A model generated the notes under the pieces. That model was given only the letters and a program-made list of their open reading frames with translations. It did not search any database and had not been told where the DNA came from. Of a stretch of 64,000 nt of DNA, positions 1-64,000 are shown in pieces. Made by a program: the position numbers and the translations under genes. Position 1 is the stretch's first letter, and every line of letters starts with the position of its first letter. This DNA is from the human T2T-CHM13v2.0 reference genome, Homo sapiens, in NCBI RefSeq assembly GCF_009914755.1, contig NC_060936.1. One strand, written 5' to 3'.

Positions 1-143
1 ACAATCATAAAGCAGATAGAAGTGTAGGGATAGAGGTACATACAATTCCTTCTGAGGTACCTAACATAGAACTGAAGAAGGTGTCTCAGCTGGATTTTAA
101 TTGATGAATGGGATGTTCCCAAGAGAAGAGCCTCTAAAAATGG

Positions 144-494
144 TGTGTGGTTTGAATGTGCCCCCTCCAAAACTCGTGTGTTGAAACTTAATGGCCAATA
201 TGATCGGATTAATATGTGGGACCTTTAAGAAGTGATTAGGTCATGAGGGCTCTTTCCCCTCACTCATGAATGGGTCTAGGTGTCCTCATAAAAAGGGCTT
301 GACAGAGGGAATTTACTCTCTCTTGCCTTTTTGCCTTCCGCCATGTGAGGACACAGCAAGAAGGCCTTCACCAGATGCCAACACCTTGATCTTGGAGTTC
401 CCAGCCTCCAGAACTGTGAGGAAATAAATTTCTGTTCTTTATAAATTGCCGAGTCCATGGTATTTTGACATAGCAACACAAATAGACTAAGACA
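144..494 (+). mobile_element. MaLR solo LTR (MST/MLT1A-like)
   Basis: tgtggtttgaatgtgccccctccaaaactc ... gactaagaca, with aatgg on both flanks. Confidence 0.85.
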
Positions 495-2869
495 AATGGT
501 ATGAACAGAGAAGTAGAAGCCACCCAATGTTGGTGAAGGGAAAACTGTGGTTTAGAGGGTGCTAAGACATGAGGCTAACAGTGGTCAGAATCCAAACTTT
601 GGAGGATTCTATAGGCTAACTTGAAGAACTAGGACCCCTGGTTGTAGATGTTACACTTTGGTCTTAGCAACAAGTGGCCTGGTCAGATTTGAGTTCTCAA
701 AGGGTCCTCTGCTGCAGTGTGAATAGTAGATTTGAGGTGGAGGCAAAAGGGGAGGCAGGGATGCAAGTTAGAAGTGGGAGTGAGGCTTAACTCAAGGAAG
801 AATAATTGTATTGAAAGACTGACATCCAGTTCTCAAAGGGGTCACAGCCCTGAGAAGGAGCAGGACAGAGTTTTGAGGCAGGGCTCCAACGATTGTACTT
901 ACTGGCTGCACCACTTCCTCCCATGTGGTAGAGGCTCCCTGCCCTTTTCAAGAACTTGCAGTGAGGTTTCGCAGCATTCAGGTGAATGCTGGAGAAAGTG
1001 ACCATTTTGGAGGGCAAGGGACAGAAACCCAACTTAAGCTATAATAGCATGCAGCATGGAAGAACACTGGAGCAGTCTCATGTCCATTTCTTTCAGCTGC
1101 TTACCCACAGTAAGAAAAGTATTAACTTTTTCCAAATATCTCTTCATAAAAAACAAAGATAAGACATGGTTGGTTGTGTTTGGGTCACATGCCTACCCCT
1201 AGACCAATCATAGTAATTAGGAAAACATAGAATGTGATTGGCTTAGACTCCATCTTATGATAACCCCTGTGGACCTGGAAAAAAGTGTCTTTTCAAAGAG
1301 AAAGAGGAATAAGGAAGCTTACTGGGTAGACACAAAACAGCAGCATCCATAAGGTTTGAAGAAAGCTCTCAGGAAGGATGTTGAGGGAGAAGAGATAACC
1401 TGTGATTGAGGAGTCAACACTAGCTCCACGGTTCCTTATCTCTTGGCTGACCATGTAGGCTGCATTAAAATCACGCAACTATCATTCAATTCCAAATTAA
1501 GCAATGAGCTCTCAAACTGTATAGGCTTTCTTAGGTAATTCTCTATGCCAGAATAACCTGCCCTTCTCAAACTTGGCCTCATCCTCAACATAAATGTCTT
1601 CTCCTCTATGAAATGTTTCTGTCATAATCAAGGCAGATCGATTCTGTCTCTCCTCTGTGTTCCTGTGGCAGTTCATTATACCTCTGCTGTAACAACTGGG
1701 ATGTTGCATTGTACTCGGCTGCTTACTGTCTGTCTACAAGCTTTGCCTTCTAGACTGTGAACTCCTGCAAGATGATGACTGTGCCTCATTCATCTTTGTA
1801 TCTGAGTTCCACGAACAGTAACAGGCACATAATAGACTCTCAAAAAAGATAGCTCAAAACGATGATTTTCTTTTTGTGTGTTGGGACTGGGTTTGTACAA
1901 AAGTCAGCATTACTTACTGGCCATGTAAGATGGAATGCTAAATATTCAGAGTGAATACATGGTGTCTGTCATCAACTCTTCTTTTGGAGAAATGCCTTCC
2001 CTCCTCTTCTCTGCTTAATTTATTTTCACCTGACCAAACATACCACTGCATACCCCTGGCCACAGAGATTGAATCAGACATGAGTCCATGACTCAAGATG
2101 GGTAAATTGGGGAAAATATTTTCTTTCTCTGTATCATATATTGCAAGCTTGAGATTTCTATGGAACAATATTGCTGTCAACTGCAAAAGCCAAGAATGAA
2201 GCCAGACAGAGAAAAGCTGTTTTAATAGAAGAGGAGAGAGAAAAGAGAGAACAGGAGGACATTGAAGGGAAGTTGAAGGAAGAGTTAGCTGGATTCAGCT
2301 AACCTAAAGTATGTGCAATCCTAGGACTTAGAGTTACATGAACAAATAAATACTCTTTTTGCTTAAGCTGAATTCATCTGGGTTTCTACCATTTGCAACT
2401 GAAAATGTCATGATTAATACAGTATTACATCTGCTTCTTAGAGAGGCACAAGTCCTTTGGGAATATAAAAGGCTCTGTCAAGTCCTGCAGGAAGGAAACT
2501 GATGTCACCTTGTTTTTATTTAACCATGTATCTCCCAGATTTGTTTGATCACTAATTCCTTTTTTCCAGTAACAAGTATTAATATCTGCAGGCCTACTAT
2601 TTTTACATTTTGTGAAATATCAGCTAAAACACTGGATATTTTAGATTAAGAGAGCATACACTTAATAATGTAAAACGAAGTTAACTAGTGTTCACAAGGT
2701 GTAGATTCATAACTTAAATCAGCTTAATTGGGAGAGCTGATATCCTGAGTTAGGGGAAATCCTCTGTCCCCAGAATTATTTGTAATGCTCGAGTTTATAA
2801 TGCTAGTAATGAAGTAATAGTAGTATTAGTAATTACTACTGCTAATTAATGGCTACTCTAGTAATTAAA

Positions 2870-3090
2870 ACAACTAATATTTGTCAAGCACTTACTATGT
2901 GCCAGACACAGTGCTAAGAAATTTATACAAATTATCTCATTTAGTCCTCACCTGTAAGGCTGGCATTATTATATTTTACCCATGGAGCAAACAGGTCAGA
3001 AAAGTTAAATGACTTACCCAATGTCATAAAATCAGGACGTGAAGGGACTAGTATTCGAACTCAGGTCTGGCTGATATTGAAACCCATGAT
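2870..3090 (-). mobile_element. MIR (one of many; others near 14.7, 16.1, 18.6, 24.1, 27.3, 41.4, 47.7, 56.3, 58.6, 59.1 and 61.6 kb)
   Basis: agcacttactatgtgccagacacagtgctaag...gttaaatgacttacccaatgtca MIR core. Confidence 0.8.
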
Positions 3091-3824
3091 CTTTGTCATT
3101 GCATGTTCATGCCCACGAGCTTGAAAATAAGTCATCTAACTACATGCATTGGTCAACTCCGATAACTTGCTTAATTGGCACACGTACATTTCCACCAAGG
3201 AACCTAGTCAAAGAAATTCCTCACATTTTGACATGCACATTTTCCACTACTCACTGGCCAAAGCAGCTTGTGTGGATTATAAATAGGGGCTATTAACATT
3301 ATATTGTGATTTTTCTATGTGCTCTTTCAATAGACCCAGTGTTTGCAGTTCTATAGAGATGCAGAACAAAATAGAAATTTTGAAACAACAACAAACCTGG
3401 CTACTGTCTGAACACTGCTATTGGAGGGTGAGGTTGTGGTATGAACACAGGAACTGACATAGCTGGATTTCTTATCTGTCGATAGATGCTGATTTGCTAA
3501 CATTGCTCTACGGCATTGCAGCAAAAGCCCCCACTTGCAGCACAAGAATCTACTCAACCCTGACTCTGATGAATGACTGTCAGAGCTTAGTTTGACTGCT
3601 TCCTGGTGTGGGAAGGTCGCTACCTGATACTACCAGTCACTATCAGCCACAGTGAGGAGCTGGATGCACCTAGACAAGCAGAAAGGAAGGCCATGTGTGT
3701 ATTAGGGATACAGCATTTAAAGGGAAGGACCCTGGATGAGAAGTCTAGGACTTGGAATCCTGGCTCTGTCACCTGCAAGTTGAGTGACTTTACTGAGAAA
3801 TCACCTAATGTCTCTGGGCTGTAG

Positions 3825-4233
<409 letters not shown>

Positions 4234-5228
4234 TGTGAAAACACTTTTAAAACTCTTAAGTGTCTGTAAGATATAAGGTGGTCACACACTACATTATTGA
4301 TAACAGTTATCTGGGGGAAGGGCAGGGAGGAGTGCTGAGGTGTTAAGAATCTTTAAAAAGAGTAAAAAAGATAAGATTTTTAAAGTCAGCTGTAAAAAAT
4401 ACATCATAATACGATGCCATTTACATAAAATATAGATATAGATATGTGTAGAAAAATATATGGGAGAATATTTTCCAAAATACTAGCCGTTTTAGGTGGC
4501 GTTTACCTTTTTCCATTTACTTTTCTACTTTCTCATTTTTACAATGGACATGGATTATTTATATGGTCAGGAAGAAAAAAAGAAAGTAAAACACCTCTTT
4601 TCGTTTGGGAGTTGTGGCAGACACAGAGATACATTGCTCAGATCTCCTTCAGAGAAAGCACTGGCTGCCCAGTTGTAAGAAGTGGTTAGCTAACAGCCTT
4701 CCACTGTTAACTCCTTCAGCATTTGAATCAAGGTTCTGTCCTTTGAGGGGCAGCTCAAGCCAATGGCTAAACATGAGAAGGATAATAGATGCCAGCTATT
4801 TCCATTCAAGGTAGACTCATCTTTAAAAAAAACAGCTTTATTGAGATATAATTAATATATAAAAACATGCACATATTTGATACACAACTTGATGAATTTG
4901 GACATATGCATATGCCCATGAAACCATCAGCACCATCAAGGTAATAGGCAATACCTCCAAAAGTTTCCTTGTGTTGCACTGATTTCTGTTTCTTTTTTTC
5001 TCCCTTGAGACTTAGTATGTAACTCAATTAGAGCATGCATCATGTTGTATTAGATTATCTGCTTTTGTGTTTGCCTCTATTTCACTAGATGGTCAATGAC
5101 TTAAGGGTAAGAACATGTTTTATTTGTATTTGTACTGCCAGCCCTCATTTATAGCTCAGAGTGTGGCACATAATAATTGCACAGTAAAATTTTGCTGGAT
5201 AATTCTGACCTCATAAGTTATATATATG

Positions 5229-5532
5229 GGCTGGGTGTGGTGGCTCATGTCTGTAATCCTAGCAGTTTGGGAGGCCAAGGCAGGAGGATCGCTTGAGGCC
5301 ATGACTTCAAGAGCAGCCTTGACAACATAGAGAGACTCCATCTCTACAAAAAATAAAAAGATAATAATTAGCCAGGCCTGGTGGTGTGCACCTGTAGCCT
5401 CAGCTACTTGGGAGGTTGAGGCAGGAGGATCACTTGAGCTTAGGAGGTCAAAGTTGCAGTAAGCCATGATCATGCCACTACTCTCCAGCCTGGGTGACAG
5501 AGCACAACCCTGTCTCTAACAACAACAACAAA
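5229..5532 (+). mobile_element. AluJ-like
   Basis: Dimeric Alu with J-type ggaggatcacttgagc; (AAC)n tail. Confidence 0.95.
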
Positions 5533-5823
5533 CTACATACATGCCTTAACAGAAGCTTGGAGTTTTTTTAATAAGTGAAACCTAGCTTGAGGAGATAAAA
5601 CTGTATTCGCTGATATAAATACAAAATGTAGATGAAAATACTTCAGAAACAGCTGAATATACCCGTACAAACGAAATCATCTGCACTCAGTCTTTCTCTC
5701 CATCTTTCAGCCTGTTTTGCTCTCTGTTGTCTTCATTCTCAGGTGGGCTCTCCAAGGACGTATGTTGCCCTAAGTATATGTCACTCCAGCCAACCAATTG
5801 CAAGAGAAAGAGAATAAATATTG

Positions 5824-6202
5824 TGTATTATCCACTTTCACACTACTATAAAGAACTGTCTGAGACTGGGTAATTTATAAAGAAAAGAGATTGAATTGAC
5901 TCACAGTTTGGCATAGCTGGGGAGGCCTCAGGAAACTTATAAACATGGTGGGAGGCAAAGGGGAAGCAAGGTGCCTTCTTCACAAGGTGGCAGGAAGGAG
6001 AAGTGCAAGCAGAGGAAATGCCAGACACTTACAAAACCATCAGATCTTGTGAGAACTCACTCCCTATCATGAGAACAACATTGGGGGAAACCACTGCATG
6101 ATCCAATCACCTCCCTCCAAGTCTCTCCCTAGACACATGGGGATTATGGGGATTACAATCCAAAATGAGACTTGGGTGGGGACACAAAACCTAACCATAT
6201 CA
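5824..6202 (-). mobile_element. THE1-family solo LTR (THE1D-like)
   Basis: gagactgggtaatttataaagaaaagag ... gggtggggacacaaaacctaaccatatca. Confidence 0.9.
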
Positions 6203-7847
6203 TCTTTATTGATGGTCCCAGTAAAATTCCAGAGTCGAATCTCACTGGACCAGCCTGGGTCACATACCCATCTCTGAATCAATCATGATGGCCAGTGAGA
6301 ATATGATGACTGGCCACACCTGGGTCTTGCATTCATCCTTGGAAAGCAAAGGGGTGTCAACCCTAACAGAATCATAGCCTGAGGATAGGAAAGGGGGTGG
6401 ATTACCAATGTTCTCATCAGAAGAAGGGGAATGAATACAGGTCAGGCCAAACAACAGATGTCCGTGGTACATGTTAGGATTCCACACTGGGGATACCAGC
6501 AAAGAAAAGACAGGTGTGACCCATTGAGGAAAATGCTGCAGGCAAACACCAGATGCTGGAAGCCAGATAAACAGGGGAGTGAATCTTCTTTTTGCAAAAT
6601 TAATCCAACAGTTTTCCCCCTCCTTTTCTTGTACAGTGTTCTATTACATTTTTGTGTGTACCTCCAAATTATCAAATGCATATCTGTATATGAAGCCATA
6701 TATTCCTGCGCCTTGGGGAAGTAGGTAAGGTATTAAGTGAAATTGCTTTTAAAATAAAGTAGCGATTCTGTAGTGACACCATGCCCTTTTTTTCTGGTCT
6801 GATTTACCTAGTAGGAATACACTGGGCACATGCAAAGCCCTCCCCTCAAGCCCAGGAAGGGACAGTATAAGTGACTCCATTATAGCACAATATTTATAAG
6901 ATTAATCAAGAGAGGATTTGCATGATCAAAGTTTGAGACGCTGAATTCAACAAAGTTCAGTAGGCATCTTTCCTTTAGGGCTTATCAGATCCTTTAATAT
7001 GCTAATCATCATTGAGATTTTCTAGGAGGGACACTAGGGATGGCAGAATTTCCTGACTTTATTATTATTTTTTTCCAGTACTGAACCCTTTCTAGAAAGT
7101 GCATATCACAGGGCGTGTGTTACGAAGAAAACATTTTGGGTTGGCTCTATAATACCACTTTTAAAACATTTTCAAAATTCTAATGATGGAATTTGATCAT
7201 TATATAGAACTGTTAAAAACTAAAATGATTTATATTTTTTATGTGGCAGACCATTGAACGTACATAGGCACAGCTATTAAACAATACCTCTATTTTAAAA
7301 GAAATTTCATTGGGTTTATATGGGCATAAACATAACCTCAAAAGGTGGAAAATCCCTTCTTGCTAGATTCCTTATCTGGGAATGTGTCATTAAATCCTTT
7401 TCAATCATACCCCAGCCTTATTAAGTTCCAATATCCTCTTCATTCTCCTTCCCATCCCAAGACACTGATACTTCCATTCTTTGCCTTTTTCCTACCTGTT
7501 TTTGCCTCCAGGCCTTTGCTCCTCAGTTTCCCCAGCCTGAATTGCCTTTATCTCCAGTCCATTATATCACACCAAATTGTCTACAATCCCCTCCTCGCTC
7601 CTTCCCCACCTTGGCTTCTGTGTGCCAGATTATAGTTGTGGGGGCAGGGGGCACAGCTACCGGAGAAGTGTCTAATGGTATGTGTATGTGTTGGGACGGT
7701 TCATGCTTGCGAGTCAAATCCAGTTGCAGAAAGGTCAGGAATAGAATGACTCATAGGGTTCTCCTTCCTCTCCCACACCCCTTTCTCTGGCTGGAGAGAC
7801 ACTGAAACAGCATGGGGAAGCAATGAGCTATAAGAGGAATGGATAGG

Positions 7848-8204
7848 TGATATGGTTTTGCTGTGTCCCCACCCAAGTCTCACCTTGAGTTGTAATAATC
7901 CCCTCATGTCAAGGTCAGGGGCCAAGTGGAGATAATTGAATCATGGGGACAATTTCCCTCATACTGTTCTCATGGTAGTGAATACATCTCATGAGAGCTG
8001 ATGGTTTTATGTGTGGAAGTTCCCCTGCACAAGTTCTCTTGCCTGTTGCCATGTAAGACGTGACTTTGCTCTTCATTTGCCTTCCGCCATGATTGTGAAG
8101 CCTCCCCTACCATGTGGAACTGTGAGTCAATTAAACCTCTTTTCTTTATAAGTTACCAAATCTTGGGTATGACTTTATTAGCAGGGTGAGAACAGACTGA
8201 TACA
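7848..8204 (+). mobile_element. THE1-family solo LTR (THE1C/B-like)
   Basis: tgatatggttttgctgtgtccccaccc ... gagaacagactgataca; 5-bp TSD atagg/acagg. Confidence 0.9.
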
Positions 8205-9438
8205 ACAGGGACTGCAAAGTATGTGAACTCTAGTCTTACTCTTCTGCCTCTTCCAGTGTATGTGACTTGGGGTGAATTGCTTTCCTCTGTGGGCCTCAGT
8301 TTTTCCTTGGTAAAATGACAGGATTGGGATAGGCCAGTGATTCCCATACCTAGCTGATCACTGGCATCATCTGCAAAGCTGGTTAAAAATATATTTTCTC
8401 TGGGCTCTAGTCCCTGACTTTGGGTGATGACTGGGAATCTGAACTTTAACAAACTCATCCAGGTGTGGGCAACACTAGGCTAGATTATTTCTAAGAGCTT
8501 TTTCCAAAACAAAGCATTGATAAATATCCTCTCCATCTTGGGGTAGTGGAAGTCTCTCTTGCCATCCTCTCTACTACTGTGGTTCTGATGAAACTGTCAG
8601 TCACAGAACACTACTGATGATCCAAACCTGTCCAATCATAGGACCACACTCCTCTGGTCACTGAAAAGTACCCATGAGAGTCATGTGACCAAGAAAAGTC
8701 AATCGAGCTTTTCCCTAGGACTTTTTACTTGGAGCTGCAGGAGAAATAGCCTATTGGCTAAGGTCATGGAACTCAAGGGATGTTATCCAGAGCTTTCAGG
8801 TGGCATATGCCCTGCCATGTGGAGAAAGCCTTTCTGCAGCAGGAAAGTGTGAGGCTGGGCAGAGAAAAGCTGAAATAAGATGGATAGAGTCAGACAATCC
8901 TAGGAACCTTCAGTTTCTCATGTCGTGAGAACTTCCCTAATTCCTATGGTCTGTTCTCTGAGTTACTCACTGTTCTGTGAACCAGTAAAGCCTCTTTCTG
9001 CTTACATCAACTGTTTGGTGTCTTTCACTTGCAACTAGGGATTCTCTGGCAAAATCAGGATTATATCTGAGTCTGACTCCAAAGTCAGTGCTTCTAACCG
9101 TTGTCCTACCTTGTACTCTTCCATGGGGACAAACATAACAAATTTCAGAGATGTCCCTCTATTCCCTGCAAAAAGCCCCATGACCTGTAAACAGCTTCAA
9201 TGATGTTTAAGGTCTTAACCCTCCTGCATGAATCTATTGCACTCTTTTCCTCCTCCTTTTCACTCTTATAATACTTTTTTTTTACAACTGTTTTGCTAAT
9301 AGTCATTTACTGCAGTGGACCATAATTTCTCATATCTATACTAAACCTTTGTTTAAACTTTTTTATTTTGTCTCCTCCATTAAATTATAACTTCCTGAGG
9401 GCAAAGAACATGCATTGTATCTTTAAAAACAGATTTTC

Positions 9439-9760
<322 letters not shown>

Positions 9761-11794
9761 ACAGATTCTTCATCATTATAAGCACAGGAGTGATCAAGAG
9801 CATTTTGAATAAGACACAAGGGCTTCACTTCTAATCTCAGTTGCGCCAATTCGTGAATGGGATTTGAACCCAAGAAGGGAGGTCCTCAGAGCTCATGTGA
9901 GTTTGTACTATGTCATCTAAAGCCACAGATGTGATGGACTGGGGACCCCAAGGAGAGAACACCCAGAGAAACCTGCCTGTTGATTTGGGATGATTTGAAG
10001 GAAGTCGCTTTCCTCTGCAAAAGCAGCCACATCTTCCCAGCAGCAGGCAGGATTCCCCAGGGAAACAGAGACCTAATTTATACATCTGGCAGACAAGATG
10101 TTAGTGGAAGTACTTAACCTTGATTCCCTTGCCTCCCTTCCCTGGAACGTCAGGAGTGATGGAAGCTGCCCTCCCAAGATCCAGAGCTCATACCCCCAAA
10201 TGATGTGGGTCTCACAGCCATCCGGGGCCACTGCTCAGGGAGAATCACTCAGCCTGACACTCTGCTCCAGTCACAGATGAACCCTCATTCCGAGAGTCAG
10301 AAACAGAGACCCAGCAAACCAGGGACCTGGTCCCTGCCCTCAGCAAGTCTAGGATCTATTTGAGGACACAGTTCACATCTGCACATGAAAACCAATTTGG
10401 AATATTTATAAGGCTGCCCAGTATGCTGTGTAATCAAACAGTGCATGCTGAGTACTGATAAAGACACCCCAGTCTTAGAGCAGGAAGAAGTCTTATAAAT
10501 TTGCTAGTCCAGGGTCTCTGAACAGTGGCTCATGGGCCGAATTTGACCTGTAGATGTGTGTGTTTGAGTTATACCATGTTTTTTTTTCTTTTTTTTTTCA
10601 ATTTTACTATTCTTTAAATGGTTTTTAAACTTGGAGAGAATTTATATAAAATACAGACTTGAGCTTCTCTTTAAAATTAGGTGATCTGGCAGCTTTGCAG
10701 GCTTACGTTCCTGCATGGTCACATCTGGCTAGAGGTAAGCAGAAAATTCCCTCTCAAGAAAGAATATACTCTACAATTTTCCAGAGTCCTCACCAGTGCC
10801 TACTGCCTCCCCGATTCTGAGGCTCAGTGTCATCTGTTATGTGTTGTTGCATGTGTCCTATTGTTTTCCTTATAGTTAAAAAAAAAAATCACTCTGTATA
10901 CTCATTTCCTACCCAAGAGAGAACAGCCTCAAGTTTATCAAGAGGATTGCACTTAGCTTGCTTCTCTTGCTTAAATAAACTTCCTGGTGCATTAAGCTCC
11001 TGAATGTGTGGTCCCTGTTTTCTCCCAAACCCTGTATTTGAAGAAAATGAGGTTGAGAGAGAGAAAGAGACTGAAGTTTGGCATCATGGAATGAGCTCTG
11101 AGCTCAGTTCAAGTCAAGAGGACTGGAAGCCTTGGTCTAAAACCCATCAGTAAGCATCTGATGACTATATATACCTGGGAAGTTTGTAGGCTTACATTCT
11201 CTCTGAGCCTCAGTTGGTCCATCCATAAAATGGACTCAAGAATAACCATCCTGCTATAACAAGATTTATTAGAAAAAAAGAATAACCATTCTATGGGGTT
11301 ATTCTGATGATTGAAAGATGTAATTCTATAAGTACTTTACAGACTATGAAAGTGTAAGGAACAAGAATAGTGTGCCTATCAGTGCTCTGAATGTTCTAGT
11401 TTTTATAGTTTGTGTTTAATTTGGGTTCCACAGCTCCTGCCATTGGTTTACCTAAATCCTTGCAATTCTGAAAAGAACATTTAGTCTTTTAGACTTTTAT
11501 TTGCTTCATCTCCCCTCCATCTAATGTGGGTAATAAAAAAGTTTTATTCTTGGACCTGCATCATCTGTGTTATTATTTATATACGCAGATGTTTTTGATG
11601 CCTCTTCCAGGGAATATTTTTGTAGATATTTCCTGAGTTCTTGAATCAGAGGAAAAAGCAAATGATCTTATTTTTGTGGCTCAAAATAAGAATAATAGGT
11701 GATAGTTCCTGAGCTGTTACTATGGGCCAGGCATCATACAAGACAGACCCTTCACATGCATTCGAACTTCACAGTGGCCATATGAGGTGTGTCT

Positions 11795-12305
11795 ACCAAG
11801 TATTTATTGCTGAGTAACTAAGTAACCAAAATTTAGCAACTTAAAAATTGCAATAAATATGCAGTGCCTCATATATGGTTTCTGTTGGTCAGGAATTCAG
11901 GAGTGATTTCACTGAGTGATTCTAGCTCAGGCTGTCTCATTAGGTTGCCATCATCTGAAGGTTTGACTGGGGCTGGAGGATCCACTTCCAAGATGTGTCA
12001 TGGCTGCCAAGTTGGCGCTGGCTGTTGGCAGGAGGCCTCGGTTCCTTGCCATGTGGACCTCTCCATAGGCCTTCTTGAATATGCTCATGACATAGTGGCT
12101 GGCTTCCCCCAGACTAAGTGATCCAAGAGAGAGTAAGGCAAAGGCTGCAGTGTCCCTTATGGAAATCTCAGAAGTCACACTCCATCATGGTAGCAACATC
12201 CTATCGGCTGCGTAGTCCAGCCCTATTCGTTTTCAAAGAAGACTACATAAGAACTGAACTGTCAGGAGCAGGAACTAATGGAGGCTATCTTTGAGCCTGG
12301 CTAGC
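11795..12305 (-). mobile_element. MLT1-family LTR nested in a MIR
   Basis: ggtcaggaattcaggag ... gactggggctggaggatccacttccaagatg ... motifs typical of older MLT1 LTRs; MIR halves on either side. Confidence 0.75.
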
Positions 12306-12985
12306 ACAGTCTATTATTCTCATATTTTAAAAATGGAGTAACTAAGGTTTAGAAGGATTATGTAACTTGTCCAAGATCATAGTATTGGCAGAGCTGGGAT
12401 TCAAATCCAGATTTGTCTATTTGAAAATATGTAAATGGAAGCCCTGAACCACTCAGCTCTACTGCATCCCAGATATTTTCAAAACTGTAAAGCACTGTGC
12501 AAATAATTCTGTTATTTGATAGAACATTCCAGGAACAGGTATGATTTTATTGATAAGTGAGAGATAATCCATTCACCTACTCATTCATTCATTTATCCAT
12601 TTAACAAATATCCATGGAATGTTTCATCTATGCTAGGATCTGAGATAAATGACTTGGCTAAAGTCACATAGCTGACAAATGGCAGAGTGGGTCACAAACC
12701 CAGGTCTGTATGACCCCTAGTACTGTGCTCTTTCACCACCTAGATGGTTGCTTTGAACTTATTTTATATGTCTTCAGAGCATCTTGGTGAAGTCCAGAGA
12801 AGTGAAGTGACTTCTCACAGTCTAAGAGAATAGGCTTTAGCAAATACCAGATTTCTCCCTCAAAAGAGTTCTATGCCCTAGAGCAGAGAAACATTCAGAC
12901 CTGCAGGAAAAACTCAGCTGTTGTCATGATTCAGATCTTACAGTGTTTGTGGTAATGGGAATTAGGTCTGAATCTCAACATATTT

Positions 12986-13404
12986 CATATGGTTTGGATG
13001 TTTTGTCCCCTCCAAATCTCGTGTTGAAATGTGACCTCCAATGTTAGAGGTGAGGTCTGGTGGGAGGTGTTTGAGTCATGGGGGTGGATCCCTCATGAAT
13101 GGCTTGGTACCCTACTTGTGGTAATGAGTGAGTTCTTTCTCTGAGTTCAAGCAAGATGTGGTTATTTAAAAGAGTGTGGCACCTCCCTTGTCTCTCTGTT
13201 GCTCCCTCTCTCCCCATGTGACACACCTACTTCCCCTTCGCCTTCCACCATGATTGGAAGCTTCCTGAGGCCCTCACCAGGAGTGGCTTCTGGCACCATG
13301 CTTCTTGTACAGTCTGCAGAACTGTGGGCCAAATAAACCTCTTTCTTTTATAATTTACCTAGTCTTAGGTACTTCTTTATAGCAATGCAAAATGGACTAA
13401 CACA
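12986..13404 (+). mobile_element. MST-family solo LTR (MSTA/B-like)
   Basis: atatggtttggatgttttgtcccctccaaatctc ... gcaatgcaaaatggactaacaca. Confidence 0.9.
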
Positions 13405-13429
13405 ATGCTCCAGGCACTAAGCAAAAATA

Positions 13430-13605
13430 TTATTGTTAGTGTTTAATGGGTATAGAGTTTCAGTTTTGCAAGCTGAAAAGCTTCCTGGAGATAGACAGTA
13501 GTGATGGTTGCACAATGTGAATGTACTTAATACCCTAAACTGTACACTTAAAAATGGTTAAGATGATAATTTTATGTTACGTGTATTTTACTACAATTTG
13601 AAAAA
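13430..13605 (+). mobile_element. L1MB/MA 3' terminal fragment
   Basis: gtttaatgggtatagagtttcagttttgcaag...gtacacttaaaatggttaagatg. Confidence 0.8.
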
Positions 13606-15049
13606 CATATTGTTGTATTATCTAATTACATCTTGAAGACAGCCCCAGATGACAACATGTCTTTTGGAAGAAGAAATCAAGGCTCAGAGATGCTAAGTCA
13701 CTTGCTCAGTATCAAATAGCCGAGAACCAGAGCTGGAGAATTGAAACCCAAATCCTTTCTACTAAAATACACAGTGCCCTTTTCTCTTGCTCCTGGTTTT
13801 GCAGCCAAAGGGAGGCCAGGTAACCATTTCGCCATTGCTAGGGCAGCGATTTATCAGTCACTGAACACCTTGGGAGGCAATTGGCCTTTATGGTCTGCGA
13901 TCAAGCTGGGGAGAAAGAGCTGGGGCTCTGGGCTCCTTGACCAGGAACAGCTGACATAAGAGCAGCAGTCTGCAATGAGCTAATTCTCTCAAAAACATCC
14001 CAGGTGGGCCTTGGCTGCACAGCTGGTATAATTAGCTAGCCAGGGAACACCACAAAAGATATTTACAGGTCCAACTGCTGTTCTCAAATATTTTCCTGCA
14101 CCAGCTAGGCCAGATATTCTCGGCTTTTAAAACCCCCTGAGATTCTGGGATTATTTTTGTGTAACTTCTGTGTGAGAAGGGGTTGCATGTGGCAGTATCA
14201 TTATGGGTCCAGGCAAGGGGCTGGGAGCTGACTCGGGGCTGTCCCAGTCTCCCTCCCTTGCCTTCCAAGCTTGGTGCTTGTACTTTCCACCTGCAATCTC
14301 TTGCTGGGAAAAATGACACTTGAATTCAGAACAAGTGCAAAGGAGGCTCCACTTGGCTTAATGGGAAGTGACCAGGGAACACAATGGATTAACCAACGGA
14401 GATTGTAAAGTGCTGTGTGAATATCAACTGCTGGACCACTGGGGGTGGGAAGGCATTTGAGTCCGTCTGGAAGAGGCACCAGCTTCCTGAGGTGAGGCTG
14501 AGTTAGCAGCTTCGCAACCTGCTGAAGTTTGGGACTTGCTAGGTGTTGTCTGAAACAGGCAGGCTCGTTCTGAAAAGAGTTTTCTAGCCTTTCTGGGCCC
14601 TGCAGGTGCTGCTTACTGATTTACAGGAGTAGGAACCCTGATCAAGAAAGAGAAGAAGAAAATTTTATTTGGGGAAGACCTATCAGGAGCCAGGACTTGT
14701 GCTGTGTGCTCTCACACACAGGTGGCTAAGAGCTTCAGAGCTGCACATGCCCACCTTTGAACCCTGCTTCTGTGTCTTGCTAGGTAACTGAACTTGGGTT
14801 TGCCACTTAATCTCTCTGAGCCTCACGTTCATCAGGTATAAAAGGGGGTTAACAACATCTACCTGATGAGTTTGTTGGGGGAATTCGAGAGGATTAGCCC
14901 TATGCCTCACACATAGTCAACACCCAGTGCTTGGAATTTGTTATTTCCATTGTTTATATTGTCATCTCCTGGGGTCATCATTCCAATCTAGAGAGATGCA
15001 TGGAAGGTGGGTAATTTTCAATATTGATCACCTCTTTTTTTCTCCTACA

Positions 15050-15535
<486 letters not shown>

Positions 15536-15682
15536 GTCTTACAGTGATTTATCGGACTTTTAATACCTGATCACTTTTCATTTTGTTTTATAGCTAGTGG
15601 TAAATGTGCTTAATGTTTCATTTGAACATAAGCTCCTTGAAGTCAGCATGCATTCCAGAATGGCTCTTTCTCTCTCTCTCTC

Positions 15683-15987
15683 TTTTTTTTTTTAAGAGTC
15701 AGGGTCTTGCTCTGTCACCCAGGCTGGAGTGCAGTGTTATGATCATAGCTCACCGCAGCCTCCACCCCCCAGGCTCAAGTGATCCTCCCACTTTAGCCTC
15801 CCAAGTAGCTAGGACTACAAGCATGTGCCACAATACCCAGCTAATTTGTTTTGTAATTTTTTTTTTTTTGGAGAGACAGGGTCTTGCTATGTTGCCCAGG
15901 CTGGTCTTAACTTCTTTGCTCAAGCAGTCCTCCCACCTCAGCCTCCCAAGGTGCTGGGATTACAGGCATGAGGCTCTGAACCTGGCC
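15683..15987 (-). mobile_element. AluJ-like
   Basis: cagggtcttgctctgtcacccagg...atcatagctcac (J-type). Confidence 0.95.
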
Positions 15988-16634
15988 CTTAATTGGTTTT
16001 GTGTGTCTCTAATTTTCTCTAGATGAGGAACTCAATACATGTTTCCTCATTGGATTACCACTGTGGGAGGCTCCAGGACAGTGAAGAGGTTAAGATCACA
16101 GGAGTCAAAGTCATAAATGCCTAGGTTCAACTTTTAGTGACTGGTCAAATGACTTCGCTTCTCTGAATCTCAGTTCTCCAACTATAATAACGGAGATGCA
16201 GAGAGTACCTATTCCACTGGGTTGTTGGAAAGATTGAATGAGATGATGAATGTAAGATTCTTAGTGATGTGCCTGGCAAGTAAGTATATACTTAATAAGT
16301 GTTAGCAGAAGGGACAGATCCCTGAACCAGAACCAAGATACACCAGATACTCAGTAAGTATTTGTGCAATGCTGTTTATGAAGCCTGGGGGAAAGTGTCT
16401 CTTTCTCTGGACCTCAGTATCCTCATCTGTGGACTGGCAATAGGAAGGTGTGCTGTGGGACTGGCATGAAGATCTAGTGAGATGGTATGGTTGAGAACAC
16501 TTAGCAAATCATACAGGCTGTCTGATGACACAGCTACTTTTACAGGTATTGTCTGCAGTATCCTCTGTCTCCTTATCTCCTTAGTAACCCCCAACCCTCA
16601 GCTCTCCCTCCCCTAATTCTTTCTGACAACTGTT

Positions 16635-16860
16635 TATCTACCTTGGTGTTATTGACATTTTGGGCTGGAGATTTCTCTGGTGTATGGGGCTGTCCTGCAT
16701 ACTGTAGAATGCCAAGCAGCATCCCTGACCTTTACCCATTCAATGCCAGAAGCACCCTCTGCCTCCACCAGTTATGACAACCAAAACTGTCTTCAGACAT
16801 TGCCAAATACCCCTGGAAGGAGGTCAGAAATGCCCTCTGCTCTGGTTAAAAGCCATTACT
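16635..16860. mobile_element. MER20 (hAT-Charlie)
   Basis: attgacattttgggctggag...gcagcatccctgacc...tgacaaccaaaactgtcttcagacattgccaaata. Confidence 0.85.
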
Positions 16861-17991
16861 TTAGAACAAGCCTAATGCATATAGCAAGGCAAAATTTGGA
16901 AGGAGGAAGAGGTGTCTGGAGCCTTCTGTGCTGCAGATACATAGAGAAATGATTACTCCATCTGCAGAGACTTCAGTTTAGCAAAGTGTGGCCTCAGACA
17001 AGTGTCTTAACCTCAGACAAGTGTCTTAACCTCTGCAAGCCTCAGTTTCCTCATCTGTACCTTGGGGTAAAAATTCCCACACCCCAGGGGTTGTGGTGAG
17101 GACCCAATGGAAGAGGATAACCACAGTGAAGACTGAATAAATCATAGCTATTTTTATTGTGTCTTTTGTTATGGTTACTGAGGTATGATAAAGTTCCCCT
17201 CTGCTTCTTGAATTTCAGATTTCATTTCAGCATTCATAGCATAGTTTGCAAACTGAAATGAATAAACTGGATTTGACCTTCAGACATGTTTTATTTGGCC
17301 TTCGATGTGATTAAAAAATGTTTCAATTCTTAGCTTACATTTAAATGTTGGGAGATTTTTATCTAGAATTCCAGATTTGGGGCTTTTCCTAGAGAAGTGG
17401 GGAATTGGCCAGGGCTGGAGCTGGTACCTGCCACCCCCTTTAGATGAGGTGTGTGCTCTCCTGTTTCCCCAAAGCCTCGCCAAGCTCATTTCAACTTCAC
17501 TCTATGGCATTTTCCTTTCGATTCCTGCAGGTATTTGAGTTTGCAATCCCTCAAAATGTTTTTGGAGAATTTTTTTCCAAGGCCCTCAGAGTTGGTGACT
17601 GTTATCCAAGTTTTTCTATTTCTTTCTTTAAAGCTGAGCCACTTGTGAGGTAAGGGTACGTCATTTTCGATGCTCCACCTAACCTCAATGTTCCTTTGAC
17701 TTTCTGACTCTTGACAGTGAGCCAAGATGGGACCATCTCCAAACCATCCTGTCAGTCTGGGGTGCTGTGCAGGGGTCCGAGGATCTGCCACCCCCATCCT
17801 GTTATCTGTTCCCATTTGCCTGACCCACGTCCTCCCCCAGTCCAATCTTCCCCAGCGAAACCAGAACTGTCAGCTTCTCGACAACCATTTATCAGACACG
17901 AGGAAATAACAGCTTTTAACCACGCTTGAAGACTGTGATCAAATTCCGAACCATTTCCAGAAGTGCCCCTTGGGGCCCAGGGGGAGACGTG

Positions 17992-18005
17992 GTTTCCATG
18001 ATAAC
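17992..18005. promoter_or_regulatory. RFX X-box candidate
   Basis: GTTTCCATGATAAC fits RYYNYY-N2-RRNRAC, in an apparently repeat-free block. Confidence 0.4.
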
Positions 18006-19091
18006 AAACTCTTTGCTGTCTCCCGTCTCCAGCCTCTGGGAAGAGAAGCAGATCTTACCTCCCTACGGTGCTAGAGGAAATTTAACTACAAAAGCTGGCA
18101 GAGATGACATATGCAGAAACAACAGCATCACCTTGATGGGGACCTGTAATCAAATGTGCTGTCCATGACGGCAGCTATAATGGAGAGTCTTGCGGCACCC
18201 TTCCCTCCAGACACGTCTTCTGGGTTTGCCTGGGCCGACGTCCAAAATGGAGAGATGGGGGAGCTATGACTGGAAGAAAGACTCAAGTTCTTTCCCGACA
18301 GGATTGTAGCCTCTCCTTCACATGATCTTGGGGCTTAAGTACTTTCCTGAGAATTATTAAAAAACTAAGTAGACAAAAGAGAAAACAGAAAATGAAACTA
18401 GGAAAGGCTGGGGAGGTAGGGAAGAGGCTTCCTTCATTTAAAAAAGATAACACATGCAAATTACTTAGAGGCTCTGATATCAAGAAAGCACTCCATATTT
18501 GTGATATTTATTATCCTCTGATTGGCTGTGCCTCAGAGGCTACAGTGATAACCGTGGCAAACTTCTACTGAGTTCTTAATTTATGTTCATGATCATTTTT
18601 AATTCTCATAACAGTCTTACCTGGGCATTGTTATGGCTGTCTCAGAGATAAACTGAGGCTCAGACTGGTTAAGCTTGCTGAGGTCACACAGCCTATTAGT
18701 AGCAGAATTTGATCCCAAACTCCAGTCTGTCTAATTCCAAAGTCCACGATCCTATCTACCACATTACACTGTATGTCCTTATTATAGTCTGAGTAGAATC
18801 AGTGTTAAGTCTGTAGGGAAGTGTAGAAGAGTCTGTGAACTTCTAAAGTCAATGGATATATCTACCTTATCTGTCATTTTATCTCCCATGCCTAGTGTAG
18901 CACCAGAAACATAGTAGGTGATAAATAAATATTCATGGGATTAATGAAAGAGCAATGATTAATTCAAATAGATGTATTTTTATCAGTGGGCTTTCAGGCA
19001 GGGTAAAGAGATGTGTTTGTATTGTAATTGTCTGTTTAATAGTCTTTCTCTGCCTCTTAATTGTGAACACCTGTTTCTGTGATGGTGTCTG

Positions 19092-19805
19092 AATTCATTT
19101 GTTAGGGCTGCCATAACAGAATATCACAGATTGGGTGACTTAAACAACACAAATCTATTTTCTCACAGTTTTGGAGGCTGGAAGTCTGAGATCAAGGTAA
19201 CAGCAGTTTCATTTCTTCTGAGACCTTTCTCAGAAGTAAAATACTTACCTTGTAAGATGGTGGTAAGTGCTAAAGAGAGAGAGAAAAAAAGCAGATATCT
19301 TTGGTAGAAACATGTTTCAAATTTGAATGTAAGATGATGTTATCCAAACATGGGTCCCTGTCCAGTGATGAGATCTTGGAGGAAGGCCTCCGACTACGGT
19401 GAACCGTAACACTCCAGATCTACCCATACATACACCCGCTCATCCACTCATCTGTCTACCTATCATCTATCCATCATCGATCCATCCATCTATCCCCTCA
19501 TCCACCCATCTATTCACCCATCCAAGTATTTTACTCCTTGGCTGGAGACAGCCATCTTCTCACTGTGTGCTCCCATGGTTGTCTCTCTGCACTTGAATGT
19601 ATCTGATGTCTCTGTCTGTGTCCTAATCTTCTCTTCTTATAAGGACACCAGTCATTATGAATTAAGGCCCACCCTAATGACCCCAACTTTAACTTAATTT
19701 CTCTTTAAAGACCCTGTCTCCAAACATAGTTACATTCTGAGGTACTGTCGGTTAGGGCTTTTAAATTGGAGTTAGGGGAATAGAGTATATAAATCATCCT
19801 GTAAC
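19092..19805 (-). mobile_element. MLT1 (B/C-like) LTR interrupted by a ~300-bp insertion (19232..19535)
   Basis: ttagggctgccataac...ggaagtctgagatcaagg...gagacctttctc | ccttggctggagacagccatcttct...ataaggacaccagtcat. The LTR reads continuously once the insert is removed. Confidence 0.8.
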
Positions 19806-20149
19806 AATATCTGTTTTGTTCACTTTCGTAGTCCTAGAACTTCACAGAGGGCCAAGTGCACACAGTTGGATAAGTAGGTTTAATTAATGAATGAAGGAAA
19901 GAATAGAAGACGGAAGAATGGATGGGGGAAGGACAGGTGTCATTTGCATGGATGAATTGATGGGTGGATCGATGATGGATAGATGACAGGTAGGCAGATG
20001 GGTGGATGGGTGGGAGTATGTATGGATAAATCTGGAGTGTGATGGTTCACCGTAGTTGGAGGCCTCCCTCCAAGATCTCACCAATGGGCAAGGACCCGTG
20101 CTTGTATAACACCATCTTACATTCAAATTTGAAATATGTTTCTACCAAA
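19300..20149. repeat. Inverted repeat, arms 19300..19490 and 19959..20149, 468-bp spacer
   Basis: Manual ungapped alignment: 22 mismatches in 191 bp (~88%). Inner ends are (TCCA)n/(TGGA)n-like. Confidence 0.95.
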
Positions 20150-20935
20150 ATGGACTAAATCTAAGTATCTAGGCGCAGGACCCTTGATAGTCCTTCCCCA
20201 GAATATTCTAAATTACATGGTTCTCTAATCAACTCTGAAAACTGTGTAAAACACTGGGGAACCTGAGGTCATAACTGCTTGAGAATTTAGTCGTCTTCTG
20301 TCTTTATTTCTTGCAAACAGCCACCTGGTAACTTTCCCTCTATTTGTCTTAGAAGGATTTGATTTCCTCTCATAGACATGTACAAACTGTGTCACATGGA
20401 GACCTTTTCTGATTACTAACAGTGGAGTGGGAAAGGGAGTTGAGCCCCCACAGATTTTGAGAAAGTCCACATCCTTTGGTGTTTCTGTTACAAGGTCTCA
20501 AGTGTGGGAGCTGTTACCTTATAACAGAAGTGGACAGGAGACCAGGTTCTCAGGGCAAAGGTTGCAGATCCAAGGACAAAGGACCCAGGGACCAGCTGAT
20601 TTATTTCTTTGCTTTTATTCACACATTCCCTCTCTTCCCCACCCCCTACCCATGGGTTTACAATGTGGATGGTTGTGGTATTACGTTCGGAAGAGGTTAG
20701 GGAATCTTTCACTGGGGAAATAGCACCTTTTCTTCTTTGTTATCTTAGACATGTTTGGAAACTGACTAGGAGCTCTTATTTCCCTTCTTTCTCCTCTTCC
20801 TCTGTCTCTTCTTTTTCTGTCTCCTCTTCCTTCATCTCCTCCTTCTCCTTCCAACAACTACCATATATTGAGCACTCAGCATAGGCCTGCCTCTATATCA
20901 AGAGTCTTACAAGTATTGTTACATTGAATCCTTAG

Positions 20936-21303
<368 letters not shown>

Positions 21304-21954
21304 CCCACTTTACTTTTAATGAGGCTGAGGTTCTGAAAGGTGAAGTCACTTGCTCAACGTCATATAGCTTGTTACAAGGCAGAAATGGGATTTAAACTCA
21401 GGTTGTCTGATGCTGAGCAAAGCTTATGCCTATAACTGTGACACAAAGACAAATAAATCCAAATGCCTACGTGAGATGCTTAGATGACAAGCAGTGGTGG
21501 GGACTGTGGCCAACTGAAGAATTCCTACCCTGGGTAAAGGAGGCTTCTGCTACCCATCTCCATCTGAATATTGCCAAGTGCGGGGGGTGGGGAGCAGTCT
21601 TCTGATTTTTCACGATTAGCTGGAAATCCAAATCTTTATGCAAAATCTCTTACATAAAGATTTTTTTCTCTTTTAAATGTCAGCGACTAATTAATTTTTT
21701 AATTGTGTAAGTCAAACATGCCTAGAGATGGAATTTAGCTTGAAAACTACCAATCTGTGACCGCTGCTTGAAACAACCACTAGAGTGCAGCTCCCATGGG
21801 CATGGAGCTACAACCCATGACATCCATCCATTGGCCCTAGATTCTGAGAGTCAGATTAATCTTTGTCTTCTTGTATGTTATCTGCTGACTCACAAAGAGC
21901 TATGGCTTCTGTAAAAGGAGAAGACCCAGATACTCTCAAAATAATATCTTGTAG

Positions 21955-22150
21955 AGCTGCATTTTCCGGTATAGTAGCCATCAGTGACATGTGGCTATTT
22001 ATATTTAAATTAATTGAGATTAAATAAAAGATAACATCCCATTTCCTAATCTCACTAGCCACATTTTATGTGTTTTGTGGCTACTATGTCAGGCAGCACA
22101 AATCTAACACATTTTCATCATCACAGAATGCCTTACTGGACAGACAGCCC
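21955..22150. mobile_element. MER3/MER33-like hAT MITE
   Basis: tagtagccatcagtgacatgtggctattt...ctcactagccacattt...cattttcatcatcacagaa. Confidence 0.75.
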
Positions 22151-22217
22151 TATTAAGAATCAAACTCTGGACCCATCCCTTTTCTCTGTCTTTTATCTCC
22201 CATAAAATACCTCTGCA

Positions 22218-22605
<388 letters not shown>

Positions 22606-23877
22606 TCATATATATTAATGGGAGAAAGCTAGTTGATCAGTCCACCTTCCTCTCATAGTAAATATGGACATCATTAGTGTCCTGAAGACTTTTGCCTGTT
22701 TCTCATTAGTTCAGAAGAGTAATTCTTGGAAAGCATTTCAGAACAGACAGATGAGCAGCAAACCCTTGGAAATGATTTTTGAGGGTGCCCAGTGCCAGCT
22801 TTCTACCCTTGAGAACTCCCACCCTCATGCTCTGTCTACTGCTGCTTCTGCAAGGACATCAGTGTAGTAAGTTAGTCCACGTGAGTCCTAGCTCAGTGAT
22901 GGGAAAGAAGATTAAATGAAGGCTCTCAAATGCGTCAAAGAGGAAAGAGTTCTTGGTGGGAATGTAGAACAGCTAATAAAAGAAGACAAGCTTGAAATTA
23001 ATGATGATTCAAAAATGCCAGAGTTACCAAGATTTTTTTAAGTAGTCAACGAGAAAGACAAAGTGCAGAAATTGGAACATTTACCAGACATGAAGAAATT
23101 GCAAGAATAGTTACCAGCCAAGAGGTAATTAGAAAAGACGTGGATGAGCTGGGGCATCTGCAAGGTTGGCAGAGGGTAAGGCATGGATATAAAGTGAATC
23201 TGCCAAATTGCCCTATGATTCAGGACCTGGGTGGGTGGGGAGCCAGAATATTAGGGGAAAAGAAAGCCAGAGGAAGAGCTATCTTTGCAGAAAGTTTCCT
23301 TAGGATAGCCATCTGGAATTGTAACAAGAAGACTTAATGAAGAATTGAAGTGAGCAACATACAGAGAGAAGTAAACCTTTTCAGGGTAGTACAAAACTAA
23401 TTATAAGAGACACGAAAGACTCAGTCAGATGGAGATCAAAGTGTCACCTTTATTACTGATAAAAAAAAAAGCTCTGCTGGAGGACACAGCTTGCGAATAC
23501 TCTCCTGAATTGAATTTATCCCTCACTCCAACTTCACCCAAACCAGTAGGACAATGCCTGCTCCTCTAACCTCAGAATGCACATTTTCTGCAGGCAAGTG
23601 GATCCCAAGAGAGTGACGACTTAGATGAGTGCTTTCAGTTCCTTCTTCCAGAAGCGCCAATCGAGTGGGGCAAGAGGTCAGGAATGTCACTCTATTGGAG
23701 GTCCCTCTATAAAGGAACATGAGGAATGGGGAATAAATGTTCCCCCTCCTGTTCCATCCCCTCCCCCAACAACATCAGACTGTTTCAAGAAAATGGTATA
23801 TTGAATATGAGAAAATAGAAATTGTGAAGTCATCAGAATTTGAGGAAAATATATGGGGCTGCCTGGCTGCCTGGAGT

Positions 23878-23880
<3 letters not shown>

Positions 23881-23917
<37 letters not shown>
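23881..23917. repeat. (CT)n microsatellite
   Basis: About 18 perfect CT units. Confidence 0.95.
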
Positions 23918-23922
<5 letters not shown>

Positions 23923-25014
23923 CTCCCCCTTACTCTTTTAGTTCCTCATTACTAGATTTTTACGTGAGTGGACTTTATACTGAGGTCCTGACTCAATCAC
24001 CTTCTTACTGCATCTGCTTTTCATGGATTATCACACTGACTCTATGAGTTAGGTGCTATTATCTCTCCATTTTACTGATGGGAAAACTGAGGCTCAGAGA
24101 TATTAAATATCTTGTCTAAGGTCACTCAGCTAGTAGGTGGAAGAGCCAGGATTTGAACCTGGTCTTGTGCCCTTGTCCGCTCCACTCCACCGCTGCCTCA
24201 TGACAGACAGAGAATCTGACTGGCTCAGCCTCTTTTTTGATTTTTTGTTTTCGTATCAGACCATGAGAGAAATGTGTGGGTCCATAGGCATTTGGAGACT
24301 TGTCCTATTCAGTGGCAACTAGAAGCCCTTCCCTTTCAGCCCTTTGTACCGCATTGTTATTCTTTGAAGGAGGTTGCTGACCTGAACAATGGTTACAGAC
24401 ATAATACAGACATTGGATGTACAATACAGACATAATACAGGTATTGGATGGTTGAGAGGGCAGCTCTAAAGTCAGACATATCAACATTCAAATTCAAGCT
24501 TAGCCAGTGACTTGCTATGTGACCTTGAGCAAGTCACTTCTACTCTTTGGGCCTCAATTTCTTTGCCTATAAATGGGCATTTTTCCCATTTATAAGAATT
24601 TAGTGAGCTACTGAGTGTTAACACTTAGCAGAGCAAACGTGGAATGAATGCATTTTTTTGTTATTGTTGCAGAGGAGTCAGAATAAGGAAGGTTAAACTT
24701 TCCATTGTTTGCCCAATTATGACAAGCCTCTTTGTGCTGCTCTGTTTTCGCCTATGGTGTTCCTCTCACCTACACTGTTCTTCCCTACCCCCGCCAGCTC
24801 CCCCAGTTTGATGACCTCCCACTTGTCCTTTAAGACCTTGTTTAACACTCACCTTTTTGGAGCCTCCTTAGACTCTCCCAAGCAGAATAAGGTGCTGCTT
24901 GTACACATCTCTGCTAGGTCCTTCTTCCTTTTCCTATTAGATATTATGATGAGCTGGTAACTTGCCTCTCTTCCCAACTCCCAACTAGGCTAGAGCTTTT
25001 AAAAACTCTACTAG

Positions 25015-25392
<378 letters not shown>

Positions 25393-25537
25393 TGATTTTA
25401 CAATAATATCACAACTTGTCTCTTTCCCCAATTTCCAACTAGGCTAGTTAGAGCTTTTCAAAACTAAAGAACCATGCCTGGTTCACCCAAGTGTTCCCTC
25501 ATTTCACTTGGACAACATGTTAAATGCTCAATAAATG

Positions 25538-26100
25538 TGTGAGTAAATGGATACTTAATGTATTAGTTATCTATTTCTGGTTAACAAATCATCCTCTAAG
25601 ACAACATACTCATGATCTCACATTCTGTGGGTTGAAAGTCTGGGTATGGTTTAGCTGAGTCCTTTGGTTCTGGGTCTCTCATAAGACTCAACTGGGAAAG
25701 ATCACTTCACAGACTCTCTCATGTGGTTGCTGGCAGGCCACAGTGCCTAGCAGAGTTGCTGGACTGAGACCTCAATTCTCAGTTGAATTGTTGGCTAGAA
25801 GCCTTCCTTGATTCTTTGTGATATGGGTCTCTCCATAGAGCATTTTACAATGTGGAAGCTGCCTTCAACAGACTGAGCAAGAGAAAGGACAAGAAAGAGT
25901 AGCTGCCAAGACAGTGCTAAACAAAAGAGTCATGTTTCTTGTAACCTCATCGTGGAAGTCACATGCACATCACCTTTGTCGTACCCTGTTCATTAGAAGC
26001 AAGTCACTAGGTTCACCCTGCATCAATGGGAAAGGATTGCACAAGGTTGCAAATATCAGGAGGCAGGGATCACTGGGAGCCACGTTGGCAGCTGCCTGCC
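25538..26100 (-). mobile_element. MLT1 (F/G-like) LTR
   Basis: tgtattagttatctattt ... tcattagaagcaagtcactagg ... atcaggaggcagggatcactggg. Confidence 0.75.
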
Positions 26101-26214
26101 TTGCTTAGCAAGGCAGAGGGTAACTGAAAGGAGAAAGAAGAAGGAAAGGAAATACCAAACGGAGAGGATGAGGAGGGGACAAGGAAGAAGAAATAGTGTT
26201 ATCCACACAATGGG

Positions 26215-26692
26215 TGGGCTCTAGCACTTGTTGGGTGATGGCCCAATGACCACAATCAAAGAAGATTTAGCAAGGGGATTTTATTACTTGAAGTAATTAA
26301 GGAAAATAGGGGTGATAGCTCCCAAAGCAGTGCCTTCCTGAGCTGAGGTCTGTCCGGTTTTATAAGGATAGGGTAATGAGACGTGATCTGATTGGATCTT
26401 GCAATGAGGTGATGCCAAGAGGAATGATCTGACTGGCTTCCACCATGGGGTGATTCCAGAGCTCGATCTGATTGGATCTTGGATTCTGCCATGTGGTGTC
26501 CGTGTCTTAATTCAGTTCCTGCTCCTTGGTCTGAGCACTTAGGTTCCCCGTGTGGTTGCATACTTGGTTTATCTGGGCATGCTAAGGTTATGTGACCTTC
26601 AACCTGGGAGTCCATGGCAACTAAAAAAAAAAAAATGACTCTACAACTTTGTTACATAAAAGTTGACTCAGATTGGTCTAGTGCAGTTACAG
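26215..26692. mobile_element. Probable ERV-derived LTR (family unassigned)
   Basis: Reverse-strand polyA-signal-like (ttttatt) and TATA-like (ttttataa) motifs, repeated gatctgattggatctt CCAAT boxes, ends ...gttaca. Confidence 0.5.
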
Positions 26693-29276
26693 TAAGAAGA
26701 AAGAAGAGAAAGGAAGTGGCAAGAAGGAGATCAGTCATAAAATACTAGGCATTTACTGTGTTTCCAGTAAGGTGATTTGAGACACAGCGCCATGACGTGG
26801 CCCCACCCCATGGGTGTCTGTCAGGATGAGAAGCCAGAAAATACACATGAGGGATGATTATTGGCAACTTAGGGTCATGGGTGGGGGACACTCCATGGTT
26901 CACCAAACCCCAAGTGTTATGAGATTAAGATTAGGGTGAACTAATTGGGCCTGGTACACTGAGAAAGCTGGAACTTGAACTGGGGCTTGTAACGTGAGTA
27001 TATTTGGGACAGAAAAACAGAGTGAGGAACAACGTGGGAGACTGTTTAGAGGTGAAAGACTTCTTAAAGAAAGGGGACTCCAAAATACCTGCCATGGAGG
27101 ATTCTAGGAGGGCACCACTGGGAGATGAGATTGCAGAAGCAGATGGAGACCAGGCTTTCAAGGGTCTTGAGAGTCTGTGAGATAGTTTTGAACTCATTTG
27201 GTGGACAGCTAGGAGACTTTAAAGGTGGTTGAGCGGAAGCAGCGTGAAGCCGGGTTAAGCGTAGAAATTTGGAATCAGGAACATTGGCTTTCCAATCCCT
27301 CTGCCACTTACCAGGTGTGAGAAGCTCTTTGGGCAATTTAAGTTCTCCAAGCCTCAGTGTCTTCATCTGCAACATATTAATGTCCTCTTCATGGATTTTT
27401 CTGAGGATTTGATACATAACGTATGTAAAGTGCTTAGCGTAGCGCCTGTCACGCAATGAGCTCTCAATGACAATAATAAAGTTATTATTATTACCATTAT
27501 TATTATTTCTGAGTTGGGGATGGGACACTTGGAGAGAGATGGAGAATTTTTTAAATGTCAAAGTCTTCCTCTTGGTGGCAGAACATTCATCTGGCCCCTT
27601 CCCTTGTCTCTTCTTGGTTGTGGACCGTGACAGATGAGCAATAGGGACTTAAAAGTGACAGATGTGTCCATCTAGGATAGGACAAAGAGGGGAGGGCCAG
27701 AGGGAGGTAGGGTTGAGGAATGACCTCACAATGCCCGGAATCATGGTCAATGGAGCTGCAGAGGTTGAAGGAACTGTCTTTACAGAAATGTAATTCTGAG
27801 GCCAAGCCAAGGGCAGAGTTCCCAGAATTTGCTTGGGGCACTGGCCCCGCAGTTCTCATTTAGAGAGAGTGGCCTGATGTGGATTCTAAAGACAGGAGGG
27901 TCCTTGGAGGTCAACGGGACGGACATCCCTCCTTGTACTGTATTGTTATTCTTTGAAGGAGGTTGCTGACCTGAGCAACTGGATTAGGGACAGTTGGGAG
28001 GGCCTCGGACTCAAGTAAATTAAGTTCCTGAGTTCTGTGATGGTAGGGTTCAGTCCTAGGTGAGTTGGGAAGTAGAAAAACTTTGTTTTCTTTTTTAAAT
28101 TCCTCATTTTGCACCCCCAAACTCCTTTTTACTCAGATAAAATATCTTTCCAGCTATGTCTTTTACTGTAATTCTTTCCTGTCTTCTTCTTCCAGTGAAA
28201 ATTTACCAACCCTGGATTACATTCCCTGCAATTCTGCTTTTTACTCATTTCATAAAGCAGTGGCTCTCAGACTTGTGAATTTCAAGTACTAGCGCATTTT
28301 TCGTGTTGAAACTTCCACGTTGAAATATACAGAGACAGTGTATAGGGACAGATACAGAGATATGGATATAGCTCATTGTAGAGATTGCCAACTCTTTATT
28401 CTTTCAAATACCTTTAAAAATTGTTCCATAAATGACGTGGTTTTTAAAAAAACTCTAAACAAATAAGAATAGTCTCAAATAAAAGGCAATCCTTTAAATA
28501 TAATAATTTTAGCTTTGTAAGAAACTCCCTTACATTGGCTTTATTTTTTTGCACCACGGACTATCATTTAGAAACTGCCATCATAGATAATTTATGCCAA
28601 GGTGTTAATGGCTTGATAACATGTTCATTTAGGAAATATCCAGCTCCTCCTATGTGTCAAGCCCTGTGTTAAATGCTGGACCTGCAGAGATGGAAAAAAC
28701 TAGGTATCTGGATGTCAAAAAATTATAGTCTGGTTGGGAAAACATTTATAAACAGTGATGCTGATACTAATGCGCTACCTCAGAGTGATGTGAGCTTTTC
28801 TAGCAGTTTAGACAAAATTCTTTAAGTTTTCAGGAGGGAAAGATGCAGAAAGCCTCATGAGTAAGTAGGAGTCGAGGGAGGGCATTGCAGGCAGAAGGAA
28901 CTGCCTGCTAGAGGGTGTATATTAAGAGCTGTCATTTATCCAGGAGCTACAATGTGCTGGATGCTTTAATGTCACCTCATTTCAACTCAGCAACAACTGT
29001 ATAAGTTGGATATTAAGACTCTCATTTTATCATAAAGAAGGTTTAGGAGGGGGAAGTCGCTTGCTGAAGATCACGTAGTAAGAGACAGGCATGGGGTTTG
29101 AATCTAGCCCTTCCTGACGTTAAAACCTACGTATCAAACCACCCCAGTGATGTCCTCCAAAAGCTTTAAATGGCTCTCTGATCTCATCCATACCCACCCC
29201 CACTGCTGCACCCCCCCATACTGCTTATAAGAAAATGAAACAGGAAATGAAAGATGGAGTTAAATTGTTAGTAGGT

Positions 29277-29777
29277 AAGGTTGCCAAACAAAATATAAGA
29301 TGCTTATTTAAATTTGAATTTCAGACAAAGAGTACTTTTTTTTTTTTTTTTTTTGAGACAGAGTCTCACTCTGTTGCCCAGGCTGGAGGGCAGTAGCATG
29401 ATCTCAGCTCACCGCAAGTTCCACCTCCCTGGTGCAAGTGATTCTCCTGCCTAAGCCTCTCGAGCAGCTGGGATTACAAGCGTGCACCACCATGCCCAGC
29501 TAATTTTTGTATTTTTAGTAGAGACAAGGTTTCACCATGTTGGCCAGGCTGGTCTGGAATTCCTAACCTCAAATGATCCTCCCACCTAGGCCTCCCAAAG
29601 TGCTGGGATTACAGGCGTGAGCCACCGTGCCCAGCTGAGTACTTTTTGTTTTTTTAGTATAAGCATATTCCAAATGTTACATGGGATATACTAACACTTT
29701 TAAAAATAATCCTAGTTCACCTGAAATCTAAATTTAACTGGGTGTCCTATATTTTTATTTGCTACATCTGTCCACCT
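29277..29777. mobile_element. MER53 palindromic hAT MITE split by an Alu
   Basis: ggttgccaaacaaaatataagatgc...ttaaatttgaatttcaga ... ctgaaatctaaatttaactgggtgtcctatattttt. Confidence 0.8.
29336..29636 (-). mobile_element. AluS inserted in MER53
   Basis: Full dimer; TSD gagtactttt. Confidence 0.96.
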
Positions 29778-32700
29778 TTTCAACAGGACACCTTTCCCTT
29801 TACATTCCAACCAGAACTTTCAAAACCTAAGAGTAATTTACATAAAAAGTTTCTGCCTCTCATGAAAACTCAGGTTCTCACATTGCCAAGCTGAAGTTGA
29901 ATTTCAGTGAAGCAAGATGGATTTAGGTTAGACCCCTCCTCCAGACTCTCAAAAATCTTTCTGAGCAGTGTATTTGTTTTGTTCAAGAATATGACTTGCT
30001 GTATGGAGAATGTCATGGAACAGACTGGTTTCTAATGTCACAATATCCGTGGAAGAAAAAGGTGGGAAAGCACATGAGTTTTCAACCTTCCCGACTTGAG
30101 AATTTCACAGTCCTATGGGGGCTTCTCAGGGTCTGCCATCCCCATCCCATTTTCTCTCCTAGTCTAAGAAGCTGAAGTCCAGCATTGCCTCCCAGCTTGA
30201 GAATCGCTTTGTAGGCACTGGCACACCTAACCCATGGAGAGCTGGGAGGGAGTGCACTTTTAGAGCACTTAACAGTGACAAGAGCTTCCCTTTATTCTCT
30301 TCTCCCTGCTATTTGACAAACAAAAGAGTTGTTTAATCACAGAAAGCAGACCGAAGTGGAGTTTTTTTTTTTTTTATCTTGAGCCATTCACTAACGGGAT
30401 CAAATTTGTGTTGCCTTTGAAGAAATGAAAAAGAGTGGCTTCTTTTCCTTCTTCTTTCCTGTTCCATCAGCTTCGAAAAAAAAAAAAGCAAGTAATTATT
30501 TGAAGAAAAAATGCTTACGGACATAGAAAGTTCCCTATTGGTTAAAGATGCATAATCAAACCTTTGAGCTAATGCTATCTAAGAAGCTGTTCAATATATT
30601 TTTCTCTTTTTTGTTCTACTATGTTTTTACAAGCCCTCTGATGAAGGGCTTCACATTTTTTGCCATCTGTCTTACTGGGACTGCCTAGAATGGGGGGGTG
30701 GTTCAACAGCTAGGTTAATCTAAAGGTTTCTTGGAAGTGTAGGCTAGTGTACAGGGAGAAGGAAATATAGAGGCAGAAACTTTGCATATGTTATCTCATG
30801 TAACCCTCACAACAATACTAACAGATAAATATTGTTCTCAGCACTTTATAGATAAGGAGACTGAGGCTCATGAAAGTTCAGGCTAGACGAGGTAACGTGA
30901 AGATTTTGGGGAGTCTTGGCCCTCAGGTGAGAGTCAGAACAAGGAGGCTGATTCTGCTAATTTGACATCCACTGAAATACTTCGTTGACTCACCCTAGTT
31001 GCACTCTTTGCCTTCAGAATTACTCATCCTTACTCTAACAATATTAAACCCCAAGCTGCTATTGTAATGTGGGTAGTTTTTTTTTCCTCTTCTCTTCACA
31101 TGGGATGATGTAGAACAAATTAAAGTCTTCCCACCTTCCTGACAGCTCAGAAAGAATAAGCAAAGTAGAGCAGCAACATGCTCGTTGAAAAATAGATACC
31201 AGGTTCTCTAAGAAAAAAAAAAAGAGTGAATCACCTACTGGTGCTGGTCAATGCTGGGGTTCACTGACCACTTTGGAGAAGTCCCACTGTTCTAGCACAT
31301 GGACTGCACCTGCTCACTAAGTGACTAAAAACATCCATATAAAGCCACCAAGGCAGGTTTCGGAAACCTGCCCAGTACAGTCAATTCCCTTCTGCAATTC
31401 TTTTCCACTGTACTATGGGCAATGACCTACTGGTCTACAAGGGTCATATCCTCAAATACAAAAAGACGAGTTGGAGGGAGTAGGATTAAGGTTGAGGTGG
31501 GGACAATTCAGGTGGTAATGATCAGCTGTGTGAATCCACTCTTTTATTCAAATATTCCTGTAATCACTCAGTAATATTTATTGAGGCCCCACCATGTGCC
31601 TGAACCTGTTTAGTGTGTTGAGATTATAGCTATGAACAAGACAGATGTTATCTGCCCACAAGGAGTGTTTACTAGTAGATAAGGGGAGTGCAGATAGCTT
31701 TGAGTGATGAATTACATTATGTATTATATAATTATAACATGTGACAGTTGTTTCAAAGAAGCTCTGGGTATGTGTAATGGGAGGGGGGCTGATGTCACGG
31801 GGGAAGTCAAGCTAGTCTTTTTCTAAGGGGGCAGATTTTGAATTGAGATCTTAAGGATGAGTAAGAATTAGCTAGGTGAGATGTGGGTGGCAGTGGGGGT
31901 GAGAATGAGTGTCCCAGGCAGAGACAACTGCTGTGCAAAAGATTCAAGGGGGAAGAAAACAAAAGCGTGGTGAGCTCTTCTTCTATCACTGCACCTTCTA
32001 CCCCAGTGTTGTGATATTCTGTTGCCTGCACAGAATGAGCCTAACCAATGGAGACTCCCAGGGATTCTTACCTATTTGGGAATCTAAAGTCCCTTGGAGA
32101 GTCTGATGAAAACGCAATAGTTTTATTCCAGGATAATGCACATAGACATATAAGCACAACCTTTTCAGGGAATTTATTGACCCCCATAGACCTCTGGCTT
32201 CAAAACGAAGTACAAATGCATTAGTGGGACATTCAAGCCCCTTGTACTTCTCCAGACTCTTCTCTGGCTGCTTCCCCATTTCCAACACCCAGGAACGGAG
32301 CCACTTCTGGGAAGAGGCTCTGTTCTCTCTGCCTCTTGTGTTAGCCACCTATTCTCTGTCCTCTGCCTGAGACCCCCTCTGCTTCCACCCAACACTTCTG
32401 GGGCTCATGCTTATCTTTAAAGGCTCAGCTCAGCCATCGCTTCCCCCAAGAATTATTTCATAACTCCCTCAGACTGGGCCAAGGATCCCCCTCAAAGGCT
32501 TCCCCTACTAAAGTGATCCCTCTGAATTCTGCGTTTCACCTTTTTTATGGTTTGTCCGCCTCCTACTGGACTGTGAGCTCCTTGAGGGCAGGAGCCATGG
32601 TTATAGCTAGACCCTCAGTGCCTAGTATAACACTGTGCTCTAGGAGATGCTCAGTAAATATTTCCTGAACAAACGAATGGAGTGTGCTAATTCTTGTCCC

Positions 32701-33084
32701 CAGACATTCACTTCCTAGCCCCGAAGCTTGGATTCCTACGTGACCCAAACCCCCCTGCAATGTGAGAATTCAGCCTCCAGCTAACTCCCCGGCAAGGGTC
32801 TCTAGTTCACGATGATCGTTATTCTTAGGCCTTCTATTCCCATCTCTCTGAGCAACAGGAGCTACTGTGAAGTTATTCACCTCAACTAAAGCCCACGCTA
32901 CAGCAACAGGCCCTTTGCCTCTTGTAAGAAACTTTGTAGGTTTACTTCTGTTATTGCATCACTCCCCTTATTCCAGCACCCAGTGGACATCTTAAACATT
33001 AACATCTAAGGACATTATTACTTCTTACTGACATCTACTACACACTTAATCCAGATCCGACCTGTCCTGGGGTAGTCTTTTTTA

Positions 33085-33405
33085 AAAACTTTGCTCCTCA
33101 AAGTGTGGTTTGGGCACCAGCACTCCCTGGGAGCTGGCTAGAAATATGGAATCTCTGGCCCCACCTCCGGCCTGCTGAATCAGAATTTACATTTTAATAA
33201 GATTCCCAGCTGATTCTTGGAAAGCACTAGAACACACTGTTTCTTAAATTTGATGCACCTTGGAATCATCTGGGGAGCTTAAAAAAAGAGGGGGACAGGC
33301 ACAATCTCGGATCAAGTCAATCAGACTCTTTGGATGTGGAGTTCATGCATCAGTAACTTTAAAACCGTTTAGGTGATCTAATGCGCCACCAGGGTCCAGA
33401 AGCAT
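33085..33405. mobile_element. Adjacent MER5A/MER5B fragments
   Basis: ctcaaagtgtgg...gggagctggctagaaatatggaatctc...ctgaatcagaat, then a second copy ttggaatcatctggggagctt. Confidence 0.75.
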
Positions 33406-34184
33406 TGGGATGAGATGATCTATCAGCATCAGCAGCATCAGCACCATTATCATATCAATCCCTATGAGATAGGTACTATTATTGCCCCATTTGACAGATG
33501 TGTAGACTGAGGCTCAGAGAGGGGTTATCTGTTACTGTAAGTGACAAAGTTGATAAGTGGAAGAGTCAGGAATTTGTACCCAGGTTTGCAGCCTCCATCC
33601 CAAATCCACACTCTTCACAAACAAGGTTTTCTACCTCCTGCTGTACTAAGGCTCGAGCTTATATCATGGGTGGGCATCTTATTCCTCCAAATTTTGCTTT
33701 TCTGTTATTTAGCAAGCTTTCTTTCATAGGACTAGCCCAGAGTTCTGAAGTCAGAACATTCTCACCAATTTTCATTGCTTCCTAACTTTTCCCAAGATGT
33801 AGGTGCCTTCCCTCAAGCACTTGAGCAAAAGTGTTCTAATTTTATTCCTATCCATTTCTGGACTTATTTCTTCCACACTATTCTGCCCACCCAGTCTCTT
33901 AGGTTGACAGTTGTAGAGACAGGAACATTTTTGTGCTTGGCCCAGTATTGGAAAAGCTGACTGCAGAAAATGAGACTCTCCTCCCCAGGGGATACCCAGC
34001 GCTCGACACTGGCCTTGATCATGGCTCTCTGGTTTCTCCCCTCTATCTGTTATTATCCACTGGGATTCACAGAAAGTCCAGGAGTCCAGTTACAACTCTA
34101 CTGCCTCCCCAATGCTGTGTGACCTCAGAAAGATCCTGCACCCACTCCAGGCTTCAATTTCTTGACAGTTAAAAAGAGGGTTCG

Positions 34185-34772
34185 GTTCTTCAAAATGTTA
34201 ACCATAGAATTACCACATGATCCAGCAATCTCACTCCTAAAAGAATTGGAAGCAGGGACTCAAACAGATATTTGTACACCAATGTTCAGAATAGCATTAT
34301 TTACAATAGCCAAAAGGTGGAAGCAACTCGAGTGTTCATCAACAAAAATATACATAGGCAGAATGTGGTATATCTATACGATGGAATATTATTTAGCCAC
34401 AGAAAGGAATTAAGTGCTGAGACATACTACGGTGTGGATGAATCTCAAAAACATTAATTTTGGTGAAGTAAGCCAGACACAAAAGGACAAATATTGTATG
34501 ATTCCAGTTACATGAAGCACCTAGAATTTAAAAAAAAATTATAGAAAGGGAACATAGAATACAGGTTACCAAGATCTGGGGCAGTGGGTGGTTGGAAGAG
34601 AGGGGAGTTATTACATAATGGTAGCTTGTTTTGGATAATGAAAAAGTTCTGGAAATGGAACTGGTGATGATTGCACAATGTTGTGAACATACTTAATGCC
34701 CTTGAGTTATACACTTAAAAATAATTAAAGTGGTAAATTTCGTGTCACATGTATTTTACCACAACAAAAAAA
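34185..34772 (+). mobile_element. L1MB 3' end
   Basis: IELPHDPAI...ICTPMFRIALFTIAKRWKQ ORF2 remnant followed by an L1MB-type 3' UTR. Confidence 0.85.
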
Positions 34773-34884
34773 TGCAAGTATAAAGATTGAATAGGTGAGT
34801 CTATAAGGTTAGTGATCCTGTAAAGTTAACTTCAACTTTCTAGGCCTAGGTAAGAAGCCACTGATTTTGCTATTCATTTCTATT

Positions 34885-35196
34885 TTTATTTTATTTTAAT
34901 TTATTAATTATTTTTGAGATATGTTCTCACTCTGTCACACAAGCTGGAGTGCAGTGGCATGAACACAACTCACTGTAGCCTCCACCTCTTGGGCTCAAGC
35001 AATCGTCCCGCCTCAGCCTCCTGTGTATCTGGGACCACAGGCACGTGCCACCATGCTGGACTAAATTTTTTATTTTTTGTAGAGATGGGGTTTCATTTTG
35101 TTACCCAGACTGGTCTCAAATTCCTGGGCTCAAGCAATCCTCCAGCCTCAGCCTCCCAAATTGCTGGGATTACAGGCATGAGCCATCATGCCCAGC
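34885..35196 (-). mobile_element. AluJ-like
   Basis: Diverged dimer with ggctcaagcaatc in both arms. Confidence 0.95.
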
Positions 35197-36629
35197 TTTA
35201 TTTTAAATATACTTACTTAGTCCTCACCCAGCCTCCTTCTGGGGCTGGCTGTATCACATCCATGGCAGTGTTCCAAATGCTTACCTGTGTTCTAATGTGG
35301 GTCTTTCTCACCAATCTGTGGCAACAGGAGAAAAACACAGTATGGGCAATGCTGGGAGCTTGTCAGCAAGTGAGATTTAGTCCATTTAGGAGCAAAGTCT
35401 TTAATTCTGAGATAATGTTTTTCACTTCCCTACATTTTGGGTTTAAAATGTATTTCATTTTCTGAAATGATCATGATAATTTATGATAGTTGATTCTTTT
35501 AAAAAATTGTCTATGCTTGACAGAAAAAGTGACAGCCTCTATTTATTTCATTTATTTACATTTAAAAAGTTATGCTTGTTTGTGTAAACCCAATATCCAG
35601 GGACATTTGTTCTAACTTGGAAGGAGTCAATATCCTGAGAAGGATGGATGGACCGAGGGACAGAAAGCTCAATGATACTTTGAGCAATGGCCAAGGAGAA
35701 AGAGCTCATTAATGGACTCCAAGTTTATGAGGCTCCCCTCAAATCATACCTGCCTTCTTGCTCCCCCACCCACCTTCTTCATCATTGTCCTTCCATGGTT
35801 TGTCTTTACGCACTTAATCTACTTGGGCTCCCTGCCTTCTTCTTGCTGGTTTTGACCTCTGAGCTATTTTGAGTCTACTTTCTGAATTACTTCCTCCCTT
35901 ATCCTTTTTACTTCACCTTATTGTCCTGAAAAAAAAATTCAATGCCTGCCTTTTTCTGGAAGACATCCCAGGTAACGCACCTGGTCTAGAGCTCCTCTCC
36001 TCTGAGCCCCCTCAGAGTCTATCTATTTTGATGACCATTGTGGGAATTCCATGGTGAGAATTGCCATGGGCTTTGTGCTTCCTTTATTCACTGAGTTTGC
36101 TGATTGAAAGCACCTACTATGTGCAGAGTACTGCATTGGGGGAGTGGTGATACACTAGGGTGAGCAAGGCAGACTGTTTTCCTCCTTTATCCAGTTACAT
36201 TTTAGTAGAGGGAGACAGACAACAAACACATACTAAACGAGATGATTGCAGGTGCGGCTAAGAGTTATAAGAATAAACCAAGCTGATGGGAGAGGGAAGC
36301 AGAAGGACCACTTATTGTGGGATGATCAGAGGAAGTACCATTTGAACTGAGATCTCAATAAAGAGGAGTTCATATTTTAAAAATCTGGAGGTAGAATGTT
36401 TCAGGCAAATGCAACAGCAAACACAAAGGCTTAGAAGTAGTAACAAGCTCAGCAATTTTGAGGAACACTTATGAAGCGAAAATCCAAGTGTCATGTCACT
36501 GCTCTTATCAAAGTCCCTCCAAAGCACATTACCCTAAACATAAAACTTCAGTCACATCAGGCTTCTCATGATCTGGTTTCTCCTCTTCTCTCCAACCACA
36601 CTTCTGACCACTCAACCATGAAATTCTGT

Positions 36630-36840
36630 ACTGAGTGTTTTTCAAGCTTAAACTTGAATTAGAGCCACCTGGAGAGCCTGTCAAAACACAGATTGCTGGG
36701 TTCCATCTTGTACAGTTTCTTTTGCTGCATAGAAGCTCTTAAGTCAATAAGGCTATGGTAGCGCCTCGGAATTTGCATTTTTATCAAGTTCCCAGGAGAC
36801 GCTGATGCTGTCAGCCCCGACTCCGCTTCAAGAAACACAG
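36630..36840. mobile_element. MER5A
   Basis: cacctggagagcctgtcaaaacacagattgctggg...aatttgcatttttatcaagttcccagg. Confidence 0.75.
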
Positions 36841-37530
36841 CATTACTGTAAGCAAAGTGAGTTCTGTCTTACCTCTGGGTCTTTGTACATGGAGAGCTCT
36901 CTCCCTGAGGTGCCTCCACCCTTTCCCTGCCTCTTTGGCTTGGATCACTCATACTTTGGGTCTTAATTTTCCCTGATTGCACCAACACAGAGAAGAATTC
37001 TTTTTTCATGCATCTCCTCAGCCTTCTAAGTTTAGCCCTTAATATCACAGATTACTCCACCCACACCCTGGATTGGAGGCAGAGATGTTTTCCTACTGCT
37101 TTGTTGAAACCTCAACACTTGGTATAATGCCTGGCACTTAGTCTGTGCCCAATAAATTTTGTTAATATGTTACAATAATTAGAAAGGGCATGTGACTTGA
37201 GTTACTTTTTTAGCAGTCAGCCACACTATCTCCGTGGTTTGGGGCTGGAGCCATGTTAAGTGGCCCACTTAATATTAACTCTGGCTTCATTCAACTCATA
37301 TGGAAACCCACTGATCTATCTTTCCAGGTCAATGCCATCTTCCTTTCTTATTTATAAGTTTCTGCAAGCAGGGAGTCTAGCCATCGTTGCTGAATTTCCC
37401 AACCTCCTCATCTCCCAGGAGACCCCATCCAGCCCCAGAATCACCTGGTCTTGCTGCCCTCTGGTCACTGTCACATTCTTCATGTTTCTCAGACATAGGT
37501 TTTTTGTTTGTTTGTTTGTTTGTTTTAAGG

Positions 37531-40500
37531 TTTCTTTTTTTTTAAATTATACTTTAAGTTCTAGGATACACGTGCAAAACATGCAGATTTGTTACATAGG
37601 CATACATGTAGCCATGGTGGTTTGCTGCACTCATCAACCCATCATCTACATTAGGTATTTCTCCTAATGCTATCCCTCCCCTAGCCCCCTACCCCCCGAT
37701 AGGCCCCAGTGTGTGATGTTCCCCTGCCTGTGTCCATGTGTGTTCTCAGTGTTCAACTCCCACTATGAGTGAGAACATGCAGTGTTTGGTTTTCTGTTCC
37801 TGTGTTAGTTTGCTGAGAATGATGGTTTCCAGCTTCATCCATGTCCCTGCAAAAGACATGAACTCTTCCTTTTTTATGGCTGCATAATATTCCATGGTGC
37901 ATATATGTCACATTTTCTTTATCCAATCTATCATTGATGGACATTTGGGTTTGTTCCAAGTCTTTGCTATTGTGAATAGTGCTGCAATAAACATACATGT
38001 GCATGTGTCTTTATGGTAGCATGGTTTATAATCCTTTGGGTATATACCCAGTAATGGGATTGCTGGGTCAAATGGTATTTCTGGTTCTAGATCCTTGAGG
38101 AATCGCCACACTGTCTTCCATAGTGGTTGAACTAATTTACATTCCCACCAACAGTGTAAAAGTGTTCCTATTTTGCCACATCCTCTCCAGCATCTGCTGT
38201 TTCCTGACTTTTTAATGATCGCCATTCTAACTAGTGTGAGATGGTATCTCATTGTAGTTTTGATTTGCATTTCTCTAATGACCAATGATGATGAGCATTT
38301 TTTCATATGTTTTTTGGCCGCATAAATGTCTTTTTCTGAGAAATGTCTGTTTCTATCCATTGCCCACTTTTTGATGGGGTTGTTTTTTTCTTGTACATTT
38401 GTTTAAGTTCCTTGCAGATTCTGGATATTAGCCCTTTGTCAGATAGATGGATTGCAAAAGTTTTCTCCCATACTGTAGGTTGCCTGTTCACTCTCATGAG
38501 AGTTTCTTTTGATGTGCAGAAGCTCTTTAGTTTAATTAGATCCCATTTGTCAATTTTGGTTTATGTTGCCATTGCTTTTGGTGTTTTAGTCATGAAGTCT
38601 TTGCCCATGCCTATGTCCTGAAAGGTATTGCCTGGATTTTCTTCTAGGGTTTTTATGGTTTTAGGTCTTATGTTTAAGTCTTTAATCCATCTTGAGTTAA
38701 TTTTTGTATAAGGTGTAAGGAAAGGGTCCAATTTCAGTTTTCTGCGTATGGCTAGCCAGTTTTCCCATCACCATTTATTAAACAGGGAATCCTTTCCCCA
38801 TTTCTTGTTTTTGTCAGGTTTGTCAAAGATCAGATGGTTGTAGATGTGTGGTGTTATTTCTGAGGCCTCTGCTCTGTTCCATTGGTCTATATATCTGTTT
38901 TGGTACCAGTACCATGCTGTTTTGGTTACTGTAGCCTTGTAGTATAGTTTGAAGTCAGGTAGCATGATGCCTCCAGCTTTGTTCTTTTTGCTTAGGATTG
39001 TCTTGGCTATATGGGCTCTTTTTTTGATTCCATATGAAATTTAAAGTAGTTTTTTCTAATTCTGTGAAGGAAGTCAATGGCAGCTTGATGGGGATAGCAT
39101 GGAATCCATAAATTACTTTGGGCAGTATGGCCATTTTTATGATATTGGTTCTTCCTATCCATGAGCATGGATTGTTTTTCCATTTGTTTGTGTCCTCTCT
39201 TATTTCCTTGAGCAGTGGTTTGTAGTTCTCCTTGAAGAGGTCCTTGTAAGTTTTATTCCTAGGTATTTTATTCTCTTTGTAGCAATTGTGAATGAGTGTT
39301 CACTCATGATTTGGCTCTGTTTATCTATTACTGGCGTGTAGGAATGCTTGTGAGTTTTGCATATTGATTTTGTATCCTGAGACCTTGCTGAAGTTGCTCG
39401 TCAGCTTAAGGAGTTTTGGGGCTGAGACAATGGGATTTTCTAAATATATAATCATGTCATCTGCAGACAGAGACAATTTGACTTCCTCTCTTCTTATTTG
39501 AATGCCCTTTATTTCTTTCTCTTGCCTGATTGCTCTGGCCAGAACTTCAAATACTATGTTGAATAGGAGTGGTGAGAGAGGGCATCCTTGTCCTGTGCCA
39601 GTTTTCAAGGGAAATGCTTTCAGCTTTTCCCCATTCAGTAGGATATTAACTATGGGTCTGTCATAAATAGCTCTTATTATTTTGAGATACGTCCCGTCAA
39701 TACCTAGTTTATTGAGAGTTTTTATCATGAAGGGGTGTTGAATTTTATTGAAGGACTTTTCTGAATCTATTGAGATAATCATATGGTTTTTGTTATTGGT
39801 TCTGTTTATGTGATGGATTATGTTTATTGATTTGCATATGTTGAACCAGCCTTGCAGCCCAGGGATGAAGCTGACTTGATCGTGGTGGTTAAGCTTTTTG
39901 ATGTGCTGCTGGATTCAGTTTGCCAGCATTTTATTAAGGATTTTTGCTTTGATGTTCATTAGGGATATTGGCCTGAAATTTTCTTTTTTTTTGTTGTGTT
40001 TCTGCCAGGTTTTGGTATCAAGATGATGCTGGCCTCATTAAATGAGTTAGGGAGGAGTCTCTCTTTTTATGTTGTTTGGAATAGTTTCAAAAGGAATGGT
40101 ACCAACTCCTCTTTGTACCTCTGGTAAAATTCAGCTGTGAATCTGTCTGGTCCTGAGCTCGTTTTGGTTGGTAGGCTATTAATTACTGGCTCAATTTCAG
40201 AACTTGTTATTGGTCTATTCAGGGATTCGACTTCTTCCTGGTTTAGTCTTGGGAGGGTGTATGTGTCCAGGAATTTATCCATTTCTTGTAGATTTTCTAG
40301 TTTATTTGTGTGGAGGTGTTTATAGTATTATCTGATGGCAGTTTGTATCTCTGTGGGATCAGTGGTGATGTTCCCTTTATTATTTTTTATTGTGTCTATT
40401 GGATTCTTCTCTTTTCTTCTTTATTAGTCTGGCTAGCAGTCTGTCTATTTTCTTAATATTTTCAAAACACCAGCTCCTGTATTCATCGATTTTTTGAAGG

Positions 40501-40723
40501 GTTTTTCACATCTCTGTCTCCTTCAGCCCTGCTCTAATCTTAATTATTTCTTGTCTTCTGCTAGCTTTTGAATTTGTTTGCTCTTGCTTCTCTAGTTCTT
40601 CTAATTGTGATGTTAGAGTGGCGATTTTAGGCCTTTCCTGCTTCCTCCTATAGGCATTTAGTGCTATAAATTTCCCTCTTAACACTGCTTTATCTGTGTC
40701 CCAGAGATTCTGGTATGTTGTGT
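37531..40723 (-). mobile_element. 5'-truncated L1PA (3' UTR plus ORF2 RT/C-terminal part, disrupted)
   Basis: ORF fragments match L1 ORF2p (e.g. [60 protein letters not shown]), with multiple stops and frameshifts and a poly-T tail. Confidence 0.97.
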
Positions 40724-40925
40724 ACCATTACACGTAGGTCCTTAAGACACCACAGGTGCCTTCTACTCAGCATGACAAAAAGCAAGTGAGGTAGTTAGGA
40801 GCTGGACACTTAGCCAGAGAGCTCGGCTCAGTCACCCTGGATGGTGAATATAGAAATACTCCCATTTAACTTGGGAAATAGCTTCTCCTATGATCTCACT
40901 CCAGTGCCCACGCCCTCTTCACTGA

Positions 40926-41333
<408 letters not shown>

Positions 41334-42879
41334 TGAGTTGTTAAGTGCTTTGCATATTACTCCTGGGTAAGAGCATGGGCTTTGGGCTCAGAAAGACCAA
41401 GATTTAAATTCCAGCTTTTCCATCTACCACCACTGCGTGACCTTAGACAAGACATTTTATCTCGCTGAGTCTCAGCTTCATCATACACAAAGGATGGATT
41501 CCAATAACAGCTCCCTCATTGCGTTGGTATAAGAAGGGAACGAGATGACATTTGTACTTAGTTCCAATGCAAGGCACATAGGAATCATTCAACAAATGCT
41601 AATTTCTGCTGTTATTAAAATTATTGTTATGAGTATTCTCAGGAAAGAAAAATACAAAGAAGCTACAGAGTGTCATTCCTAAGAGGACCCTCAAGCCCAG
41701 GAGTTGCAATGGTCAAGAGGGGAAATGTATATGCATGAAAAAGCCTGGATGAAATGCAATTAGGAGTGGGGGTCTGTGGCAAAAGGAGAACATTTTCCTT
41801 ACCTATAGTCATTCACATTCTCGATTCTTAAATACATTGTGGCCATCAAACAAAAAACACATCTGTAAGCCAGATTCATACTCTGGGCTGCCAGTCTGAG
41901 ACCTCTGAGAGCCTAACCCTGTAATTTTACAGATGGCAAAACTGAGACTGGGACTTAGGAGTAAGCGTTGCCTAAGTTCAATGAGGACCAGAATGCTGGC
42001 CCTTCAAGCCTTCAATGCATTGCCCAACCTCATCTAAAGTCCTCCTTGAAGGAGATCAGACTGGGAGTTATGGCTTGTTGCTCATATTCCTGAATAATAG
42101 ATCTAGGGAATCCTTCATAAAGTCTAATTGAAAGAGATTTTTAAAAAACAGCATTTATCACCTTTCTAAAGACAAAATTCTATGGCACATTTATTATACT
42201 CATGAATACATCCCCCTCATCCCCCGCCATGGAAAAATAAAAGAGAAATCCACTCTAGATGTTCTGGCTGTCTGACCTCAGACAAGTCCCTTCACTTCTT
42301 ACAGAGACTGCTTCAAAGGGTCACTGTGAGAATTAAATGTGAATATGTACATAAAGCGCTCATACCAAAGAGGAAAGATTAAACGCTCCAGAAGTTATTC
42401 TGGGTTTTTGGGTTGTCAGGAGCCTACATAGAATCTGGCTTGCCTGTAAGGCAAACTAAGTTTCCAGGAGGAAAATGATGCATTAACAATTGTGGTCACG
42501 TCACAACACTGACTATCAATTTATTCACTAATTACTTCTGCAACATCCAATCCAGGGGCAAGGCGAAAGGGAGGGTGCTGCTGCAGAGAGCTTTCTCCCA
42601 AAGCCCCTGGATGCAGAAGACACTCGTTTTCAGTTCTGCCTCCAAATCTTCTGTGTACAAGGGCATATGAACAGCCTTGAGTTTCTCTTCCTTGTCCTTT
42701 TTTTTTTTCTCCCAAACCAAAGGTCAGTTGCCTTTGTCTTCTGCTTCAAAGCATTCCAGGAGAGAATTCTGTACTCCTTTCAGTAGAAAAGAGTAACAGA
42801 CAAGACAAAGCAAGCACATTCAAAAGTTGCAGCCTATCTTTAAAGGCAGAAGGCACTTGAGGCTATATATATAGTATAG

Positions 42880-42887
42880 ACACACAC

Positions 42888-42926
<39 letters not shown>
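42880..42926. repeat. (CA)n microsatellite
   Basis: About 23 units with one CG interruption. Confidence 0.95.
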
Positions 42927-42928
<2 letters not shown>

Positions 42929-42999
42929 TAAGAGCCATGACAGATAGAGAGATGCTTTCAGATGCAAAACTGGATTCTTTTAGGCAAGCTTTTTTTCCA

Positions 43000-45240
43000 C
43001 CTTCCTGTTTATAGGAACAGAGATTTGCACATCCATATTTAAATATTACACCAGCTTCATACAACAGGTGAGATGCTCACAGTGTGTATATGTCAAATAT
43101 ATGTCGTTCGTAAGTGAAGGGACTAAGCTACACACCTCTACACAAAAAGGCTGTCGAGTCAAACGCCAAAATTACTCACGGATAGGTAACAGGGTGCACA
43201 CAAATGTTAATGGCTTGAATACTACTTTAGGGTTTCCATAGTATCTTTCTCTCACTGATGCTCTTGTATACTATTTATGCTTTTAAAAAACGGAATAATT
43301 CTGAATGAGGAATATTTTTAAGTGAAAAGATAAACCATAAAAAATGTTTAAAATTACCTGAGGAGAGGGAGGGAATAGGGTGGACAGGAAAGGGTGTGTA
43401 GGCTTGTCTAAATATACCTTCTTGGTAGTTTTCACTTCAGAGCCATGTAAATATTTTACATTTAAAGAAATAAAGTTATATTGAAAAGCAATCCTTAAAA
43501 ATCAAAAGTAAACAAATAAACCTCAATGCAATCCCATTCCAGTTGACTTTAATACACAGTCCTTTGAATATACATCCAAATGAGAGGCAAAAAAAAAAAA
43601 AACCTTTAACTGAATTTAGTAATCATATTATGGAGGTAGGATAAGTACAGTTGTCCTAAAATATGTGTGTGTGCGTGTGTGTGTGTGTGTGTGTCTGCAC
43701 ACGTGTGCGTGCTGTGGGATAAATACATGAGTAATTATGTGAGTGTCACTAAATGTAGATTGTGGGCATATCAGAAAAGAGACACAGAGGGACAATTTAT
43801 GAGGTTAAAAAAAAACCTGTAGCCCTTATTTTAACTAGAAATACAAGTGAAAACTCATGATACATTTTTGGTCTGAAAATAAAATTTCCTAGGTCTGTAT
43901 GCTAAAAAATCCTAGAAACACTGACCAGCTAATCCGGTAATGATGAGAAACTCTGACACCTGTTGAAAGGAACCATTGCATTTTGGAGAAATGGCTGATT
44001 CCTGGTCTGGGTCAGGATATTTATAAGTTGAGCTTGGAACATCTTGACATATCAGAAAGTGAGAAAGCCACTGAAAGCCTTCTAGGTCATATCAAAGGAC
44101 TCAGGAACCAATTGAATAGGCTCTCCTGGCTAAAGGTGGAACAAGTAAAGCATCAATAAGAATAATAACAGGAATTAATTGAAGCACATAAAATTTATTC
44201 AAATCTGAGTCCATTGTAAGGATTAAAAAATGGCAACAGCAAATAACCAATCAACTCAGTAGTACCTTATAAGGATACTAGTAGCCCAACCCATTATTTT
44301 TATAAGCTAGAAAATAAAAGGGAAAGAATCAAATATCATTCTGCCATTTCTATACTAATGGTGCTCTAAATTAACCAAATAGTTGATGAGGGATATTTCT
44401 TTATAGAAGTATTCCAGCTAATACATGAAAGATAAATGATAGATTAGAATATCACTATTTTGCAACCACTAAATTATAAATTATATAAATTATAAATTAA
44501 TAAATTAAGCAATGATCTTCAGTGTCAGCTAGCATCACAAGAAAAGAGAAAACCATACATTATTAGCCTCCTGGTAGATTTTCTTTTGAACGTAAGTCTG
44601 ATTAAGCCTCTAGCGTACCACCACTTAACAAAAAATAAAGAATGCAGAGAAACATGTTATCAATGCCACAGACTTGCAAAATCAGCAAAATACAGATTAT
44701 GGAAAACTCTACTAGGCAAATAATCAAGTTTCTTAAGAAAAATAAAGAGGACAGAGGTAGAATGTTTGTGTGCATGTTGGCAATGGCAGAGAACCTAGAA
44801 ATGAAAAGATATTTAAGGAGATATATCACCCAACCATGAGGAATAGGCCTTATTTGAATTCCAGTTCACACAAGCCAATGAACAATAAACAAACACTTAA
44901 AAGGCAATTGGGAATGGGGGATATTGACTGGATACTTGATGATATTCAGAAATTATTGTTAATTTTGTTTTGTGTGATGATATTGCAGTCATGCTTTTAA
45001 AAAGGAGTTCCTATATTTTAGAGATGCACCTTGTATTTACAACTGGGAATAATGCAATGTCTTAGATTTGCTTCACAATAATTTAGTAGTGTGGAAAGTG
45101 GGTGAGGGTACCAATGAAACAATTGACTCTTTATTGATCAGTGTTGAAATTAGACTATGGGGACATTGGGACTCATTAGGCTAGTCTCTTTATTTTTATG
45201 TATGTTTTAGATTTTTCATAATAAAAAAGTTTTTTAAAAC
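43000..45240 (+). mobile_element. Ancient L1MC/ME 3' region (degraded)
   Basis: AT-rich block with L1MC-type motifs (gactggatacttgatgatattcagaaattattgttaattttg; tccagctaatacatgaaag). Boundaries uncertain. Confidence 0.6.
43664..43694. repeat. (TG)n microsatellite
   Basis: About 15 units with one CG interruption. Confidence 0.9.
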
Positions 45241-48200
45241 TGATTTATTCATTACTTAACAAATTTACCTAAAGAGGACATTTTAGAGGTGAAAAACCAG
45301 TATCACATGCCAATGATGGAAAATAACTATAAAAATAAATTCAGTGAAAGCAAATCAAGGTTATTAAATTGTAATTGTCCTAACCTCTGAATCTGAAGTC
45401 ACTTTCTTGTTGAAAAGCAAGTGCTAAGACAGGTTCAAGACATTTCAAGAAAATCAAGGTGTGTAGACTTACTTCTGGAGGTAACCCAATGGCTAGAAAA
45501 GAGAATTGAAAAAGAAATAACTTTCTCACATTATGACCATGTATTCCAATGTTATTTGTTGTGCTTGATCTGCCTGGATATCACCTAAAACATGCTTGGG
45601 GTGGGGGGATACCACTAGGGTTCCAAGGCTCCTCACTTTGAGAAATAATGATATAAAATAATTGGCTTTTAAAACTGGGTGTAATAATGGTGATTCTCTC
45701 ATTTTGCATTTGAAAGAAAAATGAGACTCATTTAAAAGGAAAATGAGACTCAGAGAGTATAATTTCACTGCACACAGCACATTTTTTCATCACTAATTCC
45801 AACATTCTGCCTCCATTTTTTTCATCACTGTGTTCTCTGGGCTTCAGCCTCTCTCATAAGTCTACCCAACTCTTTCCCAATGTGTGGTCTTTGTGCGTAC
45901 TGAACTCTTTTCCTGAAATGCTACCTCCCTTCTTCACTTGGCAAATGCCTCTTACTCTTAGATGAAACTTAAAAGCAACTGTCTTGGACAGACTTTACCT
46001 CTATACACTCAGTAAATTCTCTTTACACTTAGTAAATTCTCCACTTATCCAGTTTTACATCGTTTTCCTCTTTGGGGCATGGTTTTTTTTTATGATGTTT
46101 AACATAACTCAACTGGACTGAAGGGTTCAGGAGAGGAGGACCCATTTTTGTCCCTGTCCAATTGCTGTGCCCAATACATACTTGCACAATGAATGAATTT
46201 CACTTCAGGATATAAAAATCATATTAGAGGCAGTATGTAAGAATGATTAAGGGCTCTGCAAGTCAGACTAACTGAATTCATATGTTGGCTCCACCTTTTA
46301 CTAACTGTGTGTCCCTGGTAAGTTACTTAAACTCTCTGTGGTTAATAGCAGGGCCTAATACATAGGGTTTTGGTGAGCATTCAATGGGTTAATATTTGTA
46401 AAGTACTTAGAAAAATGCCTGGCACTGAATACTATGTAACTATATACACATATATTGTTATAATTGCATATTATTACTGTTATACATACTACATAGAGTA
46501 TACATAAAATACAGTGTTTTTCTCTCATCAATTCACAGTTAAGTGAATATATACAATGCCAGTAAGCACAGTGTGAATACTGTATTGTCACGTGTAATAT
46601 GAGTATAAAATCGTGCCTCATTACCTGCGGGACTGGGTAACTTGAACATTAGTATAGTTTCTTACTGTATATGGAATCTACTCATTACACCAGCATTTAC
46701 TGAACTTTTACTATGTGCCAATTCTATACTAGGCATTTGTGACTCAAATAAGAAATAGACATAGTCTGTTCTTTCAAGGATCACCCAGTCAATACTATGA
46801 CAAGTAACTCTAAATAAATTATAAAGTATACCCATGGCTCAAAGGAGGGCCAAGAGAGGAAGATTTTATTATGGGTATGGAAGGCTAGCAATGCGTATGT
46901 TAAGACTTCTGAGATAATGTGATTATAAAATATCAAAGAATGAATAGGACATTTTCAAAAGGACAGAGATGTCAGAGGGGTTTGTTTTGCACGATTTGGA
47001 GAGTTATGGAGTAGAACGAGGTATATAGAGATACGATGAACAATGTGAAATAACTGGAGGGTGAAGTTCAAGGACAGATAGAAGGCAAGCACCAGTTCAT
47101 GAGAGCCGTAATGCAGAGGGGTTAGCACTGACCCTACTAATTTGGGGGAGTCAGTGCAAGGTTTTCAAGGAAGGAAGTTATGAGCAGGCCCCCAGTTTGA
47201 AGGAAAAAAAAGTCCCTAGAGGGAATAAGTCCAAAGGATAGGTTAGCAGAAGGTGAATTCTTGCAGCAGGAAGGCAGATTAGGTGGCTGGTACAATTGCT
47301 CTGGGGAGGAATGGTTGCTTTATTCCAGTCTTGATTTTGAGCATCTCTCTCCTTCTCCTCCCACTGAGATTCTTCAGTTTGGTTTTCTTCAACAAAATCA
47401 ATATGGTCGCCTTGGAGACTCATGTCTTTTCCTGCCAACTACCTATAAAATACCAGGTTGTACATATTAGGGTAGTACCAGGCAAGTACTCTTTGCCCTT
47501 CTGCAGGAAGAAGGTGGAGGCTCTGAAAATAACATCCTTGATAGCATAAATAGATATGCAGACTAATGGGCAGCTCTAGACATGGACACAATATATAGAC
47601 AGGAGGGATACATTTTACACTCACCTAATGTTACACTTTTCTTATCCTGTTGCTGGAGGTCAGCGTAGCCTAGACTTTAGATTAAGACATATCTGGATTT
47701 GAAAGCAGACTCCTCTACTTGCTAGCTATGCAACTCTGGGCAAGTGATTCTCCCACTCAGAGACTCAGTTTCCAAATCTGCAAAATTTAGATGATGATGG
47801 TTCCTTTATCATAGAGCTGTTGTGAGAATTAAGTGAGATAATGTTTATCAAGGGTTTAAGCACATGTTGTGACTAGAACATAGTAACATATGTCTGATAA
47901 GTGTAGCAATTTTTATTGTCTGAGATGGCAATGAATCCATCTGTCTTGTAGAATCTTGGGATCTATGCAGTTGGAAGGAGGCTTTCTGGTTTATCCATAC
48001 TAGTCCAGGAGTATCTGAAGTAGTGCACATGTATGTTCCAGAAGAGGAATGGACAATAAACAACAGAGGTGGGATTCAGGTTAGACACAAGGTAGAACTT
48101 TCAAGAAGTGAGGATTAAAGGAAGAAGTCAAATTGGGAACGAAGAAGTCAAGAAGTGAGGATTGATAAACATTGAGTAGTGCAATCATATTTTTCTCCCC

Positions 48201-49617
48201 AAATAAATAATCTTGTAATTTGAATGGTTTAGCATGATCTTGTTTAAAGACATAAAGACCGATGAATTGGTCTCATTATCATATTTCCCATCATCTCAGT
48301 AATTATTTGAATCTTTTGCTGTTCCCTGGACTTTTAGAAATGGGTACAGACTGTCAAGTTCTCTGATGCTGGTAGATAATGGTTGGCTCCATTGTACTCA
48401 GAGAAATCGTGGACACAGAAAGATTAAGAGATTTACCCAAGGTAACATGGTAATGTTAGTGAGGTGGGATTTGAACTGCCTCAGGAGAAGGGGTAGCTAT
48501 TTCTCTGAGCTGGAGGTGCTGTATCTTTGGATCACTAAGGAGAAGGTTGCATAAGAATCTTCTTAGCTCCTGCTCTAGAGTGCCTGGGTTTGCAAAGTTT
48601 AGAATCATTTCTCCCTGCTGTCCCTTTTTTCAAATGAAAGAACAATACCAATCAGGTAAAGAAACATTCTCTAGACATGGATGGCAAATTGATTTTATCT
48701 GGAATGCCAAGACCAAACTATTAGTAGTGGCTATCTAGAAACTGTGTGTTAAGAAGGATTCTGAGGGTCGGTCTGAGAAAGAGTATTGTGAAGGATCAGT
48801 GATGTCTACCATCAGTATAGCACAGAGGGCAAGGAATAATTGTGCCATAAGTTTATATTCATTAACCAGCATATTAATAGGTCCTTGTTTATGGGGTGGG
48901 CTGGCTTGCATCTGGGGAAACAGAAAGCAATACCCGGAAGGAATGAGGCACAAGATGGTTCTATTTTAATAAAGTGATGGAGGAACTGGAGTTCACGTTA
49001 TATTGGAGAAGCCAGACCTAAAGCAGAAGTCACTGTGATAAGATGAAAAGGGGACAAGTGTTAGTCAGTGGAGACCCAGAAGGAGAATTAGGCTGTGAAC
49101 TGCTTCAGGGAAGGGACTATGTCTGGTTTGTCTTTGAGTCCTCCGTGCCCAGGACTGTGCCTGGCCAAGATGCAAGATTGGGCATCAGTTAATGATTATT
49201 GAACTGAATATGGCCTGACTTAACATAGTAACAGGTGATTATTCCAAGATCATGAGCAAGAAGAGCTACCATTGAATGGTCACTTGCTATAAACTGGACA
49301 ATTTATTAAGTCCTTTACCAGTAATATTTCATTTAATCTTCCCAACCACGATGTGATATCTCCACTTTTGCAAATGAGGAAACAAAGGCAGAGGTTAGTT
49401 ATTAGCCCAAGCTCATACAGCTACAAAGTGGCAGAGCTGGGCTTCATATCCTAGTTCTCTCTAAATCCACAGGCTGGGCTTTTAACCACTTGAGTAATTG
49501 ATATTTTTGAGTAAACTGTGTTTCAGACACATTCTAGAACCTGTATGTGTGTTAATTCCTTCAATCCTCACAGCTAGTTCATCTAAACATATTATTTATA
49601 ATCTTTATAGAATCTTC

Positions 49618-49982
<365 letters not shown>

Positions 49983-50185
49983 CTAAGTATGTGACTCATT
50001 GTTATCTGATTTATTTTTAAATGGTGGTCCATCCTGATATGCGTAGTATCCCACTCCATCCTCCACCCCACCAAGCAAAAACAGAAACTGTATTTTTCAC
50101 AAATTTCCTTTGCTTCCTACAGGATCACCCTGGGGAAGTCACTTGGTCATCCTCAACTTCTTCATGTTTAAAACAGAGTAAGATC

Positions 50186-50965
50186 GAATAGCAGGTCTAC
50201 GTTTTTTAACTTTTATTTTAAGTTCAGGGGTACAAGCGCAGGTTTGTTACATAGGTAGACTTGTGTCACGGGGGTTCGTCGAACAGATTATTTCATCACC
50301 CAGGTATTTAGCCTAGTACCCATTAGTTATTTCTCCTGATCCTCTCCCTCCTCCCAACTTCCACCCTCCAAAAGGCCCCAGTGTGTGTTATTCCCATCTA
50401 TATGCCCATGTGTTCTCATCATTTAGCTCCCATTTATAAGTGAGAACATGTGGTATCAGGTTTTCTGTTCCTATGTTAGTTTGCTAAGGATAATGACCTC
50501 CAGCTCCACTCATGTCCCTGCAAAGGACATGATATTCTTTTCATGGCTGCGTAGTATTCCATGGTGTATATGTACCACAACTTCTTTATCCAGTCTATCA
50601 CTGATGGGCATTTAGGTTGATTCCATGTCTTTGCTATTGTGAGTAGTGCTGCAGTGAACATACACATGCATGTGTCTTTATAAAAGAATGAGCAGGTCTA
50701 CTTTTAGTTCTTTGAGAAATCTTCATACTGTTTTCCATAGTTGTTGTACCAATTTACATCCACACCAACAGTGTATAACTGTTCCCTTTTCACTGCATCT
50801 ACACCATCTATTTTTTTTTTTTACTTTTTAATAATGGCCTTTTGGGGGTAAGGTACTATTCGGGTGACAGGTATGTAAAAGCCCAGACTTCATCACTATA
50901 CAATTCATCCATGTAACCAAAAAACACTTGCACCCTTAAAGCTATTGAAATAAGATAAATAAATA
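50186..50965 (+). mobile_element. L1PB/MA-like element with inverted 5' segment (host of the L1PA above)
   Basis: Antisense ORF2 piece (ttttagttctttgagaaatc...) joined at ~50842 to a sense 3' end (gcccagacttcatcactata...A-rich tail). TSD aaacagagtaagatc / aaatagaataagatc. Confidence 0.75.
50201..50690 (-). mobile_element. Older L1PA 3' fragment with TSD agcaggtctac
   Basis: L1PA 3' UTR and ORF2 C-terminus (AKTWNQPKCPSVIDWIKKLWYIYTMEYY). TSD at 50190..50200 and 50691..50701. Confidence 0.9.
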
Positions 50966-52874
50966 AAATAGAATAAGATCAGCTTTCTCTCCCACCTCAT
51001 CTGGCTACGATGGGATTTTAAAAAGGCAATGTTTTGCATATGGGAGCTCTATCAACATTTTAGGGATTAGGAGCAGGCACACAACTGGAAGATGTTGACT
51101 GATCTTGTGGGGGTAGGATCCCACCTACCTCTCTCCTGCAAGTGACTCAGTTCATACCCTAAATGTCATGACTAAGGTTAGTTTTAAAGATGCCAGTCTG
51201 CTACCTATAAGAAGCCAGCTCTAGATTGCATTTACAATGATACCAACTTCTGGGTGGGAAACGGGGGTCTAGCCCAATCAGGGAATGGGGGATTTGGGGC
51301 GCAAGGTAAGAGGGAGAGGAAGGGAAGGGGTTAGCCTAGTCTCCACTTTGCTCCATCTCCAACCTTCCCAGGCCTGACCCCCACCTCTGGGCCCTCTCCC
51401 CCGGCAACCCACATAAGAAGCCAGCAAATGCACCTCTCGTTGTTGACCAGAAGGGGTCACTGCAGAGCAAGTAGCGCTCTCAGGCACTCAAATAAGCGGA
51501 CGCAGGCGTGTCGAACACACACACTTCAAACGTAGATACCCTTTGGGGCGGGTACTCATTTACTCCAAGGTTCTTTCTTCTCCTGCCCCATCTTATCCTC
51601 TCTGTTGGCCTCTTCATCTTCACCTCCTAGTTACCTCCTGTTCCCCTTCAGAGAATTTCTGGAGTTCCCATTGTTCTCCCGACCCCCCCGCCCTACCCCG
51701 CCCTCATTGGGTCCCCATTGCTATCTGCTTTAGCAAAGAGCAGGAGTTTATTCTCGCTGTGACTGGGACTCAGCACCAGGTGCTTGGAGGCATTTAAGAC
51801 TGAGCGAGGCCTCCTTCCAGGAATTTACAGCCTGGAAAGTGGAAGCGGGGTTGGGGGGAGGGGGAGGGCGTTAGGTGGGAGATGGGGGAGTAACAACTCT
51901 GCTAAGATTAAAAGGCTTCCAGGAAGGCAAGGGCTGAGGGGTCCCGCCACGATCTCTTTTTTTTATAATGAAAACCCTGGGGGAAAACAAGAGTCATTCT
52001 AACCAGATCTTCTGTGTCTGGGGTTGATTTGGGATTCTAAACCTCCACTTGCTTGGGATTACGATTGAACTGCGAGGCGGTAAGGAGATGGGGAGGAGAG
52101 ACCGAAAAGTAACTATCCCCCTGCTAATCCTCGAGATTTTCCTCTCCAACCCTCCCACTAAGCGCTTTCTTTTCCAAAACGTACTCCTTTCCCGAGACTA
52201 GCGGCATTAGGAAAAGTGGCTGCAGGCGGATTCCCCAGGAGTGGATGGGGGTGGGGTGGGGTGAGATGGGAACTCTTTCCTCTGGACGGGGTTGGCGGCG
52301 GGGACGCTGGGCAGGCCGGCTGTGAGACACAAAAGAGATACCCTTGACAGCTCCGCATGCACAGATGTAACGCTGCGCCCCTTGGCGGGCGGGGGCCCTG
52401 CTCGGCAGATGGCGAGAAGCCGAATTGGTGAGGGATTGTCTATCAAATGGCACTTTCTGGGTGGTGGAGACCTCGCTAACCCCCGGCGCAAAGAGGAACG
52501 CAGGGCACCCTCTGTACCGGCCTAGGCCGTGTCTCCCAAAAGTGAGGGTCTGGGGGAGGCCGGCTGGGGTGGATAGATTAAGTTTTTTACGAGCCCCCCC
52601 AACCCCCCCCCCCCCCCACGCAGAAGATCAGCTACAAGACTTGCGAAGGGGCTGGAAAGAAAGGTGGCCTGGCCCAAAGGGGGCACCCAGGAAAGGGCTG
52701 AGGAAGGCCAGCGATGATGGGAGAGGAGAGGGGCCTGGGAAGCAGGATCTCCTGCCTGGCGCAGATTGGGGTGCCAGGATGGCTTCTCAGAGGGATCAGC
52801 GCTGCAACTCGGTCGCCGCGGGGCCCTGGTGACAGGCGCACGCCCCGCCCTTTCTCCTCCCAAGACCTGCGGGC

Positions 52875-52895
52875 TTTTGTTATGCAGATGGCGGC
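52875..52895 (+). promoter_or_regulatory. Overlapping SOX-POU composite / CAGATG E-box / YY1-like motif
   Basis: TTTTGTTATGCAGATGGCGGC in the proximal promoter. Motif match only. Confidence 0.45.
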
Positions 52896-53039
52896 AGGAG
52901 GCTGAGCCTGAGGAGGAGGGGGTTGGTGGGGAGGAGGAGAGACGGAGAGGGGGGAGGAAAGTGCAGCTCGCGCGACCAGCCTCCTCTTCCAACGTCACAT
53001 TGTGCGAGAGACAAAACCCGGGCGCGCCGGAGCTCACAC

Positions 53040-53381
53040 GCGCACGCACACACATCCGACCCCGTCGCCTCTTCTCTCCTGGTGCTGCCCAGAAAGCCAG
53101 CCCTCCCTTCCCTTCTTGGGGCGCAGAGGCTCAGCCAGCTCAGAGCGCAGCCTGGAGCCGACCCAGAAGGGCGAAGAAAGCCCAGCGGACGAGCCTCCTT
53201 TCTCTGCTGCCTGCCCGGGCTGGGGCGTCCCATCCCCCGCCCTGAACTCCGATCTCTCCCACCCCACCCCTCTCTGGGTTTCACCCGGACAGAGCCGGGA
53301 GCTGGGTGTCGCCCCCGTTTGGAATCCACGTTTCAGCACTTTGGACAGCGCCCCGGACGCCCCGGCCCCTTTGGGTTGGCG
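53040..53381 (+). other. SRRM4: SRRM4 exon 1 5' UTR (TSS approximate)
   Basis: GC-rich, no upstream ATG, contiguous with the start codon. The TSS cannot be fixed from sequence alone, so the start coordinate is an estimate. Confidence 0.6.
53332..53352 (+). promoter_or_regulatory. RE1/NRSE (REST binding site) in the SRRM4 5' UTR
   Basis: TTCAGCACTTTGGACAGCGCC versus consensus TTCAGCACCNCGGACAGCGCC: both half-sites present at canonical spacing. REST repression of nSR100/SRRM4 is established. Confidence 0.9.
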
Positions 53382-53512
53382 ATGGCGAGCGTTCAGCAAG
53401 GCGAGAAGCAGCTTTTTGAGAAGTTCTGGCGAGGAACCTTCAAAGCGGTGGCCACCCCCCGTCCCGAGAGCATCATTGTCGCCAGTATCACGGCCCGCAA
53501 GCCGCTGCCAAG
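53382..53512 (+). CDS. SRRM4: SRRM4 (nSR100, serine/arginine repetitive matrix 4) coding exon 1
   Basis: Translates MASVQQGEKQLFEKFWRGTFKAVATPRPESIIVASITARKPLP(R), which I recognise as the SRRM4 N-terminus. Good Kozak context (ggcgATGg). Ends at donor AG|gtaatg (131 nt, phase 2). Lies in a CpG island. Confidence 0.96.
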
Positions 53513-54984
53513 GTAATGATCTCCTTCTTAGAAGGGGGGATCCTGAAGGTCCTCCTTTCTGGCCTGTGCCCCAGAGCCCGGAGGGGTGGATGCAGGCAGC
53601 CGGGCCAGGGCGCCTGTCTTTTCCCGTCACTACTCGGCGGCTCCCGCTGAAACATGGGAACTCATTGCTTGTGTGAGGTGGAAGATGGTGAGAAGGGACA
53701 GGAATTCTTTGGGGGAAAGCAACGCTTATTGGACCCCCGTAGCTCCTATTCAAGAGGTTTTGCTACCTGAGGGTGGGCGGTGCAGATGGGGTACGACTTG
53801 ACTGAAAAACTTTTCTTGGTGTCACAGAGTCCAGAGGGCAGGTGGGCCAAGGAATGGTGGATTTGAGATGTTTGGGGGGTGTTGTACCAGAAAAGGAGAA
53901 CTGAGCCAGCTCAAGCAGCGTTCAGAGATAGCACACATTTCCATCCTCGGCTCGGAAACTAGCGAGCTTTGAACATTTTTGACAAAAGCCCATATGCTGT
54001 TCCCTCAAATACACCCAAAACAGCACCCTCCTCCACGCCTTTCTGGCGGCTGCTGCCGCTGCTGCTGAATTCTCTCCTCTCCAGCATCCAAAACCAAGAC
54101 TCTGAGCTCAGGAGTCAGGGAGGAGCCTTCCAAGATCGTGAAGATGATCTTGGAAGAGTTTTATTTTGTTTTTTTTTGTTTTTTTTTTTTTTTTCCAAAA
54201 AGAATCTGATTGCTTTGAACTCAGGGATGAGAACCGATCCTTGGATGGTGGTAGACATGGTGCTGATGGAAGGAAGAATAAGGGAAGAAATGAAAGAAAC
54301 AGGGGAACAGGAGGTGGGGTGAGAGGGAGAGGAGGTTGGGGGAAAATGGAAGCATTCCAAGACAGAGAAAAATCCAATTCTTTTCATAAATCATTCAATT
54401 TAGAGGAGTTTAAGAATGAAGGGAAGAAGGCTGTGCTCTCTGTCAGGGAAAATCAAGGTAGTATGAAAACTCATCTTTTGCTGGTGTTGGATGAGTGGTT
54501 TAGTAGGAGAAAAGAAAGAAGTGGACCAGGGGGACCACTTGGAGGATTTATTAATCCTGGCAGTCTGCATTAGGGAGCAGATTGAAAACATGTCTGCAAA
54601 AGTGCTTAGGACAGACTGAACGTCTGTTCTGGCACAACTGATTCTGAACTTTCCAGTGAGTGTGAGGTGGAAGACGTATGGGAAATTATGTCTGAAGAAT
54701 CAAAGCCAGATTGGAGAAGTTTTCCTCTTCACTGTCTTATTGAGGATCATACAGGTCTTTAGAGAAATAGGTGTCCCATTTAGGAATGGGTGGCCAAGCA
54801 TCACAACAGGCCAGTAGGGTGTAGCAGGCTTCAAGCTAAAGCAGCACCAGCCAGTGTTTGCAGACGGGAAGGAGGGGACACCCACCCACCCACTGACACA
54901 GGCTGGAGAAGGGGAACAATAATACCAAATGCCATTAAAGGCTGATGCTTCTCTGCTCCGAAGGAGGTTCTGTGTATAGAGTTT

Positions 54985-54992
54985 TGACGTCA
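54985..54992. promoter_or_regulatory. Full palindromic CRE (TGACGTCA) in intron 1
   Basis: Exact 8-mer with its CpG intact, in non-repetitive sequence about 1.5 kb into the intron. Confidence 0.4.
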
Positions 54993-57900
54993 GTGGTTTT
55001 TATCTTCCTGGGTTTCTGCTATCTATTCCACCTTTGGAACGTACCTACTGTTGGCTAATCAGGTGCTGCACTGGCCAAAGAAAATGCCCTTGTAGAAGGA
55101 ACTAGAGGAAATTTCACAGGAAACTAGAAGTATGGCATTTAGTCCAGAGTCTTCCATCTATTTTAGGGGTGCAGGGAGAGGAAAGCGGATTCTTGGTGGT
55201 GTTTTGATTCAGGAAAGCACACCTATTATCTGCCTTGCTTGGTACTTTCCACTTTTGTCTGTCTCTCTGTTACTGTCCTGCCCTTTTCTTGGTCATATTT
55301 GCAATCACATGAATGGCCCACAAGGTCTTTCAACCCTCATCCTTTCTGCAGCTTTTTGCTAATTCTAATGTAATCCTGAGACTTTTATAATACTCCACTC
55401 CCCCTCTGCAACCAGTATCATTTCACTCTTGGTGCCTTTTAATGTCGTGGGTCTCCTTTGCCCTAGAAACCACCCCTGAGGTGAAAGCCTGAACCATAAG
55501 CCCTGGATTTATGTCACGCTAGGAGAATCCTGTGTAATACTTCTGTAATAGGCGTGGCCTCTCTGTAGAACAGATTCCGGTTTTATAACTGTTACTCCTG
55601 GTTTGGGGTAGAGAGTGAGAAGGGAACATTTGTTTCCAAGTCCTCAGGAAAGGTTGGATTGGAGTTGTCTTTTAACAGACTGGATAAAACCTGAATCATC
55701 CCCATTCTCACCCAAGCCAGCCACATCCAGTGACATTCAATTTCCACTTCCTTTTCAACATTCTACACTTACTTAAGGGTGAAAGTACCATGTTTCCAAA
55801 GCTGAGTTCTCAAGAGGAAAGAAGACAGAGGCATTGGCACAATATCAGCTGGGTTTGGGTGGCTTCCTCTAGAGGCAATCTGGGGACTTGGTCTCATCAG
55901 AAATGTCGTTTAGTTCCATGAGTCAAGCCCAGATCACAGTCGGCAAACCAGCACATGTAGCAGTCTGCAGGGGGATGGCAGGGAGTGGGTGGAGGAACCA
56001 CTAGTCAGTCCTGTTGGTGTCACACTTAATATTTGTTTATAGATGAAGGCCACCCCTCTGAATAAACTTCCTCAGGATATTTTAAGTCTATCTCTCAAGG
56101 TAATTTAGTACCAGGATAGAAACATATATTCAATTCATTGATTTCATAGCAATATGCATACATCATGCAACTGCAATCTAAGCAACCCCCTGCTTAGTCT
56201 CTCTTTCTCCTCTACCCCTCTGTGGGGCATACTTGATGAGGCAATAGCTTTATAATGTATCAAATTGCAACCAGATGTCTGCCTCAAATGTCAGAACAGT
56301 AGAGCAGAGTGGGAAGCAGTATATCATAGTGGTTAAGAGCTCAGACTTGAGCATGAGACAACCTGGATTCCTGTCCTGGTTCTATCATTTACTAGCTGTG
56401 TATCCTGAACAAATAGTTTTACCACACTGAGCTTGAAAATAGAAATAATAACAGTAACCCCTCAGACAACAGGTTGTAAGGATTTAGTTAGGTAAAGCTC
56501 TACCCCTATGTGTGGTGCATGGTGTTGTTTAGTAGACATTGACTCTGGAACAAAGCTTATAGTGGCCAAAAGGAAAGCAACAACTCCTCATCATTGTGTT
56601 CTCCATGCCTACCCATTTCTCCCCCAAGTAATGCTGACCATTTTTATTGGGATTTCAACTCCTGATGGACAACTACATTCAGATGAAGTTAACACACATG
56701 AGGCAGGGTAGAGAGTGGTCCCATAATCCTCGTCTCTGAGAAGAGGCTAACTGCTTTCTGATCTGACTGTTTCAGTTAGGGGGTTGGGGATAATAAATAA
56801 TTATCTGGATTCAGAATTGATTGGTATAACATTTCCATGGAGCATTCTGTTGGTTTGTATAGAGAAGACCAGGTACTGTCAGTCTAAAGAAAGCTCAAAC
56901 TTCTTGAAAAATCACAATTTTAATCCCACGGTTTCATCAAATCTACAGTGACTATGTGATTTATAGTTTATATCAAAATGTCTTTAAAAATGAAAGAAGG
57001 TGTCATTAGTAATTACCTAGGATGGAAGATCTAACAGAGATCATCCCAGGCAAACCAGGATGTACAGTGGTCCTTGTCAAACTTTATCTACCAGCCGGAA
57101 GGGAACCAGCATGAATCGATAAGATATATGAATCTCTAAAGTGTAGAGAGCCACCTCCCTTTTATCCCCATCCAAGAAGGGTAGTCATTTTGCCTGGCAT
57201 TAACTTAATTCTCTTTTTTAATTGCTTAGCCTAGAGAAGTTTGTACCTAAGAAGTTTCAGCTCGGTGAAAACCTAGTGCTTAAGGCTAGATCAAGCCACA
57301 ATATGATTTCATATCACCATATCGACCAATAGTAGCAGCTAAAGGCTTAATGAACATGTAAAAATCATTTGAAATTTGCATATCAATTGTTTATGGATGC
57401 ATGAGTGTTAGTAAAGGGCTAGAAAAGATATCCCCTTAAGTAGAACACACATTTTCCTTACAATTCTTTTAGCAAGCTATTAATTTTCTTCAAAAATCCT
57501 TTCTACGCAGAATAGACCAGAAGTAGACTTCAGCCCAGGCCCTGTCCAAAAGGCCATAAATTCCAAACTATTGGAGATTTTACTGCATAAAGGGAAATTG
57601 TAAGGCAGAAAAAAAAATGCCTTTGAACCATTTAATTCAAGACTCCCCTCGGTGCCAAGAGATCAGTTAGCAGTTTGTGCTGACTTGATCATCAGGAGCC
57701 AGGTGAGGGGCTGTTGAGAGGCGATTTTCTGGCAGCAGCCTGTGGTTAAGAGCCAATGCGCTGAGGGTCACAGAAAATGCTTGCCCTGGCGGTGAATGAG
57801 CGTTTTTCTCTAGGAAGGGAGCGTTATTGTGTGGGTCAAACCTTTCTCCTTTTGAAAGGTGAAATTTGTTGAATGGGATACAGGGGTTGGTTGCAGGGGG

Positions 57901-59384
57901 TCATTTCTGACATTCTGCTGTGTTCACCCGGCACACGTGCTATCTTAGAGAACGAGGTTGTGGTAGATGTTCAGTGAATGTTGGATGCATTAATTAGATG
58001 AATGTGCATGGTTCAAACCCAGCAACAGATTAGCTCTCTCCCCACCCCACCTCCAGTTCTGAGACGCTGAGGCTTCTGATCAATGCAACTTGAAAGACGC
58101 ACACACTGCAAATAGACTTGACTCTCCCTGGTGTCAGAATGAAGTTCCCTAGATAGAGACATCTGTCTGTCTGGGCAAGTAGACATGTTAGCCAGTATGG
58201 GGGCAGGAGGTTGGACTAAATGCCACTTGGATGTGCTTTCTAGGCCTGTAAGTCTCCATTACCTCCACCACTGCTCCAGGCCACCAAAAAAAGGGAACAT
58301 CCCTAAAACCCTAACTCCTTTAATAGGGAAGGAAGCCTGGGTCACATGCCTTCTTCTCCATGAACTCTTCAGGCATGCTGCAGAAGAGCAATACATTAAA
58401 AAAAAAATCTGTTTTTTTTATTTTTTATTTTTCAGAGTGGCTGGATTTACCTTCCCGTGAAGTGGAAGAATTCACAGGGGCTTAGCAAAACTAGAGCTCT
58501 TTAATTGCTTGTTCCTAAGACTTTCGCTGAAGTGTGAGAGAATATTTCTGAGGTGGAGGAAGTAGAATGATGAAGAGTTTGAGCTCTGAAGTCAAATCTA
58601 TCCAGGCTCAAATCTTTCTTTGCTACGTGCAAGCTGCAGGACCCGCTAGTCACTTCACCTCTTTGTGCCTCAGCCTCCCCATCTGTGAAATACTCCTCTG
58701 TTGGGGTTGTAGTGAGGAGTGAATGAGATAATTTATATAAAGAGCATGGCACTGTGCCTGGTACAAACCCAGATCTCCATAAAGCAGATGCTCTTGTGTA
58801 CTATGCCAGGGGCTACCCAACGAGATGCAGAGAGGGGGGATGCTAAAGCCCCTTACTACCTGGGCTGCGCTTGTTCAGTAGTGATGCTTGGGTTCTGTGG
58901 ACTGGACTCCTGAGCAGCTCCAATGCTCTGTATTCACTTTTAAATGTGGCTTTGGTGCTCCCTAAAGAGCCACTGGAGATTGGTAGAGCTGTTTGAAACA
59001 TTTGATGGACCTCAGGGGCACACTAATCAAAGGAAGTGTTTTATTTTATTGGTTGCAAATGCTTACGGGCTATGAGACTTGGCAAGCAGCTTGACCTTCT
59101 CAATCTCAGTTTTCTCATCCATAAAATGGGGCTAATAATAGCAGCTCCCTCCAAGAGCTGCTGTGAGGACTGGATGAGCTAATTTATGGAAAGTGCTACT
59201 TGGCACCCAGTCAGAGCTCCATCAGTGTTGGCTCTTGCTATTAATAATAAATGATAGGTTTTTTCGTTACTATTTGCCAGGCCCATTGGGGAGAAAAAAG
59301 TTGAATGTCCTCTAGTGAGGGCCTCAGAGTTTAGTAGAAAAGGTAGACACAACATAAGTACATATTTCATAAGGGAGACAGTCT

Positions 59385-59582
59385 TTTTAATTTTTAAAAT
59401 TTGTTTTCACATAATAACTGTACATATTTGGGGGATACATAGTGGTGTTGTGATACATATAATGTACAGTGATCAGATCAGTGTAATTAACATATCCATC
59501 ATCTTAAACATTTATAATTTCTTTTATTAGAAACATTCAGTATTTTTCTTCTAGCTATTTGAAACTGTAAAACATATTATTG
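59385..59582 (-). mobile_element. L1MA 3' terminal fragment
   Basis: ataataactgtacatatttgggggatacatagtg...gatcagatcagtgtaattaacatatccatcatc. Confidence 0.8.
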
Positions 59583-60156
59583 TCTTAAGCATGATAATGT
59601 AGGGAGAAATAGAGACAGAGGAATGTAAAAAAAAAACAGCGAAGGGAGAGACCCTTAATGAAGCATGGAGTCCCTTGCTTATAGTCACACAGTTATTTTT
59701 AGTTATCCGATCTGCAAAATGGGGATGATTCTTCTATTTCATCAACGTTATCTACAAATACAAGGAATGATCAGAGAAAATCAGACCTTTGCCCCCAGCA
59801 GGGTCTCAAATACCATTTCTTTTAATAGGAGAGAAAGCAGGCTAAACTCTCTGAGGGGAACATTAACTGTGGGGGAATAGTCAACGCTAGTGGAGGGGAG
59901 CCGTGGAAGGGAGCTGCTCATATAATATACATTTTCCAGCTCAAGGATGCAGTCTCTGGCGTGGGCTATTAGGCTTCTTGTCCTTCATGGACCAGCTCTA
60001 GCTAATAGGAAATCTAGTCTGCATTCCATGAACAACCACCAGTGATGGGGGGATTATAGCGAGCCTGCAAATGTGGAAGATAAAATTAATCACAGGGGAA
60101 TTAATACACAAAGTGGAAGAAGCTGCACGTTGGCTAAAAAAAAATTAGGTTGTACT

Positions 60157-60605
60157 TTCATTCATTTATTCAGTCATTCAACATTTTTATTGAACCACTA
60201 CTCAACGTAACAGTGAATGAACACAGGAACTCCCTGTTCCCGTGGAGGAGAAAGACAATAAATGAAGAACCAAATAAATAAATGAGAGCTGGTGGTAATG
60301 CATTCTGTAAAGAACAATAAAGCCAAGGAAAGGAATAGAGGGTGAGGGAATGAGCTGCTTTGTTGGACAGCATGATCCCTGAGTGAAGGGAGAGGTGAGC
60401 TGTGAGGATAAGTGAGAGAAAAGTGTTTGAGGCAGAGGGAACAGCAAGTGCAAAGGCCCTGAGGTAGAAGGATGCTTGGTGTATTTGAGAAATAGCAAGG
60501 AGGTCAGTGTGGCTAGAGCAGAGTGAGTGAATGGGAGAGTGACAGAAGATGATTCCCAGGATGCAAGCAGAAAACAGATCAAGTGGGGCCTTGTAAGCCA
60601 GTTCA
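60157..60605 (-). mobile_element. L2 3' fragment
   Basis: ttcattcatttattcagtcattcaac tail; ggcagagggaacagcaagtgcaaaggccctgagg. Confidence 0.85.
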
Positions 60606-61125
60606 GGAAATTCCTAGGTCCTGGGCTGGGGGCAGGAGGTGGTCCCAGGAGGGTTCTTGCCTTCTCAAGCAGAGTTCCAGATCTGATCTGCTTCTGTTGA
60701 CTCCTCTTTCCTGACTCTGATGCAGCCAGTGATGACTTTGAACAGCAATATCAGAAGATTGGCTGGGTCCCTCCATGTGTTATGGACAAGCATGAAATTT
60801 ACAGTCCCTTTGATTGTGAACAATCACATCAGGAAACTTTAAAGATGCTGTTTAGACTTCCAAATAGCAGTGATAGATTTTGTTCCCACAGTGCAAGGGT
60901 TTGGTCTCTCATATTCATGCATGCAAACCTAGACTATCCCTTGCACCCAGTAGCCCCCTCCACTGCACACTCTTGAAGCTACAGTCTGCTCTTTCTGTCT
61001 CTCTCCCTCTGTGTATCTCTCCCGGCACCTGTCCCCCCACACCTTCCAGCCCCCCACTCCATTTGAAATTTTGCTGAGGGAGCTCCCATATGCTACAGCC
61101 TCTGTGCGGAGCTCTGTGAAATAGA

Positions 61126-61959
61126 ACACTGAATTAAGATGTCATAGAGACAAAGCCAAACCAAATACAGGAACAATGCCGAACCCTAAAACAGTCATTA
61201 AGTAATTCATGTCTACGTGTGTCTGTTCAAAACAAATATTAAGATCCTCTGGACGCAAATCTTTCTCATCCGGAGAATCCTCTGGTTGCTGGATTCCCAA
61301 AGCTTAGATGCCGCTGTCGGACAGCTTTGCTGAGTACAAATACCAACAGATCACTGTTCTCTGGCTTCGTTAAAAGTTAAGCTTAGGCAACTGAGCAGGA
61401 ATTTAGAAGACAGTTGCCACTTCTGCAGAAAGAGAGGTGCCATTTGGGCCTGAAGCGTGCATCTTCATGGTGTGTGTGCACGCTCACTTGTGGTGGGAAT
61501 GTGTGTGCTAAGAGCCTTGTGTTACTATGTGCCTTGCCCTGTGCTGAACACATTTCATCTCTTATCCAGTTCTGTACTTATAATAATTCCAGAAGAGAGG
61601 TGTCTTCAAGACCCTATTTTACAGATGAGAAAACAGAGGCTCTGAGAATAGAAATGATCTGCTCACAGACACATGGCTGGTAAGAGTCAGAATTGGAATG
61701 AGAACCCAGAGCTCTTAACCAACATGTTTATAGGATAAGACACTTTGCAGAGGAGGAAAAAATGGTATCACAGAGGGGAGGTAAGCCCTGGGAATCCAGC
61801 AACCAGGGGAGTCTCTAGATGAGAAACCTTTGCGTCCGGAGGTTCTTACTATTTGTTTTGAACAGACACACGTAGATGTGAATTGCTTAATGACTGTTTC
61901 AGGGTTCGGCATTGTCCTATTTGGTTCGGCTTTGTCTCTATGTCATCTTAATTCAGTGT
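61126..61959. repeat. Inverted repeat, arms 61126..61306 and 61782..61959, 475-bp spacer
   Basis: Manual alignment: 17 substitutions plus 3 gapped nt over ~181 bp (~89%). Not Alu-derived. Confidence 0.95.
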
Positions 61960-62020
61960 GCCCATGATCACACGGTGTGTAAGTGATGAAAGCAGGAGAT
62001 GAATTCAGGTCTGTCTGATT
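61745..62020 (-). mobile_element. MIR core interrupted by the right arm of the intronic inverted repeat
   Basis: ttgcagaggaggaaaaaatggtatcacagaggggagg | [insert] | gcccatgatcacacggtgtgtaagtgatgaaagcaggagatgaattcaggtctgtctga follows MIR consensus order. Confidence 0.65.
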
Positions 62021-62304
62021 GCTAGTATATTCTTCTCTCCTGGCTGGACTTCCTGTCATTCTGGTTTGGGTTTTAAGGTTGGGGGTGTTTTTGTTTTGTT
62101 TTGCTCATCTTGTTTTATGTTCAATCAGTTTAGTAACTGCCATTGTTATAATCCCATCTCATACCACTTGCAGCAATACTGCTTTCCTCTTTCCTTGCCC
62201 CTCTTATCCATTATCCACATAGACCCAGAAGAACCTCTTTGAAAAGCACATCAGACCATGTAAGCCCTCTCTCCCTCCATCTAAAGCCCTCTATCACTTT
62301 CTCT

Positions 62305-62602
62305 TGTTTGTGTTTTTTTGGTTTGTTTTTGTTTTGAGATGGAGTCTCGCTCTGTCACCCAGGCTGGAGTGCAGTGGTGCGAACTCAGCTCACTGCAACC
62401 TCTGCCTCCCAGGCTCAAGGAATTCTCCTGCCTAAGCCTCCCAAGTACCCACCCCGCACCCAGCTAATTTTTGTATTTTTTTAGTAGAGACAGGGTTTCA
62501 CCATTTTGGCCAGGCTGGTCTTGAACTCCTGACCTCAGGTGATCCACCCTCCTCGGCCTTCCAAAGTACTGGGATTACAGGTGTGAGCCACCATGCCTGG
62601 AC
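62305..62602 (-). mobile_element. AluS with small internal deletion, inserted in an L2
   Basis: gagatggagtctcgctctgtcacccagg; ~20 bp missing at ccaagta|cccaccc. Confidence 0.95.
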
Positions 62603-63159
62603 CCATGTTTTTTTAAGTATACAGAGCCAGCTCCCTGCCATGGCCTCTAGCCTCTTCATGGTCCACTTCCTGCCCACCTCCCTGAGACCATTTCTAAAAC
62701 ACCACCTCTCACTTCCTCTGTTTAGTTGCATCTTATTCCTTTTAGTTACTCACATTTTCCAGGCTCCTTCCTGCCATGGAGCCTTTGCACATGCTGCTAG
62801 GAAAGCTCTTCCTCTCCCCTGGTGCCTGATTTATACCTACTCCACTTTCCAGAGCTCAGAGGAAATGCTGTTTCCTCGGGGATCCTTCCAGAATGCTGCA
62901 GACTAAGTCATACCCCTCATTACAGACATTACTTTCTTATCACTGTTTTCAACACATTTGTAATTATATATGGATTTGGGCGATCATTGGCTAAAGCATA
63001 CCTCTCCTAACGGTTGAGGCCTCATGAGGAGAGGGACTGTGACTATGAGCTCCTTGTTGAACGAATCTCTTCCCCCAGATACGCAGCAGGGACCAAACAC
63101 ATGTTGGTAGAATGCATGAACTGTAGCACTTTCCCCTCATCGAATCACTTTCACACCTA

Positions 63160-63205
63160 ATAGTCTGAACCATATGGAATTGCCAATATTCAAAACCAGT
63201 AATGT
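63160..63205. mobile_element. MADE2-like mariner MITE fragment
   Basis: tgaaccatatggaattgccaatattc resembles the MADE2 terminal repeat. Confidence 0.55.
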
Positions 63206-64000
63206 TATTTCCTCTGATTCATAGGAGAATTGTTTGAACCACTGGGGATGGGGACTATGCCTGTCTCATTCTTTGCGGTATCCCAGCACCTAGTACAGTG
63301 GCTCAAGGTTGGTCATCTTTAAATATTTGTTGAATAAATTGTTAATGAGGACAATACAACCATAAGCACACTGTACAGATGAGAAAACTCAGAGATCTAC
63401 AGAGGTGTAGTATTAGATAGAGCTAACAGGACCTTAGGGATCACCCGATCTCATTTTACACGTGGAGGGCTGAGGGATAGGTTTGATAACGTGCTTAACA
63501 TATTGGAACCATAGTGCGCATGTGTAATTTGTAAATAAATACACATATATTGGGGTTTTGTTCTCAGCATTTCTCACTGAGAGAGATATGAGATAAAAGA
63601 AACTTTGGGGTCCATTGATCTAATTCAGCTCCTCTTTTAGCAGAAAGAGACACTGAAGCCTGCAAAAAGAGAGAGATTTGCCTAAGGTCTGTAGTCTGCA
63701 GGTGAGCTCTGGGTTCAGAGAAGTGATGTTTGCCCAACGTCAGGGCTCTTGTTTGAACTTCTCTGCTGCAACCAGGTGAGCAGACACCAGTTCTCTCTGG
63801 TGACCCCACCCACGCTGTGAGACATGACATCCCGCCCCCTCAGGGTCTCCTGTGGCACCTGCTGCCCACCCACTCGTCTGGGTATCCTGACAAGATGTCC
63901 ATCCGCACCCAGCCTGTGCCTAGCAGAGCAGGTGAGCAGCTCTGGGTGTTTCTGGAATCAGATTTCAGAACTTCCAGCTGATAAAGGGCTTTTGTTTGGC

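What the first reader, a model, noticed from the sequence alone, without database searches (positions are those of the whole stretch)
61126..61959. Long non-Alu inverted repeat in SRRM4 intron 1: predicted ~180-bp pre-mRNA dsRNA stem
Seen: 61126..61306 is the reverse complement of 61782..61959 (17 substitutions, 3 gapped nt, ~89%), with a 475-bp spacer, and I do not recognise the arm as a known repeat. On the sense strand, 6 differences become G:U wobbles and 5 become A:C mismatches. The central helix is ~50 bp uninterrupted if G:U is allowed (27 bp perfect). Established: long imperfect intronic duplexes are ADAR substrates, A:C mismatches are favoured editing sites, and ADAR activity is high in neurons, where SRRM4 is expressed. 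Inference: this could be an unannotated editing or small-RNA hairpin, or a structure affecting processing of the very long first intron of a master splicing regulator. Caveat: the 6:5 split of wobble versus A:C shows no strand bias, so sequence alone does not show selection for pairing.
Basis: partly seen in the sequence, partly recalled or inferred. Interest (0 to 1): 0.8.

Follow-up and report, generated by a model that had tools for sequence, protein, structure and literature searches.

The report
Locally duplicated inverted repeat in SRRM4 intron
A real 180-base inverted repeat in the first intron of SRRM4 looks like a leftover of an old DNA copying error that pasted a reversed copy of nearby sequence into an ancient SINE; it can fold into a long RNA hairpin, but nothing shows that the hairpin is used.

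Summary
61126-61306 is the reverse complement of 61782-61959: 17 substitutions, 3 gapped nt, 475-nt spacer, BLAST E 1.4e-53. The RNA fold gives z -21.9.

The arms are not a dispersed repeat. In the 3.1-Gb assembly each arm finds only itself and its partner, while the same search recovers 73-94% identical copies of neighbouring old repeats.

A profile of 41 copies of a MIR-like SINE core shows that the right arm interrupts such an element. Profile positions 45-95 start exactly at the arm's outer end. Removing about 172 nt (61785-61956) in silico restores one ungapped alignment to positions 1-95: 23.8 bits against 11.7, reached by 3 of 150 random and 2 of 200 shuffled controls.

Best reading: a local templated inverted duplication, a template-switch type event, copied the left arm into a SINE. 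It happened long after the SINEs arrived, probably in anthropoid primates.

Nothing indicates selection for pairing: 6 G:U against 5 A:C, both strands fold equally well, and the 27-bp perfect run is what chance gives.

The hairpin is a plausible ADAR substrate, but editing and function could not be tested here. It is a new member of a known kind, of low to moderate interest.

The parts
61126..61306 (.). Left arm, the inferred source (template) of the duplication
   Evidence: Reverse complement of 61782-61959, 88.4% over 181 columns. Only two places in the genome. Removing it in silico joins nothing recognisable: 1.9 bits against the SINE-core profile and no hit against the second old-repeat profile.
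61307..61781 (.). 475-nt spacer, the loop of the RNA hairpin. Inferred to be ancestral sequence lying between source and target
   Evidence: Unique in the genome except 61606-61713, which matches 18 other loci at 74-94%.
61533..61717 (+). Old SINE copy 1 inside the spacer (MIR-like; the name is recalled, not from a tool)
   Evidence: First profile: E 1e-25. Core profile positions 2-95 at 61616-61709, 55.1 bits. 71 of 94 columns identical to the profile consensus.
61741..61784 (+). Inferred 5' half (core profile positions 1-44) of old SINE copy 2, cut off by the right arm
   Evidence: Alone it gives only 1.2 bits (61741-61759, E 1.7). Joined in silico to 61957 onward it completes an ungapped alignment to positions 1-95 at 23.8 bits.
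61782..61959 (.). Right arm. The inferred inserted reversed copy is about 61785-61956 (172 nt). The few bases at each end are shared between copy and target (TAAG at the inner junction, AGTGT at the outer one)
   Evidence: for the repeat. for the best excision points (left piece ending 61784, right piece starting 61957; the same 172-nt excision slid by 1-2 nt scores 21.7-22.5 bits).
61957..62024 (+). 3' half of old SINE copy 2, starting at core profile position 45 exactly at the outer end of the right arm
   Evidence: 61957-62024, E 2e-4 with the first profile. 61958-62008 matches positions 45-95, 11.7 bits, E 8.9e-4, with the clean 41-copy profile. 0 of the 41 copies used for the profile start beyond position 28.

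Best explanation
The inverted repeat is the relic of one local mutational event, not a transposon and not a pair of dispersed repeats. A stretch of about 172 nt lying about 480 nt upstream (the left arm) was copied in reverse-complement orientation and inserted into an old MIR-like SINE, producing the right arm. The likely route is a replication template switch (type '3-2-1-4' of the four-point model) or a templated break repair, with 4-5 nt of shared sequence at each junction.

Shown:
- The repeat is real.
- It is unique in the genome.
- It has sharp ends.
- A SINE fragment begins at the right arm's outer end.
- The SINE alignment is restored when the right arm is removed.

Inferred:
- The direction of copying (left to right).
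- The mechanism.
- The age. A K2P distance of 0.103 between the arms is about 5% per arm. With recalled primate substitution rates that gives roughly 30-60 million years, which is anthropoid primates.

Since the event both arms have drifted neutrally. Because the locus lies in SRRM4 intron 1, about 7.6-8.4 kb downstream of exon 1, the pre-mRNA can fold into a ~180-bp imperfect duplex with a 475-nt loop. The expected by-product is nuclear A-to-I editing where SRRM4 is transcribed. The likeliest sites are the five adenosines facing cytosine: 61158, 61188, 61300, 61301 and 61817. The last sits in a U-A-G context. I expect no selected function.
For: 1. The repeat is real and far beyond chance: E 1.4e-53, fold z -21.85.

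2. It is not a dispersed repeat. Left and right arm each find 2 of 2 candidate places in the 3.1-Gb assembly, itself and the partner at 88%. Positive controls of the same search: the spacer's SINE core finds 18 other loci at 74-94%, and 60378-60578 gives 650 candidates, 40 of them scored, at 73-84%.

3. The right arm interrupts a SINE. A profile built from 41 copies, none from 60900-62100, matches 61958-62008 at positions 45-95 (11.7 bits, E 8.9e-4). Removing 61785-61956 in silico gives one ungapped alignment to positions 1-95 at 23.8 bits.

4. Controls on the same 26 x 18 grid. 150 random window places as the left piece: mean 17.5, sd 3.3, and 3 of 150 reach 23.8. 200 shuffles of the real left piece: mean 16.75, sd 1.86, and 2 of 200 reach 23.8. 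Removing the whole unit gives 19.0 bits, which is inside the control range. Removing the left arm gives 1.9 bits.

5. The event is much younger than the SINEs. The arms differ at 9.6% of aligned sites. SINE copy 1 is 75.5% identical to its consensus and copy 2 is 63.5% identical.

6. Neutral drift. Transitions to transversions 11:6; G:U to A:C 6:5. Sense fold -419.7 against antisense -404.1 kcal/mol. Duplex -276.2 against -271.8. The longest perfect run, 27, is as expected from random placement.

7. The mechanism and its frequency are in print. The four-point model and the '3-2-1-4' type that creates an inverted repeat are in PMC5453318 (passages). PMC10710096 reports 53,666 putative template-switch mutations in genic regions on the primate-to-human lineage, 31,007 of them forming new RNA stems (passages).
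Against: - The SINE-restoration test is only moderately strong: about 1-2% of controls reach the observed score. The left SINE half is purine-rich, scores 1.2 bits alone, and the joined alignment carries an nhmmer bias term of 8.0.
- The statement that 0 of 41 copies start beyond position 28 is biased, because the first half of the core is the part that makes copies detectable.
- No outgroup genome was available, so the ancestral state, the direction of copying and the age are all inferred.
- The template-switch events described in print are mostly tens of bases. A 172-nt fragment copied across about 480 nt is long for that class.
- Gene conversion between the arms would make the repeat older than its divergence suggests.
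- The genome search uses a word-based first look and would miss family members below about 70% identity.
- Absence of selection is argued from small numbers (6 against 5).
Confidence: 0.6

Rival explanations
1. A selected, functional RNA hairpin, whatever its origin. The duplex would be kept because it is edited by ADAR, yields small RNAs, or shapes processing of the long first intron of SRRM4 in neurons.
For: - Very stable predicted structure on the transcribed strand.
- Its dimensions (178-181 bp, 27 contiguous pairs or 50 with G:U, 167 of 181 paired, 475-nt loop) resemble the medians reported for edited non-repetitive human dsRNAs: 144 bp, 30 contiguous pairs, 87.5% paired, 509-nt loop (PMC11838218, Table 1 text).
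- Some template-switch hairpins did become miRNA genes (PMC10710096, abstract and passages).
Against: - No strand asymmetry: 6 G:U against 5 A:C; antisense fold -404.1 against sense -419.7 kcal/mol.
- Six transversions break pairs.
- The run lengths are as expected by chance.
- No Rfam family matches at E up to 1 inside the repeat.
- In PMC11838218, over 99% of predicted dsRNAs have low conservation, and only 4,597 of about 497,000 non-repetitive ones are edited on both arms.
- None of the 6 papers holding 'SRRM4' and 'inverted repeat' (listing only; passages of one checked) appears from title or abstract to concern this locus. The same holds for the 10 holding 'SRRM4', 'A-to-I' and 'intron' (listing only).
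Confidence: 0.08
2. The 834-nt unit is one non-autonomous DNA transposon with ~180-nt terminal inverted repeats, inserted as a whole.
For: It has the terminal-inverted-repeat architecture with sharp outer ends. By eye, the left flank weakly resembles the SINE sequence that should precede the right flank's fragment. Whole-unit excision gives a 19.0-bit alignment to profile positions 25-95.
Against: - 19.0 bits lies inside the random-control range (mean 17.5, sd 3.3) and below the 23.8 bits for right-arm excision.
- No target-site duplication of 3 nt or more at any end positions within about +/-5 nt of the repeat ends (11 x 11 end positions tested; only 2-nt matches).
- No other copy of either arm in the genome, although elements of that apparent age should have siblings about 90% identical.
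- The spacer carries a SINE copy far more diverged (75.5% to its consensus) than the arms are from each other. It would therefore have had to travel inside the element.
Confidence: 0.07
3. A local inverted duplication as in the best explanation, but either made in the opposite direction (the left arm is the copy) or much older, with the arms kept similar by gene conversion.
For: - Without an outgroup the direction rests on one test with about 1-2% control exceedance.
- Close inverted repeats are known to undergo conversion (established knowledge, recalled).
- Both arms lost CpGs independently, which fits any of these histories.
Against: - The SINE fragment starts at the right arm's outer end and is restored by removing the right arm.
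- Removing the left arm restores nothing.
- The differences are spread evenly, and no identical tract is longer than chance predicts, so there is no sign of a recent conversion tract.
Confidence: 0.2

Closest known systems
Template-switch mutations that create hairpins (four-point model, type 3-2-1-4; PMC5453318, PMC8794818, PMC10710096)
   Same: A reverse-complement copy of nearby sequence is inserted in one event and creates an inverted repeat and an RNA stem. Such events are often intronic, arise in the primate lineage, and need no pre-existing repeat (passages; PMC8794818 was seen only as a search listing and abstract start).
   Different: The copied fragment (about 172 nt) and the jump (about 480 nt) are much larger than the tens of bases typical of the events described. 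The ancestral state was not reconstructed here.
Microhomology-mediated replication-based rearrangement (FoSTeS/MMBIR) and templated insertions at repaired breaks (names and properties recalled)
   Same: Short shared sequence at both junctions (TAAG and AGTGT, read directly from the sequence). Inverted orientation. A local template.
   Different: Those classes are mostly described at kilobase-to-megabase scale (FoSTeS/MMBIR) or for inserts under about 30 nt (polymerase-theta repair). This event lies between them in size.
Non-repetitive intronic dsRNAs of the human dsRNAome (dsRNAscan; PMC11838218)
   Same: A long intramolecular duplex formed by non-repeat arms in an intron. Its length, pairing and loop size are near the medians of the edited non-repetitive class.
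   Different: I could not check whether this locus is in that catalogue or is edited. Only one small supplementary file is held, and it has no SRRM4 entry.
Inverted Alu pairs, the main ADAR substrates in human introns (recalled)
   Same: An imperfect duplex of a few hundred base pairs within one intron.
   Different: The arms here are single-copy sequence. The nearest Alu-like element lies outside the repeat, at about 62301-62625 (and the hub's mask list).

Membership tests
Local templated inverted duplication / template-switch mutation | One segment is the reverse complement of a nearby segment on the same molecule | tested here: met
   88.4% over 181 columns, 475 nt apart.
Local templated inverted duplication / template-switch mutation | The copy is an insertion relative to the ancestral sequence | tested here: inconclusive
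   There was no outgroup. As a proxy, removing 61785-61956 restores an ungapped alignment to SINE-core positions 1-95: 23.8 bits against 11.7. 3 of 150 random controls and 2 of 200 shuffled controls reach that score.
Local templated inverted duplication / template-switch mutation | Short shared sequence (microhomology) at the switch points | tested here: inconclusive
   TAAG and AGTGT are shared by template and inferred target. A 4-nt direct repeat, GCCC, is an alternative parse, but about one such match is expected by chance on the grid used.
DNA transposon with terminal inverted repeats | Target-site duplication flanking the unit | tested here: not met
   Only 2-nt matches across 11 x 11 end positions.
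DNA transposon with terminal inverted repeats | Other copies of the family in the genome | tested here: not met
   2 of 2 candidate places are the arms themselves. The same search finds 73-94% identical copies of neighbouring old repeats. Members below about 70% identity could be missed.
Pair of dispersed repeats in opposite orientation (such as inverted Alus) | Each arm belongs to a multi-copy family | tested here: not met
Known structured RNA family (miRNA, snoRNA and so on; Rfam 15) | Match to a covariance model | tested here: not met
   No match at E up to 1 within 61126-61959. The three matches in 60500-62700 lie elsewhere and are below their gathering scores.
ADAR-edited non-repetitive intronic dsRNA | Long, largely paired intramolecular duplex in a transcribed intron | tested here: met
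   167 of 181 paired, -276.2 kcal/mol. The stem is present in both the MFE and the centroid structures. The intronic position comes from the hub's gene table.
ADAR-edited non-repetitive intronic dsRNA | A-to-I editing sites on both arms | not testable with these tools
   No RNA-seq or editing database is available. The supplements of PMC11838218 that are held do not list the locus.

The most novel reading that the evidence does not exclude
A primate-specific, unusually long (about 172 nt) template-switch event created, in a single step, a 180-bp hairpin in the first intron of the neuronal microexon regulator SRRM4. That hairpin has since been co-opted: for example as a heavily edited nuclear dsRNA that tunes SRRM4 pre-mRNA processing or retention in neurons, or as a source of small RNAs.
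Probability: 0.05. Interest if true: 0.6.

Novelty: new member of a known kind. Interest (0 to 1): 0.25.

Why it matters
If the origin is as inferred, this is a clean and unusually large example of how a single replication or repair error creates a long RNA hairpin from unique sequence inside a gene. It sits between the short template-switch mutations and the kilobase-scale rearrangements already described.

It also gives concrete, cheap predictions. Outgroups should carry an empty site with an intact SINE. Five named adenosines should be the preferred editing sites.

For SRRM4 biology it probably does not matter. The hairpin lies deep in a very long intron and shows no sign of selection.

Tried and rejected
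1. Direct local alignment of the left and right flanks against the spacer's SINE copy. Scores were 9.0-13.5 and none exceeded the best shuffle. The test was uninformative, so I built profiles instead.

2. The first profile, from 9 copies with wide flanks, and its iteration were contaminated by Alu sequence from the flanks of the fetched loci. The 97 hits were mostly Alu. One search was discarded, and only the two SINE matches are used. The clean core profile replaced it.

3. The left flank alone against the first profile gave no hit.

4. The idea that the whole unit sits inside one SINE gave 19.0 bits, not above controls.

5. A larger, decayed palindrome was suggested by a weak outer inverted match, 60442-60607 against 62634-62796 (62.5%, E 1e-6). 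This was rejected. Both sides are copies of another old high-copy repeat in opposite orientation, and nothing between them and the arms matches.

6. Open reading frames: only two, of 56 and 65 aa, on the minus strand across 61000-62100. Nothing suggests coding.

8. Site-level evidence of editing was sought in the supplements of PMC11838218. One small file is held, with no SRRM4 entry. The large tables of that preprint and of PMC10710096 were not seen and may list this locus.

Full report
**1.

The repeat finder reports two adjoining arm pairs: 61173-61306/61782-61915 (134 nt, 89%) and 61126-61167/61918-61959 (42 nt, 95%). A BLAST of 60300-62900 against itself joins them into one match, 61126-61306 against 61959-61782, 88.4% over 181 columns, E 1.4e-53.

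Counting column by column gives:
- 17 substitutions (11 transitions, 6 transversions, 4 at CpG) and 3 gapped bases;
- on the sense strand, 6 G:U, 5 A:C and 6 other mismatches;
- a longest perfect run of 27, and a longest run allowing G:U of 50.

Folded as RNA, 61100-61990 gives -419.7 kcal/mol against -249.9 +/- 7.8 for shuffles (z -21.85). The long stem is present in both the minimum-energy and the centroid structures. The two arms alone form a duplex of -276.2 kcal/mol with 167 of 181 left-arm bases paired.

**2. The arms are not a dispersed repeat**

The window's own assembly (3.1 Gb) was searched with each arm. Both searches returned 2 candidates, the arm itself and its partner at 88%.

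The same tool recovers old, diverged repeats, so the blank is meaningful down to roughly 75% identity:
- The spacer query found 18 other loci matching 61606-61713 at 74-94%.
- The left flank query found 650 candidates, 40 of them scored, matching 60378-60578 at 73-84%.

Rfam has no match at E up to 1 inside the repeat. The immediate flanks (60900-61125 and 61960-62300) and the rest of the spacer are single-copy by the same search.

No repeat library was available, so family names below are recalled, not tool results.

**3. What surrounds the arms**

The multi-copy stretch in the spacer is the conserved core of an old SINE, which I recall as MIR. I built a profile of that core from 41 copies taken from the rest of the window and from fetched loci. 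None came from 60900-62100.

Scanning 60900-62100 with it gave three matches:
- A clear copy in the spacer: 61616-61709, profile positions 2-95, 55.1 bits.
- A second, partial copy that begins at the outer end of the right arm: 61958-62008, positions 45-95, 11.7 bits, E 8.9e-4.
- A non-significant match to positions 1-19 at 61741-61759, just inside the right arm's inner end (1.2 bits, E 1.7).

None of the 41 profile copies starts beyond position 28. That count is biased, because the first half of the core is what makes copies detectable.

**4. Excision tests**

In a script I removed the right arm over a grid of 26 x 18 end points and rescored.
- The best result, left piece ending 61784 joined to right piece starting 61957 (172 nt removed), is one ungapped alignment to profile positions 1-95 at 23.8 bits.
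- Without excision the two pieces score 11.7 and 1.2 bits separately.
- The same 172-nt excision slid by one or two bases scores 21.7-22.5 bits.

Controls on the same grid:
- 150 random window places substituted for the left piece gave mean 17.5, sd 3.3, and 3 of 150 reached 23.8. Two of those three scored 34.0 and 46.7 and are probably real SINE copies.
- 200 shuffles of the real left piece gave mean 16.75, sd 1.86, and 2 of 200 reached 23.8.

So the support is real but moderate, at roughly the 1-2% level. The left piece is purine-rich, like the SINE core.

Two other excisions were tried:
- Removing the whole 834-nt unit gives 19.0 bits, within the control range.
- Removing the left arm gives 1.9 bits against this profile and no hit against a second repeat profile.

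**5. Junctions**

The few bases at each end of the right arm are shared by the template and the inferred target: TAAG at the inner junction and AGTGT at the outer one (read). An alternative parse has a 4-nt direct repeat, GCCC (61785-61788 and 61960-63), but about one such match is expected by chance on the grid scanned. For the whole unit there is no direct repeat of 3 nt or more at any of 11 x 11 end positions.

**6. Relative age**

The arms differ at 9.6% of aligned sites (K2P 0.103). The SINE copy in the spacer is 75.5% identical to its profile consensus (71 of 94), and the split copy is 63.5% identical (61 of 96). The duplication is therefore much younger than the SINEs within and around it.

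This is natural if the spacer is ancestral sequence lying between a source and a target. It is awkward for a transposon, which would have had to carry an older SINE.

With recalled primate substitution rates, about 5% per arm points to roughly 30-60 million years. This is inference. Gene conversion between the arms would make the true age greater, but the differences are evenly spread and no identical tract exceeds chance.

**7. No sign of selection for pairing**

- Transitions to transversions are 11:6, and G:U to A:C is 6:5.
- The antisense strand folds almost as well: -404.1 kcal/mol, z -18.61. The antisense duplex is -271.8 kcal/mol.
- Twenty differences placed at random among 181 columns give a longest perfect run of 29.3 on average. 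58% of trials reach 27 or more, so the 'central helix' is not special.

**8. Most likely mechanism**

One local templated event copied about 172 nt of the opposite strand from about 480 nt upstream and returned to the original template at, or within a few bases of, the point of departure. This is the '3-2-1-4' configuration of the four-point template-switch model, which creates an inverted repeat without inverting the spacer (PMC5453318, passages).

Such events are common on the primate lineage. PMC10710096 reports 53,666 putative events in genic regions, of which 31,007 formed new RNA stems, and some became miRNA genes (abstract and passages). The present fragment is much longer than the tens of bases usual there. 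It sits between that class and the kilobase-scale replication-based rearrangements (recalled).

**9. Consequence for RNA**

The hairpin lies in SRRM4 intron 1 (hub gene table), 7.6-8.4 kb past exon 1. Its dimensions are close to the medians of the 4,597 edited non-repetitive dsRNAs in the dsRNAscan survey: 144 bp, 30 contiguous pairs, 87.5% paired, 509-nt loop. In the same survey, about 493,000 non-repetitive predictions are unedited and over 99% of all predictions are poorly conserved (PMC11838218, passages and table text).

Editing is therefore plausible but unproven. From recalled ADAR preferences, the five adenosines facing cytosine (61158, 61188, 61300, 61301, 61817) are the best candidates. 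The best of them is 61817, in a U-A-G context.

I found nothing in print about this locus:
- 6 papers hold 'SRRM4' and 'inverted repeat' (listing; passages of one checked).
- 10 papers hold 'SRRM4', 'A-to-I' and 'intron' (listing only).

The large supplementary tables of PMC11838218 and PMC10710096 were not available and may include the locus.

**10. Verdict**

This is a real, single-copy, long inverted repeat. It is best explained as a neutral relic of a local templated inverted duplication into an old SINE. It is a new member of a known kind. A functional role is not excluded, but nothing measured here supports one.

Noticed in passing
window 60375-60606 (+), 62748-62813 (-), and weakly 60675-60728 (-): These are copies of another old high-copy repeat: 650 candidate places in the genome, and I recall it as a LINE-2 3' end. 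The first two, in opposite orientation, explain a weak outer inverted match (60442-60607 against 62634-62796, 62.5%) that at first looked like a larger palindrome around the finding.
   Followed up: yes
window about 62301-62625 (-): An Alu-like element just downstream of the repeat. It gives a sub-threshold SRP RNA match at 62485-62601 (50.9 bits, gathering score 70) and a sub-threshold mir-3135 match at 62356-62415 (40.8 bits, gathering score 80). The stretch is masked in the hub's list.
   Followed up: partly
window 61533-61717 and 61741-61784 plus 61957-62024: Two copies of the same old SINE lie head to tail in the same orientation, the second starting only a few bases after the first ends. 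The second is 5'-truncated at the start of the core.
   Followed up: partly
window 61383-61553 (-) and 61715-61912 (-): Two short ATG-started open frames of 56 and 65 aa on the minus strand, one of them running through the right arm. Nothing suggests they are genes.
   Followed up: no
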